A DNA stretch of 64,000 nt, taken from assembly GCA_963790205.1 (NCBI GenBank), contig CAWBNQ010000003.1, positions 800,001-864,000 on the forward strand. The letters run 5' to 3'. Under the pieces are notes generated by a model. That model saw only the letters and a program-made list of their open reading frames with translations. It did no database searches and was not told the origin of the DNA. The translations under genes were made by a program, and so were the position numbers. This DNA comes from Nitrospirota bacterium. GTDB taxonomy: Bacteria; Nitrospirota; UBA9217. Positions 1 to 64,000 of this stretch are shown one piece after another. How positions within the stretch are numbered: position 1 is the first letter of the stretch; each line of letters starts with the position of its first letter.

Positions 1-425
1 ACCAGATCCTTGAGAACGTCATGACCATTTCCAAAGAGGTGATGAACGCCGACGCGTCAAGCCTCATGCTTATCGACGAAAGGACGAACGAGCTGGTGTA
101 CGAAGTCGCGCTCGGCACGGTGGGCGCGAAGCTCAAGCAGGAATTCCGGGTCCAGATGGGGCAGGGCATTGCCGGGACCGTGGCGCAGGAAGGGAAGCCG
201 CTTCCGATCGAGGACGTGTATGCCCTCCCAAATTCTACCGCGGCCACGACGAGGCCACGGGCTATCGCACCAAATCCATGATCGCCGTTCCGCTCAAGGT
301 CGGCGAACGCATCACCGGCGTGGCCCAGGTGATCAACCGGCCCGATAACAAACCCTTCGATGCCGATGATCTCGAGCTTTTTATCGCGTTGTGCAGCATG
401 GCGGCCATCGCCATCGGGAATGCGG
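1..425 (+). pseudogene. GAF-domain protein fragment (frameshifted near 235-280, truncated)
   Basis: ORFs 21..281 and 278..580 carry GAF motifs (ASSLMLID, GQGIAGTVA, MIAVPLK..GVAQVIN..F...DLE); GAF-like sequence stops near 420. Confidence 0.6.
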
Positions 426-693
426 ATTCGTGCTCGCCATCATCATGTTTGACACCGTTGTCGAGATCGGGGCCCAGTCGCTGCCGCTCGCATCGACGCC
501 GCGATGGAAAGCTTCAAAGACATGGCGAAGAACCTGAAGGAGACCACAGACGATGTGAAGGCCCCATCCGTGGAAGCTGATCAGGAAACCTTAGCAGGGC
601 GGGAATTTGAGAAACTGAGAAGTTGAGAAGATTGGAGGGAGTATCTTCCCGTCTTCTTATCTTCCTAACTTCTATTAACATACGGGAGCATAA

Positions 694-1941
694 ATGAGCA
701 TTCAGGCAATCAAAGGCGTGAAGGACATTCTCCCCGGAGATATGGCCGCATGGCACTATCTTGAGGACACGGCGCGGAGGCTTTTCGAAGACTACGGTTT
801 TGCCGAGGTCCGCGTCCCCATATTCGAATACACCGAGCTCTTTGCCCGCAGCATCGGCGCGTCAACGGACATCGTGGAAAAGGAGATGTATACCTTCGAG
901 GACCGCGACGGTAAAAAGATCACCCTCAGGCCCGAAGGGACCGCGGGTGTGGTGCGCGCGTTTGTCGAGCACAAGATGTACGTCGACAGCCAGCTTACTA
1001 AACTGTATTACCTGGGCCCCATGTTCCGGCACGAGCGGCCCCAGAAAGGGCGGTACCGCCAGTTCTACCAGGTCGGCGTGGAAGCCCTCGGCCTGGACCA
1101 CCCCCATGTGGACATAGATATCCTGGTCATGCTGCATGGTCTCTTTACGAGACTCGGCATCAAAGGCCTCAGCCTTCAGATCAACTCCTTGGGCGACGCC
1201 GCGTGCCGGGGAGCGTATCGCGACGCGCTTAAGAACTATCTGCACGCAAAGCTTCCGACGCTTTGCGCGGACTGCCAGCGCAGGTACGAGGCCAACCCGC
1301 TCCGCGTACTGGACTGCAAGGTCGACGCGGACAAGTTTGGCGACTCGCCGGTCATGCTCGATTATCTCTGCGATCCCTGCAAGCTCCATTTTCAGACGGT
1401 TGAAGCGGGATTGACCAGGCTCGGCGTGCCTTTTGAAGTGAATCCCCGGCTGGTGCGGGGCCTCGATTATTATACGCGAACCACGTTCGAACTGGTGATG
1501 GGGCACATGGGCGCTCAGAACACGGTTGCCGCGGGCGGCAGGTACGACGGGCTGGTCAAGGAGATCGGGGGGCCGGCGACCCCGGGGATCGGTTTCGCGC
1601 TCGGCGTTGAGCGGGCTGTGTCACTCATGGACACGTCGTCCCTTCAGCCTGGCCGGCCGCATCTATTCATTTCAGCGCTCGGCGAAACGGCGGTGAACTT
1701 TGTACTTCCCCTGATCCATGGCCTCAGAACGTCAGGAATACGAGTGGAGACAGATTACACGGGAGCGAGCCTCAAGAGCCAGATGAAGAAGGCAGACAAG
1801 TCGGGCGCGGGCCATACGCTTATTATCGGCGAACAGGAACTGAAGGATGAAAAAGCCGTTCTCCGCAATATGCAGACCAAGGAGCAGGTTGATGTATCTC
1901 TCGCCAATATCGTCGATGAGTTGAAGACGAAACTGAGTTAA
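694..1941 (+). CDS. hisS: histidine--tRNA ligase
   Basis: KEMYTFED, LRPEGTAG, FRHERPQKGRYRQFYQ, LVRGLDYYTRT, GGRYDGL motifs. Confidence 0.98.
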   Translation: MSIQAIKGVKDILPGDMAAWHYLEDTARRLFEDYGFAEVRVPIFEYTELFARSIGASTDIVEKEMYTFEDRDGKKITLRPEGTAGVVRAFVEHKMYVDSQLTKLYYLGPMFRHERPQKGRYRQFYQVGVEALGLDHPHVDIDILVMLHGLFTRLGIKGLSLQINSLGDAACRGAYRDALKNYLHAKLPTLCADCQRRYEANPLRVLDCKVDADKFGDSPVMLDYLCDPCKLHFQTVEAGLTRLGVPFEVNPRLVRGLDYYTRTTFELVMGHMGAQNTVAAGGRYDGLVKEIGGPATPGIGFALGVERAVSLMDTSSLQPGRPHLFISALGETAVNFVLPLIHGLRTSGIRVETDYTGASLKSQMKKADKSGAGHTLIIGEQELKDEKAVLRNMQTKEQVDVSLANIVDELKTKLS

Positions 1942-2028
1942 GCCTTCATTGGTTCCGCTGCCGTCAAGTCCCTCAACCCGATTATCGCTCTGCGGCCTCT
2001 GCGGTAACTGTAAAGCAAGGAGCTTTCA

Positions 2029-2508
2029 TTGAAAGTCGGCGTCATTTCCGATACCCACATCCCGGCCATAGCGTCGTCGCTTCCTCCGGCAGTGTTCGAA
2101 ATATTCAAAGGCGTCGATCTTATTCTTCACGCCGGCGACATCGTCGAGCTCTCGGTGCTCGATGAACTCAGCGCCATTGCTCCCGTGGAAGCCGTTGCCG
2201 GCAACATGGACGGCTCCGAGGTCCATTTGAAGCTTCCCTCGAAAAAGGTCATCCCCATCAACCGCTACTCCGTCGGACTAATCCACGGAAAATTCAAGAT
2301 CGACATTCAGAAGGAAATGATCCTGAAGGAGTTCGAGCGCGTCGATCTGATCGTCTACGGGCATTCACACACGCCGTTCTGGGGAAAGGTGGGAAGCGTC
2401 TACTTTTTGAACCCGGGAAGCCCGACCGATAAACGGCACGCGCCGTACAATTCAGTCGCTCTGCTGCACGTCGGGGATGAACTGAAGGCCGAGATCATCA
2501 GGATTTGA
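2029..2508 (+). CDS. YfcE/MJ0936-family metallophosphoesterase
   Basis: ISDTH, HAGD, GNMD, GHSH, NPGS motifs. Confidence 0.93.
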   Translation: MKVGVISDTHIPAIASSLPPAVFEIFKGVDLILHAGDIVELSVLDELSAIAPVEAVAGNMDGSEVHLKLPSKKVIPINRYSVGLIHGKFKIDIQKEMILKEFERVDLIVYGHSHTPFWGKVGSVYFLNPGSPTDKRHAPYNSVALLHVGDELKAEIIRI

Positions 2509-2594
2509 AATAATAGATTATCTCCAATATGTGTGGGGTGAACGGCCAAAGAATTAAGGATCATGAACATAAGAAACCCTTTCGGGAAGCCCAA

Positions 2595-2800
2595 GATCCT
2601 TTTTCTTTTTCTGCACCGCCGCTCACAGCTCCGCGCAAACATGACAGTATGTCTTCTCTTTTACCAGTTAATACGGCAATCCATGAGCGCTTACGCTGCG
2701 CACGCGCAGGCATGATCTGTGATTCACCGGCCCTATTCCGGTCATGTAACGCGCGTACCTGTTCACGAGATGCAGGGGCCTCTGGAAAAGCAAAAGACAA
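2595..2800. repeat. dispersed ~210 bp element, copy 1 (similar to 10696..10900)
   Basis: Long shared blocks ttttctttttctgcaccgccgctcacagctccgcgca, ccatgagcgcttacgctgcgcacgcgca and ctgttcacg.gatgcaggggc. Confidence 0.9.
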
Positions 2801-2914
2801 AAGTTTCCACCTTTTTCCTATCTGCAAAGTTTTTTAAGACACGAAGATACTCTTTCCGTTCATTTTTGTTTTAAAGTTGCAAAGGCGGACCGTTTATGAT
2901 ATTTTTGAACGAAC

Positions 2915-4345
2915 ATGGCGAATGAAAAAATAAAGTTCGGCACCTCGGGCTGGCGAGGCGTGATCGCCGACGATTTTACCTTTGCCCGGGTGCGCGCGGC
3001 CACCCAGGCCATTGCGGACCACCTTGGGGCAGAGGGGCTGAAGGACAAGGGCGTTGTCGTGGGATACGACACCCGGTTCCTGTCCGAACGCTTCGCAGCC
3101 GAGGCGGTCAAGGTCCTTGCCGCGAACGGCGTACGCTCTTTTCTTTCGAACCGGGACGTTCCCACGCCGGCGGTCGCTTTCGACATCATCCGCAGAAAGG
3201 CCGCGGGTGGGATCAACTTCACCGCCAGCCACAACCCGCCTGAATACAACGGTCTCAAGTTCTCACCGGCCTGGGGCGGCCCCGCCCTGCCGGAAACCAC
3301 CAAAGATATAGAAGCGCGGGCCAATGCGCTTATCGAAAAAAATACCATCCCCGTCATGCCCATTGCTGACGCGAAACAGAAAGGCCTTGTGGAAGACGTT
3401 GATCTTCGCAAGGCATACCTCGACGACCTGAGAAAGAAGATCGATTTCGAGCCCATCAAAAAAGCAAAACTGAAACTGGCGATCGACCTCCTGTACGGGA
3501 CGGGGAGGGACTATCTTGACAGCGCGCTCAGGGACGCGGGCTGCGCAATCACCGCGGTGCACGGCCATCGCGATGTCCTGTTCGGCGGCCGCGCTCCCGA
3601 GCCGTCGGAGGAAAATCTTGCCGAGCTGTCCGCGCTCATGAAGAAGGGCCGCTTCGACCTCGGCCTGGCGGTCGACGGCGATGCCGACCGCTTCGGGGTC
3701 ATGGACCACGACGGGACGTATATCAATTCCAACCAGGTCCTTGCCCTGGTGCTGGATTACCTCTGCCGCACCCGGGGCTGGAAGGGCGGCGCCGCGCGCT
3801 CCATTGCCACGTCGCACCTCGTAGACGCCGTGGCGAAGAAACACGGCATCGAAGTCTACGAAACAGGCGTTGGCTTCAAGTTCATCGGCGACCTGCTCGT
3901 GCAGGGTAAGATCATTTTCGGCGGCGAGGAAAGCGCGGGCATGACCATCAAAGACCATGTGCCGGAAAAAGACGGCATCCTTGCCTGCCTCCTGGTCGCT
4001 GAGATGGTATCGAGCGAGAGAAAATCCATTAAGGACCTGCTCAAGCGGCTCTATAAAGAAGTAGGGACCATCCTGAACGACCGGATCAACATCCGCCTCA
4101 CGGAAGCGAACCGCAAAGCGGTAGGAGAGCGGCTCAGCCAGCCCGTAAGCGAGCTCGGGGGCCTGCGGGTCAAGGGCAAGAAGACCACGGCCGACGGCAC
4201 CAAGTATATGCTCGAGGACGACAGCTGGGTGCTCATGCGCGCCTCGGGTACCGAGCCGGTGGTCCGCGTTTACGTCGAAGCCGGGTCCGAGGAGAAGATC
4301 AAGGAGCTCATCGAGGCGGGCAGGAAGTTCATTCTGGGACAGTGA
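2915..4345 (+). CDS. phosphoglucomutase/phosphomannomutase family protein
   Basis: FGTSGWRG, TASHNP, DGDADR, GEESAG, RASGTEP motifs. Confidence 0.96.
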   Translation: MANEKIKFGTSGWRGVIADDFTFARVRAATQAIADHLGAEGLKDKGVVVGYDTRFLSERFAAEAVKVLAANGVRSFLSNRDVPTPAVAFDIIRRKAAGGINFTASHNPPEYNGLKFSPAWGGPALPETTKDIEARANALIEKNTIPVMPIADAKQKGLVEDVDLRKAYLDDLRKKIDFEPIKKAKLKLAIDLLYGTGRDYLDSALRDAGCAITAVHGHRDVLFGGRAPEPSEENLAELSALMKKGRFDLGLAVDGDADRFGVMDHDGTYINSNQVLALVLDYLCRTRGWKGGAARSIATSHLVDAVAKKHGIEVYETGVGFKFIGDLLVQGKIIFGGEESAGMTIKDHVPEKDGILACLLVAEMVSSERKSIKDLLKRLYKEVGTILNDRINIRLTEANRKAVGERLSQPVSELGGLRVKGKKTTADGTKYMLEDDSWVLMRASGTEPVVRVYVEAGSEEKIKELIEAGRKFILGQ

Positions 4346-4430
4346 GAAAAAACGAAGTTGGGAAGATGCGAAGTTGGGAAGATACTTCATAACTTCTTAG
4401 CCTCCCATCTTCCTAATCTTCGAATTATAA

Positions 4431-5729
<1,299 letters not shown>

Positions 5730-5736
5730 TGACCGG

Positions 5737-5772
5737 GAGCCGGAGATCGAAATGAGCTCCGGCATTTTTTTT
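5737..5772 (+). terminator. intrinsic terminator after eno
   Basis: gccggag...ctccggc stem followed by a T run. Confidence 0.75.
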
Positions 5773-5973
5773 GAAATAGAACAGTCATGTTTTCAAGATG
5801 TAAAAAGATTCCTCGCGTTGCGGTACAATGGCCATTCTTTGCAACACTTAAGGTTTCAATCCGAAGTCAACTGCTTCTACTCATACAATGCCCATTTGAA
5901 GAGACTCACGGTGTTGCACATGTTGAAACCTCATCAGCTACCCAGAGGGGATGGGCAGGGAGAATAACAGACG

Positions 5974-6327
5974 GTGATTAAGTTCTCTTTATCATCAAAA
6001 TCAGAGCTGGACGTAGTCGTCATGATGCCGAGAGGCTACCTCACAGACACCGGCGCGCATCAGATAGAAAAAGCCAGTGAAGAGTTTCTCGACAGAGGTT
6101 TTAAAAAATTCATCATAAATTTTTCCAACGTCGAACTGATAAATACCCAGGGGATCTCGGTCTTCCAGAGTATCTTACAGAAGACATCCGAAAGCGGCTG
6201 CCGTGTTTGTTTCACGAATATAAACAAACTCCACCATGAAATTTTCGAGCTGACCGGCCTCATGAAACGGGTAGCTGTGTTTCAGGATGAAGATGACGCC
6301 ATGATATTTTTAAAAAGAACGTTTTGA
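5974..6327 (+). CDS. STAS-domain anti-sigma factor antagonist
   Basis: KFIINFSNVELINTQGIS and EIFELTGL motifs; Thr at the usual phospho-Ser position. Confidence 0.85.
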   Translation: MIKFSLSSKSELDVVVMMPRGYLTDTGAHQIEKASEEFLDRGFKKFIINFSNVELINTQGISVFQSILQKTSESGCRVCFTNINKLHHEIFELTGLMKRVAVFQDEDDAMIFLKRTF

Positions 6328-6470
6328 TTCCTGAACGATACAGCGCGTCTCTTACGAGAGCATCAAAATTGAAAAAAGGAACAGAGCGTGGAAAAATAAT
6401 ATTAATTCCGCCTCTCAGCAGGACGACATTGGGAAATAATGTCCTGAGGTGTTAGTGAAGACAAAAAATA

Positions 6471-6504
6471 AAAAAGCCGCTGAAGGTTATTTTCAGCGGC
6501 TTTT
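6471..6504. terminator. bidirectional intrinsic terminator
   Basis: aaaaagccgctgaa-ggttatt-ttcagcggctttt between convergent genes. Confidence 0.85.
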
Positions 6505-6546
6505 GGTCATTTTATAGTCGGTGGCAGTGGTTTGTCTGCCCGACGT

Positions 6547-7035
6547 TCAGTTGGCCAATCCGATCTGCCGCATGAACGCGCCGCTGTCCCAGAACAGCCA
6601 CTCGTGGTCCATGACGTCGCCCTTCCAGTGGCCGATCGTCGTCATGGTAAGCTTGAATGCTTTGCCCGTGGGCGGGATCGTTTTGCCGTCCCCCGTCGGC
6701 ATGGGGTTTGAGAATGTTCCGGTCATCACCCCCGTTACGCAGGTCCATTCGTCCGTTCCGAACCTGACGGGATGGACCTTTATCTTGGTGTCGGGCGCAT
6801 AGACGAACATGGCCTTGAGGTCTTCGATGTGTTTCGCGATGCCTTTTGTCTCCCGTCCGTCGGGCCAGGTCACCACGATGCCGTCAGCGTGGCTTTCCGA
6901 CAGCCTGTTCCAGTCCTGGTTGCTGAACACGTCGAAGTCCAGCTCATCGAAGGTCTTCAGGTGCTCCTCGACCACATTTATTGTCCGTTTTTTCAACGCA
7001 ACTACATTCGCAGCTCTTTTCATTTTCATCACCAT
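6547..7035 (-). CDS. SnoaL-like ester cyclase family protein
   Basis: GVMTGTF..PMP...GKTIPPTGKAF and EWLFWD motifs. Confidence 0.85.
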   Translation of the reverse strand: MVMKMKRAANVVALKKRTINVVEEHLKTFDELDFDVFSNQDWNRLSESHADGIVVTWPDGRETKGIAKHIEDLKAMFVYAPDTKIKVHPVRFGTDEWTCVTGVMTGTFSNPMPTGDGKTIPPTGKAFKLTMTTIGHWKGDVMDHEWLFWDSGAFMRQIGLAN

Positions 7036-7231
7036 CCTTTATTTCGAAAACCTGCTCACACTTAAATTATAGCGCACTTACCGCATCTCGCCTTGTGCCT
7101 CTGCACTCCTTAGTATTACAGATATAAAAGGTATTATTTATCTCAGTGGAGTTGAAGGTCTCCTGGAGAAGTTGTTTCCTACGTTGCTTTCCGCTTGCCC
7201 CTTTTCCCGAAATCCGGTATCTTTGTATCAT

Positions 7232-7951
7232 ATGAAAAAGAAAATTATTATTTGCATCACCCTCGCGCTTGTTCTGATCATCGCCGGCACCGTGGGGTAC
7301 GTTCTCACGAACCTCGACTCTATCGTGAAGACTGCCATCGAGAAGTACGGTTCCCAGGCGATGAAAACGGCCGTCCGCGTGTCTTCCGTGAAGATAAAGC
7401 TCAAGAACGGAGAGGGCGCCATCCTTGGATTGAAGGTGGCCAATCCTCCCGGTTTCTCTTCTCCCTCCATCATCACGCTTGACGACATATCAGCCCGGAT
7501 CGAGGTGAACTCCGTCACGAGCACTCCGATTGTGATCGACACTATCCTGATCTCCGGTCCTGAGGTGTTCTATGAAATGAAGGAAGACGGAACAACGAAT
7601 GTGGACGTCCTGAAGAAGAACCTCGCACCTTCCGGTCCTTCCGCGGAAGAGCAGCCGCAAAAAAGCCCCAAGGGGAAAGAGATCAGGCTGCGGATCGGAA
7701 AGCTGGTTTTCGAGAAGGGGATGGTCCACGTGCGCGTTGCAAAACTGGCGGACAAGCCGTATACCGTCGAGCTGCCCCGCCTGGAGCTGACCGATATCGG
7801 CAAGCGCGGCGGCGCCACTCCCGCGGAGATCGCGCGCATAACGGCCGCCGCTCTGGCTGAAGAGACTGCAAAGGCCGTTGCCAGGACCCAGGGCGAGCGG
7901 CTGCTCCGCAAGGGCGCCGAAGGCCTTCTCAACAAGTACCTCAACAAGTGA
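7232..7951 (+). CDS. AsmA/DUF748-like membrane-anchored protein
   Basis: N-terminal TM helix; L.VANPPGFS and IG..GGATPAEIA motifs. Confidence 0.65.
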   Translation: MKKKIIICITLALVLIIAGTVGYVLTNLDSIVKTAIEKYGSQAMKTAVRVSSVKIKLKNGEGAILGLKVANPPGFSSPSIITLDDISARIEVNSVTSTPIVIDTILISGPEVFYEMKEDGTTNVDVLKKNLAPSGPSAEEQPQKSPKGKEIRLRIGKLVFEKGMVHVRVAKLADKPYTVELPRLELTDIGKRGGATPAEIARITAAALAEETAKAVARTQGERLLRKGAEGLLNKYLNK

Positions 7952-7959
7952 GCAAATCC

Positions 7960-8139
7960 TGTCCGTCCCCCCGTCAGTCTTAACCCACCCTGAACTTTGA
8001 ACGCATAACCCAATAGAGCCAGGTCTTGAAATATCAGTTCCGTAAGCAAAGCGTAATAGGCGCCGTTGTTTCTAATCGTAATTTCCTTAAGGCGACTTTG
8101 TTAGGCGGTTCAGCGGCAGGCAGCGATAGGGGATGGATA
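7960..8139 (+). ncRNA. ssrS: probable 6S RNA
   Basis: ~180 nt rod: gtccgtcccc pairs ggggatggat with G-U pairs on the + strand; cctgaact pairs ggttcag around a central bubble, resembling the CCCUGAGCC/GGUUCAAG arms of 6S RNA. Confidence 0.6.
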
Positions 8140-8173
8140 CTATCGGGGGCAGATTGATCAAGTCTTAATGCCG

Positions 8174-8437
8174 TTATTTTTTGATTCTGGACTCAAGCAG
8201 CGATACGCGTTTGGCCAGAGCGTCAAATTCATCGTAATCGACTTTTTTCTTCAGAGCACCCTTGAGGAATTGAACATCAGTCTTTATTATCTGGATATCT
8301 TCCATCATGGAGCCGAACTGCTCGCCGATGATTTGGATTTTTGAGTCGAGATCCTCTTTGAAGATGCCGACTATGTGCTGAAAATCGTTTCTTTGTTCGG
8401 TAAGTATTTCTTTCAATTTGCCTTCGGTGATGTCCAT
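8174..8437 (-). CDS. hypothetical coiled-coil protein
   Basis: 87-aa ORF with aggaga RBS and heptad pattern. Confidence 0.7.
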   Translation of the reverse strand: MDITEGKLKEILTEQRNDFQHIVGIFKEDLDSKIQIIGEQFGSMMEDIQIIKTDVQFLKGALKKKVDYDEFDALAKRVSLLESRIKK

Positions 8438-8627
8438 CGTGGTTTAGTCTCCTGTTCTTAACACCGGATGGGGTAAATCAATTTTAGGCATTTAAACTTG
8501 TTCTGTCAAGCCTAGAATAATTATTTTCCATCGAACCGGAGCATGTAAGAAAACTATAGGATCGAGTAGAAAAAAGAAAAGAGGTCATCGATGAGACGAC
8601 CCCTTTTCTAAGTTCATTACTGTTGGC

Positions 8628-10448
8628 TTAGTCCATCTTGTCCCGGTTCTTCGGCCGCTTGTTCTGGTCGAGCACCTTTTTGCGGAGCCGGATGGAGGCG
8701 GGCGTCACTTCCACGAGCTCGTCTTCCTTGATGAACTCAAGCGATTGCTCGAGCGACAGCTGCCGGTGGGGCACGAGCCGGAGCGCTTCGTCGGCGCCCG
8801 AAGCGCGCATGTTCGTCAGCTTCTTTTCCTTGATCACGTTCACGTCCATGTCGGTCTCGCGCGAGTTCTCACCCACGATCATGCCTTCATAGACCGCCGT
8901 GCTCTCGGGGATGAAGAGCTCGCCGCGGGGCTGGATGTGGTAGAGGGCATAGGTCGTGGTCTTGCCCGCGCGGTCGGCCACGAGGGCGCCGGTGGCGCGC
9001 TTGGCGATCGGGCCCTGCCACGGTTCGTACCCGTCGAAGAGATGGTTGAGGAGGCCGGTGCCCCGGGTATCGGTCAGGAACTCCGAGCGGAACCCGATGA
9101 GGCCGCGCGCCGGGATGCGGAACTCCAGGCGGACCCGGCCGTGGCCGTTGTTCGCCATCTTGGTCATGCGGCCCTTGCGGGCGCCGAGCTTCTGGGTCAC
9201 GACGCCGATGAACTCGTCGGGGCAGTCGATGACCAGGTTTTCCATGGGCTCGAAGGTCTTGCCGTCACGGATCTTGGTAATGGTCTCGGGCTGGGACACG
9301 GAAAGCTCATAACCTTCGCGCCGCATCATCTCGATCAGGATGGCGAGCTGAAGTTCGCCGCGTCCGAGGACCCTGAAGCTGTCCGTCGCGTCGCCCGGCT
9401 CGACCTTGATCGCCACGTTATAGAGAAGTTCCTTCTCCAGGCGTTCCTTCAAGTGGCGGGAAGTGACGAACTTGCCTTCCTTGCCGGCAAAGGGCGAGTT
9501 ATTGATGGCGAAGATCATCGAGATCGTGGGCTCGTCCACGGCAATGCGCGGCAGGGGTTTCGGGTTTTCCGGGTCGGTAATGGTATCGCCGATGTTCACG
9601 CCCTCGATGCCGGCAAGGGCCACGATGTCGCCGACGGTGGCGCTGGGCGTGTCCACGCGTTTGAGGCCCTCGAACGCGAAGAGCGACGTGATCTTGGTCT
9701 TGACCACGGCCCCCGTCTGCGTGACCACGCCGATGGGCTCGCCCACCTTTGCGGTGCCGGCAAAGATCTTGCCGATGGCCAGGCGTCCGACATAATCGTT
9801 GTAAATGATGTTCATGACCAAAAGCTGGAGCGGCGCGGCCTCGTCCCCCTCGGCCGACGGGACCGTGTTCACGATCAGGTCGAAGAGCGGCTTGAGGCTC
9901 GTTGCTTCCTCTTCCATCTTCAGCTTGGCGACGCCGTCCCGGGCGTTCGTATAGACGATCGGGAAGTCGAGCTGGGCGTCGTTCGCGTCGAGGTCGATGA
10001 ACAGGTCATAGACCTCGTTCACGACCTCGCTGATCCGGGCGTCGGGCCGGTCTATCTTGTTGATCACGAGGATCGGCGGCAGCCCGAGTTCGAGCGCCTT
10101 CTTCAGCACGAAGCGCGTCTGCGGGAGCGGTCCTTCCGAGGCGTCGACGAGCAGGAGCACGCCGTCGACCATCTTCAAGGTGCGCTCCACCTCGCCGCCG
10201 AAGTCCGCGTGGCCGGGGGTGTCCACGATGTTGATCTTCACGCCATTGTAGCGGAGAGACGTGTTCTTTGCCATGATCGTGATGCCGCGCTCCCGCTCGA
10301 GGTCGATGTTGTCCATCACGCGCTCCTGGATCCGCTCGTTGTCGCGGAAGGTGCCGCTCTGGCGGAGCAGAGTGTCCACGAGGGTGGTCTTCCCGTGGTC
10401 CACGTGGGCGATGATGGCGATATTACGCAGGTCTGTTCTTTTGAGCAT
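8628..10448 (-). CDS. typA: translational GTPase TypA/BipA
   Basis: [49 protein letters not shown] motifs. Confidence 0.98.
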
Positions 10449-10695
10449 GATTATTTTCCCTTAACTATAGGTAGATTGCCACGACGAGCTCGCCCTGCAC
10501 CCGCGTTTCCACTCGTAAACGCCGGGCGCAGGCTAAGTACACGAAGAGATTCTTGGTGACAGGGTATTCTCGTGGGTAAAAAAGCACTTTCCAAAGAGGA
10601 GCATAATACAGTGCAAGGCCCAGTTTGTCAATGGAATAAATAGAGGATCATCTTTGATACGAGGGGCTTACAAAACTTCGGTTCAGGATGTTCAT

Positions 10696-10900
10696 GATCC
10701 TTTTCTTTTTCTGCACCGCCGCTCACAGCTCCGCGCAGACATGCCAGGATATCTTCTGTTTTACGTGCCAGTACGGCAGCCCATGAGCGCTTACGCTGCG
10801 CACGCGCATGCATGATCTGTGGTTCACCGGGCTCTCTACCGGGCATGTAAAACGCGTCCCTGTTCACGGGATGCAGGGGCTTCGGGAAAAGCAAAGACGA
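10696..10900. repeat. dispersed ~210 bp element, copy 2
   Basis: Same orientation as and high identity to 2595..2800. Confidence 0.9.
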
Positions 10901-10944
10901 AAAAACCTCTGCCTTCCCGTGCGCCGGACGGGACCGCGAAGCGG

Positions 10945-12321
10945 CTATTCCGGTTCTGAAAGCTTCCCGAAGGCCTTGAGCACGACTTCCGAGAGCGCCG
11001 GGTGGATGTGCATGCCCTTGGCCACGGCCCAGAGGTTGCCGTCAGCCGCCATGACGTTCACCACTTCCTGGACAAGGACCGACGCCTGGGGACCGATGAT
11101 GTGATAGCCCAGGATCTTTCCGCTTTTTCGGTGCACCACGGCCTTGGTAAACCCCTCGATCTCCCTCATGGCCTCGCCGCGGGCCACATCGGTGTACATC
11201 GCCTTGCCCACGAGGACCTCCTGTTTTCCCATGAGCTTGACGGCCTCTTGTTCCGTCAGGCCGACGGACGCTATTTCGGGATAGGAAAATACGGCGTGCG
11301 GCACCGTGAGGTAGTTGAGCCGCGACTTCTTGCCGTGCACCGCGTTGTGCCACACGAGCTCGGCCTCATGATTGGCCGAGTGGCGGAACATCTTCTTGCC
11401 GATGGCGTCGCCGAAGGCCCAGATGTCCTTTTTTGCGGTCTCGAAGAACTCGTCCACGACGATATAGCCCCGTTCGTCTGTTTTTATACCGCTCTTTTCT
11501 ACTTTGAGAAGGTCCGCGTTCGATTTCCGCCCGCATGCCAGAAGGAGATACTGCGCAGAATGCTCGAGACGCTTTCCATCGCCGTCCCGGGTAATAACAA
11601 TGACGCCGTGGTCGCTGTTTCTGGCATCGACGACCTCGGTATTGGTATGGACTTCCATCCGGCGGCCGAGCGCTTTTCTCAGCGCTTCCGATACTTCGGG
11701 CTCCTCTTCGGGGACGAGCCGCCTGTTTCGCTGGAAGATCGTGACCCTGGTGCCCATGGCTTCGAAGAAATGGGCGAACTCGGCCGCAATGTATCCTCCG
11801 CCTATGATGATCATGCTCTCGGGCCGTTTCGTGAGCTGCAGGGCGCTCTCGTTCGTCAGGTAGGGGACGGTTTCGATGCCCCTGACCGAAGGGACGAAGG
11901 GACGCGCTCCGGAGACGAGGAATATGGTCCTGCCCCTGATCTCCTGGCCATTTACTTCGAGCGTATAGTCGCCGGTAAAGTGCGCTTCGCCGAAATAGAA
12001 ATCGAAGTCCTCGGCCTTCTCCAGGGCCTCCTTGATGCGGTCATGGGTTTTCTTGACGTGCTTGCGCATCGAGCCCATGATCGCGGCAAAGTCTATCTCC
12101 TTGATCTCGGCCGTAATGCCGAACTTTCCCGCTTCCCTGATCTCAACGATTCTATCCGCCGGATAGACAATGAGCTTGGTGGGAATTCAACCGACGTTCA
12201 GGCAGGTGCCTCCGAGCGGCCCTTTGTCCACGAGGGCCACGGTCTTGTTATGGGCGAGGGTGTCCTCGACCAGGTTCGCCCCGGCGCCGGAGCCGACGAT
12301 GACCACATCGTATTCTTTCAT
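10945..12321 (-). CDS. class I pyridine nucleotide-disulfide oxidoreductase (dihydrolipoyl dehydrogenase/mycothione reductase-like), predicted selenoprotein C40xxxxU45
   Basis: GSGAG FAD motif; GGTCLNVG-TGA-IPTK is in frame with ORF 10945..12078 (GGGYIA, HIHPALSE); hairpin follows the TGA. Confidence 0.9.
12142..12174 (-). promoter_or_regulatory. bacterial SECIS-like hairpin
   Basis: UCUAUCC-GGC-GGAUAGA stem-loop with the loop starting 26 nt after the UGA at 12189..12187; lower CUCA/UGAG pairing. Confidence 0.75.
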
Positions 12322-12407
12322 GAGACCGCCTTTCAGAGGTGAGCGAACTTTTTCAATTCTATCATGTTTGCGGCAAGAGTCAATGCGGGGCCGGGAGGAC
12401 GGCGCTC

Positions 12408-13361
12408 TCACAAAAATTGCAACGTGATCACCCAGCCCCTGAGGTCCTTGTCGAACAACGGTGATATTGATATGTTCTGCAGGCCGTTGCCGGCGTCTTT
12501 TTCCTTGTGATACTTGGCGACGCCCATCCCGGCGAGGGTGCCCACGGTAATGCCGGCGATCACATCGGAGAGGAAATGCTCGTTGGCCTGGATCCTCGAC
12601 GCCCCGATAAAAGCCGTGGTCAGATAGAGCGGGACCGCGATCCTGAGGTCCCAGTCGTACATCTCTGAAATGGAAGCGGCCATCGTGGCGGTTATCGAGG
12701 CATGGCCGGAAGGGAAGGAATTGAGGTTTCCTCCGTTCGGGCGTTTCCTCCGCGCCGTCAACTTCAGGCCCTCCGTGGCGAGCCCGTCGATAACATAAGC
12801 TTCCAGCGAAACAACGCCGGTGTCGGCCAGTTTTTTATTGTTTATCAGTTCTCCCGCGCCCAGGAGCGCAAAACCCACGCCGACTTCCGGATAGCCGTTG
12901 CCGATCTTGTCCCCGGTATTCTCGACGTGCTCCAGGGGTTTTCTGTCCTGGAAGTATTTCTTGACCCTCTGGTCCACCGTGAGAGCCAGCCCGGTCAGCC
13001 CCGCTCCGATCAGCGCGAGCGGAACATTATCCTTGGAAAATATTCTTTCCGCTCCGCCCACGACATCGGGGACGAACTCTTTGACGTAGGCGCCGAAAGA
13101 CGGGACCGTCGCCCTTCCGGCGTCAGGCTGTTCGGTCGATGCAGTCTGCTCCCGTTCCGCTGTTTTGAACGGGTCAGCAAGGGTATACGCAACGGTCAAG
13201 ACAGGAGCGCTGGATCGTTCATCCCGGTCCATGGACGGCCGGCCGACGGGTGCATCGAGTCCGGGATCGCCGGTAAATCCATACACGGTCCCGGACGAGA
13301 GGATCACCAGACCAGTAAGAAGTACGACCAGGAAGCGGTATGATTGACGGGTAGTCTGCAT
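12408..13361 (-). CDS. PAP2 family phosphatase
   Basis: K...RKRPNG, SFPSGHAS, SRIQANEHFLSDV motifs. Confidence 0.9.
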   Translation of the reverse strand: MQTTRQSYRFLVVLLTGLVILSSGTVYGFTGDPGLDAPVGRPSMDRDERSSAPVLTVAYTLADPFKTAEREQTASTEQPDAGRATVPSFGAYVKEFVPDVVGGAERIFSKDNVPLALIGAGLTGLALTVDQRVKKYFQDRKPLEHVENTGDKIGNGYPEVGVGFALLGAGELINNKKLADTGVVSLEAYVIDGLATEGLKLTARRKRPNGGNLNSFPSGHASITATMAASISEMYDWDLRIAVPLYLTTAFIGASRIQANEHFLSDVIAGITVGTLAGMGVAKYHKEKDAGNGLQNISISPLFDKDLRGWVITLQFL

Positions 13362-13567
13362 ACGACAGGCTCTAACGCGCGGTGACGGGTCACCGGCATC
13401 GGATCGCTTCGATCGAGGATGCTCTTGTGGTAAAAGTATATCATATTCTTCGAGATGCAGGATAATTTGCGGATTGACAGGGAACGGGGAAAAAGCTATA
13501 AACATCGAAAGAGGCACATCACCGGACGCGGATCTTTCTGAAAAAATCGGGTTCCCGTCCGCCGGCA

Positions 13568-14767
13568 TTGAGGATTCTTTTGCACGACCACATCGTTAAA
13601 TACACGAACAAACTGCTTCGCGACCGGACCGCCGTGCCGGAGAGCATCCGGTTCTACGTGCTCGACGACCGGGTGGTCACGAACCGCGAGGATGAATGGC
13701 TGCCGGTTTTCGCTGCAGTTTTTAAAGGCCTGGACGTCACGGCCCTGCTCTTTGCGAAGACCACGCTTCCCTTTGCCGACCTGCTGGTGGAGCGTGCTGA
13801 TCCCGGGTCGGACCGGCTCGTTCCGAAGGACAGCGAAACGAGGGTCTTCCTCCATGACATCCCGTTCATACGGGAGTCTGAGCGGTCTGGAAAACCGAAA
13901 ACAGCGCTTGCCGAAATGATCATCCGGTGTTTGAAAGAGCGGAAGGCGGTCATCATCCAGGGGCTCGGCGTGGTCGCTTCGGGCGGAGTGACGGTCGAAC
14001 AAGCGTTCATCGGTTTTTCCTCCATCTTTCATACTACCTTCGTAAAATATCTCCTGGACCTTCTGACAGAGGGCTTCAGGTTCCCGCGGGAGCGGAACGT
14101 CGTCGAGGCGTATCAACGATCGAACCCCGGGCCGCGGGACCTGGGCGACCTCGTGTTTACCCCGGGCCCGATAGCGGACCGGCAGACGATCATGAGGGAA
14201 ATCTGCCGCGTCGGACGTTATACCGTCGAGAAGGGGTACGTGGATTCGTTTTTCGGCAACATCAGCTATTTCGACGGGAAAACGATCTTCATCAGCCAGA
14301 CCACGTCGTCGCTGGACGAGCTTGAGGGCTTCATCGACCCCGTGCCGCTCGACGGGTCGTCGACTGCGGGCCTATCGGCGTCGTCCGAGCTGCCCGCGCA
14401 CCGCGGGATCTATGTTTCCTCGGATTATCATGCCGTTTTACACGGTCATCCGAGATTCAGCGTCATCATGTCCATGCACTGCGAAGAAGAGAACTGCGGG
14501 ATAGAGGACTGCAACCGTTTCTGCGACCGTGACCGCTCGGCTTGCGGCGTGCCGATCGTTGCCGGCGAGACCGGCGCGGGCGGACTCGCAAGATCCGTCC
14601 CCCGTGCGATCAGGGATACGGGCGTTTGCATCGTCTACGGGCACGGCATATTCGCGGCCGGGAAGACCGATTTTCACGATGCCTTCATGAAGATGGCGGA
14701 CGTGGAAAACCGCTGCAGGGAAGAGTATTTCAGACTGCTTGAAGAACGTCCAGAGTCCGACGTTTGA
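13568..14767 (+). CDS. class II aldolase/adducin family protein (two-domain)
   Basis: GNIS, SSELPAH, LHGHP, GHG motifs in the C-terminal half. Confidence 0.8.
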   Translation: MRILLHDHIVKYTNKLLRDRTAVPESIRFYVLDDRVVTNREDEWLPVFAAVFKGLDVTALLFAKTTLPFADLLVERADPGSDRLVPKDSETRVFLHDIPFIRESERSGKPKTALAEMIIRCLKERKAVIIQGLGVVASGGVTVEQAFIGFSSIFHTTFVKYLLDLLTEGFRFPRERNVVEAYQRSNPGPRDLGDLVFTPGPIADRQTIMREICRVGRYTVEKGYVDSFFGNISYFDGKTIFISQTTSSLDELEGFIDPVPLDGSSTAGLSASSELPAHRGIYVSSDYHAVLHGHPRFSVIMSMHCEEENCGIEDCNRFCDRDRSACGVPIVAGETGAGGLARSVPRAIRDTGVCIVYGHGIFAAGKTDFHDAFMKMADVENRCREEYFRLLEERPESDV

Positions 14768-14848
14768 AGTTCAAAGTGACAGGCGGGTTACCGTCGTTGT
14801 GTTTTCTGCGTTTCACTCCAAACTCCGGACTCTGAACTGTTTTTTTAT

Positions 14849-15073
14849 TCATGCCACGCTTCTCAATTTCTCGCGGGCGATCCCGAAGTCAAAGGTGTAC
14901 ATTTTGAAGTCCCCCTCAGGGAAGGCCTTTTTGAGGCGCTCGATGAACTCCTGATACACGACGTTCTCATACTGCTGGATGTCGTATTCCCTCGTTTTTT
15001 CATTCGCTCCCTGGAGTTCCATGTCCAGGTAGAAATCCATTTCCGGCGATATCCGAAGCCACATACAGATCAC
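14849..15073 (-). CDS. small hypothetical protein
   Basis: 74-aa ORF with aaggagg RBS and GC-rich codon usage. Confidence 0.6.
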   Translation of the reverse strand: MICMWLRISPEMDFYLDMELQGANEKTREYDIQQYENVVYQEFIERLKKAFPEGDFKMYTFDFGIAREKLRSVA

Positions 15074-15189
15074 CTCCTTCGAACAGAATGCCGACAGGTC
15101 AAAAAAAGCGCGATGCCTCCTTCGCTCTTAGTTCTATTATACCTCACGTCCGCCTGTTCCTGGCTGCGACGTTCGCGAACCGCCATGCA

Positions 15190-16644
15190 TTACGGCTTGA
15201 TCGTGATATAAATAGTTCCCCCTTCGCGGTAAACGAGCAGCAGCGCACTGTCTTTCTCGCCGATCTTCGAGACCAGTCGGTCATAATCGCTGAGATTCTT
15301 GATGTCATGCCGGTTCACTTCGATGATCACGTCGCCGGGCTGGAGAATCCCCTGAGCCGGGCTGTCTGCGCCGATATCGGTGATGACCACTCCGTTCATG
15401 TTTTCCGGGACGCCGATCTGGTCCCGCAGCGAGGCCGTCAGTTCCTGCACCGTAATCCCTTTGAGCACGTTGTTGTACTCGACCTTTTTGATTGCCTGTC
15501 GCTCCTTGAATTCTGCCAGGGTCGCGGTGACGGACCGCTCTTTGCCTTCCCTGAGGATCTTCAGTTCCACCGCTTTCCCCGGCGCCGCGGCGGACACCAT
15601 GTTCCTGAGGCCTGTCGAGTCCTCGACCGGTTTCCCGTCCAGCGATATGATGACGTCGCCCCGCTTCAAACCGGCCTTTTCCGCGGGACTGTCTTTTACC
15701 ACGTCCGCTACGAGGGCGCCCGTTTGCTGCTTGATGCCGAGCGACTTGGCGATATCGGGCGTCAGGTCCTGTATGCTCACGCCGAGCCAGCCGCGGATGA
15801 CCTTGCCGTGCTTGATGATGCTGTCCATTACGGATTTCGCCATGTCCGAGGGAATGGCGAACCCGATCCCCATATAGCCGCCGGACGTCGAAAAGATCGC
15901 TGTGTTGATGCCGACCACCTCGCCGTTCGTGTTCACGAGCGCGCCGCCGGAGTTCCCGGGGTTGATCGCCGCGTCGGTCTGGATGAAATCCTCAAAGTCC
16001 GCGATGCCCACGTTCGACCTGCCGACAGCGCTCACGATCCCCAGGGTGACGGTTGAGTTCAGTCCGAAGGGCGTGCCTACGGCAAGCACGATATCTCCCG
16101 TTTTCAGTTTGGAGGAATCCCCCAGTTTTGCGGCCGGCAGGTCCCTGGCATTTATCTTGATCACCGCAAGGTCGGTCCGGGGATCGGTCCCCACGATCTT
16201 GCCCTTGAACTCGCGCTTGTCTGAAAGGACCACTTTGATTTCTTCGGCGCCTTTGACCACATGGTTGTTCGTCAGGATGTAACCGTTTTCGGAAACGATC
16301 ACTCCGGAGCCGAGCGCCGCGGATTTGTATTTCCGTTTTTGATGACCGAACTGGTCGCCGAAAAAGTGCCGGAAGAAGGGATCATTGAACAGGTTGCCTT
16401 CGGGATTATCCTCTGTCGTAACAATGCTCGTTGTCGAGACGTTCACGACGGAAGGCCGGACGACTTCGGCCACTTCGGCTAAGGCATCGCTGAACCTCCC
16501 GAGGAACTTTATCGTATCGGGCGATACGCTCTTCTCTCTGGCAAAGGCCGCCGTATCAAACGCGGTGGTTCCTGAACCGATGATGACCATAGTGATAAGC
16601 AATTGAAACAACGTCGATGTTCTCTTCGTGATGGATCTTTTCAT
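15190..16644 (-). CDS. DegP/DegQ (HtrA) serine protease with two PDZ domains
   Basis: LGSGVIV, LTNNHVV, QTDAAINPGNSGG motifs; signal peptide. Confidence 0.96.
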   Translation of the reverse strand: MKRSITKRTSTLFQLLITMVIIGSGTTAFDTAAFAREKSVSPDTIKFLGRFSDALAEVAEVVRPSVVNVSTTSIVTTEDNPEGNLFNDPFFRHFFGDQFGHQKRKYKSAALGSGVIVSENGYILTNNHVVKGAEEIKVVLSDKREFKGKIVGTDPRTDLAVIKINARDLPAAKLGDSSKLKTGDIVLAVGTPFGLNSTVTLGIVSAVGRSNVGIADFEDFIQTDAAINPGNSGGALVNTNGEVVGINTAIFSTSGGYMGIGFAIPSDMAKSVMDSIIKHGKVIRGWLGVSIQDLTPDIAKSLGIKQQTGALVADVVKDSPAEKAGLKRGDVIISLDGKPVEDSTGLRNMVSAAAPGKAVELKILREGKERSVTATLAEFKERQAIKKVEYNNVLKGITVQELTASLRDQIGVPENMNGVVITDIGADSPAQGILQPGDVIIEVNRHDIKNLSDYDRLVSKIGEKDSALLLVYREGGTIYITIKP

Positions 16645-16794
16645 GTACGTCTCCTTATTATAAAAAATGAGATATGCGTCATTGCCGGTACTAACAAAGT
16701 AGTAGTAAAATATAACGCTGCGGAAAAGACGCCGTTCAGCTTCATTGACAATTTACAATTCATAGTATAGCAGCGATTTGAAATCCGGAGACGA

Positions 16795-19700
16795 TTAAAC
16801 AGGGGAACACCTCGCTAAGGTCATGCTGTCGAGAAACAGAAGGTAGCCTTCCACATTCTGCAGGGCAAAGATATCTTTTACGGCTTCGCAATAGATCTCG
16901 ATCTGAGGCCGGTAGTGGTCCTGCCACGATTTGAGGGCGTCATCGTTTTCTATGAGAATGGCCTTATAGTCTATCACCTATCCTCTGTTTCCTGTGATCA
17001 CAACGCGGTCGATTTTTCCGCTCACGAGCGCGTGTCCCTTCCTGGAGAGGAAGGGAAGCTCCGAGTATGCATCAGGCCGGCGCTCGAATATCCATCGGAA
17101 CTCCTCTTTGTTCAGTACGGCGTTCAGGACCGAGGCCGCATCATCGACGAAGGGCTGGCGTGCCTCGTCTCCCAGCGCCAGGATGTCCGGATATTCCATG
17201 ATGATGCTGTTGAGATCATATGCACCGGCCTTGGTGAACTCTTCGAGACAGCGGTGAAGCACGCTTCCGCGCGTGAGCGGCGATACGGCGCGGGTCCCGG
17301 ACCGGAGAAAGAGCTTTTCGATCGATTCTTCTTTCTCCTGGTGGATATAATCGGTCGCTGTTTTCCATGCCGGCGTCTCCGACCGCGGGACCGGAGAAAG
17401 GTTGTCGATGACGATCTTCCTGTCACTATCGGCTGCAGCGGATATTATTTGCCGGTCATTCCGGGCAACGCGAAGGACCTCGCTTGTGGCCCGTATGGAT
17501 ACGCCTGGTGGATAAGCGTAGGTGGTTAGTCCGGCTTCCGCTTCCAGCGGCTTTTCAAAAAGGGGCATCAAGGCGGCTTCGTGAAGATAGCTGAGCCAGG
17601 TATTTTGTTTTATCGGCGTTCTGCCGTCATTGAGCGCGCCGATCATGAACAGATGGTCCCGGGCCCGTGTCATCGCGACATAGAGCAGCCGCTGGTGCTC
17701 GCGCAAAAGCTCGTCGTGCTCCCGCGCCCACAGCTCGTCATAGACCGGGCTTCCCGCGTCCTTGACCGCCATTTGGACGCGGTCGTTCACATCCTCGATG
17801 ATGGCAAGCGGACCGGATGAGAGGGACCTGGGCTGCTGGTTCATGCCGGGCAGGAACACGATGGGATATTCGAGGCCTTTTGCCTTGTGCACGGTCATGA
17901 TGCTGACCGAGCCCTCGAACCCCGGCAGGTTCATGTCCGCCGTGGCCTCCCGCTGCTCCGTCTGACTGATGTTCCTCACCCACTCGACAAAGTCCTGGAG
18001 CGTGGTGTAGCCCCTGCGATCGAACTCGCGCGCCGTGTCGAGGAGTTTGTCGATGTTGAAAATGGCCTGCGGATTTTTCCTGCCGAAGCGGACATAGGCG
18101 CCGGTCTCGTTGACGATCCTGTGCAAAAGATCCGCCAGCGGGACGAGGCCGGCAAGGTCCATCCAATCGCGCAAAAGTTTCCAGTCCTCGGGTCTGCGCT
18201 GCTTCAGGGAATCAACGATATTCGCGCCGCCCTGCAGAAGATCGAAGATGTCTCTGTCCGTAAGCCCGAAGAGCGGGGACTTGAGCGCTGCGGCAAGAGC
18301 GAGCTTGTCGTCCCGGTTCCAGAGGAAGAAGAGCACGTTCATGAGGGCCTGCACCTCGTCCTCCTCGTAAAAGCCGATGCCGCCGATCACGCGATAGGGA
18401 ATGTTCTCCGCCTGGAGCGCGGCTTCGTACTCTTTGAGCTTCGTGCGCGACTGAATGAGGATTGCGCAGTCGCCGTATCCGGCTTCGCGTTCTTTCCATC
18501 CTCCATTGTTCGTTCCGGCATTCCCAGCGCGGGAATCCGGCGGCTTTTCATAAACAGCAGCTCCGCTTGCTATCAGAGTTTTTATCTCCCGCGCCAGCAC
18601 CTCTGCTTCTGTGGGGCCTGAAGGCCCTTCCCCTGACGACGGCGTGAGTTCGATGAGCCGCACGCTTCCTTTGTGATCCTTGCGTTCAACATTGGAAGGT
18701 TTATATGCTTCTCCCCAGAGTGTGGCGAAGACACGGTTCACGGTCTCGATGATCTCGGGCGTTGAACGGAAGTTCTTGTCAAGAGTAAGGATCTCGCGCG
18801 ATTCGGCCGGGAGGTTCTTCACCATCTTCTGTTTGACGTTCTCGATCAGGCGATAGTTCGCCTCGCGAAAGCGGTAGATGGATTGTTTCTCGTCGCCGAC
18901 GACAAAGAGGGTAGGGGCCATGCGCTTGTCAGCTCCCTGGCCGGCGAAGATCTCCTCGGTCAGCTTGTTCAGGATGGCCCACTGGATGTCGCTCGTGTCC
19001 TGGAACTCGTCAACGAGGAAGTGGAGGATCTTGCGGTCGAGCCAGTAGAGGATGTCCGGCGATTCCATTCCCTGGAGCAGGCGGTAGGCGTAGATCTCGA
19101 GGTCGTCGAAGTCGAGGAGTCCTTCCCGGAGCTTCGAGTTTTGATATTTCTTTTCGGCGCGCTGGAACAAACGAAGCAGGCTCAGGGCCTCTTGTCCCGC
19201 GCGCATGCGGGCGTGGAGAGCACGGAACTGGCCGAGCCTCTCCTGGATATCGAAAAAAGTTCTTTCGTAGTCGATGCGGTCTTTTCCAGTAAAGGCTTTT
19301 TTGGTGATGGAGGGGTTCTTGCGGGGATTTCCTTCGTTCGTAAAATAGATCGAGACCAGAGGCTCCGATGCTCTGAAGGCAGGATCTACGTCCTTTGCTT
19401 CTGAAAGCATCAGGTGCTCCTTGCCCATGCTGTCTTTATAATGATCGCCTTCGGAGCGAAGGATACGTTCCATCCGTTGCAGCAATGCCCGCCAATCAAC
19501 GCTCGTGACGAACGCCTTGAGTTCCGATTCAGCATGATCAACACCCATCCCCGTCCGAACGGCACGGAGCAACCCCTCCGGACCGCCGGTGTCGATCTCC
19601 ATGCGCTTGAGCCTGCTTCTGATGGAGAGCAGAAATCCGATCGTCTCAATGAGGGCATCAGTCGTGAAATCCCTGAGCGGAGACATGAGCTCCCGGTCGC

Positions 19701-20097
19701 GGTCGGATTCTTCAAGCGCGTCTTCGATGGCCTTTTGTATCTTATACACCTGGTCTCTGGCATCGAGCACGCCGAAGTCCGGCGGAAGCCCGGCTTCGAG
19801 CGGGTAGCGCTTCAAGAGGTTCATGCAGAAGGAGTGGATCGTCGAGATGCGGAGGTCCTGCCTGCCGCGGATGATCTTCTTGAGCATGTCCTCGGGCAGG
19901 TCGCGCATCACGCGCTCTTTGATCTCCGCCGCGGCCTTGTCCGTGAAGGTGATGGCCACGGCCTGGTCGATGGTGAGCCCGCGATCGTCGAGCACGTCCA
20001 GAAGCGCCAGGTAGCGCTCCTTGAGCGCGCGCGTTTTGCCGGAGCCGGCGGAGGCCGAGAGGTGGATGGATTTGGATGTATTTGAGGCGTTATCCAT
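16795..20097 (-). CDS. addA: AddA-type UvrD helicase-nuclease (in-frame TAG at 16980..16978)
   Basis: ASAGSGKT, DEFQDT, VGDEKQSIYRFR, TVHKAKGLEY, LYVAMTRA; C-terminal IDR...(TAG)VIDYK nuclease motif continues in frame. Confidence 0.9.
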
Positions 20098-20132
20098 AGC
20101 TTTTACCGTCGATCAAACAGTATCAAAAATAC

Positions 20133-20166
20133 CTTGACGAATTGTAATGCAATGCATTGCAATTAC
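20133..20166 (+). promoter_or_regulatory. promoter/operator of the toxin-antitoxin pair
   Basis: ttgacg -35-like hexamer followed by near-perfect palindrome tgtaatgcaatgcattgcaattaca. Confidence 0.55.
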
Positions 20167-20195
20167 ATGCATGAACGTCCATTGAGGAGGCATCT

Positions 20196-20579
20196 ATGCA
20201 ATCGCAACTGACCGTGAGACTGCCGGAAGACCTTGACCGCGAGGTCTCCAGCGCAGCCAAAAGGCTTCGCCTCAAGCGCTCCGACATCGTGCGGCCGGCG
20301 CTGGAACAGTATCTGCGCGAGCCCCATGTTCAGGAGGAGCAGGCCCCCTACGGCAAAGTGAAACATCTCGTCGGCTCGGTCAAGAGCGGTATTCCCGATC
20401 CGGGCGCTTCTCACCGGGAGCACCTCGTGAAGCGGATCAGACGCAATGGATGGCATCCTGCTCGACACCGGGGCCTTTGTCGCGCTCCTGGACCGAAGCG
20501 AGAAGAACCATGCAAGGTGCGTAGCATTCTTCAGCTCCTTCCCTGGCAGAGTATTCACCACCGAACCCGTGCTTACTGA
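20196..20579 (+). CDS. CopG/RHH antitoxin (expected stop near 20450 apparently lost)
   Basis: QLTVRLPEDL...RSDIVR RHH motif; upstream of and overlapping a PIN gene. Confidence 0.8.
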   Translation: MQSQLTVRLPEDLDREVSSAAKRLRLKRSDIVRPALEQYLREPHVQEEQAPYGKVKHLVGSVKSGIPDPGASHREHLVKRIRRNGWHPARHRGLCRAPGPKREEPCKVRSILQLLPWQSIHHRTRAY

Positions 20580-20859
20580 AGCCCTCTGTCTTCTCGGTCC
20601 GTCAATCAAGGCGCAACGCGCCTGTCTGGAGTTCATCCTCAAGGGCGGGGCCACTCTTGTGCCGCAATCAACAGCAAGCCTTGAACGCGCCGCTTCGCTC
20701 ATGACGAAGTATCATGACATCCCCATGGATTTCGCCGACGCGACGCTTGTCGCTCTCGCCGAAGAAACGGGTATCAATGAAGTTTTCACCCTCGACAAAC
20801 GGGGATTTCAATCTTACCGCATCCAAGGAAAGAAACCCTTTACATTACGGCCCCTATAA
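20446..20859 (+). CDS. PIN-domain (VapC-like) toxin
   Basis: ILLDTGAFVAL, TTEPVLTE, MDFADA, FTLD..F motifs. Confidence 0.9.
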   Translation: MDGILLDTGAFVALLDRSEKNHARCVAFFSSFPGRVFTTEPVLTEALCLLGPSIKAQRACLEFILKGGATLVPQSTASLERAASLMTKYHDIPMDFADATLVALAEETGINEVFTLDKRGFQSYRIQGKKPFTLRPL

Positions 20860-20860
20860 A

Positions 20861-22060
20861 TTAAGAATGACCTAAACTCTTATATATCTCTTCGAAATTA
20901 ATACCTCCAATGGTTACGCCCTCATACGCTTCGGGAAGAGATTTTAAAACGCTCTCCAGATGACTTGAGGTTATACCGTGGGCAACGGAAAGTGATGCCT
21001 CCATATAAGCTGCAAGATGGTCACATGCCTTGATAACTTCTCCATCGACTGGAGAGAACCTGTCGTCGTTATATTGAGAATTCAATGAATCAGCAGGCAC
21101 AGCCTTTACCGTGCCATTTTCCAGAATCTTGCTGCTGAACTCGTCCTCGATGAAGTATTTTATCTCTTGGTGCCAGCTTTCAGGCAGGAGCGGAAGGATG
21201 CGTTCTTCTACCTGTTTCTTTTCGATTTCCTTGATCAAGTCTTCGAGTCCTGCAACAGACCTTTTAACCGGAGATACGATGTCCCGCGTCAAGACCTCGG
21301 GTAGATCATGGAAGAGACCAGCGAAGAAATTGTTTCTTACGCGGACATCACAGGCCCCAGCTTCCTCGGCACATATATAAGCAAGCACGGCAACAACCAG
21401 CATGTGCCCCATTACTGACGTGGCAGGAACCCTCGGCGATTTGGTCCACCGTTGCTGGAACCTGAGTTGGCCTACGAGGTCCGTGAAATTTCCGACTTTT
21501 TTTACGAGGCTGATCTTCTGCACCCCGATCATATCTGAATACAACTCGAGATCTTCCTCGATTTGCTGTTTCGTTTCGGTTATTTCATAAAAATGCTTGT
21601 TCAGTGGATAAACGATCCCGAATTCCCAATTCGTCGCTAGGTAGTGGGCCGCCTGGAGTATCCTCCGCTCATCGGGGAAGAGTCGCTCATTAAGTAAGTA
21701 AGCTTCAAAGCGGTCCATGAAGCCGCTGCTGATATCCCTGAGCGTATCGTTAAGCTGGTCGAGCACCCAACGGTTCAGCTTCTCTCCGCTATCGCGCATC
21801 ATCCGATGAAAGACCGGAGGCTTGATATCCGTGAGAACGGTCCGATGGAAAAACTCAAATAAGGCGCCCTCGATCAATACCTTCCAATCAACCGGAGATC
21901 CACCGCTCGTTTCTTCGAACTTCGCAAGAACATATGCATAAAACATTTTGTGTGCTTGTTTGTCTAATTCAGTAAAACCATGAGGTGGTCGGATATGGTC
22001 GTTCCAGCGTTGGATGTGGGCGGATTCGTAGATTAGTTCAAGGATGGCTTTAGTGATCAT
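20861..22060 (-). CDS. HD-domain protein with two YfbR-like repeats
   Basis: IQRWNDH..ELDKQAH..HR..LTDI; second repeat FQQRW..SVMGH..FHDLPE..TRDI..CDHL. Confidence 0.88.
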   Translation of the reverse strand: MITKAILELIYESAHIQRWNDHIRPPHGFTELDKQAHKMFYAYVLAKFEETSGGSPVDWKVLIEGALFEFFHRTVLTDIKPPVFHRMMRDSGEKLNRWVLDQLNDTLRDISSGFMDRFEAYLLNERLFPDERRILQAAHYLATNWEFGIVYPLNKHFYEITETKQQIEEDLELYSDMIGVQKISLVKKVGNFTDLVGQLRFQQRWTKSPRVPATSVMGHMLVVAVLAYICAEEAGACDVRVRNNFFAGLFHDLPEVLTRDIVSPVKRSVAGLEDLIKEIEKKQVEERILPLLPESWHQEIKYFIEDEFSSKILENGTVKAVPADSLNSQYNDDRFSPVDGEVIKACDHLAAYMEASLSVAHGITSSHLESVLKSLPEAYEGVTIGGINFEEIYKSLGHS

Positions 22061-22149
22061 AAGTGATTACGAACTGGTCGACAATAAACATATGATTGTC
22101 GCGCGTCGAAGGAGCGACATATTGCTACGACAGTGGAGCATTATGTTTA

Positions 22150-22638
22150 TCACCTTTTTCTGTTAAGTGGTGGCATTTCTAAGTGTTCATTAAAATAACG
22201 CTTCAGTAGGTCTCTCTCTGCTTTATCCGGTTGTGGATGAACTACATAATTGATAGCAATTGGTCCGTAGGTCTTAATTATATATTCATATCGTTTCCAA
22301 TTGTAGTCATCATCTCCACCTGCCTCCGTTGACGCATATTTGTAATGTCTATCGAACAAGCTAGTTATTGTTTTTCCAATATAGACAACGTCACTCGTGG
22401 ATTTTAGACGCGGTATCGCCCCCTTAGTGGTGGCCCAAACGTACACTACACCTACTGCACTATGTGCTTCATCGGATAAGAATACATTTTTAAACGCAAT
22501 TCGAAAGCTATCTCGGTTGCTACCTTCCAGTACTCCCGGAAGATTTTTTATTTCCCCATCAAGGTTAGCCATTAATTCATCATGATTCATACGTTTCATT
22601 CCTTTCTGCCTTTCTGGCGAAATAGCATTTATCTCCAT
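22150..22638 (-). CDS. GIY-YIG-like nuclease
   Basis: GVVYVW...VVYIGKT..L..R...AE..LL..Y...H...PPLN pattern. Confidence 0.7.
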   Translation of the reverse strand: MEINAISPERQKGMKRMNHDELMANLDGEIKNLPGVLEGSNRDSFRIAFKNVFLSDEAHSAVGVVYVWATTKGAIPRLKSTSDVVYIGKTITSLFDRHYKYASTEAGGDDDYNWKRYEYIIKTYGPIAINYVVHPQPDKAERDLLKRYFNEHLEMPPLNRKR

Positions 22639-22672
22639 GGTTGAGCGCGCAAATAAGGAATATCATTGTTAA

Positions 22673-23059
22673 TTACTTTCGTTTGACCTTTAGTACAACA
22701 ACTAGAGCCAAAACAGGAATTGGCACATCGCCATCGGTTTCCCAGCTATCGGAGGAGCTTCCGTTGTATGGTTTTAATGTTCTGCCATCCCATTCCCAGC
22801 TATCGGAGGAGCTTCCGTTGTATGGCTTTAATGTTCTGCCATCCCATTCCCAACTATCGGAGGAGCTTCCGTTGTATGGTTTTAATGTTCTGCCATCCCA
22901 TTCCCAACTATCGGAGGAGCTTCCGTTGTATGGTTTTAATGTTCTGCCATCCCATTCCCAACTATCGGAGGAGCTTCCGTTGTATGGCTTTAATGTTCTG
23001 CCATCCCATTCCCAGCTATCGGACGAACTTCCATTGTATGGCTTAATAGTTATGCTCAT
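22673..23059 (-). CDS. tandem-repeat protein (18-aa unit WEWDGRTLKPYNGSSSDS) with hydrophobic/basic C-terminal tail
   Basis: aaaagaggtg RBS; co-oriented with the island genes; repeat variants fall at codon third positions. Confidence 0.75.
   Translation of the reverse strand: MSITIKPYNGSSSDSWEWDGRTLKPYNGSSSDSWEWDGRTLKPYNGSSSDSWEWDGRTLKPYNGSSSDSWEWDGRTLKPYNGSSSDSWEWDGRTLKPYNGSSSDSWETDGDVPIPVLALVVVLKVKRK
22739..23047. repeat. 54-bp tandem repeat, 5 full copies plus a partial one
   Basis: Unit ttccca(g/a)ctatcggaggagcttccgttgtatgg(t/c)tttaatgttctgccatccca; no spacers. Confidence 0.97.
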
Positions 23060-23455
23060 CGAATTTCACCTCTTTTATTAAATGGTGGGTTGATTGCGTA
23101 GAATAATGCTAAACTCGACAACTCAATATAAGCGCAGTCTGGTCCACAATAAATGAACGGCTATTCTTTCTCCTTTTATATTTTACTGTCGCTGGATAAG
23201 AGTGATCACCGACAAAAAATTTGTCGCGTAGAATGTGTCAACTGTCTTTTAAAGGCCCTATCGACTAAGCAGAGCTATGATATGACAGAGTGTATATAGG
23301 AAGGATGTACTTGTCAATAATATTTCTGGTTCACAAATCTAATGAGGGCCAATCATTTTTACTCGGGTTAGCTCGTAAGCGCCAAGTTGTTCTCCAGTCT
23401 GATTTTCTCAACTCCTCGACCACTGTTTCCTTCTTGGAATATCTATATCCTCACA

Positions 23456-23824
23456 TCACTTTAACTTCATCGTGCAGATATACACGCTGAGAACAGAGGC
23501 TTCCTGCGAATTATTGGGAAGCCCACCGGCTGTTTTGGCATCATAGATAAAATCAATTATGCCCTTTGACACTTCATAAGATAGCGAAGCCTCTTTGTAT
23601 CCATCAAGAAGCTCTGTCTTGGATGCACCTCTTTTATAATGGTCGAAAATCTGAGATCCATAAAGAGATGCTACATCCTTGCAGATTGAAGCATTCTGAG
23701 GTGTCATCTGGTTGAGATTTTTCTGTGCCTTCCTCGAAAGTTCCTTCGCATCAAATGCTGAAGAGGATGAACAGCCAGCCATTGTTACAAACATCACGAT
23801 AATCAAAAGCGCAAGCTTATTCAT
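23456..23824 (-). CDS. putative lipoprotein
   Basis: MNKLALLIIVMFVTMAGC lipobox; aggag RBS. Confidence 0.75.
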   Translation of the reverse strand: MNKLALLIIVMFVTMAGCSSSSAFDAKELSRKAQKNLNQMTPQNASICKDVASLYGSQIFDHYKRGASKTELLDGYKEASLSYEVSKGIIDFIYDAKTAGGLPNNSQEASVLSVYICTMKLK

Positions 23825-24044
23825 ACGTGTTTTCTCCTGGCATTATTTTTTGTTACAGATATAGATCAATTATGCTTTACTTGCCCACTACATTTTCTTC
23901 AATGAACTTTAACCGCTCGGCCAAGTTTCTCCACGGCCCTCCACACATTTTCGCCATAAAAGGTGTAAGCATGCACTCTGGTTTATAATAACAATTATTG
24001 CACTTGATGGGTTTGTTTTCACCATTTTGAATTATCATTCAAGT

Positions 24045-24077
24045 AGAATAACACCAGCTACTGACAACAGTATGTCA
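24045..24077 (-). promoter_or_regulatory. putative WYL-regulator site/promoter A
   Basis: Palindrome TGACA-N6-TGTCA (24062..24077); minus strand reads TGTCAG-N10-TATTCT. Confidence 0.65.
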
Positions 24078-24455
24078 TACTCGAATAAGGGTTAAAGCTT
24101 TCTTTATCGTATTTAGCAAATATGCATTTTCTGGTGGCTTTATTATAAAATCAAATGCTCCCGTAAGAAATGCCTTCTTGGCCGTTTCCTTGCTCGCATA
24201 GTTCGCAAGTATGATCACCGGCATTCGCGGCCTGAATTCCCTCAACCTCCGTAGCGTTTCTAGCACTTCGAGCTCTGGCATGGTAGCATCCGTGTCTATG
24301 ACCGCTAGGGCGATTTCTTCTCTGGAAATTATTTCGAGTCCTTCCGCTGGGGATGTCGCCGAAATAGCCTGATAGCTCTCAGAGCAAAGAAGTCTGACAA
24401 GAGGCGCGAGAACTTCCTTGTTAAGGGTGATTATTAAAATTTTTTCATTATTCAC
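24075..24455 (-). CDS. atypical single-domain response regulator (receiver)
   Basis: Receiver fold (LAVID, P..PVIIL, GAFDFIIKP) lacking the N-terminal acidic pair; start uncertain (GTG 24455 or ATG 24488). Confidence 0.75.
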   Translation of the reverse strand: MNNEKILIITLNKEVLAPLVRLLCSESYQAISATSPAEGLEIISREEIALAVIDTDATMPELEVLETLRRLREFRPRMPVIILANYASKETAKKAFLTGAFDFIIKPPENAYLLNTIKKALTLIRV

Positions 24456-24462
24456 GAGATAT

Positions 24463-24496
24463 AAAATACCTTCTATTCCTGACAGCATTATGTCAG
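24463..24496 (-). promoter_or_regulatory. putative WYL-regulator site/promoter B
   Basis: Palindrome CTGACA-N6-TGTCAG (24479..24496); minus strand reads TGTCAG-N10-TATTTT. Confidence 0.65.
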
Positions 24497-24532
24497 TGGT
24501 TGAAATTTTTTATTTGAGAGAAAAATCAAGCT

Positions 24533-25513
24533 TCAGCGGCCTTTATTTTTTTTCTGATATAAAGCTGCCATTGATTTGAGTTCGCTTGCCACTTCTTTTC
24601 TGAATTCCGGCGGGGCAAGAACCTCACAGTCTGATCCCCAGTGATAAATCCAACGCCGGATCTCATCGGTGCCCTCAAGTGTGACCTTGAATATAATCGA
24701 CCCGTCTTTCTTGGTTTCTATCTTTTGTGATGGATGCCATTTCCGCCTTGTTATCCAGCGAGACATGCCGTGGCTGAACCTCAATTTTATCTCTACGGGG
24801 CTGCCATATCTGATGATATGCCAGCCTGCTTTGAAGTATTCATCCATGGAGAATCCCTGTGGAATGACATAATTTCTATGGGTTGCCGCGACATTTTGAA
24901 TGCAATCAAGAGCAAATTCCCGGATGCATTTCTTCTCGTGGCAGTAGGCAAGAGTGTACCAGACCCCGTTGCTGTAAAAGAGGCCATACGGATTTATCAT
25001 CCTTTGGGTCATCTTCTGGCTTCCCATAGCGTGGTACGTTATATCCAAGCTGACCTTCTCATCAAGGGCTTTTTGCAACGCGTCAAATTGCTTTTGAACA
25101 GCAGAAAAATCGTCGACGGGGTCTATATCAAACCAGTAATTTGAAGAAACGGTTTTCAGCCTTTGTCCTGTTTTATGTCCAGTCCCAAGCGTGATCTTCT
25201 TCATAAGACCGCTGTAAGCATTCGCAATCCCATGTCCCAGTTTGGAGAGCACAGCTTTGCTTGCCAGCATGGCCCTCGCCTCGTCAGTGGACAAATCAAT
25301 TTTTTTGAGCGAATAGCCTTCGGTAAATCGATAAGAGGCGGCGTCCTCATTAAAATAGACGGGGAAATCAAGAGAAAGCGCTCCGAGGTCCCTGTACACG
25401 GTCCTTTCTGCTACGCCGAAACGTTCGGCAAGACCTTTAGCAGTCACTTTCCCTCCTTTATCTATAAGGCTCAGGATTTCAACCATCCTGTTAACTCGTT
25501 TCATATCAGCCAT
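24533..25513 (-). CDS. HTH-WYL-WCX transcriptional regulator (YafY/PafBC/DriD-like)
   Basis: LAERFGVAERTVYRDL HTH; PYGL...GVWYTLAYC...IREF WYL; WHPSQ...WIYHWG..CEVLAP WCX. Confidence 0.93.
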   Translation of the reverse strand: MADMKRVNRMVEILSLIDKGGKVTAKGLAERFGVAERTVYRDLGALSLDFPVYFNEDAASYRFTEGYSLKKIDLSTDEARAMLASKAVLSKLGHGIANAYSGLMKKITLGTGHKTGQRLKTVSSNYWFDIDPVDDFSAVQKQFDALQKALDEKVSLDITYHAMGSQKMTQRMINPYGLFYSNGVWYTLAYCHEKKCIREFALDCIQNVAATHRNYVIPQGFSMDEYFKAGWHIIRYGSPVEIKLRFSHGMSRWITRRKWHPSQKIETKKDGSIIFKVTLEGTDEIRRWIYHWGSDCEVLAPPEFRKEVASELKSMAALYQKKNKGR

Positions 25514-25522
25514 GGATACTCC

Positions 25523-28500
25523 TCATTTTCCCTGTGCATCATCCGTGGAGGCCGCTCCATCACACATCACCTCATTCGGGCAATAACGGCATTTGTTCTC
25601 GTCCTGCGGCGTTGAGGTGAAATTGCCCGCCAGGATGGCCTCGATTGCCTTACGGGCCTTGTCCATGCTCTGATTCAGGATCGTCTCGAATTCATCTGTG
25701 CTTTTGGGGCTTGCGTTGGGCTTGGACGAGGGGTGATCGTTCCGCGCTTCCTTGTTAAAGAGCACAACGTCCCGGGCGCCTGCCCGGGTCTTGCCCGCGA
25801 GATCGTAATACGCGAGGCCTATCGGTTTCTTCAATGCCGGACCCTTGGCGAGCAATGCCCGCTGTGACATGACCGCATAGACGGGGAGTTGAAAAATGTC
25901 CTGGTCAACGTTCATTTTCGGCAAAGGATATTTGCCCGTCTTGTAGTCTACGATGATGAAGTTCCCGTTCTCGTCCACGTCGATTCGGTCTATCCTGGCC
26001 GAGAGTTCGACTTCCTCGCCGTTCGAAAGAAGAAGCGGATAACGCTCGATCTTTTGTTCAAGGTAGGCCGGACGGAATCCTTGTTTCCAGAATTTCTCTT
26101 CCGCATCAAGGAATCGCTCAGCCATGACGGTCAGGAACAGCTCTTTCTCCCGCCGGTTGCGGAAGGTGTCGGCCTCGGGATCGAAGGCTGAGTCAGCGAG
26201 TTTTCGTAAGATCGTCCGCGCCTCATCCCGGGCCGCTCTCGTGACGGGCCTGGTCCAGGAAAGATAGAAGTTCCGGAGGATCGCGTGCACTTTGCTGCCG
26301 CGGGCCATGGGCGAAATGTCTTCGGTCGGCTCTTCGAGCGGTTCGATGCGGAGAACGTATTTTACGTAATAATCGTAGGGGCACTTGAGGTAATCGTCCA
26401 GCTCGGTGACCCGGAATTCCCGTTTCACGAACGGCGTGTTACCCTGAGCGCGTTCTTCAGGCTTATAGTCGAGGGCTGATCTGATCCCGGACACGCCTTC
26501 GATGTTCGAATTCAGGATCTCATCGAGCCCTTTGATGCTCCCCGCAAGACCGATCGCCTTTGCCAGTTCAGGAACGCTGCGACTGTCCTCGATCTTTAAA
26601 CTGAACTGAATACCGGAGGTCTTCCCGATCCCGCGATTCAGCAGGCCCGCCTCCTTGAGCGGGGTCAGCTCCTCCAGAAAGGGCGACGGCACCACGGGCC
26701 TGTCGCCCTCGTTCTCCGGCCAGGTCAGCGTGATAGTATCAGCCGAGAGCAGGAGACGGTAAAAATGATAGGCTGCGTTCAGGCGCGCCCGCTCAAGCGT
26801 GCGCACGCCCATGGCCTCGAGCGTCTGCTCGGGAAGGAAGATGTTCTGCGGCAGGCGTTGGGGAAACTTGCCGTCTGCAAGCCCGCCGAGGTAGATCTCC
26901 TGCCAGGGAGTGCCCAGGCTTTCCTCGAGCCCCAGGATCTGCACGCCCCCTTCGTCCTCGGGCGGCACCTGGAAGCGGGTGTGCATGAAGGTCTTCTTCA
27001 AAAGGAAGAGCCATTCGTGGAACGTATGCGTATAGCCGGCGAAAAGGCTCCCTGCCCGGGCAAGCGACCCCAGCGTTTCGATCAGTTTCCGGTAGGCCTG
27101 GAGATTGACATTGAGGGGGCCGTGAATTGCCGCGACCCTGGCGCCGAGGCCTGACCAGGCAATGAGAACGTCGAGGCGCTTCATCCAGATATTGAGCGGC
27201 GCAGTATCCTGTGAAGAAAAAGGTTCGAGTGCTGCAAAGAGCTCGTTCAATGGTCCGGTCAGTACGTCGGAAGCGCTTTCATCAAGCTTGTGGAGTTTAA
27301 GCGCTGCAAGGAGTTTCTGCCTGCCGCCAATAATGCGCCTGTCCCGCATGAGCCGGTCGAGCGCCGGAGCGATCGTCCGGTTTTCGGCGAACTTCAAAAA
27401 AGGAGAACTAAAGACGCGCAGGAGCGACGGGCCGGAGAAATCTTCCTGGCATGCGCGAAGGAGCGAGACCACGGCAATGGCAACCGCCGAGGTGCTGAGC
27501 TGCCTGCCAAGCGCGCGGTTGTAGGGGATGCCGTAGTCGTTGAATATCTCTTCCACGAGCGGGCCGTATTCGTCGAGCGCGGGAAAGGCAATGAGGATCG
27601 AGTCCGCCAATGTGCCGGTTTTGAGCGATCTCTTCACCTCGCCGGCGATGAGCGTAACCTCTTCACGGGTATTCACGGCTGAGAGCAGATTGATCGTCTT
27701 TGCGAACGATGAAGGTTGGGGAGCTTTGTCCGCTATCTCGGAAAAAGGCCTGTCCGAAAACAGGGCCGAGGCAAGGAACAGCTGCTCGTCATCCGCGTCA
27801 ACTCCCGCCTCCTTCGGAAGGACCCCGATACTGACAAGAGAATCGTGAACAATCCTGAGGGGATGATATTCACCTGCACGTTTAAGCAGGTCTGATGAGG
27901 GAACGTTAACGAGCCATGTGCAGTTTCCGCAGTCCGCCACTTTTTTAAGAATGTCCGCTTCGAGCGGGCCGATGTCCTGAATGCCGTCGATGATGATCGT
28001 GCGATAGTGCGCCAGCCAGACGGGATCGAAGCGGTCGCGAAGGTATGCGCGCATCCCCGCGGGATCGGTAAGGTTGCCCTCTTTTAGAGCGTTTTGATAG
28101 CGGGTATACACGTCAAGGAGCAGCCGGACTTGCGGTTTGTCGAAAGAATCCGAACCTTGTATCTTTACCGAGAGGTCGTCGGGGTTTATGCCGGCGCCCG
28201 AAAGCTGCTCGATCATTGTTGCCACTGCCGAGGTGAGCGACGGCGCGAGCAGGTCGGGACTGAGAGGGAATGAGGAGAAATTGCTCAGGCGTTCTTTCAC
28301 GATGCCTTCGAGAAGGACCAGCCTGCTGTTCTCGTCCATCAGAAGGGGCCCGTTGAGACGGCCATAGAGCAGCTGAAGGAACTGGTGGAGCGTCTGGACC
28401 TCGGGCTGGACCAGCGCGGCGGACCCTCTGCGCTCCGCGAATTCCAGGAACAGCCTGCCGTACATCCGCTTCATGCGCGAAGAGGGCACGAGGATTAGAA

Positions 28501-28612
28501 CGTCGTTATACAGGAAGGGCGCAGCCGGCCGCGAAGACAGAACATCTTCAAGCACGCGCTTTTTTTCTTCCCAGCCGGCGCTTCCATATGGCAGAACGAG
28601 CGCTTTCAACAT
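25523..28612 (-). CDS. addB: AddB-type inactive helicase / PD-(D/E)XK nuclease with Fe-S cysteines
   Basis: CPYDYY, RGSKVH, RIDRID..IIVDYKTG, QLPVY, C-terminal CRYC...C. Confidence 0.88.
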   Translation of the reverse strand: MLKALVLPYGSAGWEEKKRVLEDVLSSRPAAPFLYNDVLILVPSSRMKRMYGRLFLEFAERRGSAALVQPEVQTLHQFLQLLYGRLNGPLLMDENSRLVLLEGIVKERLSNFSSFPLSPDLLAPSLTSAVATMIEQLSGAGINPDDLSVKIQGSDSFDKPQVRLLLDVYTRYQNALKEGNLTDPAGMRAYLRDRFDPVWLAHYRTIIIDGIQDIGPLEADILKKVADCGNCTWLVNVPSSDLLKRAGEYHPLRIVHDSLVSIGVLPKEAGVDADDEQLFLASALFSDRPFSEIADKAPQPSSFAKTINLLSAVNTREEVTLIAGEVKRSLKTGTLADSILIAFPALDEYGPLVEEIFNDYGIPYNRALGRQLSTSAVAIAVVSLLRACQEDFSGPSLLRVFSSPFLKFAENRTIAPALDRLMRDRRIIGGRQKLLAALKLHKLDESASDVLTGPLNELFAALEPFSSQDTAPLNIWMKRLDVLIAWSGLGARVAAIHGPLNVNLQAYRKLIETLGSLARAGSLFAGYTHTFHEWLFLLKKTFMHTRFQVPPEDEGGVQILGLEESLGTPWQEIYLGGLADGKFPQRLPQNIFLPEQTLEAMGVRTLERARLNAAYHFYRLLLSADTITLTWPENEGDRPVVPSPFLEELTPLKEAGLLNRGIGKTSGIQFSLKIEDSRSVPELAKAIGLAGSIKGLDEILNSNIEGVSGIRSALDYKPEERAQGNTPFVKREFRVTELDDYLKCPYDYYVKYVLRIEPLEEPTEDISPMARGSKVHAILRNFYLSWTRPVTRAARDEARTILRKLADSAFDPEADTFRNRREKELFLTVMAERFLDAEEKFWKQGFRPAYLEQKIERYPLLLSNGEEVELSARIDRIDVDENGNFIIVDYKTGKYPLPKMNVDQDIFQLPVYAVMSQRALLAKGPALKKPIGLAYYDLAGKTRAGARDVVLFNKEARNDHPSSKPNASPKSTDEFETILNQSMDKARKAIEAILAGNFTSTPQDENKCRYCPNEVMCDGAASTDDAQGK

Positions 28613-28643
28613 TGCGGCATGATTATGCCACAAGTAAAAATTA

Positions 28644-28672
28644 TTGACAATGATTAGTGCATCGTCTATAAT
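28644..28672 (+). promoter_or_regulatory. sigma70 promoter
   Basis: Exact TTGACA-17-TATAAT upstream of ferredoxin-trxA. Confidence 0.85.
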
Positions 28673-28689
28673 TTTGAAACAATTGTTAT

Positions 28690-28884
28690 ATGCAGTATAG
28701 CGTTACGGAAAATAAGTGCACGGGATGCGGGACCTGCCTGGATGTCTGTCCGACCGAGGCGATAAAAATGATCGCGGGGCGCGCGAAGATCACGATGGAC
28801 TGCATCGACTGCGGGGCCTGCCCGCGTGTCTGCCCCGAAGGCGCGATCAAACAGGCGCTTCCTGCGGCCGTTCAAAATTCATGA
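28690..28884 (+). CDS. 2[4Fe-4S] ferredoxin
   Basis: Two CxxCxxCxxxCP motifs. Confidence 0.95.
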   Translation: MQYSVTENKCTGCGTCLDVCPTEAIKMIAGRAKITMDCIDCGACPRVCPEGAIKQALPAAVQNS

Positions 28885-28908
28885 TTACATCGTTTGAAGG
28901 AGGTTATG

Positions 28909-29232
28909 ATGGCTGAAGCCGTAACGAGCGCAACATGGGACCAGGAAGTACTGAAGGCAAACGGACTCGTCCTGGTCGACTTCTGGGCGGTATGGTGCGG
29001 GCCCTGCAGGATGGTGGCCCCGATCGTAGACGAGATATCCAAGGAGTACGAAGGAAAGATCAAGGTCCTCAAGCTCAACACCGATGAGAACCCGGACGTG
29101 GCGGGCAAGTACCGCATCATGGGCATCCCGACGTTGATGTTCTTCAAGAACGGCCAGACCGTCGACCAGGTCGTCGGCGCCGTGCCCAAGGCACAGCTCA
29201 AAACCAAGGTGGATGCGCTTCTCGCAAAATAA
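28909..29232 (+). CDS. trxA: thioredoxin
   Basis: [11 protein letters not shown] and IPTL motifs. Confidence 0.97.
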
Positions 29233-29364
29233 GACGTCCTCCCGTTTTTAACTTGAACCGGGCGTGTGAACGCCCATCCGTTATGGTTCTGTATGGCCGG
29301 CTGCCCGCTTTCGAAAGCGGGCAGCTTCGTTTTCACGCTTTTTAAGGCGAAGGAGATCCATTCG

Positions 29365-29844
29365 ATGTTCAGGAAAGCCCTCGTGTTATCGGTCCTGGTC
29401 ATTGCGATGCTGTTCGGCTGCACCGCCGGGAACGAAAGCTCCGCATCATCGGACTTCAAGTTGCAGGATTTAAACGGGAAGATTGTCAAGCTTTCCGATT
29501 TTAAAGGCAAGCCGGTGCTGCTCGACTTCTGGGCCACCTGGTGTCCTCCGTGCCGCGCCTCCATTCCGGGGATCGAGAAACTGTATAAGACCTATAGCGG
29601 CAAGGGACTGGTTGTGCTCAGTATATCGCTCGACGAGGGCGATTGGGATTCGGTGAAGTCCTTCGCAACCGAACAGGGCATTACCTATCCGGTGCTCAAG
29701 GGGACCGAAGACGTTGCTGCGCAGTTCCAGGTGCGCACGATTCCCATGCTGGTCATCATCAATAAGGAAGGCAAGATCGTTAAACGCTATCTCGGATTCA
29801 GTGATGACGATGAGCTCGAAAAGGACATTAAAACCGTTCTGTAA
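29365..29844 (+). CDS. TlpA/ResA-family thiol-disulfide oxidoreductase lipoprotein
   Basis: Lipobox LFGC; FWATWCPPC. Confidence 0.92.
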   Translation: MFRKALVLSVLVIAMLFGCTAGNESSASSDFKLQDLNGKIVKLSDFKGKPVLLDFWATWCPPCRASIPGIEKLYKTYSGKGLVVLSISLDEGDWDSVKSFATEQGITYPVLKGTEDVAAQFQVRTIPMLVIINKEGKIVKRYLGFSDDDELEKDIKTVL

Positions 29845-29869
29845 CAATGCGAGGCGACCGGTTTTTTCA

Positions 29870-29898
29870 TTGACAGGGAACAGGCCTGCCGCTATAAT
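29870..29898 (+). promoter_or_regulatory. sigma70 promoter of the tRNA
   Basis: Exact TTGACA-17-TATAAT. Confidence 0.85.
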
Positions 29899-29911
29899 AA
29901 TCTTCGAAAAA

Positions 29912-29987
29912 GCGGGCGTAGCTCAGCTGGTAGAGTGCAAGCTTCCCAAGCTTGATGTCGCGGGTTCGAGCCCCGTCGCCCGCTCCA
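29912..29987 (+). tRNA. tRNA-Gly (CCC)
   Basis: 76-nt cloverleaf GCGGGCG...CGCCCGCTCCA; anticodon loop TTCCCAA; GGTTCGA T-arm. Confidence 0.97.
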
Positions 29988-30090
29988 TGTTCTCCACATT
30001 AAGACACATTAAGATTAAGAATGGTTCGGCGCTCATTTCAGACCCCTTCCTGCAAAACCAGGGAGGGGTTTCTTGTCTAAGGAGGCGGCA

Positions 30091-30756
30091 ATGTCAAGAT
30101 CGTACTTTGCGGCGCTCGGCAGCGTGATGGTTTCTGTTATTTTTCTTGTTTCTCATATTGCACGGGCTGAGGACGGCCTCACGGTCGCTGATTTTTCTTC
30201 GGCTGCAGCCGGGAGCGGGGTGCCCGCGGGGTGGGAGCTCAAGGAGAAGTCCGGCAAGGCGGATTTCGCGGTCGTCAAGGACGGCGACATATCAGCTGTT
30301 CGGTTCCGGAGCAGCAATACCTCCTTCTCCCTTCAAAAAGAAGTGAAGGTGGACCTCAAGCAGTTCCCGGTGCTCGCCTGGAAATGGAAGGTGACGAAGC
30401 TGCCCGTGGGTGGCGATTTCAGAAAATCGAAGACCGACGACCAGGCAGCCCAGCTCTTCGTGGCATTCACCAGGACCAAATCCATCGTGTACATCTGGGA
30501 CACGAGCGCTCCGCAGGGGCTCATGGAAGACACGACGCCGGTCCCCTTCATGCACGTCAAGGTAGTGGTGGTGCGCTCCGGTCCGGCTGACATGGGAACA
30601 TGGAGAAGCGAGAGCCGGAACGTGTATGCGGATTACAAGAAGCTTTACGGATCGGAACCGCCGCCGGTGTCCGGGATGAGGCTCCAGATCAATTCACAGC
30701 ACACCGGGACCTCGGCCGAGAGTTATTTCGCGGATGTGGCTTTTAAAAAGCAATAA
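30091..30756 (+). CDS. DUF3047-like exported protein
   Basis: Signal peptide; L.WKWKV, DD.AA.L.V.F, YIWD, W..E.RNV..DY motifs. Confidence 0.8.
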   Translation: MSRSYFAALGSVMVSVIFLVSHIARAEDGLTVADFSSAAAGSGVPAGWELKEKSGKADFAVVKDGDISAVRFRSSNTSFSLQKEVKVDLKQFPVLAWKWKVTKLPVGGDFRKSKTDDQAAQLFVAFTRTKSIVYIWDTSAPQGLMEDTTPVPFMHVKVVVVRSGPADMGTWRSESRNVYADYKKLYGSEPPPVSGMRLQINSQHTGTSAESYFADVAFKKQ

Positions 30757-30907
30757 CAGATTAACAAACAAAAATTTGCCACAGAGGCACTGAGATACAG
30801 AGTAAGACTTCTTGAAAAGATAAGTTTTATTCTCTGACTCTGTGGTGAAGCACAGTTTTATCCATGGGCATCACTCCTGAGAACAAGACAGGTAAAGCGA
30901 ACGTCTG

Positions 30908-31426
30908 ATGTCGAAAGTCTACTTTATCACCGGCGGGGCGCGGTCGGGAAAATCCGCCTTTGCTGAGAAACTGGCAAAGGACCTTGCCGGCAAGCGGGCA
31001 TACATCGCCACGGCGCAGGCGCTCGATCCTGAAATGGCCGCGAAGATCGAGAAACACCGCAGGGACCGCGACAACGTATGGGATACCTACGAAGAACCTC
31101 TTGCGGTCGCCGAGCTGCTGCGGAAGCTTTCAAGCGGGTATCAGGTGGTCCTGCTCGATTGTCTCACGCTCTGGCTGAGCAACGTCATGGCCCATACCAA
31201 CGGGGACGATGCGGTGACGGCGCGTTCCCGGGAACTGGCGGCTGCGATCGCAGACTTCAGCGGTTCCTGCATCGTCGTATCGAACGAAGTGGGGCTCGGG
31301 ATCGTGCCGGACAATCCTCTTGCGAGGAAGTTCAGGGACCTCGCCGGTATGCTCAACCAAAAAATCGCACAGGCCGCGGACGAAGTGTATTTTACGGCAG
31401 CCGGGATCCCGGTGAAGATAAAGTAG
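30908..31426 (+). CDS. cobU: adenosylcobinamide kinase/phosphate guanylyltransferase
   Basis: ITGGARSGKS, YIATA, DCLTLW, VSNEVGLG motifs. Confidence 0.96.
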   Translation: MSKVYFITGGARSGKSAFAEKLAKDLAGKRAYIATAQALDPEMAAKIEKHRRDRDNVWDTYEEPLAVAELLRKLSSGYQVVLLDCLTLWLSNVMAHTNGDDAVTARSRELAAAIADFSGSCIVVSNEVGLGIVPDNPLARKFRDLAGMLNQKIAQAADEVYFTAAGIPVKIK

Positions 31427-31696
31427 AGCTCTTGCTCGGTTACGAATCAAATTCTTGTCAAAATGGAAAATAAAAGTCAGCCACGAAGGCGCTAAGACGC
31501 AAAGTATGGCCTAATTTTAATCAGGAACGCAGCATCTTGATCAATTTCTATTTTCTTTGTGACTTCGCCTGCACCCAGCGGTTACGAGTGGCAGGGTGGC
31601 CTGCTCTTGCGAAGACGCGGCCATAAACGAGTGCGGGTGAGTCTTCGTGGCAAATTCTTGCTTCCGGTTTATCCGGGTTAGGGGAGGGAACAGAAA

Positions 31697-32774
31697 TTGG
31701 GAAAACTGCAAGAGGTAATAAAAAAGATCCAGCCTGTCGACACATCGCGCACGAACGCGATCCAGGCGCAGCTCGATAACCTGACGAAGCCGCAGGGGAG
31801 CCTCGGCCGGCTGGAAGAGCTGGCGAAGAAATACTGCCTGATCACGGGCAAGGACAAGCCCCGCATCGGGAACAAGATCATTTTCACCTTTGCCGGCGAC
31901 CATGGCGTTACGGATGAAGGCGTGAGCGCTTTTCCGAAGGAAGTGACGCCGCAAATGGTCTATCAATTTTATTCGCGGCGGCGCCGCGGTGAACGTGCTC
32001 GCGAAACACGTGGGCGCGCGGGTGATCGTCGTGGACATGGGTGTTGACCACGACTTCGAACCGTCAGAGGGGCTCGAGATCAGAAAGATCGGCCGCGGCA
32101 CGCGCAACATGACCAAGGGACCGGCCATGACTCGCGATGAGGCCGAGCGAGCCGTGCTTGCCGGCGTCGAGCTGGTCGAGAAATACCGGGACGGGCTCGA
32201 CCTTCTTGGGACGGGGGACATGGGCATCGGCAACACAACACCTTCCTCGGCCATCGTGTCCGTCATCACCGGCACGGACCCGGAAAAAGTGACGGGCCGC
32301 GGCACGGGCATCGATGACGAATCGCTCAGGAACAAGGTGGCCATCATCAAAAGGGCGATCGCCGCGAACAACCCCGACCGGACGGACGCCCTCGACGTTC
32401 TTGCCAAGGTCGGCGGGTACGAGATCGCCGGCATTGCCGGCCTCGTGCTCGGCGCCGCGCTCTATAAGATACCGGTCGTGGTCGACGGGTTCATATCGAC
32501 GGCGGGGGCGCTCATCGCCGCGGAGCTGAATCCTCTGGTCAAGGGCTATATCATCGCCGCGCACCAGTCGGTCGAGATCGGCCACCGGAAGATGCTTGAA
32601 CACCTTGAGCAGATGCCTCTTCTGGACCTCAACCTCAGGCTGGGCGAAGGCACGGGGGCAGCCCTCGGCATGTCGCTCGTTGAGGCCGGGGTAAGGATCT
32701 TGACGGAGATGGCGACCTTTGCCGATGCGGGCGTCGCGGAGAAAAATGAGGAGCCCGTGAAGCGCGGGGCGTAA
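31697..32774 (+). CDS. cobT: nicotinate-nucleotide--DMB phosphoribosyltransferase (frameshift near 31965)
   Basis: [32 protein letters not shown] motifs across two ORFs. Confidence 0.93.
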
Positions 32775-32815
32775 GGCGCACGGGGTGGACGGCACGGGAA
32801 CAACGAGGAGGAAAA

Positions 32816-33590
32816 ATGGTCAGAAATTTCATCAACGCTGCGCAGTTTCTCACGATTGCTCCCGTGAGCAAAAAGCATGAGATCGAGGAGGGGAGCCTGG
32901 CGAGGTCCATGGTTTACTTTCCGGTCATCGGTTTTCTGATCGGCTTTCTTCTCGTCTACGCTGACAAGGCGATGACGCTGATCAGCCCTGCCTCAGACCA
33001 TTGCCAATGTCCTGCTTATCGCGCTGTCCGTGCTGGTCACCCGCGCGCTCCACATCGACGGTCTCGCCGACACGCTCGACGGCCTCATGGGCGGTCATGA
33101 CCATTCCTCCCGGCTTGCCATCATGAAGGACAGCAGGCTGGGGACCGCCGGCGCGCTCGGCATCTTCTTCGTCCTGGCCATAAAATACGTTGCTTTCAAC
33201 AACCTGTTCGAAAGCGAGAAGGTCGCGGCGCTCCTGACCGCTCCGGTGCTCGCCCGCTGGTCGCAGACGCTCATGGTCTTCAAGGCGAACTACGGCCGCG
33301 AGGCAGGGATGGGCAAGGCCTTCGTCGGGCATCTGCGGGCAAGCGGGATGGCCGCTGCCTCCGCGCTCGCGATCGGGCTGTCGGCGTTCGTGGTTGTGCG
33401 GCTGGATGTGCTTTCCGTGGTCCTTATAGTCAGCCTGGTGGTCGGCGTGGTGCTCATCACCTTCCTGGGACGATGGTACCTTGTCCGCAAACTCGGCGGG
33501 GTGACGGGAGATGCGATCGGCGCCGTGAGCGAAGTGAATGAAGTGCTGGTGTTTCTCCTGTTTGTGGTATTTTCAAGCGGAAATCAATAG
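32816..33590 (+). CDS. cobS: adenosylcobinamide-GDP ribazoletransferase (frameshift near 32985)
   Basis: FLT, LHIDGLADT.DG, IMKDS, GGVTGD..GA motifs. Confidence 0.93.
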
Positions 33591-33591
33591 C

Positions 33592-34189
33592 ATGTCGGTA
33601 AAAGTATATCTGATGCGCCACGGAGAGGTGACCAACGGCGGTGAGAAACGCTATAACGGGCACATCGATGTGGATATCACGGAGAAGGGCGTGGAACAGA
33701 TGCACCACCTGGCGGGGCTGCTTGCGGGAAAGCCCGTCGCGGCGGTGTATTCCAGCGACCTTATCCGCTCGGTCAGGGGCGCGGAGATCATTGCAAAAAG
33801 CCTCGGCCTGACCTCCACCCCTCTGAGATCGCTCCGGGAACGGAGCGTCGGCGTCTGGGAGGGGCTCACTGCCGGGGAGATCAAGGAGCGCTATCCCGAC
33901 GAATACTCATGCCTGGAGGGCCGACCTTCTCAACTACCGCCCTCCGGGCGGCGAGTGCCTGGTTGACGTCCAGGCGCGGATACTTCCCGCTTACCAACAG
34001 CTTGTGGCCGCCCATCCCGATCAGGAAATAGCCATGCTGCTCCACGGCGGCGTGAACCGGGTCATTCTTGCCGACGCGCTCGGCCTTCCTCCCTTGAACC
34101 TCTTCCGGATCGACCAGTCCTTCGGTGCGCTCAATGTCATCGATCATTACGAGGACGGTATGGCTGTGGTCAAGCTCGTGAACGGGTAA
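33592..34189 (+). CDS. cobC: alpha-ribazole phosphatase, histidine phosphatase family (frameshift near 33910)
   Basis: RHGE, SSDL.R, HGGVNR motifs; operon context. Confidence 0.85.
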
Positions 34190-34242
34190 ACAACCGAAAA
34201 GCTGTTGACTTTGGCCTCGTCATGCCGTATTCTAGAACATAA

Positions 34243-34326
34243 AGCTGGGGGAGCCGCATGGCTGAGAGTCCTTCGGGACGACCCTTGGAACCTGATCCGG
34301 GTAGTGCCGGCGTAGGGAAGGCGTGT
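34243..34326 (+). promoter_or_regulatory. TPP riboswitch
   Basis: gggg...gctgaga...accc...gaacctgatccgggtagtgccggcgtagggaa upstream of thiS. Confidence 0.96.
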
Positions 34327-34401
34327 AGATCAATTCTTTTATAACCTTTCGAGCCGTATCCTTCCGGATACGGTTTTTTGTTTAAAGATAAGGACCCGGG
34401 C

Positions 34402-34617
34402 ATGCTGATCTCATTGAATGGCGAAAAAAAAACAGTGCCTGATGACTTGACAATCATCGCATTGCTTGAGCATCTAAAGATTCAACCGCAGCGTGTCGCC
34501 GTTGAGTTGAATCTGGACATCGTGAAGAAGGACAATTACGCCGCGACGGTCGTAAGGGACGGTGACAGTCTGGAAGTGGTGAGCTTCATGGGAGGGGGAG
34601 AATGTAGTCCGGAGTAG
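34402..34617 (+). CDS. thiS: sulfur carrier ThiS (GG followed by a short extension)
   Basis: [22 protein letters not shown] motifs. Confidence 0.93.
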
Positions 34618-34672
34618 GGAGTTCGGAGTTCGAAGTAAAGCGAAACGGGAATACTCAAGGAGTAAGTACATT

Positions 34673-35453
34673 ATGAACGATGACAAGCTGGTAATTGCGG
34701 GAATCGAATTTCAGTCCCGGCTCTGGGTGGGCACGGGAAAGTACAAGGACTTTGCTGAGACGCAGACAGGCCATTGAGGCCTCAGGCACGGACGTGGTGA
34801 CCGTGTCCGTCCGGCGCGTGAACATTATCGACAAGTCCAAGGAAAACCTGCTCGACTATATCGACCCGAAAAAGTACAAGATCCTCCCGAACACCGCAGG
34901 CTGTTACAATGCCAAGGACGCGATCCGGACCGCCATGCTCGCGGCGGAGGCGGGGATCACGAAGCTGGTGAAGCTCGAAGTTCTCGGCGACCAGAAGACC
35001 CTGTACCCGGACAACGAAGCCACGCTCGAGGCCGCGAAAGTGCTGGTGAAGGAAGGGCTTATCGTGCTCCCGTACACGAGCGACGACCCGATCATGGCGA
35101 GGAAGCTTGTGGACATCGGCTGCCCCGCGATCATGCCGCTCGCAGCGCCCATCGGCTCGGGCCTCGGCATCAGGAACCCTTACAATATCCGGATCATCAT
35201 GGAGACCGTAAAGGTCCCTGTTGTGGTGGACGCGGGCGTGGGAACGGCCTCGGACGTGGCGCTGGCCATGGAACTCGGCTGTGACGCGGTTCTCCTGAAC
35301 ACGGCGATCGCCGGCGCCAAGGAGCCGATTGCCATGGCGGAAGCGATGAAGTACGGTGTTCTCGCCGGCCGACTCGCGTATAAGGCCGGACGCATACCGA
35401 GAAAACTTTATGCTACGGCCAGCAGCCCGATCGAGGGGATGCTTGGGAACTGA
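34673..35453 (+). CDS. thiG: thiazole synthase (frameshift near 34760)
   Basis: [31 protein letters not shown] motifs. Confidence 0.95.
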
Positions 35454-35471
35454 GTGATTCAATATTCGTTA

Positions 35472-35586
35472 TTCGTCGTCTCCGCATGCTCCTATCGGGG
35501 ACCCAGGGACGTTGATTCTGGCGCCTCTGGATTCCCGCGAGGACCATGCGGAAATGACTGATGGGGCTAAACACTGCGGAATGACC
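35472..35586. repeat. REP/RPE-like palindromic element
   Basis: gtcgtctccgcatg...ggggacccag...ctggattcccg...catgcggaaatgac inverted arms. Confidence 0.6.
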
Positions 35587-35599
35587 AACGGTTCTTGCA

Positions 35600-36256
35600 A
35601 TGGCTATTGACTTCAAACTCTATCTCATCACGGACCGGAAACAGACGAAGGTCCCGCTTTCCGAAGCAGTCCGGCTGGCTCTCCAGGGCGGTGTTCGGGC
35701 GATCCAGCTTCGGGAAAACGACCTGCCGATGAAGGAACTGCTTGCCCTTGCGCATGAACTGAAGACGATGACGAAAGAGTATGACGCAAAGCTTTTCATC
35801 AATGACCACGTTGATGTTGCCGTGGCGGTTGATGCGGACGGCGTTCATCTCGGTCATCAGAGCATGCCGGTGTCGGCGGCCAGGAACATCGTCGGTGGGA
35901 AGATGATGATCGGTGTGTCAACGCACACGCTTGAGGAGGCCCGGGCGGCGGAATCCGCCGGTGCTGATATGGTGACGTTCGGCCCGATCTATGAAACGCC
36001 GTCGAAAGTCCCGTTCGGCGCTCCCGTGGGTCTGGAAGCGCTTAGAACCGTGACAAAAGCCGTCGATATCCCGGTCTTTGCCCTGGGCGGCATCAGGAAC
36101 AGGAATATCGGCTATGTCTTATGGGCCGGCGCATACGGGGTCTCGATGATATCCGCGATTTTCTGCGCGGAGAACATAAAGAAAGCTGCAAAGAACATGA
36201 CTGAAATGGTCCAGATCGTTGACCGGTCGATCTGTGTTCAGTGCGGTCGCCGCTGA
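35600..36256 (+). CDS. thiE: thiamine phosphate synthase
   Basis: LYLITD, IQLRE, ADGVHLG, GVSTH, FALGGI motifs. Confidence 0.95.
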   Translation: MAIDFKLYLITDRKQTKVPLSEAVRLALQGGVRAIQLRENDLPMKELLALAHELKTMTKEYDAKLFINDHVDVAVAVDADGVHLGHQSMPVSAARNIVGGKMMIGVSTHTLEEARAAESAGADMVTFGPIYETPSKVPFGAPVGLEALRTVTKAVDIPVFALGGIRNRNIGYVLWAGAYGVSMISAIFCAENIKKAAKNMTEMVQIVDRSICVQCGRR

Positions 36257-36304
36257 CAGTATGCCGGCGGGATGCCGGGAAGCCGGAACGAATAGAGGTG
36301 CGGC

Positions 36305-37604
36305 ATGACTCAGATACTTGAAGCGCGAAAAGGAAACATCACTCCCGAGATGGAGGCCGTGGCCAGGGCCGAAGGGGTGGGCCTTGACCATGTTATCGAA
36401 GGCGTGGCGAACGGCACCATCGTCATAACGAGAAACGCAGGACATACGTCTATCACCCCGCTCGGCATCGGCCGCGGACTGCGGACGAAGATCAACGCCA
36501 ACATCGGCACGTCCAAGGACCGGATGTCCATCGAGGATGAGATCGAAAAACTGAAGGTCGCCGTGTCCGCCGGGGCCGACGCGGTCATGGATCTTTCGAC
36601 CGGCGGACCGATCATCGAAATTCGGAAGGCGATCCTTCAGCATTCTACGGTCGCCATCGGCACGGTGCCGATCTACCAGGCCGCGGTCGAGACCGTGGAG
36701 CAGGGGCGCCCGATCGTCCAGATGGACCCCGAGACGCTCTTCCGCGTGATCGAAGAACAGGCCGAGGAAGGCGTCGACTTCGTGACCGTGCACTGCGGCG
36801 TTACCATGGCGAGCATAGAACGGCTCAAGCGCCAGGGCAGGATCATGGACGTGGTGAGCCGCGGCGGCGCGTTCCATCTCGAGTGGATCATCTACAACGA
36901 AGCTGAAAATCCGCTTTATACGCACTACGACCGGCTTGTCGAGATCTGCGAAAAAATACGACATGACGCTTTCGCTCGGCGACGGCATGCGGCCGGGGTG
37001 CCTTGCCGATGCAACGGACCGGGCGCAGATCGAGGAACTGATCACGCTCGGCGAACTGCGCGACATTGCCCTTGAGGCCGGCGTGCAGGTGATGATCGAA
37101 GGCCCGGGCCATGTGCCGATCAACCAGGTCGAGACGAACATGAAGATCCAGAAGGAGCTCTGCAAAGGCGCTCCGTTCTACGTGCTGGGGCCGCTCGTGA
37201 CCGACGTGGCGCCGGGCTACGACCATATCACCTCCGCCATCGGCGGCGCGATCGCGGGCGCGGCCGGGGCGGATTTTCTGTGTTACGTCACCCCGTCGGA
37301 GCACCTTCGCCTGCCGGACCTCGAAGACGTGCGCGAGGGAGTGATCGCCTCACGCATCGCCGCCCATGCAGCGGACATTGCCAAGGGCGTGAAGGGCGCG
37401 ATGGACTGGGACAAAGAGATGGCCCGCCGCAGGAAAGCGCTCGACTGGAAAGGCCAGATCGAGCTTTCGATCAATCCTGAACGGGCGCGGAAACTTCGCG
37501 AGTCCAGCATGCCCAAGGAATCCGACGTTTGCACCATGTGCGGCGAGTTCTGTTCCATGAAGGGCGTGAGCCAGTATCTGAAAAAGGAAGTAAAACAGAA
37601 ATGA
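36305..37604 (+). CDS. thiC: phosphomethylpyrimidine synthase (frameshift near 36947)
   Basis: [36 protein letters not shown] motifs. Confidence 0.96.
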
Positions 37605-38476
37605 ACTCAATGCGGAATAAAAAAATAAATACATCGCTGAAGTTTGCAGTTCTGTTCCTGTCAGTATTGTACCTGCCGCAAATCGGCCACGCGGGGACGA
37701 TGCAGCAGCCAAAGATCATCCTGAAGCCGAAAACTCCCGGGCCCGGGGACATCATGGTCGTTACCGTGAAGGGTGTCGACGGGCCGGTGGAAGGAAAATT
37801 CGGGGACAGAAAAATTTATTTTAATCCTGCCAAGGAATCCGTCGAGGCGGTCGTGGGCATCGACCTTTTCACGGAACCGGGCGACTACACGCTCGCACTT
37901 TCGGTAAACGGCGCTGCTCTCATCCGTACGGTGAAGGTCATCAAGAAAAAATATCCCGTGCAGAGACTTACGCTCCCGAAAGACATGGTGGAGCTTTCTC
38001 CTGAGAATGAGGCACGTGCGGAGCGCGAAGAGAAGGAAATCTCCGCGATATGGCCGAATGAGACGGCACGCGACTGGGCCGGAGATTTCGTCAACCCCCG
38101 GCCCGGCAAGATTAGCACACAGTTCGGGGTGCGGAGGATTCTGAACAATATCCCCAAAAGCCCGCACAGCGGCGTGGACGTTGAAGCCGAGGAGGGCGAT
38201 GAAGTGCACGCGCCCAATAACGGCATCGTCGTCATGACGGATACTCTGTTCTATACCGGCAATTCGATCTTCCTTGACCACGGCCAGGGGGTCTATACGA
38301 TGTTCTTCCATCTCTCCAAAATACTCGTAAAGCCCGGCCAGGCGGTCAAGAAGGGCGATGTGATCGGTCTCGTGGGCTCCACGGGACGCTCGACCGGCGC
38401 GCACTTGCACTGGGGCGTACGTGTGCAAGGCGCGCGTGTTGACCCGCTGGAACTGGTCCATCTCAAGCTGGAATAA
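37601..38476 (+). CDS. M23 family metallopeptidase
   Basis: HSGVD and [10 protein letters not shown] motifs. Confidence 0.92.
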
Positions 38477-38562
38477 AGAAAAGTAGGAAGTAGAAAGCAG
38501 GAAGTAAGGGCATTCAGAAGCACCTGTCCCGTTTCTCATTTCACTTTTCATAAGACGCGCAC

Positions 38563-39387
38563 ATGATCAAAGTCCTCTCCATAGCCGGTTCCGACCCTTC
38601 GTCCGGCGCCGGGATCCAGGCCGACCTCAAGACCTTTCAGGCGCTCGGCGCTTTCGGCATGGCCGTACCCGCGGCGCTCACGGCCCAGAACAGCAGGGGA
38701 GTTTTCGGCGTCGCGCCTGTTCCTTCGCGCATGCTTAGGAAGCAGCTTGAGTCGCTGCTCTCCGATATCAAGCCGGCTGCGATAAAGACCGGCATGCTTC
38801 TCACCAGACAGAACGTTGATGTCGTGGCATCTATCGTAAATAAATTTCGAGCAAAGAACCTTGTCGTCGATCCCGTTTTGCGGTCCAGTTCCGGGAAAAA
38901 ACTGCTTGATGCCACAGCTCTTTCATCTCTCAAAAAAAAGATATTTCCCCGTGCCCTCATCATCACTCCCAATATTCCCGAGGCTGAAACGCTCACAGGC
39001 CGTACAATCAAAAGTGAAACTGACATGGATTTCGCCGCAGGCAGGCTGCTCGATCTGGGGCCGTCGTATGTTCTGATCAAGGGCGGACATCGAAACGGGC
39101 CTGCAATTGACACTCTGTATGGGGGTAAAACCGTACTCAGCTTTTCCACAGCCCGAAGAAAAGGCGAGTTTCACGGCACCGGGTGCGTACTTTCTTCGGC
39201 CATCGCGGTGTTTATTGCCCGGGGATTGCCTGTGGAAAAGGCTGTGGAAAAGGCGAAACAATTTGTGGATTCGCTGTTGAAAACCGCGAAGCCGGTGGGA
39301 AGGGAAGGACGAAGTATTTTCAATTTTAAGGAAACGCTCTCCCTCCTAGCCTGCCTTCCAATCGAGAACCTCCCCGCAGTGCGATAA
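38563..39387 (+). CDS. thiD: hydroxymethylpyrimidine/phosphomethylpyrimidine kinase
   Basis: IAGSDPSSGAGIQADLKT, TPNIPEAE, HGTGC motifs; the 3' end may be frameshifted. Confidence 0.94.
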   Translation: MIKVLSIAGSDPSSGAGIQADLKTFQALGAFGMAVPAALTAQNSRGVFGVAPVPSRMLRKQLESLLSDIKPAAIKTGMLLTRQNVDVVASIVNKFRAKNLVVDPVLRSSSGKKLLDATALSSLKKKIFPRALIITPNIPEAETLTGRTIKSETDMDFAAGRLLDLGPSYVLIKGGHRNGPAIDTLYGGKTVLSFSTARRKGEFHGTGCVLSSAIAVFIARGLPVEKAVEKAKQFVDSLLKTAKPVGREGRSIFNFKETLSLLACLPIENLPAVR

Positions 39388-39684
39388 TCAGTAATTACAT
39401 TTACCTTGTCCAGCGCGTAAAATTCTGTTAAAGTCCAAAAGGCTATTCAATATTTTGTGCCCGAATTCAGAGGGCGCTATCCGGACCCACGAATATCGGA
39501 TTTCCGGTGCTGTCGGAGCAGATTCCATTCAGCTAATTTGGTTAGTCAACAAAAAATCGTTGGATGAATATGCATCATCATAATCATAACCCCGATAGCT
39601 TTCATGTATCGTTTCTGATTGCGATGACGCTGAGTTCTCTGCGGCGAATTTTTACAATACGGGTCCATTGCATAGGGGGAAGAC

Positions 39685-40392
39685 ATGCGCGTTGACGGCA
39701 GGAAAGCGGACGAACTCCGCAGGATCAAGATCACCCGGAACTATCTTAAGAACGTCGAAGGCTCGGCCCTGATCGAGATGGGCGACACCAAGGTGCTCTG
39801 CGCGGCCACGGTCGAAAATTCCGTGCCGCCGTTCCTCAGGGGCAAGGGAACGGGCTGGGTGACTGCGGAGTATGCCATGCTCCCGCGTTCGTCCGCACAG
39901 CGGATATCGCGCGAGCGTAACAAGGTGGGCGGGCGGACGCACGAGATCCAGCGGCTCATCGGCAGGTCGCTTCGTTCGGTCGTCGATATGGCCGCTCTCG
40001 GCGAGCGCTCGGTATTGATCGACTGCGACGTGGTGCAGGCCGATGGCGGCACACGCACGGCATCGATAACCGGCGCCTACATTGCGCTTGTGGACGCGCT
40101 CCGGTTTGTCGCTCAAGAGGGCCGGATCGATACCATTCCGGTCACGGACTACCTTGCAGCCGTAAGCGTCGGAATCCTCGGGGGGAAACCGATGCTCGAT
40201 CTTTGCTACGCGGAAGATTCAGCGGCTGAGGTGGATATGAACCTCGTGATGACCGGCGCGGGCACGATCGTTGAAGTGCAGGGAACGGCGGAGGGAGAAC
40301 CCTTCTCCAAAGACGAACTCGGCAAGCTCCTTGCCCTTGGAGAGAGGGGGATCAAGGTGCTCATCAAAAAACAGAAAGATCTGCTCAAGTGA
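39685..40392 (+). CDS. rph: ribonuclease PH
   Basis: [35 protein letters not shown] motifs. Confidence 0.98.
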
Positions 40393-40955
40393 TTGCCTTT
40401 CTCACTTCCCTCGCCATCGTATTCCTCGCCGAAATGGGCGACAAGACGCAGCTTTTGGCCATGGCCTTTGCCGCGCGCTTTCGCTGGCAGACCGTCCTGT
40501 GGGGTGTGCTTGCGGCGACGGCGGCAAATCATTTTTTTGCCGTTGTCGTCGGGAATTATCTTACGAACATCATTCCTCTTACGTATATCAAGATTGCCGC
40601 GGCAACGTCTTTCATTCTCTTCGGTCTCTGGACCCTTCGGGGCGACGAACTGGGCGGCGAGGACAAGAAATTCAACTTTTCTCCCTTCTGGACGGTGACC
40701 AACGCCTTCTTTCTCGCGGAAATGGGGGACAAGACCCAGCTTGCAACCGTGGCGCTTGCCGCCGAATTTCATACAATCGTGCCCGTATGGGCAGGTACCA
40801 CGACAGGCATGCTGATCGCCGATGCCATAGGGATCATCGCCGGCATCGTTCTGCACAAAAAAATACCGGAAATGCAGATCAAATGGTTCGCGGCCCTCGT
40901 GTTCATCGGGTTCGGCCTCTGGGGTTTGTATGACTGCCGTCCGACGGGCAACTGA
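40389..40955 (+). CDS. TMEM165/GDT1 (UPF0016) Mn/Ca transporter
   Basis: Two AEMGDKTQL motifs. Confidence 0.95.
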
Positions 40956-41079
40956 CAAATCCCGTTCCATTTGACGGCGATTTCAATAGTGCCCCCCTGA
41001 GTCCTCGCGCTGCATTTTACGGCAGGCTGATTTCCGTCAAACCATGAATGGCATGGCGCACCGGGGTTTTGCCGCCTGA

Positions 41080-41320
41080 TCATTTCCGCCCGGACGTTCG
41101 GCCAAGCTCACCGATTTTTTCCAGACATGCCAACGCGGAATAGGTACTCGGCGGGGTCGTACCGAGTCCCGGTTCCGGTCCGAACCCGCCGTTCTCCGGG
41201 ACATAGAGCGATTCGACGAATTGGTACACGCTGTATTTGTTGATTACGTTCAGCGAGGAAAGTTCCGCCAGCGCTTCGACCACCGCTGCCATATCCTGCA
41301 TGTTCGGCAGGGTTGAATAC
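41080..41320 (-). pseudogene. probable C-terminal remnant of a prenyltransferase/squalene-oxidase repeat protein
   Basis: FVESL...GGFG..PG..T....TYSALACL pattern without a convincing N-terminus. Confidence 0.45.
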
Positions 41321-41479
41321 GTGTTATGCTTCAGGGATGGGAATATTTCATGATGGTTTACATGACACAGCGAAAGTCGTGATCTCACGCGCCATATCGC
41401 CTCTGTTTTGCCTTGACAAATTTCTGCCTGCGTCATAGTATTAAACACCTGTTTTAAAATTAAAGGAGAAAATTATATT

Positions 41480-41899
41480 ATGATAAAAAACAGGATTATC
41501 ATGCTGTTATTTGGTTTTTTATTCGTTACAGCAACCTCAGCAATTGCCCAGGTTCCCACGATTGACTCTGAACAACTGAAGGCATGGATGCATGGGAAGC
41601 AGAAAGCGGTTCTTATCGATGCGAGGCCGGCCGATGAGTACCGGGCAGGCCATATTCCGGACGCGATCAATACCTATGCTGAGAATATAAAGGCCGAGGC
41701 AAAACGCCTTCCAAGGGACAAAACGACCCCGATTATTTTTTATTGCAGGGGAGAGGGTTGAGGCCTCAGCCGTATGGCCGCGGGCGCGGCCGCAGAGATG
41801 GGGTATACGAACCTTATGATCTACCAGGCAGGCATTCCTGACTGGCTTCTGAAGGGATACTCTGTGCAGAAGGGGAACCGGCCCGGGAAGATGCAGTAA
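41480..41899 (+). CDS. exported rhodanese-domain protein, predicted selenoprotein C89xxxxU94
   Basis: LIDAR..EY..GHIPDAIN and IIFYCRGEG-TGA-GLSRMAA...GYTNL..Y..GIPDW in one frame. Confidence 0.9.
41765..41797 (+). promoter_or_regulatory. bacterial SECIS-like hairpin
   Basis: GGCCGC-GGGC-GCGGCC with the loop starting 21 nt after the UGA at 41759..41761. Confidence 0.75.
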
Positions 41900-41923
41900 G
41901 TGGAAGGGAATCTGGAAGAACGT

Positions 41924-42730
41924 ATGGTCACGAAGAGAGAGAAAGTCAACTATACGATCCAGTCCGTATCGCACGCGCTCGATATCCTTGAATCGTTCAC
42001 GAAAGCCGAGAACGAACTCGGCGTGACCGAGCTGTCGAAGAGACTGGGCCTGCACAAAAACAACGTGTTCCGCCTGCTCGCCACACTTGAACACCGGGGC
42101 TATGTCGAACAGAACAAGGCAACTGAGAATTACCGGCTCGGCCCCAAGACACTTCAGATCGGCTCGATCTTCATCGAACAGCGTGAATGCCGCCGTCAGG
42201 CGAGGCCCATCCTCGAGAACCTCATGGCTGCCTCGGGCGAAACGGCGGTGGTGGCCGTGCTCCGTGCGAACAAGGTGATCTACATGGACAGCGTGGAGAC
42301 CGACAGGACCGTGCGCGCTGTTTCACGCATCGGCGCCATGCTTCCGGCGCACTGCACCGCCGTGGGAAAGTCACAGCTTGCCGCATTGTCTCCCTCCGAG
42401 CTTGAACGTCTCTATCCGGAAATGGACCTGCCGCCGCTCACGGAGAGGAGCATTAAAACGCGTGACGCCCTTCTGGCGGAGCTGAAGAAAATCGCTGAAA
42501 AGGGGTACGCGCTCGAAAACGAGGAATGCGACCTGGAAGTCAGGAGCATCGCGGCACCGGCCAGGGATTTTTCCAGGAACGTGATCGCGGCCATAGGCAT
42601 CGTGGCCCCTGCCTCCCGGCTCACCGATGAACGGCTCGACAAGGGCGGGGTCATAACCCTGCTTCTGGAAGCGGGCCGGGCCCTCTCCGCCAAGTTGGGG
42701 TACAGCACGCCGTCGGGGAAAAAACAGTAG
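41924..42730 (+). CDS. IclR family transcriptional regulator
   Basis: IQSVSHAL.ILE, FRLLATLE.RGYV, HCTAVGK motifs. Confidence 0.95.
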   Translation: MVTKREKVNYTIQSVSHALDILESFTKAENELGVTELSKRLGLHKNNVFRLLATLEHRGYVEQNKATENYRLGPKTLQIGSIFIEQRECRRQARPILENLMAASGETAVVAVLRANKVIYMDSVETDRTVRAVSRIGAMLPAHCTAVGKSQLAALSPSELERLYPEMDLPPLTERSIKTRDALLAELKKIAEKGYALENEECDLEVRSIAAPARDFSRNVIAAIGIVAPASRLTDERLDKGGVITLLLEAGRALSAKLGYSTPSGKKQ

Positions 42731-42905
42731 CCGCTCATCGAGCAGTGCTTTGGACCTGGAAAGAAGCCGTATCTTCAGGGACCGGCATGACTTGCCATGA
42801 CCTGTTAGCGCCGCCGAACACGTCGGAATGGATCGATCCAGGTCTTTGGATCGGTACGCAGTAGTTTATTGACACCCCTGTTTGTGCTGTGTTATTATCG
42901 TCCCG

Positions 42906-43733
42906 ATGGTGATTGAACAAAAATGGGAGCGTCTCAAAACACTGCTCCAGGAGCTGCAATGCGCGGTGCTCGCCTATTCCGGCGGCGTGGACAGTTCCCT
43001 TCTGATGAAGGCGGCATCGGAGGTGCTGGGACCTCGCCTCATCGCGGTCACCTCGGTTTCAGAGACCTATCCGCCCGGCGAACTCGATGCAGCGAAGACG
43101 TTCGCCCGTTTGCTGGGCGTAACGCACCGCATTCTACGCACCACGGAACTTTCTTCCGAAGATTTTGTGCAAAACTCAACGGACCGGTGCTACTTCTGCA
43201 AGAAGGAGCTTTTTGAAAAGATCAGGCAGATCGCCGATACCGAGGGCATTCCCGTCATTCTCGACGGGTCGAATGCCGACGATCTTAAGGACTATCGTCC
43301 CGGCACGAAAGCCGCGAAGGAGTATTCCATCAGGAGCCCGCTCCAGGAAGCGGGGTTCACCAAGTCCGATGTCCGCGACTGCGCGCGCCTGCTGGGCCTG
43401 CCGGTCTGGGACAAACCGTCGCTCGCCTGCCTCTCTTCCCGCATCCCCTACGGAACGCGGATCACCCCCGGGATATTGCAGACCGTCCATTCTGCCGAAG
43501 AACACATGCGCTCGCTCGGGTTCCGCGAGGTGCGTGTCCGTCATCACGGCGATACTGCGCGGATCGAGGTTCGGAAAAGCGATTTCGAACACATGCTCAC
43601 GGGCGATACAGCGCGAAAGCTGATCGCGGCGCTCAAAAAACTGGGCTACACGTACATCTGCCTGGACCTCGAAGGGTATCGCACGGGAAGCATGAATGAG
43701 GGGCTTAAGATACCAGTAGGAAGTAAGAAGTAA
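42906..43733 (+). CDS. larE: ATP-dependent sacrificial sulfur transferase LarE family
   Basis: AYSGGVDS PP-loop, RCYFCK, DYRPG, CLSSRIPYG, RVRHH, GYRTGSMN motifs. Confidence 0.92.
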   Translation: MVIEQKWERLKTLLQELQCAVLAYSGGVDSSLLMKAASEVLGPRLIAVTSVSETYPPGELDAAKTFARLLGVTHRILRTTELSSEDFVQNSTDRCYFCKKELFEKIRQIADTEGIPVILDGSNADDLKDYRPGTKAAKEYSIRSPLQEAGFTKSDVRDCARLLGLPVWDKPSLACLSSRIPYGTRITPGILQTVHSAEEHMRSLGFREVRVRHHGDTARIEVRKSDFEHMLTGDTARKLIAALKKLGYTYICLDLEGYRTGSMNEGLKIPVGSKK

Positions 43734-43771
43734 GGAATTTGGAAGTATTCTTGAATTCAAGGAGTATAGGG

Positions 43772-45049
43772 ATGAGGGTACTGGTGGTCGGCGGCGGCGG
43801 CCGGGAACACGCACTGGTGTGGAAGATCTCGCAAAGCCCCCGGGTGACGAAGATCTACGCGGCCCCGGGGAATGCGGGGATGGCGCAGTTTGCCGAATGC
43901 GTGCAGCTCAGAGCCGAGGACATACCGGGTCTCCTTGCCTTTGCCAGGGCGCAGGCTATCGACCTGACCGTTGTGGGGCCGGAAGGTCCCCTCTCCATGG
44001 GCATTGTGGACGAATTCACCAGAGCGGGTCTGCGTATTTTCGGCCCGAGCGGCAAGGCGGCCGTGATCGAGGCCAGCAAGCAGTTTTCGAAGGACCTGAT
44101 GAAAAAATACCATGTCCCGTCCGCGGAATACGGCGCCTTCACCGACCGGGCGGCGGCCGAAGCATATGTGCGCGGGAAAGGTGCTCCGATCGTGGTCAAG
44201 GCCGACGGACTGGCAGCGGGCAAGGGCGTGGTGGTTGCCGAGACAGTCGAGGAGGCGCTCAAGGCCCTGGACCTGATCATGTCGCAGAAGGCCTTCGGCA
44301 CGGCGGGAGACCGCGTCGTGATCGAGGAATGTCTCAAGGGAGAAGAGGCGTCGTTCATGGCCTTTACCGACGGCAGGACCGTGGTGCCCATGGCTTCGTC
44401 GCAGGACCACAAACGCGTGTTCGACGCGGACAAGGGGCCGAACACCGGCGGCATGGGCGCCTATTCACCGGCGCCGATCGTGACGAAGAAACTTGAACGG
44501 AAGATCATGGAAACGATCATGGTCCCCACCGTGCGGGCCATGGAGAAAGAGGGGCGCCTGTTCAAGGGCGTGCTGTATGCCGGCGTCATGATCTACGAGG
44601 GAGAGGCAAAGGTGCTCGAGTTCAACGCGCGCTTCGGCGATCCGGAAACGCAACCGGTCATGTCAAGGCTCGATACGGACCTTATCACGATCCTCGAGGC
44701 GATCGTGGACGGCACGCTGTCCAAGATCGAGATCGCCTGGAAGTCCGATTCCGCAGTCTGCGTGGTCATGGCCTCGGGCGGATATCCGGGCAATTACGAG
44801 AAGGGCAAGGAGATCACGGGCCTCGACAAGGCCGCCGGGCATGAGAACGTCATGGTCTTCCACTCGGGGACCTCGCAGAAGAACGGCAAGATCGTGACCG
44901 ACGGCGGCAGGGTGCTTGGGGTCACGGCGCTGGGGCCGGTGGTGGCAGCGGCCATCGACAAGGCCTATGCGGCGGTGCGGGACATCTCCTTCGAAGGAGC
45001 GCACTACCGCCGGGACATCGGCGCGCGGGCGCTCGAAACGGGGAATTAA
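43772..45049 (+). CDS. purD: phosphoribosylamine--glycine ligase
   Basis: GGGGREHAL, KADGLAAGKGV, GPNTGGMG, EFNARFGDPE motifs. Confidence 0.98.
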   Translation: MRVLVVGGGGREHALVWKISQSPRVTKIYAAPGNAGMAQFAECVQLRAEDIPGLLAFARAQAIDLTVVGPEGPLSMGIVDEFTRAGLRIFGPSGKAAVIEASKQFSKDLMKKYHVPSAEYGAFTDRAAAEAYVRGKGAPIVVKADGLAAGKGVVVAETVEEALKALDLIMSQKAFGTAGDRVVIEECLKGEEASFMAFTDGRTVVPMASSQDHKRVFDADKGPNTGGMGAYSPAPIVTKKLERKIMETIMVPTVRAMEKEGRLFKGVLYAGVMIYEGEAKVLEFNARFGDPETQPVMSRLDTDLITILEAIVDGTLSKIEIAWKSDSAVCVVMASGGYPGNYEKGKEITGLDKAAGHENVMVFHSGTSQKNGKIVTDGGRVLGVTALGPVVAAAIDKAYAAVRDISFEGAHYRRDIGARALETGN

Positions 45050-45105
45050 AATTAACCGCAGATCGCAGAGGGAACGTACGTTTGCGTTTGTACGAAACTT
45101 ATCTA

Positions 45106-45870
45106 ATGAAGAAAGCAACCGTCAAGAATATCAGCGATTTTCTGAACAGGACGCTGCGGGTCAAAAAAATACGTGACGCTTCCGTGAACGGCCTGCAGGT
45201 CCGGCCTCGTAACGCCGGTGAAATAGCCACGGTCGGTTTTGCCGTTGATGCTTGCGTCCCGACCTTTGAAAAAGCGAAAAAGCTCGACGTCGATCTCCTG
45301 GTGGTGCACCACGGCATCAAGTGGAGACCGCAAAAAGACAGGGTCCTTGCGGAGAGGAGAATGGCGTTCCTCAAGAAAAACAACATGGCGCTCTATGCCG
45401 TGCATCTGCCGCTTGATCTGCATGAGGAATACGGGAACAACATCCAACTGGCCCGGTTCCTGGGTCTTCGGGGCATCCGGAAATTCGGCAGGTATCACCG
45501 CGTACCGATCGGCTACGCGGGAGCGCTCGGGAAGGCGACGAGTCTCCATGCAATCGCCGCGCAGGTGCGGAGACATTTGCAATCGTCTTGCCGGTCGCTT
45601 TCCTTCGGCAAAGACCGCGTGCGGACGATGGGTATCATCTCCGGCGGGGGCGGCAGCGTGCTGATCGACGCGGTAAAGGAAAAACTCGACTGTTTTCTGG
45701 TCGGCGAGATCGATCTTGCGGCGTATAACGCGGCAAGGGACCACGCGATCAACCTTATTGTCGCCGGCCACTATGCAACGGAAACGGTCGGAGTAAAGGC
45801 CTTGATGCCCCTCATCAAGGAGACCTTCGGTGTTGAAACGGTCTTTATCGAAGATAAAAAGAAACTCTAA
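45106..45870 (+). CDS. Nif3-like dinuclear metal protein
   Basis: NGLQV, VHHG, HLPLD.H...GNN, AGHYATE motifs. Confidence 0.93.
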   Translation: MKKATVKNISDFLNRTLRVKKIRDASVNGLQVRPRNAGEIATVGFAVDACVPTFEKAKKLDVDLLVVHHGIKWRPQKDRVLAERRMAFLKKNNMALYAVHLPLDLHEEYGNNIQLARFLGLRGIRKFGRYHRVPIGYAGALGKATSLHAIAAQVRRHLQSSCRSLSFGKDRVRTMGIISGGGGSVLIDAVKEKLDCFLVGEIDLAAYNAARDHAINLIVAGHYATETVGVKALMPLIKETFGVETVFIEDKKKL

Positions 45871-46018
45871 CATAAAAAATCGCAAGTCGTTCTTGTCGCA
45901 GTGAACGCGGAGGACGCAACGGTAAGGCCTTTTACCGTGTTAGCGTCCTCAGCGGTAAAAAATTTGTTTTCAGCATAAGCACCTCGTTATCAACGAAGAG
46001 CTGAGAAGGGAGTTCATC

Positions 46019-46645
46019 ATGGCTAAACCGCTTGTAGGGATATTGATGGGGAGCGATTCAGACCTGCCGATCATGCAGGAAGCAGCGGCCATGCTCCAGG
46101 AGTTCGGTATCGAATACGAGATGACGATCGCATCGGCGCACCGGACACCGAAGAAGGTCCTCGAATACAGCCAGAACGCAGAGAAACGCGGGCTCAAGGT
46201 GATCATTGCCGGCGCGGGCTGGGCCGCGCACCTCGCGGGTTTCGTGGCATCGCAGACGACGCTGCCGGTGATCGGAGTACCGATCGATTCCTCGCCGCTC
46301 AAGGGGATCGACGCGCTCCTGTCCACGGCGCAGATGCCGGGGGGCGTGCCGGTAGCGACTATGTCGCTCGGCAAGTCCGGCGCAAAGAACGCCGGCGTGT
46401 TCGCAGCGCAGATCATCGCAATCGGCGACGTGAAGATCGCCAACCGCCTCAAAGTCTACAAAGTCGAGATGGAGCGAGAGGTCGAGGAGAAGTCAAAGCG
46501 GCTCGTTGCTATTTCGTCGGTTGTGGCGCCGCTCAAAGAGGCCGCTGCCGTCGCCCCGGCCGGGCCGGCCAAGAAAAAATCACGCCGGAGACGGCGGAAG
46601 AAAAAAGCCGACGGTACGGCGCCCGTCCAGGGACCGGCATCGTGA
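46019..46645 (+). CDS. purE: N5-CAIR mutase with basic C-terminal extension
   Basis: MGSDSD, SAHRTP, AGAG.AAHL, QMPGGVPVAT motifs. Confidence 0.96.
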   Translation: MAKPLVGILMGSDSDLPIMQEAAAMLQEFGIEYEMTIASAHRTPKKVLEYSQNAEKRGLKVIIAGAGWAAHLAGFVASQTTLPVIGVPIDSSPLKGIDALLSTAQMPGGVPVATMSLGKSGAKNAGVFAAQIIAIGDVKIANRLKVYKVEMEREVEEKSKRLVAISSVVAPLKEAAAVAPAGPAKKKSRRRRRKKKADGTAPVQGPAS

Positions 46646-47502
46646 AGACCGAGCTCGAATGCCTGCCCTGTTTTTACGGGCAGATCGCGCGTACGCTCGC
46701 CTATGCTGGCATAAACGGCGACCGCGGCAGCCGCATCAAACGCAAGGCCGAAGCGGTCATTGAAAGCGCGTCCCTCGACGAGGTGCCGGCGCGCACGACC
46801 ACCCTCATTCACCGGATCCTGCGGCAGGAAACAGGCGTTGATCCGTATAAAAAAGTGAAAGAGACCTATAACCAGATCGCGCTCGAGAAACTGTCTGGTC
46901 TCAGGAAGCGGGCTTTCGAAAACGCCGATCGCCTCGAAGGAAGCGTTCGCGCCGCGATCGCGGGGAACGTGATCGACTTCGGCATCTACGAACAGATCGA
47001 CCTTGATCGTTCCATCGACGAAGCGTTTCTCCTGCCGCTGTCCACTGCCGGGTATCGGTCTTTTTCGGCCGCCGTCAACAGCGCTCATCGTATTCTCTAC
47101 CTCTGCGACAACGCGGGCGAGCTCGTCTTCGATCGGGTCCTTCTCGAAATCCTGCGGGACAGGGAAAAAAACGTGACCGTTGCGGTCAAGGGGGCGCCGG
47201 TGATCAACGACGCCACGCTCGCCGACGCGGAATTCGCCGGTCTCGCCGAGTGTGCTACGGTCATCGACAACGGCAATGACGGCATCGGCACGCTGCTGGA
47301 GGCGTGCTCGCCGCGTTTCATGGACGCCTATCGTGCGGCGGATCTTATCATCAGCAAAGGCCAGGCCAATTACGAAACCCTTGTTCAGTCCGGCGATGCG
47401 CGCATCTTCTACCTGTTCAAAGTTAAATGCCCGGTTGTTGCAAACGCGCTCAAACGTGAGAACGGCGACATTGTGGTGATGGGCGGAATTAGTAAAAAGT
47501 AA
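46642..47502 (+). CDS. DUF89/ARMT1-like damage-control phosphatase
   Basis: ECLPC, DPY, AGNVID, DNAGE, INDAT, KGQANYE, KC motifs. Confidence 0.92.
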   Translation: MKTELECLPCFYGQIARTLAYAGINGDRGSRIKRKAEAVIESASLDEVPARTTTLIHRILRQETGVDPYKKVKETYNQIALEKLSGLRKRAFENADRLEGSVRAAIAGNVIDFGIYEQIDLDRSIDEAFLLPLSTAGYRSFSAAVNSAHRILYLCDNAGELVFDRVLLEILRDREKNVTVAVKGAPVINDATLADAEFAGLAECATVIDNGNDGIGTLLEACSPRFMDAYRAADLIISKGQANYETLVQSGDARIFYLFKVKCPVVANALKRENGDIVVMGGISKK

Positions 47503-47582
47503 GAAGTAGGAAGTAGAAAATAAGGGGTAAGTAAGGTAAGGAACGAAGAAGAATGAATCGCGAGTCGTGATGCGGTGAATAC

Positions 47583-48197
47583 ATGAAGAAGGATGCCGAG
47601 ATCGTCAAAATAGACCCTGCTCACCCCGAGCACGCTTTCGCCCGATGCAGGGACGTAATATTCGCGGGCGGCGTGATCGTTTATCCGACCGACACTTTTT
47701 ACGGCCTCGGTGCGGACCCCGGCAATGCCGCTGCGATCCAAAAACTTTTTGCGATCAAAGACAGACAGATCGACCGGCCTATTCTGCTTTTGATAAAGGA
47801 CGCCGGTCAGGTGCCGAATTGGGCGGCCGAAATTCCCGCGAAGGCCGAAAAGCTGATGCGGCAGTACTGGCCCGGCCCGCTTACGCTCGTGTTTAAGGCA
47901 AAGGAGTACGTACTGCCCGAACTTACGGCGGGCGCCGGTACGATCGGGCTCAGGGTTCCCGGCAGCGTGCTTACGGTGCAGCTCCTTGCCTTTCTGGGTA
48001 CGGCGCTCACCGGCACGAGCGCGAACACCTCGGGCGGCCCCAGCCCCCGGACGGCGGAGGAAGCCATGGAGGCCGTGGGCGGCGCCGTTGATCTGATCGT
48101 CGACGGCGGCAGGACCTCAGGCGGCAAACCGTCCACCGTGGCGGATGTAAGCGCCGGTCAGGTCACGGTAATACGTGAAGGCGCGATCAAGCTGTAA
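47583..48197 (+). CDS. tsaC: L-threonylcarbamoyladenylate synthase
   Basis: YPTDTFYGL, WPGPLT, TSAN.SG, PST motifs. Confidence 0.93.
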   Translation: MKKDAEIVKIDPAHPEHAFARCRDVIFAGGVIVYPTDTFYGLGADPGNAAAIQKLFAIKDRQIDRPILLLIKDAGQVPNWAAEIPAKAEKLMRQYWPGPLTLVFKAKEYVLPELTAGAGTIGLRVPGSVLTVQLLAFLGTALTGTSANTSGGPSPRTAEEAMEAVGGAVDLIVDGGRTSGGKPSTVADVSAGQVTVIREGAIKL

Positions 48198-48291
48198 AAC
48201 TTGTGAAATAGAGACAACGGTCGCGCGTTTCGAGTTGCAGTTTCGAGTTACCGTTAAATTTCTATTTTACTATTATTGAAAAGGACGGACG

Positions 48292-49609
48292 ATGAAGAAA
48301 GTATTTGTGCTGGACACCAATGTGCTGCTCCACGACCCTCGGGCGATCTTTTCCTTCGAGGACAACGATGTGATCATCCCGATCGTGGTGATCGAGGAGC
48401 TCGACAAGTTCAAGAAAGGGATCGATGAGATCGGCAGGAACGCGCGCCAAGTGTCGAGGATCCTCGACGAGTACCGGCAAAAAGGCAAGCTATCCCAGGG
48501 GGTCAAGCTCGACGGCGGCGGCGATCTCCGCGTTGAGTTGAACCACCAGTCCACGGAGCATCTGCCGCGCCGAACTGATCGCGACCAAGGCGGACAACCG
48601 GATCCTCGCCACGGCGCTGAACCTGAAGCACGACAACCTCCCGGTGATCCTCGTGACCAAGGACACGAACCTGCGCATCAAGGCCGATGCGGTCGGTCTC
48701 AATGCCGAAGACTACGAATCGGACACCATAACGCTCGACGAACTCTATTCCGGCGAGATGGAACTTGCCGTTGGGCCCGGCGCGATCGAAGAATTCTACA
48801 CCAAGGGCGAGTTGCAGACCCCTGATCCCAAACCCCACCCAAACCAGTTTGTGCTCATCAAAAACACGGCCAATCCGTCACAGACCGCGCTTGCCCGGTA
48901 CAGCCAGCAGAAGCAAGCCCTGGTCCCTATCCTGAGTGTCAAGCACGGGGTCTGGGGCATCACGTCGCGCAACAAGCAGCAGCAGTTCGCGCTCGACCTG
49001 CTCCTGAACGATGATATCCGTCTGGTGACGCTCGTGGGCAAGGCCGGTACCGGCAAGACGCTCCTGGCGCTGGCCGCGGGCCTGGACAAGACCATCGAAG
49101 CACGGTCGTTCCAGCGGCTCGTCGTCTCCCGGCCGGTGTTCCCCATGGGCAAGGACATCGGGTTCCTGCCCGGCGATATCGAGGAGAAGCTCAGGCCCTG
49201 GATGCAGCCCATCCGTGATAACCTCGACTTCCTCGTGGGCTCCTCGGGAGGACCCGGACGGGTCAAGGGCAAGAAGGACCTCCAGAGCCTCTTCGACCTC
49301 GGCATGATCGAGGTTGAGCCCCTCACCTATATCCGCGGGAGGAGCATGCCGAACCAGTACCTCATCGTGGACGAGGCGCAGAACCTCACGCCCCACGAGA
49401 TCAAGACGATCATCACCCGCGCGGGCGAGGGGACTAAGGTCGTGCTGACCGGCGACCCCTACCAGATCGACAACCCCTACATCGACTCGGAGAGCAACGG
49501 CCTCACCTTCGTGGTCGAGCGCTTCAAGGAAGAGCCGATCGCGGGACACATCACGCTTATCAAGGGCGAGCGTTCGGACCTCGCGGAACTTGCGGCAACG
49601 CTGTTGTAA
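48292..49609 (+). CDS. PhoH family protein with N-terminal PIN domain (frameshift near 48568)
   Basis: VLDTNVLLHDP, GKAGTGKT, YIRGRS, DEAQN, GDP.QID motifs. Confidence 0.93.
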
Positions 49610-49660
49610 GAGCACACGGGAATTTAAATCCATATCAGCTCACACGTAAGGAGGCCATTG

Positions 49661-50119
49661 ATGGTCAAGCAGGCATGCCCAACACCGGGTTTTGAGAGAT
49701 TGCTGGTTGCAACGGACGGGTCCGACTTCAGCAAGGCGGCAGTAGAGGAGGCGATCAAGATCGCCCGCGTATGTTCGAGCATGCTGTACGTTGTGCTGGT
49801 GATCGAGATCAGCGCCGAAATAGAGATGTGGGACGCGCAGTCCGCGGACAAGCTTGAAAAGGACATGCGACATTATCTGAACGGCATTCGATCAAAGGCC
49901 GCCAGGGCAGGCGTCAAATGCGAGGTCATCCTGCACCTGGGTGACGAGCCTTACAAGGATATTGTTTCCGAGGCGAAAAAACGGAAGGTCAGCACGATCA
50001 TCATGGGCAGCCACGGACGCACCGGGCTTACGCGGCTTCTGATGGGCAGTGTGGTTTCAAGGGTCATCGGTCATGCGCCGTGCAAGGTGCTGGTGGTCCC
50101 GGTAAAAGTCAAAAAATAG
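49661..50119 (+). CDS. universal stress protein
   Basis: LLVATDGS and IIMGSHGRTGL.RLLMGSV motifs. Confidence 0.93.
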   Translation: MVKQACPTPGFERLLVATDGSDFSKAAVEEAIKIARVCSSMLYVVLVIEISAEIEMWDAQSADKLEKDMRHYLNGIRSKAARAGVKCEVILHLGDEPYKDIVSEAKKRKVSTIIMGSHGRTGLTRLLMGSVVSRVIGHAPCKVLVVPVKVKK

Positions 50120-50251
50120 CCTTTTCTGCAGTAATACTTTTGCCGGTGCTTTGCGCTCTGTCCGGAATTTGAACAGTTGACAGACGTTTCTCTTAGCTCT
50201 AATATCTGAATATGGTTTCTGCTCCAACCTGATAAAGCAGAAAAAACAGCC

Positions 50252-52912
50252 ATGTTGAAAAATTCCGGATCGTCCATACAGTTCCTGCCGATTTTTTTGG
50301 TGTTTTTGTTGCGTTCGGGCTCTATGCGAGCAGCCTGTACAGCTACCTGCTTTTTCACAGCCTTGTCGAGCTGTTCAGCGTCCTTGTCGCCTTCGTGATT
50401 TTCGTTCTGGCCTGGCACACCCGTCGTCTTCTGGACAACCACTATCTGCTCCTTATTGGTATCGTTTCTCTGTGCAGCGGCGCCCTGGACCTGGTCCACA
50501 TCCTGGCTTATCAAGGGATGGGCGTTTTCCCGGGTTATGATGCAAACCTCGCCACGCAGCTCTGGATCGCCTTCCGGTACGTCTTCAGCGTTTCCCTCCT
50601 CCTGGCGCCCTTTTTCGTCAGCAGGAAATTACATCCTGAAAAGACCTTGGCGGTCTCCCTGACCGTCACGGTATTTCTTCTCGCAGTCGATCTTTCTGCG
50701 ATGGTTCCCTGATTGCTTCGTCGAGGGCAGCGGGCTGACCCGATTCAAGATCGTGAGCGAATACGTCATCTGCCTGATCTTCCTTGCCGCCCTTGCCGCG
50801 TTATTCGTAAAACGCCATGCGTTCGACCGCATTGTTCTGAAATTGATGGCGCTCTCGATCCTGAGTTCCGTTGTCTCGGAATTGAGTTTTACGCAGTATG
50901 TGAGCGTGTACGGGGCGGCCAATATGGCGGGCCATTTCTTTGAACTTCTTTCGTATACGCTCATCTACCGGGCTCTTGTCGTTACCGGCGTGGTCTATCC
51001 TTCAAACCTCCTGTTCAGGAACCTGAAACAGAACGAAGACGCGCTCAAAGAGAGCGAAACCAAATATCGTTCTTTGTTCGAGAGCATGATCGACGGTTTT
51101 GCGTTCCACAAGATCATCATGGACGAAACGAGAAAGCCTGTTGATTACGTTTTTCTGGAAGTCAATGGCGCCTTCGAAAGGCTCACGGGGTTGAAGAGGC
51201 AGGATGTCATCGGGAAAAGGGTAACCGAAGTAATACCTGGCATCGAGCGCGGCCCCGCAGACTGGATAGGCGTTTATGGACAAGTTGCGTTGACTGGAAA
51301 AGAGATCCGCTTCGAACAACATGCTGAACCTCTCGGCAAGTGGTATTCTGTTTCCTCATACAGCCCGATGAAGGACCACTTTGTTGCTGTTTTCGAGGAC
51401 ATCACTGCGCGCAAACAAGCGGAAGAAGCCTTGCGCAGGTCACATGAAGAACTCGAAGAAAGCGTTCAGGGCCGGACCGCGGAACTCGTAAGGGCTAACG
51501 AGGAGTTGGAAGCCGAAATAGCCGAGCGCATGGAGGCTGAGGGGGCGCTCCGGGCCTCGTCAGAGGAGATACGCGTCCTCTATAACAACAGCAGGGTCAC
51601 GAATGACCTTCTGCAGCTCTATACTCGGAAGTTTTCACATAAGGAATATCTGGACGCCGCCGCGGTTTTGATCCGGGATTGGAGCGGCTGCCGCCATGTG
51701 GGATTGCGGATAGCTGATGAGGACGGGATAATCCCCTTTGAATCGTGCGTGGGCTACGATCAAAAATTCCTCGACTCGGAGAGCGCGCTCTCGCTTGAGC
51801 GCGACCAGTGCGCGTGTATCCGGGTCATTCAGGGTGCGCCGGAACCTCAGGACCTGCCCGCCATGACCAGCGCCGGTTCGTTTTATTCCAACAATAGTAT
51901 GGCCTTCATGGAAGGTCTTGCGAGCGAACAGACGACGCGATTCCGGGGTGTGTGCATGCAGAGAGGATTCACCTCACTGGCCGTGGTCCCCATACGATAT
52001 CGCGAGAAAATTCTCGGGGCCATCCATATCGCGGACGAGCAGGAGGGCAAGGTGCCGCTCAAGAACGTCGAGTTCCTTGAGCACATCGCATTCATCATCG
52101 GGGAAGCCTTGTTCCGGTTCGGCGTCGAAGAGGAATTGCGGAAGCTGAACAGGGAACTCGAACAGCGCGTTGTTGATCGCACCGCACAGCTCGAGGCCGC
52201 GAACAGGGAACTGGAGGCCTTTGCCTATTCCGTGTCGCACGACCTCCGGGCGCCGATCCGGGCCATTGACGGCTTCAGCCGCATTATTGAGGAGGAGCAC
52301 GCTGAAAAGCTCGGCGCTGCCGGAAGAGACTACTTCCGCCGCGTGCGGGCGGCGGGGCAGAGGATGGCGCAGCTTATCGATGCCATGCTGAGCTTGTCGC
52401 GCCTGACGCGTGGGGAGCTCAACCGCATCCGGGTGGACCTCGGACCGTTCGCGAAGACCGCGGCCAATGAACTTAAAAAGGGCCAGCCTGACCGCAGGGT
52501 GAAGTTCGACATAGCCGATGGAATGATGGCGGAGGGAGATCCCGTCATGGTGCGGATGGTCGTCGAAAACCTCCTGGGGAACGCCTGGAAATTCACCTCG
52601 AAGACGGAGCATGCGCGGATCGAGTTCGGGTCCTTCGAATGTGGAATGCCGAATTCGGAATTCGGAAAGAAAGCACAAGAGAGGTGCGAAAAGGGGAAGA
52701 CCGTATACTTCGTGCGGGACAACGGGGCCGGGTTCGATATGACCTATGCGAAGAAATTGTTCATGGCGTTTCAACGGCTCCATACTGCCGATGAATTTCC
52801 CGGTTTGGGAATCGGCCTGGCCACGGTGCAGCGCATCATCCATCGCCACGGCGGCAGGATCTGGGCCGAGGGAGAACCGGATAAGGGAGCGACGTTCTAT
52901 TTTACGTTATAA
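50252..52912 (+). CDS. MASE3-PAS-GAF sensor histidine kinase (frameshifts near 50300 and 50700)
   Basis: [13 protein letters not shown] / HILAY.GMGVF / [12 protein letters not shown]3 pattern; [20 protein letters not shown]. Confidence 0.88.
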
Positions 52913-52941
52913 AACAGTTAAGATTTTTAAGGATCTCAATC

Positions 52942-55233
52942 ATGCCTCTTAAATCAAAACTTATTCTTCTGTTTTTCGCCTTCACTCTTCTTCCGCTGGT
53001 GTTGTTCGGCGCGGTCGTTTTTTCTCAGGCGAGGAATATCCTGCAGACGGTCCGCATGGCCCAGTTGGACACCATCGCCGACTTAAAGAAAGACAAGATC
53101 GAGACGTTCTTCCGCGAACGGGAGGGCGATCTCCGGTCGGCCCAGGATTTCCGAAACGTCAGAATGAACTTGCCGGTCCTGGTCAAACACGCGGGCGACA
53201 GGACCGCACCGGCGTACGTAAAGGCCAAAAAAGAGCTGGACGATCAGATAAGGACGTTTCAGCGGTCATACGATTATCTGGATGTGATGCTCCTCGACCC
53301 TCACGGAAAGGTTGTATACGTCAGTAACGAGCAGCTCGCTGCGCATCTGGGCAAGCCGTTGCGCAGCAGGAAGTTTTTTGAGGAAGGCAAAAAAAGAATT
53401 TACTTTACCGACGTCTTTTGGGGCGCGGAAGGGGACCGGCGCGTTGAAATGATCGGGATTGCGCCGGTACGCGACCTGCAAGGCGCATTCGCCGGCGCGG
53501 TCGCCCTTGAAATTGATATGGCCCCGATTTTCAAATTTATCCAGGACACCACCGGTCTGGGAACAACGGGTGAAACGTTGATCGCCAGAAAGGAAGGGAA
53601 GGAGACGTTATTCTTGAGTCCCCTGCAGCATGAGCCGAACGCGGTATTAAAGAAGGTTGTTTCTTTGCAGGATAAGATAGCGATCCCGGCAATAAAAGCG
53701 GCCCAGGGAGAAAACGGTTCCGGCATTACGTACGACTATCACGGCGAGGAGGTGCTTGCCGCATGGCGTTATATTCCCTTTTTGCGATGGGGGCTGGTGA
53801 CGAAGATGGATGCATCGGAAGTGTTTGCCCCTGTCCGGAAGCTGCGGGCCCTCGCGATCTCCGTCGGTATCTTCATAGTGTTTATCGGAGCGCTTGCGGC
53901 GCTGGTGATCTCCAGAACGGTTACCGGTCCCATAGTGTCCCTGCAAAAAGGCGCTGAAGCCATAGCTGCCGGAGACCTGAGCAACCGGGTCGGTACCCGC
54001 GCCCAAGACGAGGTCGGCCGGCTTTCACGGGCTTTTGACGCGATGACCGCCGCGATTGACCGGAGGGTACGGGAGCGGACGATTGAACTGGAAAATGCCG
54101 TCGCCGAGCGTAAAGAGGCGGAGAAAATCGTGAGGCTGGCGAATGCCTACAACCGGAGCTTGCTTGAGGCCAGCCTCGACCCGCTCGTGACCATCGACGC
54201 AAACGGCAAGATCACGGACGTGAACGTTGCCACGGAGAGGGTGACCGGCCGCTCGCGCGAAGAACTTATCGGCACTGAATTTTCCGATTACTTCACGGAC
54301 CCGGAGAAGGCCAAGGCCGGATATCAACAGGTGTTTCAGGAAGGCTCGGTGATGGACTACGCGCTCGAGATTAAGCGCCGGGACGGGCACACCACGCCGG
54401 TCCTGTACAATGCCGCGGTGTACAACGACGAGGCCGGAAGCGTCCTCGGCGTGTTTGCCGCGGCCCGGGACATCACCGAGCGCAAGCGGGCGGAGGAAGA
54501 AATCCGGAAGCTGAACCGGGAACTCGAAGCGCGCGTGATCGAACGCACGGCCCAGCTCGAAGCCTCCAACAAGGAACTCGAAGCCTTTGCGTACTCTGTG
54601 TCCCACGATCTGAGGACGCCGCTTCGGGGTATCGACGGTTTCAGCCTTGCGCTCCTTGAAGACTATGCCGACAAGCTGGACGAGAGCGGCAAGGATTACC
54701 TCCAGCGCGTGCGCGCGGGCGCCCTTAAAATGGGACAGCTCATCGATGCGTTGCTGAACCTGTCCCGCCTGACACGCAGCGAAGTCAAGCGCGCTCCGGT
54801 GGACCTGAGCGCGCTTGCGAAGAATGCGGCCGAGGAACTAAGCAAGTCGGAGCCCGGCCGGCGGGTGGAGTTCGTCATCGCCGGCGGCGTGACGGTCAAG
54901 GGCGACCCGGTGATGCTCCGTGCGGTCATCGATAATCTTCTTGCGAACGCGTGGAAGTTCACGGGAAAACGTGATGCGGCGCGGATAGAGTTCGGCGTAA
55001 AAAAAGCCGACGGCAAGACGGCTTACTTCGTGCGAGACAACGGCTCGGGATTCGACATGACCTATGCAAACAAGCTGTTTACCGCATTTCAGCGTCTGCA
55101 CGGTACAGCCGACTTTCCCGGCCTAGGCATCGGACTCGCCACGGTCCAGCGCATCATCCACCGTCACGGCGGCCGGGTCTGGGCCGAAGGCGAGGTTGAG
55201 AAGGGCGCGACGTTTTATTTTACGCTGTCCTGA
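52942..55233 (+). CDS. Cache-HAMP-PAS sensor histidine kinase
   Basis: Two TM helices, [28 protein letters not shown]. Confidence 0.93.
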
Positions 55234-55348
55234 GTAAAAAATAATGTTTTGACATAGCCGCTGAAATGAATACAATGGGCATAGGGTCCCGGCGGACAAG
55301 TATCGTTGAGATTTCGGTTTTCATAAAATAAAAGATAAGGAGCATGGA

Positions 55349-55780
55349 ATGAAGAACAAGGTCATTTTACTGGCTGAAGACAATCCGGACGACGTAAAGC
55401 TGACGATGCGGGCGCTCAAGAAGGCCAATGTCCTGAACGAGGTCGTGGTGGCGCAGGACGGGACTGAGGCGCTCGATTATCTCTTCGGCACGGGCAAATA
55501 TGCGGGCCGGGATATCAATCAGAAACCGCAGGTGGTGCTGCTCGATCTGAAAATGCCCAAGGTGGACGGCCTGGAAGTCCTGCAGCGGATACGGGGCGAC
55601 GAGAGGACGAGGCTTCTCCCGGTGGTCGTCCTTACGACGTCGAGCGAAGACAAGGACCGGGTCAGCAGCTACAAACTCGGCGCGAACAGCTACGTGCGCA
55701 AGCCCGTGGACTTCAACCAGTTCACGGAAGCGGTGAGGCAGCTCGGGCTCTACTGGCTGCTCTTGAATGAAGGGCCGTGA
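55349..55780 (+). CDS. single-domain response regulator (Rcp1-like)
   Basis: [23 protein letters not shown] motifs. Confidence 0.95.
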
Positions 55781-55822
55781 ACCAATTGCGGATTGCCGAT
55801 CTGAAATCGTAGATCGAATAAT

Positions 55823-57295
55823 ATGCCTAAGCCTCTCAACATATTGATTGTCGAGGATTCGGAAGAGGACACGCTGCTTCTGCTGATGGAACTTCGGCGG
55901 AGCGGCTATGAGCCGGACTTCAGGCGCGTGGAAACGCACGAGGCCATGAAAGAGGCGCTTCAACAGCGCGAATGGGACGTCGTAATCTCGGACTACGTCA
56001 TGCCGAAGTTCAGCGGCCTCGAAGCCCTGGCCACGCTCAAAGAGAGCGGGCTTGATCTTCCGTTCATCATTGTTTCCGGTAATATCGGTGAAGATATCGC
56101 CGTCGAAGCGATGAGGGCGGGGGCGCACGATTACATCCTAAAAGGAAACCTCACGAGGCTCCTGCCGGCGGTCGAGCGGGAAATCCGCGACGCGGAAGTA
56201 CGGAGGGCGAGAAAACGGGTGGAGGAGGAGCGTATCCGTCTCGCCGCTGCGGTCGAATCCGCTGTTGATGCCGTAGTCATTACCGACCCCCGTGGAATCA
56301 TCCGGTATGTGAACCCGGCCTTCGAGAAGATCACGGGCCATTCACGGGAAGAAGTCGACGGACGGGAACTCAGTATTCTCGAGGGCGACCTGCATACAGG
56401 ACCGTTCTCACACGACGTTCAAGAGGCGATGAAGCGCAACGCGCCCTGGACCGGCCGCCTCACCGGCAGGAAGAAGGACGGGACCCTGTATCAAGAAGAG
56501 TGCGCGTACGCCCCGATCAAGGCACCGTCGGGAGATATCGTGAACCATCTTTTCATCAAGCGCGACATTACGGAGAAGCTCAGGCTGGAGTCAGTGGCGC
56601 AGGCTGTGGACACCATGAACAATATCGGCTATATCTTTTCCGGGGTACGGCACGAGATCGGAAATCCCGTGAACGCGGTGATCATGAACTTGAGCCTGCT
56701 CAAGGCAAAGCTCGAAACCATCGACAAGGCGGCCATCGAAAAATATGTGGACCGCGCCCTGGAAAGCTGCGAAAAAGTCGAATATCTTCTCCGGAGCCTC
56801 CGGAGCTTCAATCTTTACGAAAAACCCGATCTCCACAACCTGGATATGGCGGACTTTATGGAAAAATTCATCTCCCTGGTGAATGAGGATTTTGAAAAGA
56901 GAGGCATTGCGATCGATGCCGTCGTGGATAGGGTCCGGGCATATGCCGACGCGAGGGTGCTTCAGCAGGTCTTGCTGAATCTATTCACCAATGCCGCTGA
57001 CGCGCTCAATGGACGTGAAAACCCGAAGATCACGATCAGTGCATCACGGGCCGGGGAGATGGTGCGGGTCCGCGTACACGATAACGGACAGGGGATACCC
57101 GAAGACCGGCTGAAGGAGCTTTTCAAGCCGTTTCATACTTCCAAGCCCACAGGCACCGGACTCGGCCTCGTGATCGTAAAAAAGATGATCACCATGATGA
57201 ACGGCACCGTGGTAATCGCAAGCGCTGCGGGCAAGGGGACCAGCGTGGACATTTTTATTCCTGCCGGCAGGGAAGTTGAACCATCCGAACGGTAA
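55823..57295 (+). CDS. receiver-PAS-histidine kinase hybrid
   Basis: VEDSEED..ISDY.MP receiver; PAS; RHEIGNP, DNGQG, GTGLGL. Confidence 0.92.
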   Translation: MPKPLNILIVEDSEEDTLLLLMELRRSGYEPDFRRVETHEAMKEALQQREWDVVISDYVMPKFSGLEALATLKESGLDLPFIIVSGNIGEDIAVEAMRAGAHDYILKGNLTRLLPAVEREIRDAEVRRARKRVEEERIRLAAAVESAVDAVVITDPRGIIRYVNPAFEKITGHSREEVDGRELSILEGDLHTGPFSHDVQEAMKRNAPWTGRLTGRKKDGTLYQEECAYAPIKAPSGDIVNHLFIKRDITEKLRLESVAQAVDTMNNIGYIFSGVRHEIGNPVNAVIMNLSLLKAKLETIDKAAIEKYVDRALESCEKVEYLLRSLRSFNLYEKPDLHNLDMADFMEKFISLVNEDFEKRGIAIDAVVDRVRAYADARVLQQVLLNLFTNAADALNGRENPKITISASRAGEMVRVRVHDNGQGIPEDRLKELFKPFHTSKPTGTGLGLVIVKKMITMMNGTVVIASAAGKGTSVDIFIPAGREVEPSER

Positions 57296-57515
57296 AAGAG
57301 GGAGTCAGCTCTCTGACAGCGAAACCATTTCTTGAACGATGGTTACCTATAAATAACGAGGCCGCTCACGGTCCTTAACGGCAGCTCATTGCCGCGCCCT
57401 CCCCGCTCGCATTTTTTTCGCAACGTCCTTTCAGCGCTCCTGCAGCCTGAAAAGGGCACAAACACCTTGACAGCGCTCAGGTCATTATGTTAGTTTAACG
57501 GCACATTTATTCAGT

Positions 57516-59042
57516 ATGCCGGGAGGACAGGCGTTGGAAAATCAAAAAGGATTAGTTGAAATTGTCTCGGAGAAGATATGGAAGTTTCTTTCCTCCGTCA
57601 AGCTTGCCGTGGTTCTGCTCATCATCCTGGCGATCGTGTCGGTCATCGGCACGCTCATCGCGCAGAACGAAGCCCCGGAGCGATATCTGCGGGAGTACAG
57701 CCAGACCACGGTGAACCTTTTCGAGGCGCTCGGGTTCTTCGACATGTACCATACCTGGTGGTTTGTATTCCTTCTCTTCCTGCTCACCGCGAATCTTACG
57801 GTCTGTACTCTTGATCGCTTCCCCCACACCTGGAAAATCATCACCGCCCCGCTCAAGCCCATCGGAGACGAGGGCCTGAAGGCCCTGCCTTTCAAGAAAG
57901 ATATTACCTTCAAAGGCGGCACGGACAAGGCCGAAGAACGCGCAGCCAAGACGCTTGCGGCGCACGGATACCGCTTCATCGAGTCCCGTGAGGGGGCAAC
58001 GATGCAGCTCCTCACGCAAAAAGGGGTGTACAGCCGTTTCGGCGTCTACATCACCCATGTCAGCATCCTGCTCGTTTTCACCGGCGCGCTGATCGGCGCC
58101 TTCTTCGGGTTCAAGGCCTTTTTAAACCTGCCCGAAGGCAGGGCGTCCAAGGTTGTCTATCTCAGGAACGAGCCCATGTGGGACAGGATCATGGCGACCC
58201 TCGGGATCGCGGAGAGCCCGGTCATCCCGAACCCGCAAGACGGCATGCCTGCCGCCATGCCGCTCGGCTACTTTGTCCGCTGCGACAATTTCGATGTGGA
58301 TTATTATCTGGATGCGACGGGAATGCCGACCGGCATGCCCTCGGAATACCACAGTACGCTGAGCATTTTCGACCTGGAGGGCCAGAAGATTTTCGATAAG
58401 CGAATCCGGGTGAATGATCCGCTCACCTATCACGGCGTCACCTTCTACCAGTCGAGCTATGGGACCATCCCCGACATGACGGGAAAGGTCATTCTGAAAA
58501 TTATTCCCAAGAACAATCCGTCGGAAGGCGAGACGATTACCATCGATCCGGGACAGGCTCAATATGTGCCTTCCATCGACCGGACGATCAAGGTCCTCAA
58601 CTTTGCGCCCTACGGAGTAAAGGACCCTGCCACGGGTCAGGTCGCGTTTTACCATACCGAGAACGATGAATTCATCAATCCCACGGTAGAACTCGGTGTG
58701 TACAAGGGCCCGAAACAGGTGTATAAAACCTTTGTCATGAAGCACGAAGCGGGAGAACCGTACATGCCCGAGAATTACGTCATCAGGTTCGTGGAGGTAT
58801 GGGGCGCCCGCTACACCGGCCTCCAGGTCACCAAGGATCCGGGCGTGTGGGTGGTCTATACCGGTTTTATCCTGCTTTGCATCGGGCCGCTCATAGCCTT
58901 CTTCGGATCCCACAAAAAGCTCTGGATACGGATTCAGGACCATAAGGGACAGGCTGTGATCACGGTAGCGGGTTCCGCAAACCGGAATCGGATCGGTTTC
59001 GAGCGTGAATTCAACAGGATCGTCGATGAGATCGCGAAATGA
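57516..59042 (+). CDS. resB: cytochrome c biogenesis protein ResB/Ccs1
   Basis: LSSVKLA, GT.I.Q, Y...WF, VYITH, VNDPL.Y.G..FYQSSY, KDPG motifs. Confidence 0.93.
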   Translation: MPGGQALENQKGLVEIVSEKIWKFLSSVKLAVVLLIILAIVSVIGTLIAQNEAPERYLREYSQTTVNLFEALGFFDMYHTWWFVFLLFLLTANLTVCTLDRFPHTWKIITAPLKPIGDEGLKALPFKKDITFKGGTDKAEERAAKTLAAHGYRFIESREGATMQLLTQKGVYSRFGVYITHVSILLVFTGALIGAFFGFKAFLNLPEGRASKVVYLRNEPMWDRIMATLGIAESPVIPNPQDGMPAAMPLGYFVRCDNFDVDYYLDATGMPTGMPSEYHSTLSIFDLEGQKIFDKRIRVNDPLTYHGVTFYQSSYGTIPDMTGKVILKIIPKNNPSEGETITIDPGQAQYVPSIDRTIKVLNFAPYGVKDPATGQVAFYHTENDEFINPTVELGVYKGPKQVYKTFVMKHEAGEPYMPENYVIRFVEVWGARYTGLQVTKDPGVWVVYTGFILLCIGPLIAFFGSHKKLWIRIQDHKGQAVITVAGSANRNRIGFEREFNRIVDEIAK

Positions 59043-59072
59043 TCTGAAGTAATTTCAGGGAGGAAATGATTG

Positions 59073-60311
59073 ATGGATAGCTCCTTACTCTTTAATATCG
59101 CAACGCTGTCGTATCTGTTTGCCATGGTGCTCTATATCAGCTACCTGGCTTTCAAAAAGGACGGGATCGGCAAGACGGCTTCGGCCGTCACGTACCTTGG
59201 TTTCGCCATACAGACCATCGCCTTGTTTCTGCGGTGGAGGGAATCCTATCAGATGGACATCGGCAGGGCGCCGTTGTCCAACCTTTATGAATCCCTCGTC
59301 TTCTTCACCTGGAGCACGGTACTCATCTACATCATCGTCGAACTCAAGTACAAGACCAGGGTCTTCGGCGCCTTTGTCCTGCCGGTGGCGTTTCTCGCGC
59401 TTGCATTCATCAATGTGGCGGGCATCAGCACCGAAATAACTCCGCTGGTGCCTGCACTCAAGAGCAATTGGCTTTTTTACCATGTGCTCGTGAGTTTCCT
59501 TGGGTATGCGGCCTTCGGGATCGCCTTTGCCATCAGTATGATCTATATCCTTATGGACACCGAGGAGCGCGGACCCTCTTTCAACCTGGTCTACGGCGTT
59601 GTTGCCCTCATCGTGCTTGCTTTCCTCGGCTATATCATGACCGGTCAGGGAATGAAAACGACTTTCTGGATGGGGCTCGGGGCCCTGATCCTGGCCTGGT
59701 TCATATTCCTGATCATGTCCGGGGCCAAGCACAAGTCCCAGGTTTATGTGTTCTGGTCTTTCTGCGTTACCCTGGCGATCTCGATGCTTGCGGCCATGGG
59801 GATCGACTTCCTCTACCTCATCTCGTTTCAACACCTCGCTGCCGGTGAATCGTTCAAACAACATATGTTCGAAGCGACTTTTGCCAGCTCCTCGACGCCC
59901 GTTATTCTCATAAGCTGGGCTGCGGTCGTGTTCCTGCTCGTTGTCATCTGGTCTCAGGGCATGCGGCTTAAGGGTTTTTTTAAGCAGTACATGCCTCCGC
60001 TGAATCAGCTCGACGACGTGACGTACCGTATGATCGCGATCGGCTGGCCGCTGCTCACCGCGGGCATCATTACCGGAGCGGTCTGGGCCAACAGCGCCTG
60101 GGGCACCTATTGGGGCTGGGACCCGAAGGAAACCTGGTCGCTCATCACTTGGTTTGTCTATGCGATATACCTTCATGCCCGGTATGTTCGCGGATGGAAG
60201 GGCAGTCAGATGGCCGTGATTTCCGCAGTAGGTTTTCTGGCCGTGATTTTCACCTATCTTGGCGTCAACCTCGTGCTTTCGGGCCTCCATTCTTACGGGG
60301 GAATGAAGTAA
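59073..60311 (+). CDS. ccsB: cytochrome c biogenesis protein CcsB/ResC
   Basis: PLSNLYES, PALKSNW..HV, GAVWA..AWG.YW.WDPKE, GLHSY motifs. Confidence 0.95.
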   Translation: MDSSLLFNIATLSYLFAMVLYISYLAFKKDGIGKTASAVTYLGFAIQTIALFLRWRESYQMDIGRAPLSNLYESLVFFTWSTVLIYIIVELKYKTRVFGAFVLPVAFLALAFINVAGISTEITPLVPALKSNWLFYHVLVSFLGYAAFGIAFAISMIYILMDTEERGPSFNLVYGVVALIVLAFLGYIMTGQGMKTTFWMGLGALILAWFIFLIMSGAKHKSQVYVFWSFCVTLAISMLAAMGIDFLYLISFQHLAAGESFKQHMFEATFASSSTPVILISWAAVVFLLVVIWSQGMRLKGFFKQYMPPLNQLDDVTYRMIAIGWPLLTAGIITGAVWANSAWGTYWGWDPKETWSLITWFVYAIYLHARYVRGWKGSQMAVISAVGFLAVIFTYLGVNLVLSGLHSYGGMK

Positions 60312-60345
60312 ACATTTTTTGCTCCTTTTGTTGTATCTTTGTTCC

Positions 60346-60381
60346 AACGCCGGTTGACGATACGTTAACCGGCGTTTTTGT
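60346..60381 (+). terminator. intrinsic terminator
   Basis: aacgccggttga...taaccggcgtt followed by a T-rich run. Confidence 0.75.
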
Positions 60382-60554
60382 TTTGTCTTGCGAGTCGCCC
60401 GGCTTTCTATGCTGTTATACAATCCTGCCGTTGATAAATCGGGGAAGGAACTCTCCCGGCTGAAGGACAGAACACTCTCTACGATGTAAGCGTGATATAA
60501 TTAAAGTCAGGCAGGGTTCATGTATTAGCCGATAGAATGAACGGGAGGTGTATT

Positions 60555-60959
60555 ATGAGAGAATTCAGATGCGAAAGCCTGGGGAACAAATGCTCATGGA
60601 AGCATATTGCAAAGACCGAGGAACTGCTTGCCGATGTTGTGGCCATCCATTTGCGTGAAGTTCACGGCGTAAAAGAGGTCGGGCCCGATATGCTGGGGAA
60701 GATAAAAAACCTTTTTCTGTATCCCAGTGCAGTCGATGCAGCAGGAGCAGAGGATCTCGTTTTGAAGGAGTATGCCTGCAAGATGGATCCGGCGTGCGCC
60801 TGGCGGTATATAGCCATGACCGAAGAGCTGATCGCAGACGGCGTGGCTGTCCATGCCAGGGAATCCCACGGGATCAAGGAGTTTACGCCTGCAATGATAG
60901 CCAACGTCAAGAAGTCGGTCCATGAATGGGACCTGGTGAAAGAGAGGAAAGTAGCGTAA
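60555..60959 (+). CDS. DUF1059-like small metal-binding protein (tandem repeat)
   Basis: Two C..x..C.W...A.TEEL....V..H.RE.HG units. Confidence 0.8.
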   Translation: MREFRCESLGNKCSWKHIAKTEELLADVVAIHLREVHGVKEVGPDMLGKIKNLFLYPSAVDAAGAEDLVLKEYACKMDPACAWRYIAMTEELIADGVAVHARESHGIKEFTPAMIANVKKSVHEWDLVKERKVA

Positions 60960-61126
60960 GCAGTTTGTCGAAAAAGGTCTATAAAGAAAGATCAAATGTC
61001 CTTCTGGGCGAGAGTGCAGGATTTGGGTTTTCACCACTGAGGATAGGGGAGGGGGAGTCTGTCGCCATGCTGAACAATCGGGATATTGTCCTGTTTTCAG
61101 GATGAGAGATGAGTTTCTAACAGCGG

Positions 61127-62752
61127 TCAGCGCTTGACCTCGATATCCAGGCCTTTGTCAATGGAATAGATGGGATAGATTTTAAAATCCTTGACCCAGG
61201 GCTGAATGACGAAGTAATCTGCTTTATGCCACATGAACATCCACGGTGCGTTCTTTATGATGCGTTCCTCTGCCCGGCGATAGAGGCGATAACGCTGTCG
61301 TTCATCCATGGTACGTTGAGCGGTCTCGATCAAACGATCGAGTTCCGGGTCAAGGCAGCGCGTGCGGTTTCCGCCGGGACCGACGCTCGCTGAATGGAAC
61401 AGGGGAAAGAGGAAGTTTTCCGGGTCGGGGTAGTCCGCCCACCAGGACATCCAGAAGGCGTCCGGCTCGCCTTCATTCACGGCCTGTTTTAATGCGCTCC
61501 AGTCACGCTGGACGATTTCCGGTTGGAGCCCCGCTGTTTTTAAATATTCGTCAATTACTTCTACAATATCGATGACATCCTGCTCGTTCGAGATGTATAT
61601 CCTGATCTTCTTCCCGGTCGCCCCCGCCTCCTGAATCAGCTTTTTCGCCTGACGGGGGTCGTAGCGGTAACCGTCTGAAGCCGGCGCTGCAATGCCGTTC
61701 TTCCACAGTCCCGGAGGGATGGGACCGGATGCCAGTACGCCTCGTTTTTCTAAGATAGTGTTTAAAATTTTCTGCCGGTCGACGGCCATATTGACCGCAC
61801 GTCGGACACGGACATCGTTAAATGGCGGCCGCGTACAGTTGAGCCCGAGGTAATAGGTGTTGAGCCCCGGTTTGCCGAATACGAGGTCTCGCCACGCGGG
61901 ATCGGTCGTATAGCGATGATATTCAGACGAGGGAATGAGCAGCACGTCGAGCCGACCGGTCTCGAATTCCATCACCGCCGTGAGGTCCTCGGGAATGATC
62001 TTGTAGTAAATACCGTTCAACTTCGGCCTGCCTTCAAAGTAGTCCTTGTTTGCCGTGAGCATGAGATACTGGCCGTGTTTCCATTCGGTGAGGACATACG
62101 GGCCGCTGCCGACGGGGTGGGTGCCGAAATCCTGTCCCAGCCGATCGACCTCTTCCCGGGGAACGACATAGGCTGTGGTCATGGCGAGAAGCGACAGGAA
62201 GGGGCCGAACGGTTTGTCGAGCTTGAGCACGAGAGTGTGGTCGTTTTCAATCCGGATGCCCGATATGTTTGTTGCCTTGCCTGCAAGAAAAGCGTCGGCC
62301 CCTTCGATCTTGTCGAGGACCCAGGTGAGCGGGGCCTTGGTACCCGGCGTCAGCACGCGCTCGAAGGAATAACGCACGTCCTTTGCCGTGACTTTCCTGC
62401 CGTTACTGAACCTGACCTCCCGTCTGAGATGGAACGTATAGGTTCTCTGGTCAGGGGAAAGGCTCCAGGACCGGGCAAGGTCGGGGACGATGTCGAGGTT
62501 TTCGTTGAAACGGATGAGACCGCTAAAAAGCTTTGCGGCAATATTGCCGCCGATAACATCGGTTATCAAGGCAGGGTCGAGTGTGGTAGGGTTGCTGTTG
62601 AGCCGGAGGTACAGGTATCCCGGGAAACGTGCGTCGTCGGACTTACGGCAACTCGTGCCGGATAGAAAGACAACGATCAGGAGGATGACGGATAACAGTG
62701 AAGACCCTGACCATGCCTTTTTGCGGAGGTTATTTTTTTGACGCGCTGACAA
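61127..62752 (-). CDS. peptide/nickel ABC transporter substrate-binding protein (family 5)
   Basis: TLDPA, PDLA.SW, F.NG..VTA.DV, PVGSGPY, W.ADYPDP motifs; start uncertain. Confidence 0.92.
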   Translation of the reverse strand: MSARQKNNLRKKAWSGSSLLSVILLIVVFLSGTSCRKSDDARFPGYLYLRLNSNPTTLDPALITDVIGGNIAAKLFSGLIRFNENLDIVPDLARSWSLSPDQRTYTFHLRREVRFSNGRKVTAKDVRYSFERVLTPGTKAPLTWVLDKIEGADAFLAGKATNISGIRIENDHTLVLKLDKPFGPFLSLLAMTTAYVVPREEVDRLGQDFGTHPVGSGPYVLTEWKHGQYLMLTANKDYFEGRPKLNGIYYKIIPEDLTAVMEFETGRLDVLLIPSSEYHRYTTDPAWRDLVFGKPGLNTYYLGLNCTRPPFNDVRVRRAVNMAVDRQKILNTILEKRGVLASGPIPPGLWKNGIAAPASDGYRYDPRQAKKLIQEAGATGKKIRIYISNEQDVIDIVEVIDEYLKTAGLQPEIVQRDWSALKQAVNEGEPDAFWMSWWADYPDPENFLFPLFHSASVGPGGNRTRCLDPELDRLIETAQRTMDERQRYRLYRRAEERIIKNAPWMFMWHKADYFVIQPWVKDFKIYPIYSIDKGLDIEVKR

Positions 62753-63464
62753 ACGCCTCGAAGAGTTTCCTGGTATATCGATCATCGATCGTCTTTTCCG
62801 GATGCCACTGCACGGCAATGAGGAAGTTGTTCTTGGAGCGGGTTTCCAAGGCCTCGAAAACGCCGTCGGGTGATACCGCAGAGAGCCTCAAGCCCCGGCC
62901 CGGGTTCTTGATGCTCTGGTGATGGGAGCTCCGCACCTTGATGCAGCAATCACCGGTCGGCCGGCAGTCTCCCATAATATGGCAAATTTTGGTGCCCTCG
63001 AAAATAGTAACGGGGTGAAACACCCTGTCGCCCGATTTTGCAGGGCCGTGCTTGAGGGTTTTTGGTATCTGCAAGGAAATATCCTGGTACAGGGTGCCGC
63101 CCAGTGCGATGTTTATGAGCTGCGCGCCATGGCAGACGGCAAGCACGGGTCTCTTTTCCTTTACCACGGCCTTGAATAATTTTATCTCGAACTGCGTGCG
63201 TGCGTCGGGAGAGAGCGTCATCCGTGCGCTGGCAAGCGGTTTTTCCTTGTAGAACCGGGGGTGAACGTCGTCGCCGCCGGTGAACAGGAACCCGCCGAGC
63301 TGTTTGACAAGGTCGGGGATCGATGTCTCGATACCCACGATCGGGACCGGGATTCCGCCTGCTTGCGCCACAGCCTTGCCATAATCTTGATCGAGAATAT
63401 TGAAGTTCCTGGCAGGCTGGACCTCTAAATTCATGGTGATGCCGATTAAAGGTTTCATGCACAT
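62730..63464 (-). CDS. gamma-glutamyl-gamma-aminobutyrate hydrolase family (peptidase C26)
   Basis: KPLIGI, TGGDD, CHGAQ, S.HHQ, VQWHPE motifs. Confidence 0.92.
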   Translation of the reverse strand: MCMKPLIGITMNLEVQPARNFNILDQDYGKAVAQAGGIPVPIVGIETSIPDLVKQLGGFLFTGGDDVHPRFYKEKPLASARMTLSPDARTQFEIKLFKAVVKEKRPVLAVCHGAQLINIALGGTLYQDISLQIPKTLKHGPAKSGDRVFHPVTIFEGTKICHIMGDCRPTGDCCIKVRSSHHQSIKNPGRGLRLSAVSPDGVFEALETRSKNNFLIAVQWHPEKTIDDRYTRKLFEAFVSASKK

Positions 63465-63649
63465 ACCTCCGCACTGTGATGGCCAACGCCCACTTCGTTA
63501 TGTATATCACAGTCGGGGAGGAAAGTCAGCGTGAGATTATAATTTGAGACTTATTGCCGCCAGATTTATAACTCATCGCATTCTTTTTTCGTGTAAAAAA
63601 ATCTGAAGGCATGCAGGATGCGTTGCCGTTCATTATATTATATTACCTG

Positions 63650-64000
63650 TTACCCCAGCAGCATCTCGAGCACCGCTTTCTGGGTATGGAGCCGGTTTTC
63701 CGCCTGGTCGAAAACCGCCGATTGCGGCCCGTCGATCACTTCGGCAGCGATCTCCTCGCCCCGGTGCGCCGGCAGACAGTGCATCACGAGGGCCTTCGGA
63801 TCAGCCAGCTTCATCAGTTTCTCATCGACCTGGTACCCCCGGAAAGCGTTCACGCGTTTGGCATGTTCGCTTTCCTGGCCCATGCTCGCCCAGACGTCGG
63901 TATATACGATGTCCGCGTTGGTGACGGCTTTCCCGGGGTCGTTCGAAAGCCGCACCTCTGAACCGGTTTGGACTGCTGCCAGCTTCGCTTCGCGCATGAT
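63650..64000 (-). CDS. argF: ornithine carbamoyltransferase, C-terminal part (runs off the window)
   Basis: YTDVWASMGQE, MHCLPAHRGEE, QAENRLH motifs. Confidence 0.95.
   Translation of the reverse strand: MMREAKLAAVQTGSEVRLSNDPGKAVTNADIVYTDVWASMGQESEHAKRVNAFRGYQVDEKLMKLADPKALVMHCLPAHRGEEIAAEVIDGPQSAVFDQAENRLHTQKAVLEMLLG

Follow-up and report, generated by a model that had tools for sequence, protein, structure and literature searches.

The gene studied lies on the minus strand at 12321..10945 of the window, by which is meant the whole stretch of 64,000 nucleotides that was analysed. Its reading frame, its NCBIfam matches and its predicted fold identify the product as a class-I flavoprotein disulfide reductase of 458 aa. 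The single internal stop in this frame is a TGA at codon 45 (12189..12187), and the motif around it reads GGTCLNVG-U-IPTK. The original prediction, made from the DNA letters, had the gene split by this TGA at the second cysteine of the motif, with a continued frame of 458 aa. Both points were borne out by the frame and by the ORF list, in which under table 11 only a 377-aa piece (12078..10945) was called. The first motif position is Cys40 (12202..12204, minus strand), which aligns with Cys39, the substrate-attacking thiol, of mycothione reductase (Mtr), and across the 75 motif-bearing genes, of which the window's is one, the codon of this first cysteine was always TGY.

The warning that such a gene is easily misannotated proved justified. 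In a public protein collection the window's protein is stored in a cut form of 377 aa. All matches at 89-100% identity in a protein search were 377-aa pieces, and full-length matches reached at most 80% identity. No record with U was present among 120 matches, which does not count as evidence, since a stored sequence may give U as C. The matching assembled contigs show TGA at codon 45, and not the TGC or TGT that would speak against selenocysteine (Sec). Over 12080-12340 a contig of run X1 differs from the window at a single position of 261 (12261), and a run X3 contig, which comes from a different study, is identical over 12080-12250. The TGA is retained in each. The two are assembled contigs rather than raw reads, one of them possibly the window's own source.

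A sigma-70-like promoter (10/12, a consensus match only) was found on the minus strand at 12356..12383. A terminator-like stem past the gene (10897..10920, minus strand) is at chance level for the region, with 3 found and 2.5 expected. Rfam gave no matches around the gene. Two intergenic stretches of the window (10640-10940 and 2581-2802) hold a repeat of some 220 bp that has 8 other long copies in the genome (83-94% identity); one copy lies just past selB, and the repeat has no Rfam match. Elsewhere in the window, a 128-aa ORF at 22673-23059 (minus strand) is built from an 18-residue unit repeated in tandem about six times and has no Pfam match; a WYL-domain regulator lies nearby (24533-25513).

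Conservation of the TGA codon and its hairpin

The motif was present in 74 of 80 related genome loci. The second-cysteine codon was TGA in 20 of the 74 and TGC or TGT in 54, and TGA was found at the first cysteine in none. All 20 TGA-bearing loci are labelled Nitrospirota or Nitrospirae, and their frames are otherwise open, two of them running off contig ends. A pattern scan of metagenomes returned 83 stretches. Among the 80 that were read, 51 are members of the window's clade, a second clade accounts for 21, and the other 8 are lpd-like singletons; as the pattern required TGA, these are counts and not frequencies. Homologues with TGA aligned to the cysteine, which had been proposed as a check, were in this way found both in genomes (20 of 74 loci) and in metagenomes (51 loci). 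A slightly broader TGA pattern had no match in 351 and 301 genomes of two other phyla, and the TGA pattern had none in viral contigs. A TGA-bearing sub-lineage (L029, L107, L131, L136, L169, L181) carries CSNVGU in place of CLNVGU.

A predicted bacterial SECIS hairpin lies at 12167..12151 on the minus strand (12151..12167). It has seven Watson-Crick pairs and a 3-nt GGC loop beginning 26 nt past the TGA, in agreement with the 7-bp stem and G-initiated loop described at that distance in the original prediction. The folding energy was -6.7 kcal/mol for the 17-mer, -7.5 for 40 nt and -12.0 for 50 nt. The bSECIS model, as given in PMC13188914, has a loop of 3-9 nt with a G, a stem of 4-16 bp, a distance of 16-37 nt from the UGA and an energy of -7.5 kcal/mol or lower. 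The geometry of the window hairpin (3-nt GGC loop, 7 bp, 26 nt) falls inside this model; the bare 17-mer misses the energy limit and the 40-nt region reaches it. The hairpin is of the same type as that following the TGA of selD in the same genome (8 bp, GGT loop, 20 nt).

The hairpin was rejected as stand-alone proof, given a z of -1.04 for the 64-nt region against shuffles and 1822 look-alikes in a loose scan of the whole genome, a scan whose noise kept it from cataloguing further selenoproteins of the genome. Longer lower stems were also rejected, being present in single folds only and absent from the consensus. As evidence, the predicted hairpin was therefore sound in its geometry and weak until Sec and Cys genes were contrasted. 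The 7-pair stem is formed in 21 of 21 TGA genes (window's included) versus 1 of 46 close Cys genes, a count that leaves out L087 and seven distant lpd-type loci. Among genes encoding YPADR, the exact hairpin codons were present in 20/20 TGA genes and 0/24 Cys genes; the genes are kin and not independent, and the Fisher p therefore overstates the contrast. Synonymous sites are fixed in the TGA genes only, and a perfect 6-bp core was found in 50 of the 51 metagenome loci of the window's clade. The outer stem pair varies between U-A, C-G and U-G, and covariation is thin, concerning one of seven pairs in three sequences and perhaps one or two events. Judged by these alignments, the hairpin is under selection only where TGA is present, and it is the conservation of TGA and hairpin, not the hairpin by itself, that provides evidence beyond chance.

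The window genome is 98.3% complete. The Sec machinery that had been named as a check was found in full: selA, selB and selD score above their cut-offs, and two tRNA-Sec genes are present (G000:C8:121705-121799 and G000:C1:656901-656993; L014, L015). The anticodon of tRNA-Sec is TCA and that of tRNA-Trp is CCA. In the 20 other TGA-carrying genomes selA passed its cut-off in 16 (and was in pieces in one more), while selB was present in 17, selD in 16 and tRNA-Sec in 17. At least two Sec markers were found in 18 of these 20 genomes, and none in two small drafts (2.0 and 2.5 Mb). Two or three tRNA-Sec genes also occur in 4/20 relatives. One genome whose reductase gene has the TGA carries a selA broken into three pieces and a partial selB (G005:C10:283075-285600), reflecting either decay or an assembly error.

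The conservation of the TGA, the hairpin codon contrast, the Sec genes and the close contigs keeping TGA together make it very probable that the UGA of codon 45 is recoded to Sec. Reading of the UGA as Cys or Trp, or as a regulatory stop, with another role for the hairpin, is highly improbable, as a tRNA-Sec (TCA) is present, tRNA-Trp is CCA, many homologues also use TGA as their terminal stop and the hairpin matches the selD type. A pseudogene or assembly error is largely refuted and can be regarded as extremely improbable. The 8 lpd-like metagenome singletons, which have TGA at the same codon without a strong hairpin, show that errors or dead genes occur, but 20 other genomes have TGA at this very codon in frames that are open elsewhere, contigs of two studies agree, and the synonymous sites are fixed in TGA genes only.

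Enzyme family, active site and candidate substrates

With C in place of U, the best NCBIfam match among the best 25 of 45 families was NF004947, at 587.1 bits versus a cut-off of 592; close relatives in 19 of 301 genomes passed this cut-off. Scores stayed below the cut-off for TIGR03452 (mycothione reductase, 379.5 versus 635.65), TIGR01350 (LpdA, 347.1 versus 408.8) and TIGR02053 (MerA, 337.4 versus 454.45), and well below it for the glutathione reductase model. The RclA model (228/740) and the HOSCN-MerA model (210/650) were far under their cut-offs. For TIGR03385 (CoA-disulfide reductase) the score was 77.5 versus 578.8, and the motif is UIPT, not UGxP. A C-terminal Cys-Cys pair is absent from the protein. 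The structure was predicted with a pLDDT of 92.6, and its top fold matches were mycothione reductases (TM 0.92). With TM values of 0.86-0.92 to the listed class-I members, the model indicates a fold of three domains that has sites for FAD and NAD(P)H. Two all-cysteine class-I paralogues, about 31% identical, are encoded elsewhere in the genome (G000:C3:631874-633133 and 1022687-1024051).

In lipoamide dehydrogenase and glutathione reductase the second cysteine supplies the charge-transfer thiolate. Residue 45 aligns with Cys44, the second cysteine of the solved Mtr. According to PMC10910545, the N-terminal cysteine in Mtr and glutathione reductase attacks the substrate and the flavin reduces the proximal cysteine, and by this chemistry and the alignment residue 45 is on the flavin side. 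The TGA at 12187..12189 (minus strand), the second position of CxxxxU, would on alignment, conservation and contigs encode a flavin-proximal Sec, as had been proposed. LpdA and glutathione reductase had been drawn on for comparison in that proposal; the closest characterised relative proved to be mycothione reductase instead.

Further sites are recognised along the minus strand. An N-terminal glycine-rich loop at residues 10-15 (12277..12294) is of the FAD-binding kind. The NAD(P)H-binding loop GGGYIA at residues 174-179 (11785..11802) contains Tyr177, which aligns with Mtr Phe178. It is followed by Gln197-Arg198 (11728..11733), without an acidic residue; Arg198 aligns with Mtr Arg199, which binds the NADPH 2'-phosphate. 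The second NADPH arginine of Mtr (Arg205) is Pro204 here, so that one of two is kept. Arg198 and the missing acidic residue point to a preference for NADPH, as far as residues can be read from the alignment. His440-x4-Glu445 (10987..11004) forms the acid-base pair, equals His442/Glu447 of Mtr and is invariant in 42 aligned homologues. Mtr (PDB 8QCJ, 8RX5; TIGR03452) is also the best sequence match (E 4e-85, 35% identity) and shares the positions of the Cys pair, the His-Glu pair, a flavin-shielding aromatic residue and the one NADPH arginine. Unlike in Mtr, the second Cys is encoded by UGA, and the genome has no mshC match above cut-off.

The enzyme can be pictured as a Sec-containing, mycothione-reductase-like flavoenzyme that reduces a small-thiol disulfide with NADPH in oxidative-stress defence, a statement that, taken as a whole, is given an even chance. 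SelB would bind the hairpin and deliver Sec-tRNA to codon 45. On the model of glutathione reductase and mycothione reductase, NADPH would reduce FAD, and FAD would pass two electrons to Sec45, opening a Cys40-Sec45 selenenylsulfide. Cys40 would then attack the disulfide of the substrate, with the movement of protons left to the partner subunit's His440/Glu445, again by analogy. Selenium would thereby be placed on the flavin side and not on the substrate side. From general selenium chemistry, this placement might provide faster flavin-to-chalcogen transfer, a shifted potential and resistance to over-oxidation.

The identity of the disulfide was approached through the genome. Glutathione, gamma-glutamylcysteine, bacillithiol, mycothiol and ergothioneine were rejected as substrates, since no marker gene was found in the 98%-complete genome: GshA, GCS2, BshC and EgtD gave no match, and MshC matched only below cut-off, the best score being 284 versus 485 bits. 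The 284-bit match is likely a CysRS. On the fold and the exclusion of known thiol pathways, the chances are evenly balanced that the substrate is another small disulfide. Precedents for such reductases are the haloarchaeal bis-gamma-glutamylcystine reductase and the methanogen CoM-disulfide reductase, as described in PMC7278568. The haloarchaeal enzyme was mis-annotated as MerA and its homologues as DLD, according to the same paper. Unlike in that system, no GshA or GCS2 match was found in the window genome, and H. volcanii gave no NF004947 match at E 1e-130.

NF004947 carries the name dihydrolipoyl dehydrogenase, and gcvH lies within about 4 kb in 11 related loci, with lpdA in both loci that were read. 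These facts would fit a Se-containing second dihydrolipoamide dehydrogenase serving lipoyl-GcvH, a role that is nevertheless quite unlikely. In the two loci read, the nearby gcvH runs on the other strand and is accompanied by a separate lpdA directly downstream of it, and the sole GcvH of the window genome adjoins a separate lpdA on another contig. No match to an E2 catalytic domain was found in the window genome, nor any E2 in M. acetivorans, which alone among the control genomes passes NF004947. The TIGR01350 score is under its cut-off (347 versus 408.8), and the nucleotide site appears to be of the NADPH type. With no E2 match and GcvH beside a separate lpdA, the family name is doubtful and the family probably misnamed. 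In the window genome an rnf-like gene run, so labelled from sequence reading, is followed by gcvH and lpdA (G000:C5:478541-486484); several relatives (L037, L084) have this arrangement next to the gene for the reductase.

The gene's neighbours in Nitrospirota are housekeeping genes, without a conserved redox partner. An order-level search aimed at Methanosarcina neighbourhoods covered small genomes and gave no shared neighbours. In all three Bathyarchaeia loci checked (L078, L082, L090; Cys forms) a superoxide dismutase gene lies within 3 kb, together with rubrerythrin in two, a flavodiiron-type gene in one and a ferredoxin:thioredoxin-reductase-type gene (rubredoxin fusion) in one. This antioxidant context comes from archaeal homologues at 45-48% identity, and most other distant loci were listed without it. 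Such oxygen-defence clusters, and the failure to find a known small-thiol pathway in the genome, would also suit a selenoenzyme reducing a non-disulfide oxidant at Cys-Sec, such as a sulfenyl or halogen compound as in RclA, polysulfide, selenite or a metal ion. RclA reduces HOSCN at the same two-cysteine site (PMC9335216). Reduction of such an oxidant is unlikely, though to be taken seriously: the RclA (228/740), HOSCN-MerA (210/650) and MerA (337/454) scores are far under cut-off, the C-terminal cysteine pair is lacking, and mycothione reductases rank first by both sequence and fold. Direct reduction of a small glutaredoxin- or thioredoxin-like protein, for which a glutaredoxin gene near one distant locus (L230) could speak, is improbable, given that the genome has a thioredoxin reductase above cut-off and that the protein has neither a C-terminal redox tail nor a conserved redoxin neighbour.

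Gain and loss of selenocysteine and relation to known selenoproteins

Among genomes of the window's family, 44 of 56 carry this reductase family; elsewhere in the phylum, 6 of 244 do. In a quick tree of 73 proteins, rooted at the midpoint, all Sec forms fall in one Nitrospirota group, with Sec at the base and Cys forms nested. This quick-search tree has 9 Sec/Cys changes, at least 4 of which are forced by well-supported branches. One gain of Sec followed by repeated reversions to Cys is the simplest reading of these sequences. An origin of the Cys forms through loss of the Sec machinery was mostly rejected, as selA is present in 26 and selB in 25 of the 30 Cys-form genomes examined (30 of 31 Cys-form Nitrospirota-type loci; L081 was left out). 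Selenium looks optional in the NF004947-type reductase, since Cys forms are common among Sec-capable relatives.

The second clade consists of 21 metagenome loci with about 31% identity and TGA at the same second Cys (L104, L105, L113, L115, L118, L121, L122, L132, L137, L145, L147, L155, L163, L164, L167, L170, L171 and L176-L179). Three of its loci were tested and matched NF004992 / PRK06370. Strong bSECIS-type hairpins, of two kinds, were present in 12 of the 21 loci; energies of -7.5 or lower also occurred in 8 of 31 Cys-form motifs, one of which is a paralogue, so that the hairpin speaks less strongly for Sec here than in the window's clade. In a FastTree of 55 rows the NF004992 TGA loci, mixed with Cys forms, make up a clade of their own that has full support, and Cys forms stand at the base of the NF004947 clade. 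This separate clade and the basal Cys forms indicate that Sec likely arose in NF004992 independently of the NF004947 clade, as judged from the tree. No host genome for the second-clade TGA loci was found among the genomes searched. A search of the window's phylum (151 genomes) gave no NF004992 match; another phylum had the family in 40 of 401 genomes, and none of the 30 loci read there carries TGA at the codon.

Mammalian thioredoxin reductase has its Sec in a C-terminal tail and an all-sulfur CxxxxC. The class-I fold and selenium are in common with the window protein, which, however, lacks a C-terminal Sec tail and scored 146 bits with the TGR model. In the CoA-disulfide-reductase type a single catalytic residue adjoins the flavin. 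That type has one redox residue, whereas the window enzyme has a CxxxxU pair. A flavoprotein of this type (UGxP), from the same superfamily, has already been catalogued with a predicted Sec (PMC13188914). It is among the flavoproteins of the 119 prokaryotic selenoprotein families in the 2026 Table 1 of that source, as are a type III sulfide:quinone reductase (HxxU) and heterodisulfide reductase A. A CxxxxU class-I reductase is absent from this table. Such a family was likewise not found in the accessible portions of deep-Sep (PMC12013277) and of the Haft and Gwadz preprint, nor in the BSepDB main text. Full-text literature searches, with subscription journals mostly outside their coverage, returned no paper describing a CxxxxU reductase, and no characterisation of the NF004947 / PRK06292.2-5 family was found in the literature searched. 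On comparison of sequences and motifs, the CxxxxU class-I disulfide reductase is very likely an uncatalogued selenoprotein type among the families compared. Gene callers cut such genes to 377 aa, and they are thereby lost from protein databases.

The Cys-form NF004947 / PRK06292.2-5 proteins belong to the same family, at up to 80% identity, but their genes have a Cys codon and no hairpin constraint. Natural Sec/Cys orthologues at about 80% identity make the question of selenium versus sulfur testable in one scaffold. The usual reasoning is that Sec serves as the better nucleophile. Selenium facing the flavin and sulfur facing the substrate would be the reverse of this and, if true, a kind of flavin-selenolate centre that has yet to be reported for a disulfide reductase. 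A broader proposal is that selenium arose at the flavin-facing CxxxxC position at least twice (NF004947 and NF004992) and often reverted with the Sec machinery kept, forming pairs of selenium and sulfur enzymes at about 80% identity that act on an undiscovered thiol of anaerobes. This proposal is tentative and is given slightly less than an even chance. Discovery of the substrate could reveal a thiol buffer of anaerobes in which genes for glutathione, mycothiol and bacillithiol have not been found.

What the first reader, a model, noticed from the sequence alone, without database searches (positions are those of the whole stretch)
20100..25520. WYL-led accessory island between addB and addA: candidate AddAB-coupled ssDNA-sensing damage/defence system
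Seen: addB and addA, usually adjacent, are about 5.4 kb apart, and the intervening DNA is visibly AT-richer. An HTH-WYL-WCX gene starts 10 nt after the addB stop. It is followed on the same strand by an atypical receiver, a lipoprotein, an 18-aa repeat protein, a GIY-YIG-like nuclease and a double-HD protein; an RHH-PIN pair sits on the other strand. Established: WYL regulators of the PafBC and DriD type bind ssDNA and drive LexA-independent damage responses, and BrxR and CapW regulate anti-phage islands. Inference: ssDNA made by AddAB activates the co-transcribed WYL protein, which switches on this cargo. I do not recognise the gene set as a named system.
Basis: partly seen in the sequence, partly recalled or inferred. 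Interest (0 to 1): 0.85.

Follow-up and report, generated by a model that had tools for sequence, protein, structure and literature searches.

The report
WYL switch with leaderless island promoters

Summary
The island and gene list are real. The AddAB-coupled reading is not supported. The addB-addA spacer carries other inserts in 7 of 32 family genomes and never this WYL. Close WYL relatives sit at other loci with other cargo.

What holds is local WYL control. Two palindromic boxes (TGACA-N6-TGTCA, 11 nt before a TAnnnT -10, PafBC geometry) lie at 24480 and 24062. They are the only strong sites in the 4.3-Mb genome. The box recurs beside WYL relatives (73 palindromes in 86 partly redundant loci, 1.8 in shuffles) and never in 588 kb of addAB loci. 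Each box sits before a likely leaderless start: the receiver and an unannotated 53-aa Cys-rich ORF, whose three family homologues have the same layout.

The other cargo has no box of its own, and no cargo matches PADLOC. The clade lacks both arginines PafB needs for ssDNA binding, so the signal is open. The repeat protein is a predicted beta-flower. Verdict: a new variant of the DriD/SiwR/DdaA-type local WYL regulon.

The parts
25523..28633 (-). addB-like helicase/nuclease subunit (core gene; left border; probable read-through source for WYL)
   Evidence: single orthologue in 34 of 36 family genomes
24533..25513 (-). HTH-WYL-WCX regulator, 326 aa, 9 nt after the addB stop; clade with Ala201/Cys204 in place of the ssDNA-binding Arg pair
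24463..24496 (-). Box 1: palindrome TGACA-N6-TGTCA (24480-24495) plus -10 TATTTT (24468-24463)
   Evidence: 30.0 bits
24075..24455 (-). Atypical receiver-only protein; likely true start GTG 24455, 7 nt after the -10 (leaderless); the longer ORF from 24488 overlaps box 1
24045..24077 (-). Box 2: palindrome (24062-24077) plus -10 TATTCT (24050-24045)
   Evidence: 32.3 bits
23877..24038 (-). Unannotated 53-aa four-Cys protein (CxxC...C...CxGP); ATG 6 nt after the -10 (leaderless)
   Evidence: a related strain's contig matches down to 23877, its stop
23456..23824 (-). Predicted lipoprotein, no family; may be read through from box 2
22673..23059 (-). 18-aa repeat protein, predicted sixfold beta-flower (12 short strands plus C-terminal hydrophobic helix)
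22150..22638 (-). GIY-YIG-like nuclease (homologues start at M17)
20861..22060 (-). HD-domain protein (YfbR/HD_3-like C-terminal half, degenerate N-terminal copy)
20196..20859 (+). RHH antitoxin and PIN/VapC toxin; host-like GC; separate insertion layer also present alone in G007 and G020
16795..20097 (-). addA-like helicase/nuclease (core gene; right border) with an in-frame TAG at 16978-16980 just before the nuclease DYK motif

Best explanation
This is a layered low-GC island in the addB-addA spacer, led by an HTH-WYL-WCX protein that likely binds the two palindromic boxes and activates two likely leaderless promoters for the atypical receiver and a 53-aa cysteine-rich protein, while its position between addB and addA is likely an incidental insertion. 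Shown: the gene content, the boxes, their fixed 11-nt spacing to a -10 with no -35 at the canonical distance, their recurrence beside WYL relatives and their rarity elsewhere. Inferred: WYL is made constitutively by read-through from addB; it binds as a homodimer through Arg37/Arg41; it activates by PafBC/SiwR-like recognition of the -26 position; lipoprotein, beta-flower, GIY-YIG and HD genes are replaceable passengers reached, if at all, by read-through. The most likely trigger is still ssDNA from DNA damage or incoming DNA (about 55%). Any resection nuclease in the cell could supply it, so no linkage to addAB is needed.
For: Boxes: 2 of the genome's 7 N6 palindromes and 2 of 3 palindrome-plus--10 sites lie within 500 nt after WYL; 2 matches versus 0.10 in window shuffles. 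In 86 WYL-clade loci (688 kb, partly redundant): 73 palindromes, 57 with a -10 on the WYL strand and 3 on the other, shuffles mean 1.8 (max 4), other spacer lengths 0-3; 45 of 58 unique sites have TAnnnT at exactly 11 nt. A matrix built without window sites scores the two island sites 32.3 and 30.0 and the next genomic site 15.6. Out-of-sample test: three family homologues of the 53-aa ORF, found by protein search alone, all have box, -10 and ATG 6 nt later (the G083 copy has an N5 spacer and an early stop). G031 has WYL, boxes, the small ORF and an atypical receiver together; G159 has parAB-WYL-box-lipoproteins-small ORF. The 3' half equals the PafBC motif tGTCgg(N10)tA(N3)T (PMC8635444). The HTH arginines are kept (R37 45 of 52, R41 52 of 52). 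Nearest fold is DriD (E 1.9e-15). Hotspot: 7 of 32 family spacers carry other inserts, and upstream neighbours of WYL relatives vary.
Against: No binding or expression data. Loci are kin and partly duplicated, so counts overstate independence. 41 of 86 clade loci have no exact palindrome (many are short contigs). The motif was first spotted in this window. Leaderless starts are not general: only 5 of 80 sites (2 of them the window's own) have a 40+ aa ORF starting 5-8 nt after the -10. The positions matching PafB R211/R214, needed for ssDNA binding (PMC11804915), are Ala in 52 of 52 and Cys in 50 of 52. Two lineages of the clade lie directly upstream of AddA/AddB-like pairs, which fits a real tie to resection enzymes. 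Five small-ORF matches in four genomes of another family lack a box directly upstream.
Confidence: 0.7

Rival explanations
1. One reading: a dedicated AddAB-coupled ssDNA-sensing damage or defence system, selected to sit between addB and addA with this gene set.
For: 9-nt coupling to addB. A related strain in runs X1/X2 keeps addB-WYL-receiver-small ORF on one contig and HD-RHH-addA on another. Two other lineages (L142/L143/L128 and L171/L182/L194) have this WYL clade upstream of AddA/AddB-like genes. RecBCD products activate CapW (PMC11662680).
Against: 0 of 38 relatives' addB-addA stretches hold WYL or cargo. All 6 close orthologues among 63 family genomes lie elsewhere. The AddAB-like neighbours are only 22-24% identical to the window's and in reverse order. 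No box at addA or addB. In the related strain the HD contig joins across the beta-flower and GIY-YIG genes (41-nt side, letters between unknown). No PADLOC hit for any cargo.
Confidence: 0.1
2. Same boxes, but WYL is a BrxR/CapW-type repressor that is released by a ligand.
For: The palindrome covers about -40 to -23, where a dimer could block polymerase. Many sites have an extended -10 TG (T 59 of 81, G 49 of 81) that needs no -35.
Against: No -35 at the canonical distance. Spacing is identical to the activator PafBC, and SiwR activates from the same position. Fold and sequence are closer to DriD/PafBC than to BrxR/CapW.
Confidence: 0.12
3. The box is not a WYL operator but a mobile-element end or a site for another regulator that travels with these islands.
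For: TG...CA inverted ends are common in mobile elements (recalled). Integrase-like genes lie near several loci (family identified by eye).
Against: [quoted passage not shown]
Confidence: 0.08

Closest known systems
SiwR (Mycobacterium smegmatis; PMC10693628)
   Same: Single homodimeric HTH-WYL-WCX protein, palindrome between -35 and -10, local regulon of adjacent genes
   Different: SiwR needs R204/R207, which are Ala/Cys here. Targets differ (dinB-like genes versus a receiver and a small Cys protein). The SiwR palindrome sequence itself was not seen in the passages read.
PafBC (PMC8635444, PMC11804915)
   Same: 3' half of the promoter matches tGTCgg(N10)tA(N3)T exactly; i,i+4 HTH arginines kept
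   Different: PafBC is a heterodimer with a half-site and about 150 targets including recA. Here there is one WYL gene, a full palindrome and two sites per genome.
DriD (Caulobacter) and DdaA (Moraxellaceae) (PMC9186387, PMC12392091, PMC13010146)
   Same: Nearest fold is DriD. Related palindromes (CGAC-N7-GTCG; CGWCA-N5-TGWCG). Pocket Tyr/Arg/aromatic residues kept. DdaA also has the first Arg replaced by Ala.
   Different: Spacer is N6 with a fixed tie to the -10. DriD and DdaA control recA; here recA has no box and the genome encodes LexA. The second Arg is also lost.
BrxR / CapW island regulators (PMC11662680 passages; PMC9122601 listing only)
   Same: WYL regulator heading an accessory island
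   Different: They repress known defence systems. Here no cargo matches PADLOC and the geometry points to activation.
Beta-flower fold (PMC10584680)
   Same: Predicted 12 short strands in sixfold hairpins, ExxG turn, central C-terminal hydrophobic helix, Tubby-like structural matches
   Different: Near-perfect DNA-level repeats; no hit to the Pfam beta-flower models in this library copy at E<=1

Membership tests
Homodimeric WYL activators (DriD/SiwR/DdaA type) | wHTH-WYL-WCX architecture | tested here: met
   Pfam HTH_11, WYL and WCX above cut-off; Foldseek best hit DriD
Homodimeric WYL activators (DriD/SiwR/DdaA type) | Two HTH arginines (i, i+4) that read GTC | tested here: met
   R37 in 45 of 52, R41 in 52 of 52
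Homodimeric WYL activators (DriD/SiwR/DdaA type) | Palindromic operator in target promoters | tested here: met
   Sequence-level only:
Homodimeric WYL activators (DriD/SiwR/DdaA type) | ssDNA pocket residues matching DriD Y168, R178, Y192, R204, W206 | tested here: met
   Y160, R171, Y186 in 52 of 52; R198 51 of 52; F200 50 of 52. DriD S172, K202, Y240 and R288 equivalents are not conserved.
Homodimeric WYL activators (DriD/SiwR/DdaA type) | Arg pair (PafB R211/R214, SiwR R204/R207) needed for ssDNA binding | tested here: not met
   Ala in 52 of 52 and Cys in 50 of 52. Among 146 neighbouring representatives the second position is Arg in 120. Mapping inferred from the HMMER alignment.
Homodimeric WYL activators (DriD/SiwR/DdaA type) | ssDNA- or damage-dependent activation | not testable with these tools
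   Needs binding and reporter assays
PafBC | Two adjacent WYL genes forming a heterodimer | tested here: not met
   One tblastn WYL match in the genome
PafBC | TGTC-g-g(N10)TA(N3)T promoter geometry | tested here: met
   45 of 58 unique sites at exactly that spacing
PafBC / DriD / DdaA global damage regulon | Operator at recA and other repair genes | tested here: not met
   No site above 9.3 bits near recA or lexA; only two strong sites in a 98%-complete genome
BrxR/CapW defence-island regulators | Adjacent recognised defence system | tested here: not met
   0 of 7 non-WYL island proteins scanned hit PADLOC 2.0 at E<=0.01; the 53-aa ORF was not scanned
GIY-YIG nucleases | Conserved Tyr, YIG, Arg, Glu, Asn catalytic set | tested here: met
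   Invariant in 16 of 16 (residue roles recalled); Pfam hits only sub-threshold
Beta-flower / Tubby clan | 12-strand hairpin barrel with central C-terminal helix | tested here: met
   Prediction only: AF2 pLDDT 86, pTM 0.77, five models 56-86; best match At5g01750 Z 6.5, rmsd 5.0, 106 aligned, a middling Z
Beta-flower / Tubby clan | Match to Pfam PF21784-PF21786 | tested here: inconclusive
   No such row for 8 members at E<=1; whether the library copy holds these models was not checked

The most novel reading that the evidence does not exclude
A Nitrospirota-centred clade of WYL activators has traded the ssDNA-gripping arginine for a cysteine and no longer senses ssDNA but a redox, metal or other small signal. 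It docks behind housekeeping operons for constitutive expression and switches on leaderless four-cysteine microproteins, atypical receivers and AAA+ ATPases as a portable stress regulon.
Probability: 0.2. Interest if true: 0.7.

Novelty: new variant of a known kind. Interest (0 to 1): 0.42.

Why it matters
It gives a precise, testable operator-promoter for a WYL clade of uncultured Nitrospirota, Nitrospinota and Deltaproteobacteria. The layout joins a DriD-like palindrome to exact PafBC -26 geometry, which makes it a candidate for testing whether sigma adaptation works from a homodimer outside Actinobacteria. The box also marks target genes that annotation misses, such as the 53-aa cysteine protein. 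The clade-wide loss of the ssDNA-binding arginine pair is a natural experiment on what WYL domains can sense.

Tried and rejected
Single-protein scan of genome contigs with WYL found nothing; the alignment scan worked.

My first guess of an N7 spacer was wrong; N6 is the signal. The CGACA-N7-TGTCG site at 23210 and the CGACA/TGTCG repeats upstream of HD score at background and are not counted. No target-site duplication, att repeat or significant sigma-70/terminator excess was found in the island.

No RNA holder was listed. The contigs laid do not settle whether the addA TAG is real (table cut). In one search no difference was listed in 24030-24078 against 40 in the next 257 nt, but 25 rows and 5 end differences were not shown, so I give it little weight.

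No close WYL relative on plasmids (best 28%). Foldseek found nothing significant for the repeat protein, and its Alpha-amy_C_pro hit is treated as a repeat artefact. No Pfam family for the 53-aa ORF. The lipoprotein got no homologue search beyond ESM Atlas, family relatives' loci and WYL loci.

Literature searches for this motif or clade returned nothing relevant, but the library is open-access only and I read no supplements, where motif tables could list this box. L191 (37% partial match) was moved from the clade to the distant set before counting.
Full report
Observation. addB (25523-28633) and addA (start 20097) lie on the minus strand 5425 nt apart. The interval is 45.5% GC against about 55% for the genome; 1.8% of 4272 windows are as low. 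WYL starts 9 nt after the addB stop. RHH-PIN has host-like GC (57.8%). The HD protein has one canonical HD half; its halves align only at E=0.62. None of the 7 non-WYL island proteins scanned hits PADLOC. Record titles of the closest WYL homologues say Nitrospirota.

The site is an insertion hotspot. I fetched the addB region of 34 family and 6 other genomes; 38 of these 40 stretches held both genes. Of 32 family spacers, 25 are 301 nt or shorter and 7 carry inserts. Two hold the same RHH-PIN pair alone, three hold REP-associated tyrosine transposase-like genes (below cut-off), one holds a probable remnant of that kind (by eye), and one holds a FIST protein plus a histidine kinase. None holds WYL, lipoprotein, repeat, GIY-YIG or HD genes. 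Contigs in runs X1/X2 show both an empty site (joint 20064-25633) and a related strain, about 89% identical, with addB-WYL-receiver on one contig down to 23877. On that strain's other contig HD, RHH and the addA start are kept, the PIN gene is replaced and a joint crosses the repeat and GIY-YIG genes (short side, letters between unknown). So the island is layered and its cargo turns over.

The WYL gene moves. Six of 63 family genomes have a match at 54-65% identity (one frameshifted, one a fragment), all away from addAB. Alignment-based scans gave 113 loci. Upstream neighbours vary and include genes I read as pabB-, hypD-, pcrA- and rho-like (hypD by Pfam, the others by eye). The repeat, GIY-YIG and lipoprotein genes occur in 0 of 113 loci. 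HD homologues occur in 4 loci (two clusters, 43-51% identical), all in the nearest sub-clade.

The operator-promoter. Two palindromes TGACA-N6-TGTCA lie at 24480 and 24062, each followed on the gene strand by 11 nt and TAnnnT. The genome has 7 such palindromes and 3 with the -10; two of each are here (2 versus 0.10 by shuffle). In 86 clade loci (37% identity or more, 688 kb, 60 WYL clusters at 90%, some contigs fetched twice) there are 73 palindromes in 45 loci, 57 with a forward -10 and 3 reverse. Shuffles give 1.8, other spacers 0-3, and 27 distant-WYL loci give 2 with no -10. Of 58 unique sites, 45 have the -10 at exactly 11 nt. The 588 kb of addAB loci give 0. A matrix from 81 non-window sites scores the island sites 32.3 and 30.0, the next site 15.6, and the weakest training site 21.2. 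recA and a LexA above cut-off exist and have no site. The regulon here is therefore local. The 3' half equals the PafBC motif (PMC8635444, passages). SiwR activates from a palindrome at the same position (PMC10693628, passages and section 12). DdaA and DriD bind related palindromes with other spacers (PMC12392091 and PMC13010146, passages).

Targets. Box 1 has a GTG 7 nt after its -10 that opens the receiver at 24455. Box 2 has an ATG 6 nt after its -10 that opens an unannotated 53-aa four-cysteine ORF, 23877-24038. A protein search of 301 phylum genomes found this ORF in 7 others. All three family copies have box, -10 and ATG 6 nt later; two are intact and one has an N5 spacer and an early stop. 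The five matches in four genomes of another family have no box directly upstream. In G031 the small ORF is followed by another atypical receiver near a more distant WYL with boxes. In G159 the order is parA-parB-WYL-box-two lipoproteins-small ORF (parAB and lipoproteins by eye). These more distant WYLs keep the second arginine, so the box is wider than the clade. Leaderless starts are a minority overall (5 of 80 sites). Across the clade the commonest box-led gene is an AAA+ ATPase (21 times, redundant loci included). Others include metallo-beta-lactamase-fold, DUF2779, DnaB-like and M50 peptidase genes. PADLOC hits among 29 representatives are generic domain matches. This window has no AAA gene.

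The sensor. The model's nearest solved structure is DriD. In 52 aligned homologues R37/R41 (DNA reading) and Y160, R171, Y186, R198 and F200 (DriD pocket; PMC9186387 passages and section 10) are kept. The positions aligned to the FRxxR arginines are Ala (52 of 52) and Cys (50 of 52). In PafB these arginines are required for ssDNA binding (PMC11804915, passages). Among 146 neighbouring representatives the first is often Ala (83) but the second is Arg in 120. The Ala/Cys form marks a 53-leaf clade with support 0.95 (sequences under 281 aa left out). DdaA lacks the first arginine yet responds to damage, so ssDNA remains the likelier trigger, at about even odds or slightly better. RecBCD products activate CapW in trans (PMC11662680, passages), so ssDNA sensing needs no gene linkage to addAB.

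Passengers. The repeat protein is predicted as 12 short strands plus a hydrophobic C-terminal helix. Its best structural match is the Tubby-like At5g01750 (Z 6.5, rmsd 5.0), which fits the sixfold beta-flower described in PMC10584680 (passages); this is a lead, not proof. The GIY-YIG protein keeps a full catalytic set.

Verdict. WYL control of two island genes is well supported by sequence, AddAB coupling and a fixed gene set are not, and the signal and any defence role are untested. Six paper searches found no description of this box or clade; supplements were not read. Four earlier notes of this scan describe WYL plus box plus AAA ATPase modules in other lineages, so the general theme recurs. 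New variant of a known kind; interest 0.42.

Noticed in passing
window 16978-16980 (- strand): addA has an in-frame TAG just before the nuclease DYK motif; 31 aligned relatives have a residue there, mostly Phe or Tyr, and the frame continues to 16795. A real nuclease-truncated allele or an assembly error.
   Followed up: partly
window 20196-20579 (+): The RHH antitoxin has TGG where G007 and G020 have a stop, extending it about 42 aa over the PIN gene.
   Followed up: partly
window 22673-23059 (-): Near-perfect 54-nt repeats encode a predicted beta-flower; the 7 homologues have fewer or more divergent repeat units, some with signal-like N-termini.
   Followed up: partly
L114:9757-12006, L107:2744-4645, L125:9288-10475, L130:8214-9578: Several AAA+ ATPase subfamilies are the commonest genes directly behind the box across the WYL clade.
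   Followed up: partly
L142:3268-8948; L171:7648-12494: Distant AddA-like/AddB-like pairs directly downstream of clade WYL genes in two lineages; unclear whether they are the hosts' core pair or island-borne.
   Followed up: partly
L091:7632-9578; L096:9518-11507; L095:3120-4004: A metallo-beta-lactamase-fold gene, twice paired with an MmcB-like/PD-(D/E)XK-like gene, recurs behind the box.
   Followed up: partly
L044, L045, L054, L058 (addB-addA spacer): REP-associated tyrosine transposase-like genes repeatedly occupy the addB-addA spacer in this family.
   Followed up: partly
L093/L101, just after the WYL stop: An orthologue with Gln at the first HTH arginine has a degenerate box (TAACA-N6-TGTAA) and a duplicated WYL C-terminal fragment: possible co-variation or decay.
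   Followed up: no
window 22060-22140 and 23170-23240: Clusters of CGACA/TGTCG inverted repeats upstream of HD and the repeat gene; they score at background for the WYL box and could be decayed boxes or another regulator's sites.
   Followed up: partly
window 29912-29987: tRNA-Gly(CCC) about 4.4 kb from the island; the genome also has two tRNA-Sec genes.
   Followed up: no

Follow-up and report, generated by a model that had tools for sequence, protein, structure and literature searches.

We describe two predicted promoters in the genome of a Nitrospirota bacterium that are most likely dependent on the WYL-domain regulator encoded beside them, in a 64,000-nucleotide stretch of DNA referred to as the window. 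We think it likely that this wHTH-WYL-WCX protein, as a homodimer, binds both half-sites of a palindromic operator and activates promoters lacking a -35 box in the manner of DriD, probably upon single-stranded DNA (ssDNA). The dimer would occupy both half-sites across the -35 position, where it would activate RNA polymerase carrying the housekeeping sigma factor, by analogy through the beta subunit and alphaCTD and with sigma domain 4 left in place, after ssDNA arising from DNA damage had, probably, bound the WYL domain. A homodimeric activator of the DriD or SiwR type fits best, given that conservation extends to both half-sites and that the genome search gave no PafC-like partner. This would extend DriD-style activation without a -35 box to a WYL clade in records labelled Nitrospirota, Nitrospinota and Deltaproteobacteria, for which a precise operator and predicted start sites are now given. 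The mechanism class has already been described; the novelty lies in an operator of 16 bp, an Ala/Cys sensor and cargo that is local and variable. A literature search that covered mostly non-subscription papers, in their main text without figures or supplements, turned up no publication dealing with this operator or WYL clade.

The operators and their -10 boxes

The regulator gene lies in an island with a GC content of 0.41-0.48, against 0.58 in the AddB-like flank, between addB-like and addA-like genes (Table 1). On the minus strand the order is addB, WYL regulator, operator 1, receiver domain, operator 2 and the 53-aa ORF, followed by the lipoprotein-like gene, the repeat protein, the 162-aa ORF and the HD hydrolase. 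The WYL gene starts 9 bp past the addB stop codon with no operator upstream of it.

Table 1. Coordinates of the operators, promoters and genes in the window
Feature	Position	Strand	Remarks
Operator 1, TGACA-N6-TGTCA	24480..24495	minus	predicted -39..-24; PWM score 28.3
Operator 2, TGACA-N6-TGTCA	24062..24077	minus	PWM score 35.6, top in genome
Promoter 1 -10 box, TATTTT	24463..24468	minus	11 bp past operator 1; predicted start 24456-24455
Promoter 2 -10 box, TATTCT	24045..24050	minus	TG at -15/-14; predicted start 24038
Site 3, CGACA-N7-TGTCG then G-N10-TATCCA	23210..23226	minus	unsupported as working member
Canonical sigma70-type promoter, TTGACA-N17-TACACT	23289..23317	minus	consensus match only, 10/12 bases
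AddB-like subunit, upstream flank	25523..28633	minus	profile match below curated cut-offs
AddA-like helicase-nuclease, downstream flank	16978..20097	minus	profile match below curated cut-offs
wHTH-(helical bundle)-WYL-WCX regulator, 326 aa	24533..25513	minus	Pfam HTH_11, WYL, WCX
Single-domain receiver protein	24075..24455	minus	Pfam Response_reg; likely GTG start 24455, predicted +2
Cys-rich ORF, 53 aa	23877..24038	minus	ATG exactly at predicted +1
122-aa protein, lipoprotein-like signal (by inspection)	23456..23824	minus	variable cargo
128-aa repeat protein, 5.6 copies of 18-aa (54-bp) repeat	22673..23059	minus	variable cargo
162-aa protein	22150..22638	minus	variable cargo; no family match
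HD/YfbR-like phosphohydrolase	20861..22060	minus	recurrent distal neighbour of WYL clade

Sites 1 and 2 read TGTCAG-N10-TATTTT and TGTCAG-N10-TATTCT on the minus strand, and the palindromes with their identical N10 spacing to the -10 boxes are exactly as given in the preliminary description of this DNA. The start sites that it predicted near 24456 and 24038 also agree with putative start codons, a GTG at 24455 and an ATG at 24038. The receiver gene is likely leaderless; the matches to several NCBIfam receiver profiles begin within residues 1-7 of the protein read from the GTG, a start that fits better than an ATG at 24488, which lies inside operator 1 and upstream of the predicted start site. 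The 53-aa Cys-rich ORF is likely leaderless as well. The TGA stop codon of the receiver gene forms the first three bases of operator 2. The downstream half-site falls at -28 to -24, in the register of the -26 element of PafBC. Promoter 1 has neither TG at -15/-14 nor a -35 box. The upstream TGACA was considered as a -35 box and rejected, since its spacing would be 22 bp and a T at -40 was present in none of 40 homologous sites.

A genome scan found sites 1 and 2 to be the sole exact copies of TGACA-N6-TGTCA in the 4.34-Mb genome, 418 bp apart and beside its only WYL gene. Their number is at chance level, as palindromes with other spacers from N3 to N10 occur one to six times per genome. With one mismatch allowed, the window held two matches where 1.17 were expected, and two were reached in 38 of 100 shuffles. 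Nor was TGTCRG-N10-TAnnnT enriched genome-wide (28 matches, against 22-46 across N6-N14). It is the position of the two sites beside the sole WYL gene, their identical spacing to the -10 boxes and their conservation in relatives that mark them as non-random.

A third site, proposed earlier as a weaker member of the same family, is present as sequence, with its start at 23210 and not at 23209, but its membership did not stand. Its N7 spacer was found once among close loci, against 68 times for N6, its box lacks the final T (no T at -7), and its PWM score reached at best 6.4 bits with one base skipped, compared with 19.2 for the weakest training site. On these three grounds it was ruled out as a member of the promoter family, and it may be a decayed copy, a homopolymer slip or chance. 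The candidate sigma70-type promoter (23317-23289) lies upstream of both site 3 and the repeat-protein gene.

Conservation of the element near WYL homologues

In all, 164 WYL loci were gathered, in part by means of an alignment query (a single-protein contig scan had returned no matches), of which 96 were left after deduplication at 90% WYL identity; 57 of these, the window included, were close relatives (at least 38% identical). The patterns used for gathering included a FALDC motif, so that those loci are biased toward FALDC. Exact N6 palindromes numbered 44 in 30 of the 57 close loci, compared with none or one for each other spacer from N3 to N10, and a site on the WYL strand was present in 42 of 56 close loci, or in 33 of 39 when only loci of at least 5 kb were counted. 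The offset to the -10 box was counted on 40 exact sites in 27 loci, with window and near-contig-end sites left out. TAnnnT lay at exactly 11 bp on the WYL strand in 35 of the 40; any other offset, or the other strand, gave at most three, and the reverse side only gave none. The predicted +1 base was a purine in 31 of the 40. TTGACA at 17 bp matched at three or fewer of its six bases in every site, so no -35 box is present; an extended -10 TG (-15/-14) occurred in 17, and the other 23 had neither TG nor -35 box.

The shared element therefore reads YGACA-N6-TGTCR-N11-TAnnnT, in one WYL clade, oriented with the genes, with no -35 box and with a purine at +1, and sites 1 and 2 belong to this real, conserved, WYL-linked putative promoter element. 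Among loci with a full N-terminus, 36 of 47 have sites and 11 have none. Across the phylum, 83 exact bipartite sites were found, by our own count, in 46 of 401 genomes, against 28 matches to the reversed control; some of them are chance matches, and some exact sites occur in genomes with no WYL match by this query (e.g., G015 and G170). One site, in locus L113, lies inside a methyltransferase gene and was set aside as probably chance. The closest named homologues, 62-65% identical, are in records labelled Nitrospirota, and those at 40-46% identity are mostly in Nitrospinota and Deltaproteobacteria records.

It seems that the whole palindrome, and not the downstream half alone, is the conserved unit. 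TGTCA-N11-TAnnnT had 71 matches near homologues, with the upstream half perfect in 39 and with one mismatch in 15 (54 of 71); the remaining 17 lone halves are about at background, other spacings giving 11-22 matches in total. The upstream half drifts more, as one-mismatch sites had the change in the upstream half in 15 cases and in the downstream half in six. The base after TGTCA was C in 21, G in 15 and T in 4 of 40 sites, and the PafBC-like sixth G shared by both window sites is therefore no feature of the family. A second, PafBC-like class, TGTCGG-N10 (eight matches near homologues), was also considered and rejected; several of these are CGACA-N6-TGTCG palindromes from a clade with Glu/Gln at helix residue 40, and the rest have no upstream half and are either unexplained or background.

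The regulator compared with DriD, PafBC and other WYL proteins

The WYL gene gave the one PF13280 match in the genome, which is 98% complete, and encodes a single module. Its AlphaFold model had a mean pLDDT of 74 and a pTM of 0.46, with three helices at residues 76-121 at pLDDT 44-59. The first five Foldseek matches were DriD chains, followed by PafBC, although TM-scores to DriD were only about 0.35, and the best PDB match by sequence was PafBC. CapW and BrxR were among both the sequence and the fold matches, and were outranked in each search by DriD and PafBC. The WCX domain, the single gene and the palindrome together point to a homodimer.

Helix 3 carries R37 in 45 and R41 in 52 of 52 homologues, at the same residue numbers as the guanine readers of DriD, and by this analogy we infer that R37 and R41 read the two guanines of each GTC. 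In DriD, Glu40 contacts C1, the outer base of the operator (published text of PMC10853764), and in our loci residue 40 varied with that base. Where it was Tyr, Phe or His (31 loci, including the window, which has Tyr), 50 of 51 sites ended in A; where it was Glu or Gln (four loci), eight of nine sites ended in G and all nine began with C. That helix residue 40 tracks the outer operator base, as the DriD structure predicts, identifies the WYL protein as the probable binder. The Glu/Gln40 loci form one clade and represent one event in a quick tree (6 rows, SH-aLRT 90) from which loci below 37% identity or without the N-terminus were left out, and the correlation thus covers one clade plus distant cases. 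Among those, a separate Asp40 lineage (L188, L197) had mixed C/T sites, and distant Gln40 proteins (L022, L029) had T/A-type N5 sites and do not follow the rule.

DriD of Caulobacter crescentus is the nearest known system in its way of working (PMC9186387, PMC10853764, PMC13004042). As described in these texts, it shares the single-chain wHTH-bundle-WYL-WCX architecture, helix arginines 37 and 41 and the absence of a -35 box, and it acts as a homodimer on a palindrome that overlaps the -35 position and keeps a single distance to the -10 box (PMC13004042). In the DriD complex, where sigma 4 occupies the opposite face, the contacts of DriD are with beta and alphaCTD (PMC13004042). Its optimised -35 oligo has TTGACA 17 bp before CAATCT (PMC13004042 methods), which puts the downstream half 11 bp before the -10 box, and the didA oligo used for cryo-EM has the same 11-bp offset by our own count from the methods text, not the figures. 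The -26 geometry is therefore not specific to PafBC, as DriD promoters share the register according to our count on the published oligos. The operator here, TGAC-N8-GTCA, is 16 bp long with a spacer one base longer than in the published 15-bp CGAC-N7-GTCG of DriD. Moreover, Glu40 and R207/R210 of DriD are replaced by Tyr/Phe and Ala201/Cys204, identity to DriD is about 17-18%, recA has no site in this genome, and the predicted regulon is a local and variable one. We take the regulator most likely to work like DriD, but do not file it as a DriD orthologue (GAC-N8-GTC, Tyr40).

Other WYL activators differ in other respects. SiwR of Mycobacterium smegmatis, as described in the text of PMC10693628, is a homodimeric activator of adjacent genes, with a palindrome between the -35 and -10 positions whose -26 region is required, but its palindrome is an imperfect one of 19 bp with a GGA triplet, its targets are fixed and dinB-like, and it needs an R204/R207 pair that is apparently missing in this clade. 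DdaA of Moraxellaceae, according to the accounts in PMC12392091 and PMC13010146, is likewise a homodimeric activator with a palindromic site, and has the first sensor arginine replaced by Ala with two sensor tyrosines kept; however, it binds CGWCA-N5-TGWCG roughly 50 bp ahead of the start site (PMC12392091), and its genome-wide repair and defence regulon includes recA.

The preliminary description had proposed that the WYL protein activates PafBC-like promoters by sigma adaptation. What stood is the -26 register and a most likely WYL-dependent activity; sigma adaptation is improbable, given a single WYL gene and an upstream half kept in 54 of 71 cases. Mycobacterial PafBC (text of PMC8635444 and PMC11804915) has in common with the regulator the WYL family, GTC at -27 to -25 before TAnnnT and the absence of a -35 box. 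In the published complex, the PafB HTH reads a non-palindromic half-site at -23 to -28, while that of PafC is bound to sigma domain 4, and the authors explain the heterodimer by this contact (PMC8635444). A homodimer could in principle do the same, with one HTH on the -26 half-site, the other on sigma domain 4 and the upstream half pre-loading the dimer. The downstream GTC in the register of the PafBC consensus (tGTCgg-N10-tA-N3-T), the better conservation of the downstream half, PafBC as top PDB match by sequence, and the SiwR homodimer, which requires its -26 region and for which the authors call a related mechanism plausible (text of PMC10693628), would agree with this. We nevertheless regard it as improbable, as no PafC-like partner gene was found in the genome, both subunits would carry the DNA-reading R37/R41 helix, whereas the PafC helix is acidic and reads no DNA, lone half-sites are about at background level, and DriD uses the same register without sigma displacement. 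Compared with the published description of PafBC, the heterodimer, the non-palindromic site, R211/R214 and the control of about 150 genes are absent here and a PafC-sigma 4 contact is unlikely; judged by its sequence, the regulator is not a PafBC member.

We also infer that the WYL protein activates rather than represses. A dimer covering the -35 region could repress extended -10 promoters until a nucleic-acid signal released it, as in CapW and BrxR, and both of these are among the sequence and fold matches; 17 of 40 sites, as well as window site 2, have TG at -15/-14, so that some promoters might fire unaided, 3 of 37 close loci have a site in front of the WYL gene itself, and some loci hold defence-like genes. 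Yet a repressor needs neither one exact 11-bp offset nor one orientation, 23 of 40 sites and window site 1 have neither TG nor -35 box, and DriD and PafBC outrank CapW and BrxR in both searches, all of which makes repression a rather unlikely reading. That some other regulator binds the palindrome, with the WYL gene merely travelling in the same islands, would accommodate the few sites in genomes without a detected WYL homologue and the receiver protein of the island, but that protein lacks a DNA-binding domain, none of the other genes in the window island recurs in more than a few close loci, the operator bases track WYL helix residue 40, and the GTC core is what the WYL HTH arginines read in PafB and DriD; we consider this very improbable. 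It is hardly credible that the two palindromes are chance or functionless remnants of a local duplication, for although two per genome are no more than chance would give, at least 27 diverged loci agree in spacer, offset, strand and +1 base.

With regard to the signal, Y160, R171 and Y186 were invariant in 52 homologues and R198 was kept in 51 of 52; they align with Y168, R178, Y192 and R204 of DriD. The equivalents of PafB R211/R214 are Ala201 in 52 of 52 and Cys204 in 50 of 52, and in PafB these arginines are needed for ssDNA binding, which their loss abolishes (text of PMC11804915). In 150 wider relatives, gathered by a search without a word index, the arginine pair was AR in 53, RR in 22 and AC in 5, and could not be parsed in 40. 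The first arginine is thus often lost, as it is in DdaA, and in these alignments it is the loss of both that marks this clade. We lean toward ssDNA as the trigger, a view held less firmly because two sensor arginines are missing. It is conceivable, although we find it unlikely, that the Ala201/Cys204 clade senses another nucleic-acid product or a small ligand and drives portable one-gene modules with their own operator and -10 copies. If true, newly acquired genes would join a stress regulon on arrival, and, taken together with PafBC, DriD and SiwR, this would point to a -26 docking register common to WYL activators with differing polymerase contacts, and likewise to a simple code by which residue 40 of the helix determines the outer base pair of the operator. 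The ssDNA-triggered, DriD-like mechanism that we prefer would bear on three matters: whether WYL activators share the -26 register even when their polymerase contacts differ, whether the choice between T/A and C/G at the operator edge is set by residue 40, and whether ssDNA is still sensed by a WYL domain in which the arginine pair is naturally absent.

Targets and variable cargo

A PWM built from 58 homologous sites (training minimum 19.2) placed only the two window operators above that minimum in a genome scan; the next match scored 16.6 and the best reversed-control match 15.7. LexA and RecA are present in the genome, but the scan gave no site upstream of recA, lexA, addA, addB or the WYL gene in this genome, so that the repair regulon expected earlier, with the motif at recA and repair genes, was not found and a genome-wide PafBC-like regulon was rejected. 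The regulon in this genome is predicted to be local, with the receiver gene and the 53-aa ORF as members and perhaps the lipoprotein-like gene, which is possibly read through from promoter 2. The receiver protein lacks, by inspection, the usual acidic pair after strand 1. The 122-aa lipoprotein-like protein had no Pfam or NCBIfam match, and the cargo genes of the window had no defence-system match in PADLOC.

The genes behind the sites vary among relatives. An AAA-ATPase cluster makes up the largest group, with 17 of 69 ORFs, some of them incomplete, and SMC-like, DnaB_C, UDG-like, peptidase M50 and beta-CASP nuclease genes were found along with many unknowns. IetA-like and LmuB-like PADLOC matches in the cargo of relatives were discounted as general ATPase/SMC matches without a defence-system call. 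AddA-like genes stand behind a site in L253 and in L244, as do HD and AddB-like genes in L187 and the WYL gene itself in the 3 of 37 close loci mentioned above. This picture fits a local regulon whose cargo is exchangeable and whose connection with DNA-end processing is loose.

The 53-aa Cys-rich ORF, a small gene that is easily overlooked, is brought to attention by its place at promoter 2. It had no Pfam match, and an Atlas search gave unnamed clusters only, with recognition below threshold; protein P0069 is 92% identical to its product. Homologues are present in three other WYL loci (L040, L042 and L188). In L188 an ATG stands at +1 behind such a site, and L040 is likewise arranged, but with an N5 site and a broken frame. 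Sequencing run X1 contained short near-identical pieces only, which are not independent of the window. In a relative about 90% identical over 23877-25600, operator 2 and its -10 box are unchanged among the differences listed (40 of 158), while their flanks differ. The similarity ends at the stop codon of the 53-aa ORF, the lipoprotein-like gene is replaced, and the stretch from the lipoprotein region to the HD gene has 1211 other bases in place of 1410 bp. The HD phosphohydrolase also lies downstream of the WYL gene in L129, L035, L092 and L086, and in L187 it is directly behind a site.

Operator spacing and promoter blocks in related loci

At five loci encoding distant WYL proteins (L022, L029, L023, L030 and L031), the regulator gene adjoins palindromes with an N5 spacer, in which TAnnnT still lies 11 bp past the downstream half-site. 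The retention of this distance suggests that the 11-bp register is held while the palindrome spacer varies. In L188 and L197, whose WYL proteins carry Asp at residue 40 of the DNA-reading helix, the sites are flanked by a -10 box on either side and may be bidirectional promoters; a second site is conserved as well. In L069, L121, L078 and L118, successive genes are each preceded by their own near-duplicate promoter block. Since the similarity in L069 and L121 continues to ~50 bp upstream of the operator, duplication of promoter cassettes is suggested for these two loci.

Coordinates of features in the window and in related loci
Feature	Location	Strand	Remark
addB and addA with island between	window 16978-28633		gap ~5.4 kb
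RHH antitoxin and PIN toxin pair	window 20196-20859	+	
162-aa protein	window 22150-22638	-	
Repeat tract	window 22739-23041		5.6 copies of 54-bp unit, 96% identical
Sites of Asp40 WYL protein	L188 14692-14935		also L197
Integrase-bounded island	L187 5738-19183		genome G091

The addA and addB genes

L124 and L064 carry AddA-like genes close to their WYL gene. The gene order in L187 is HD, addB, addA, with sites ahead of HD and of addB. An island bounded by an integrase adjoins this block; it holds Wadjet-like and AGS_C/Pycsar-effector genes and a separate WYL protein (23% identical).

Other genes of the window

The 54-bp unit codes for an 18-aa Trp/Ser-rich repeat within a 128-aa protein, whose gene has a good ribosome-binding site and for which no homologue was found in the fetched loci or the rest of the genome. 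The 162-aa protein, without a match in Pfam, NCBIfam or PADLOC, has a pattern which, by inspection, we take to be similar to the motif of GIY-YIG nucleases. The RHH/PIN pair is flanked by the HD gene on one side and addA on the other, both of which lie on the opposite strand. Because the listed antitoxin frame continues for 127 aa into the PIN gene, there may be an error in the stop of that frame or in the assembly.
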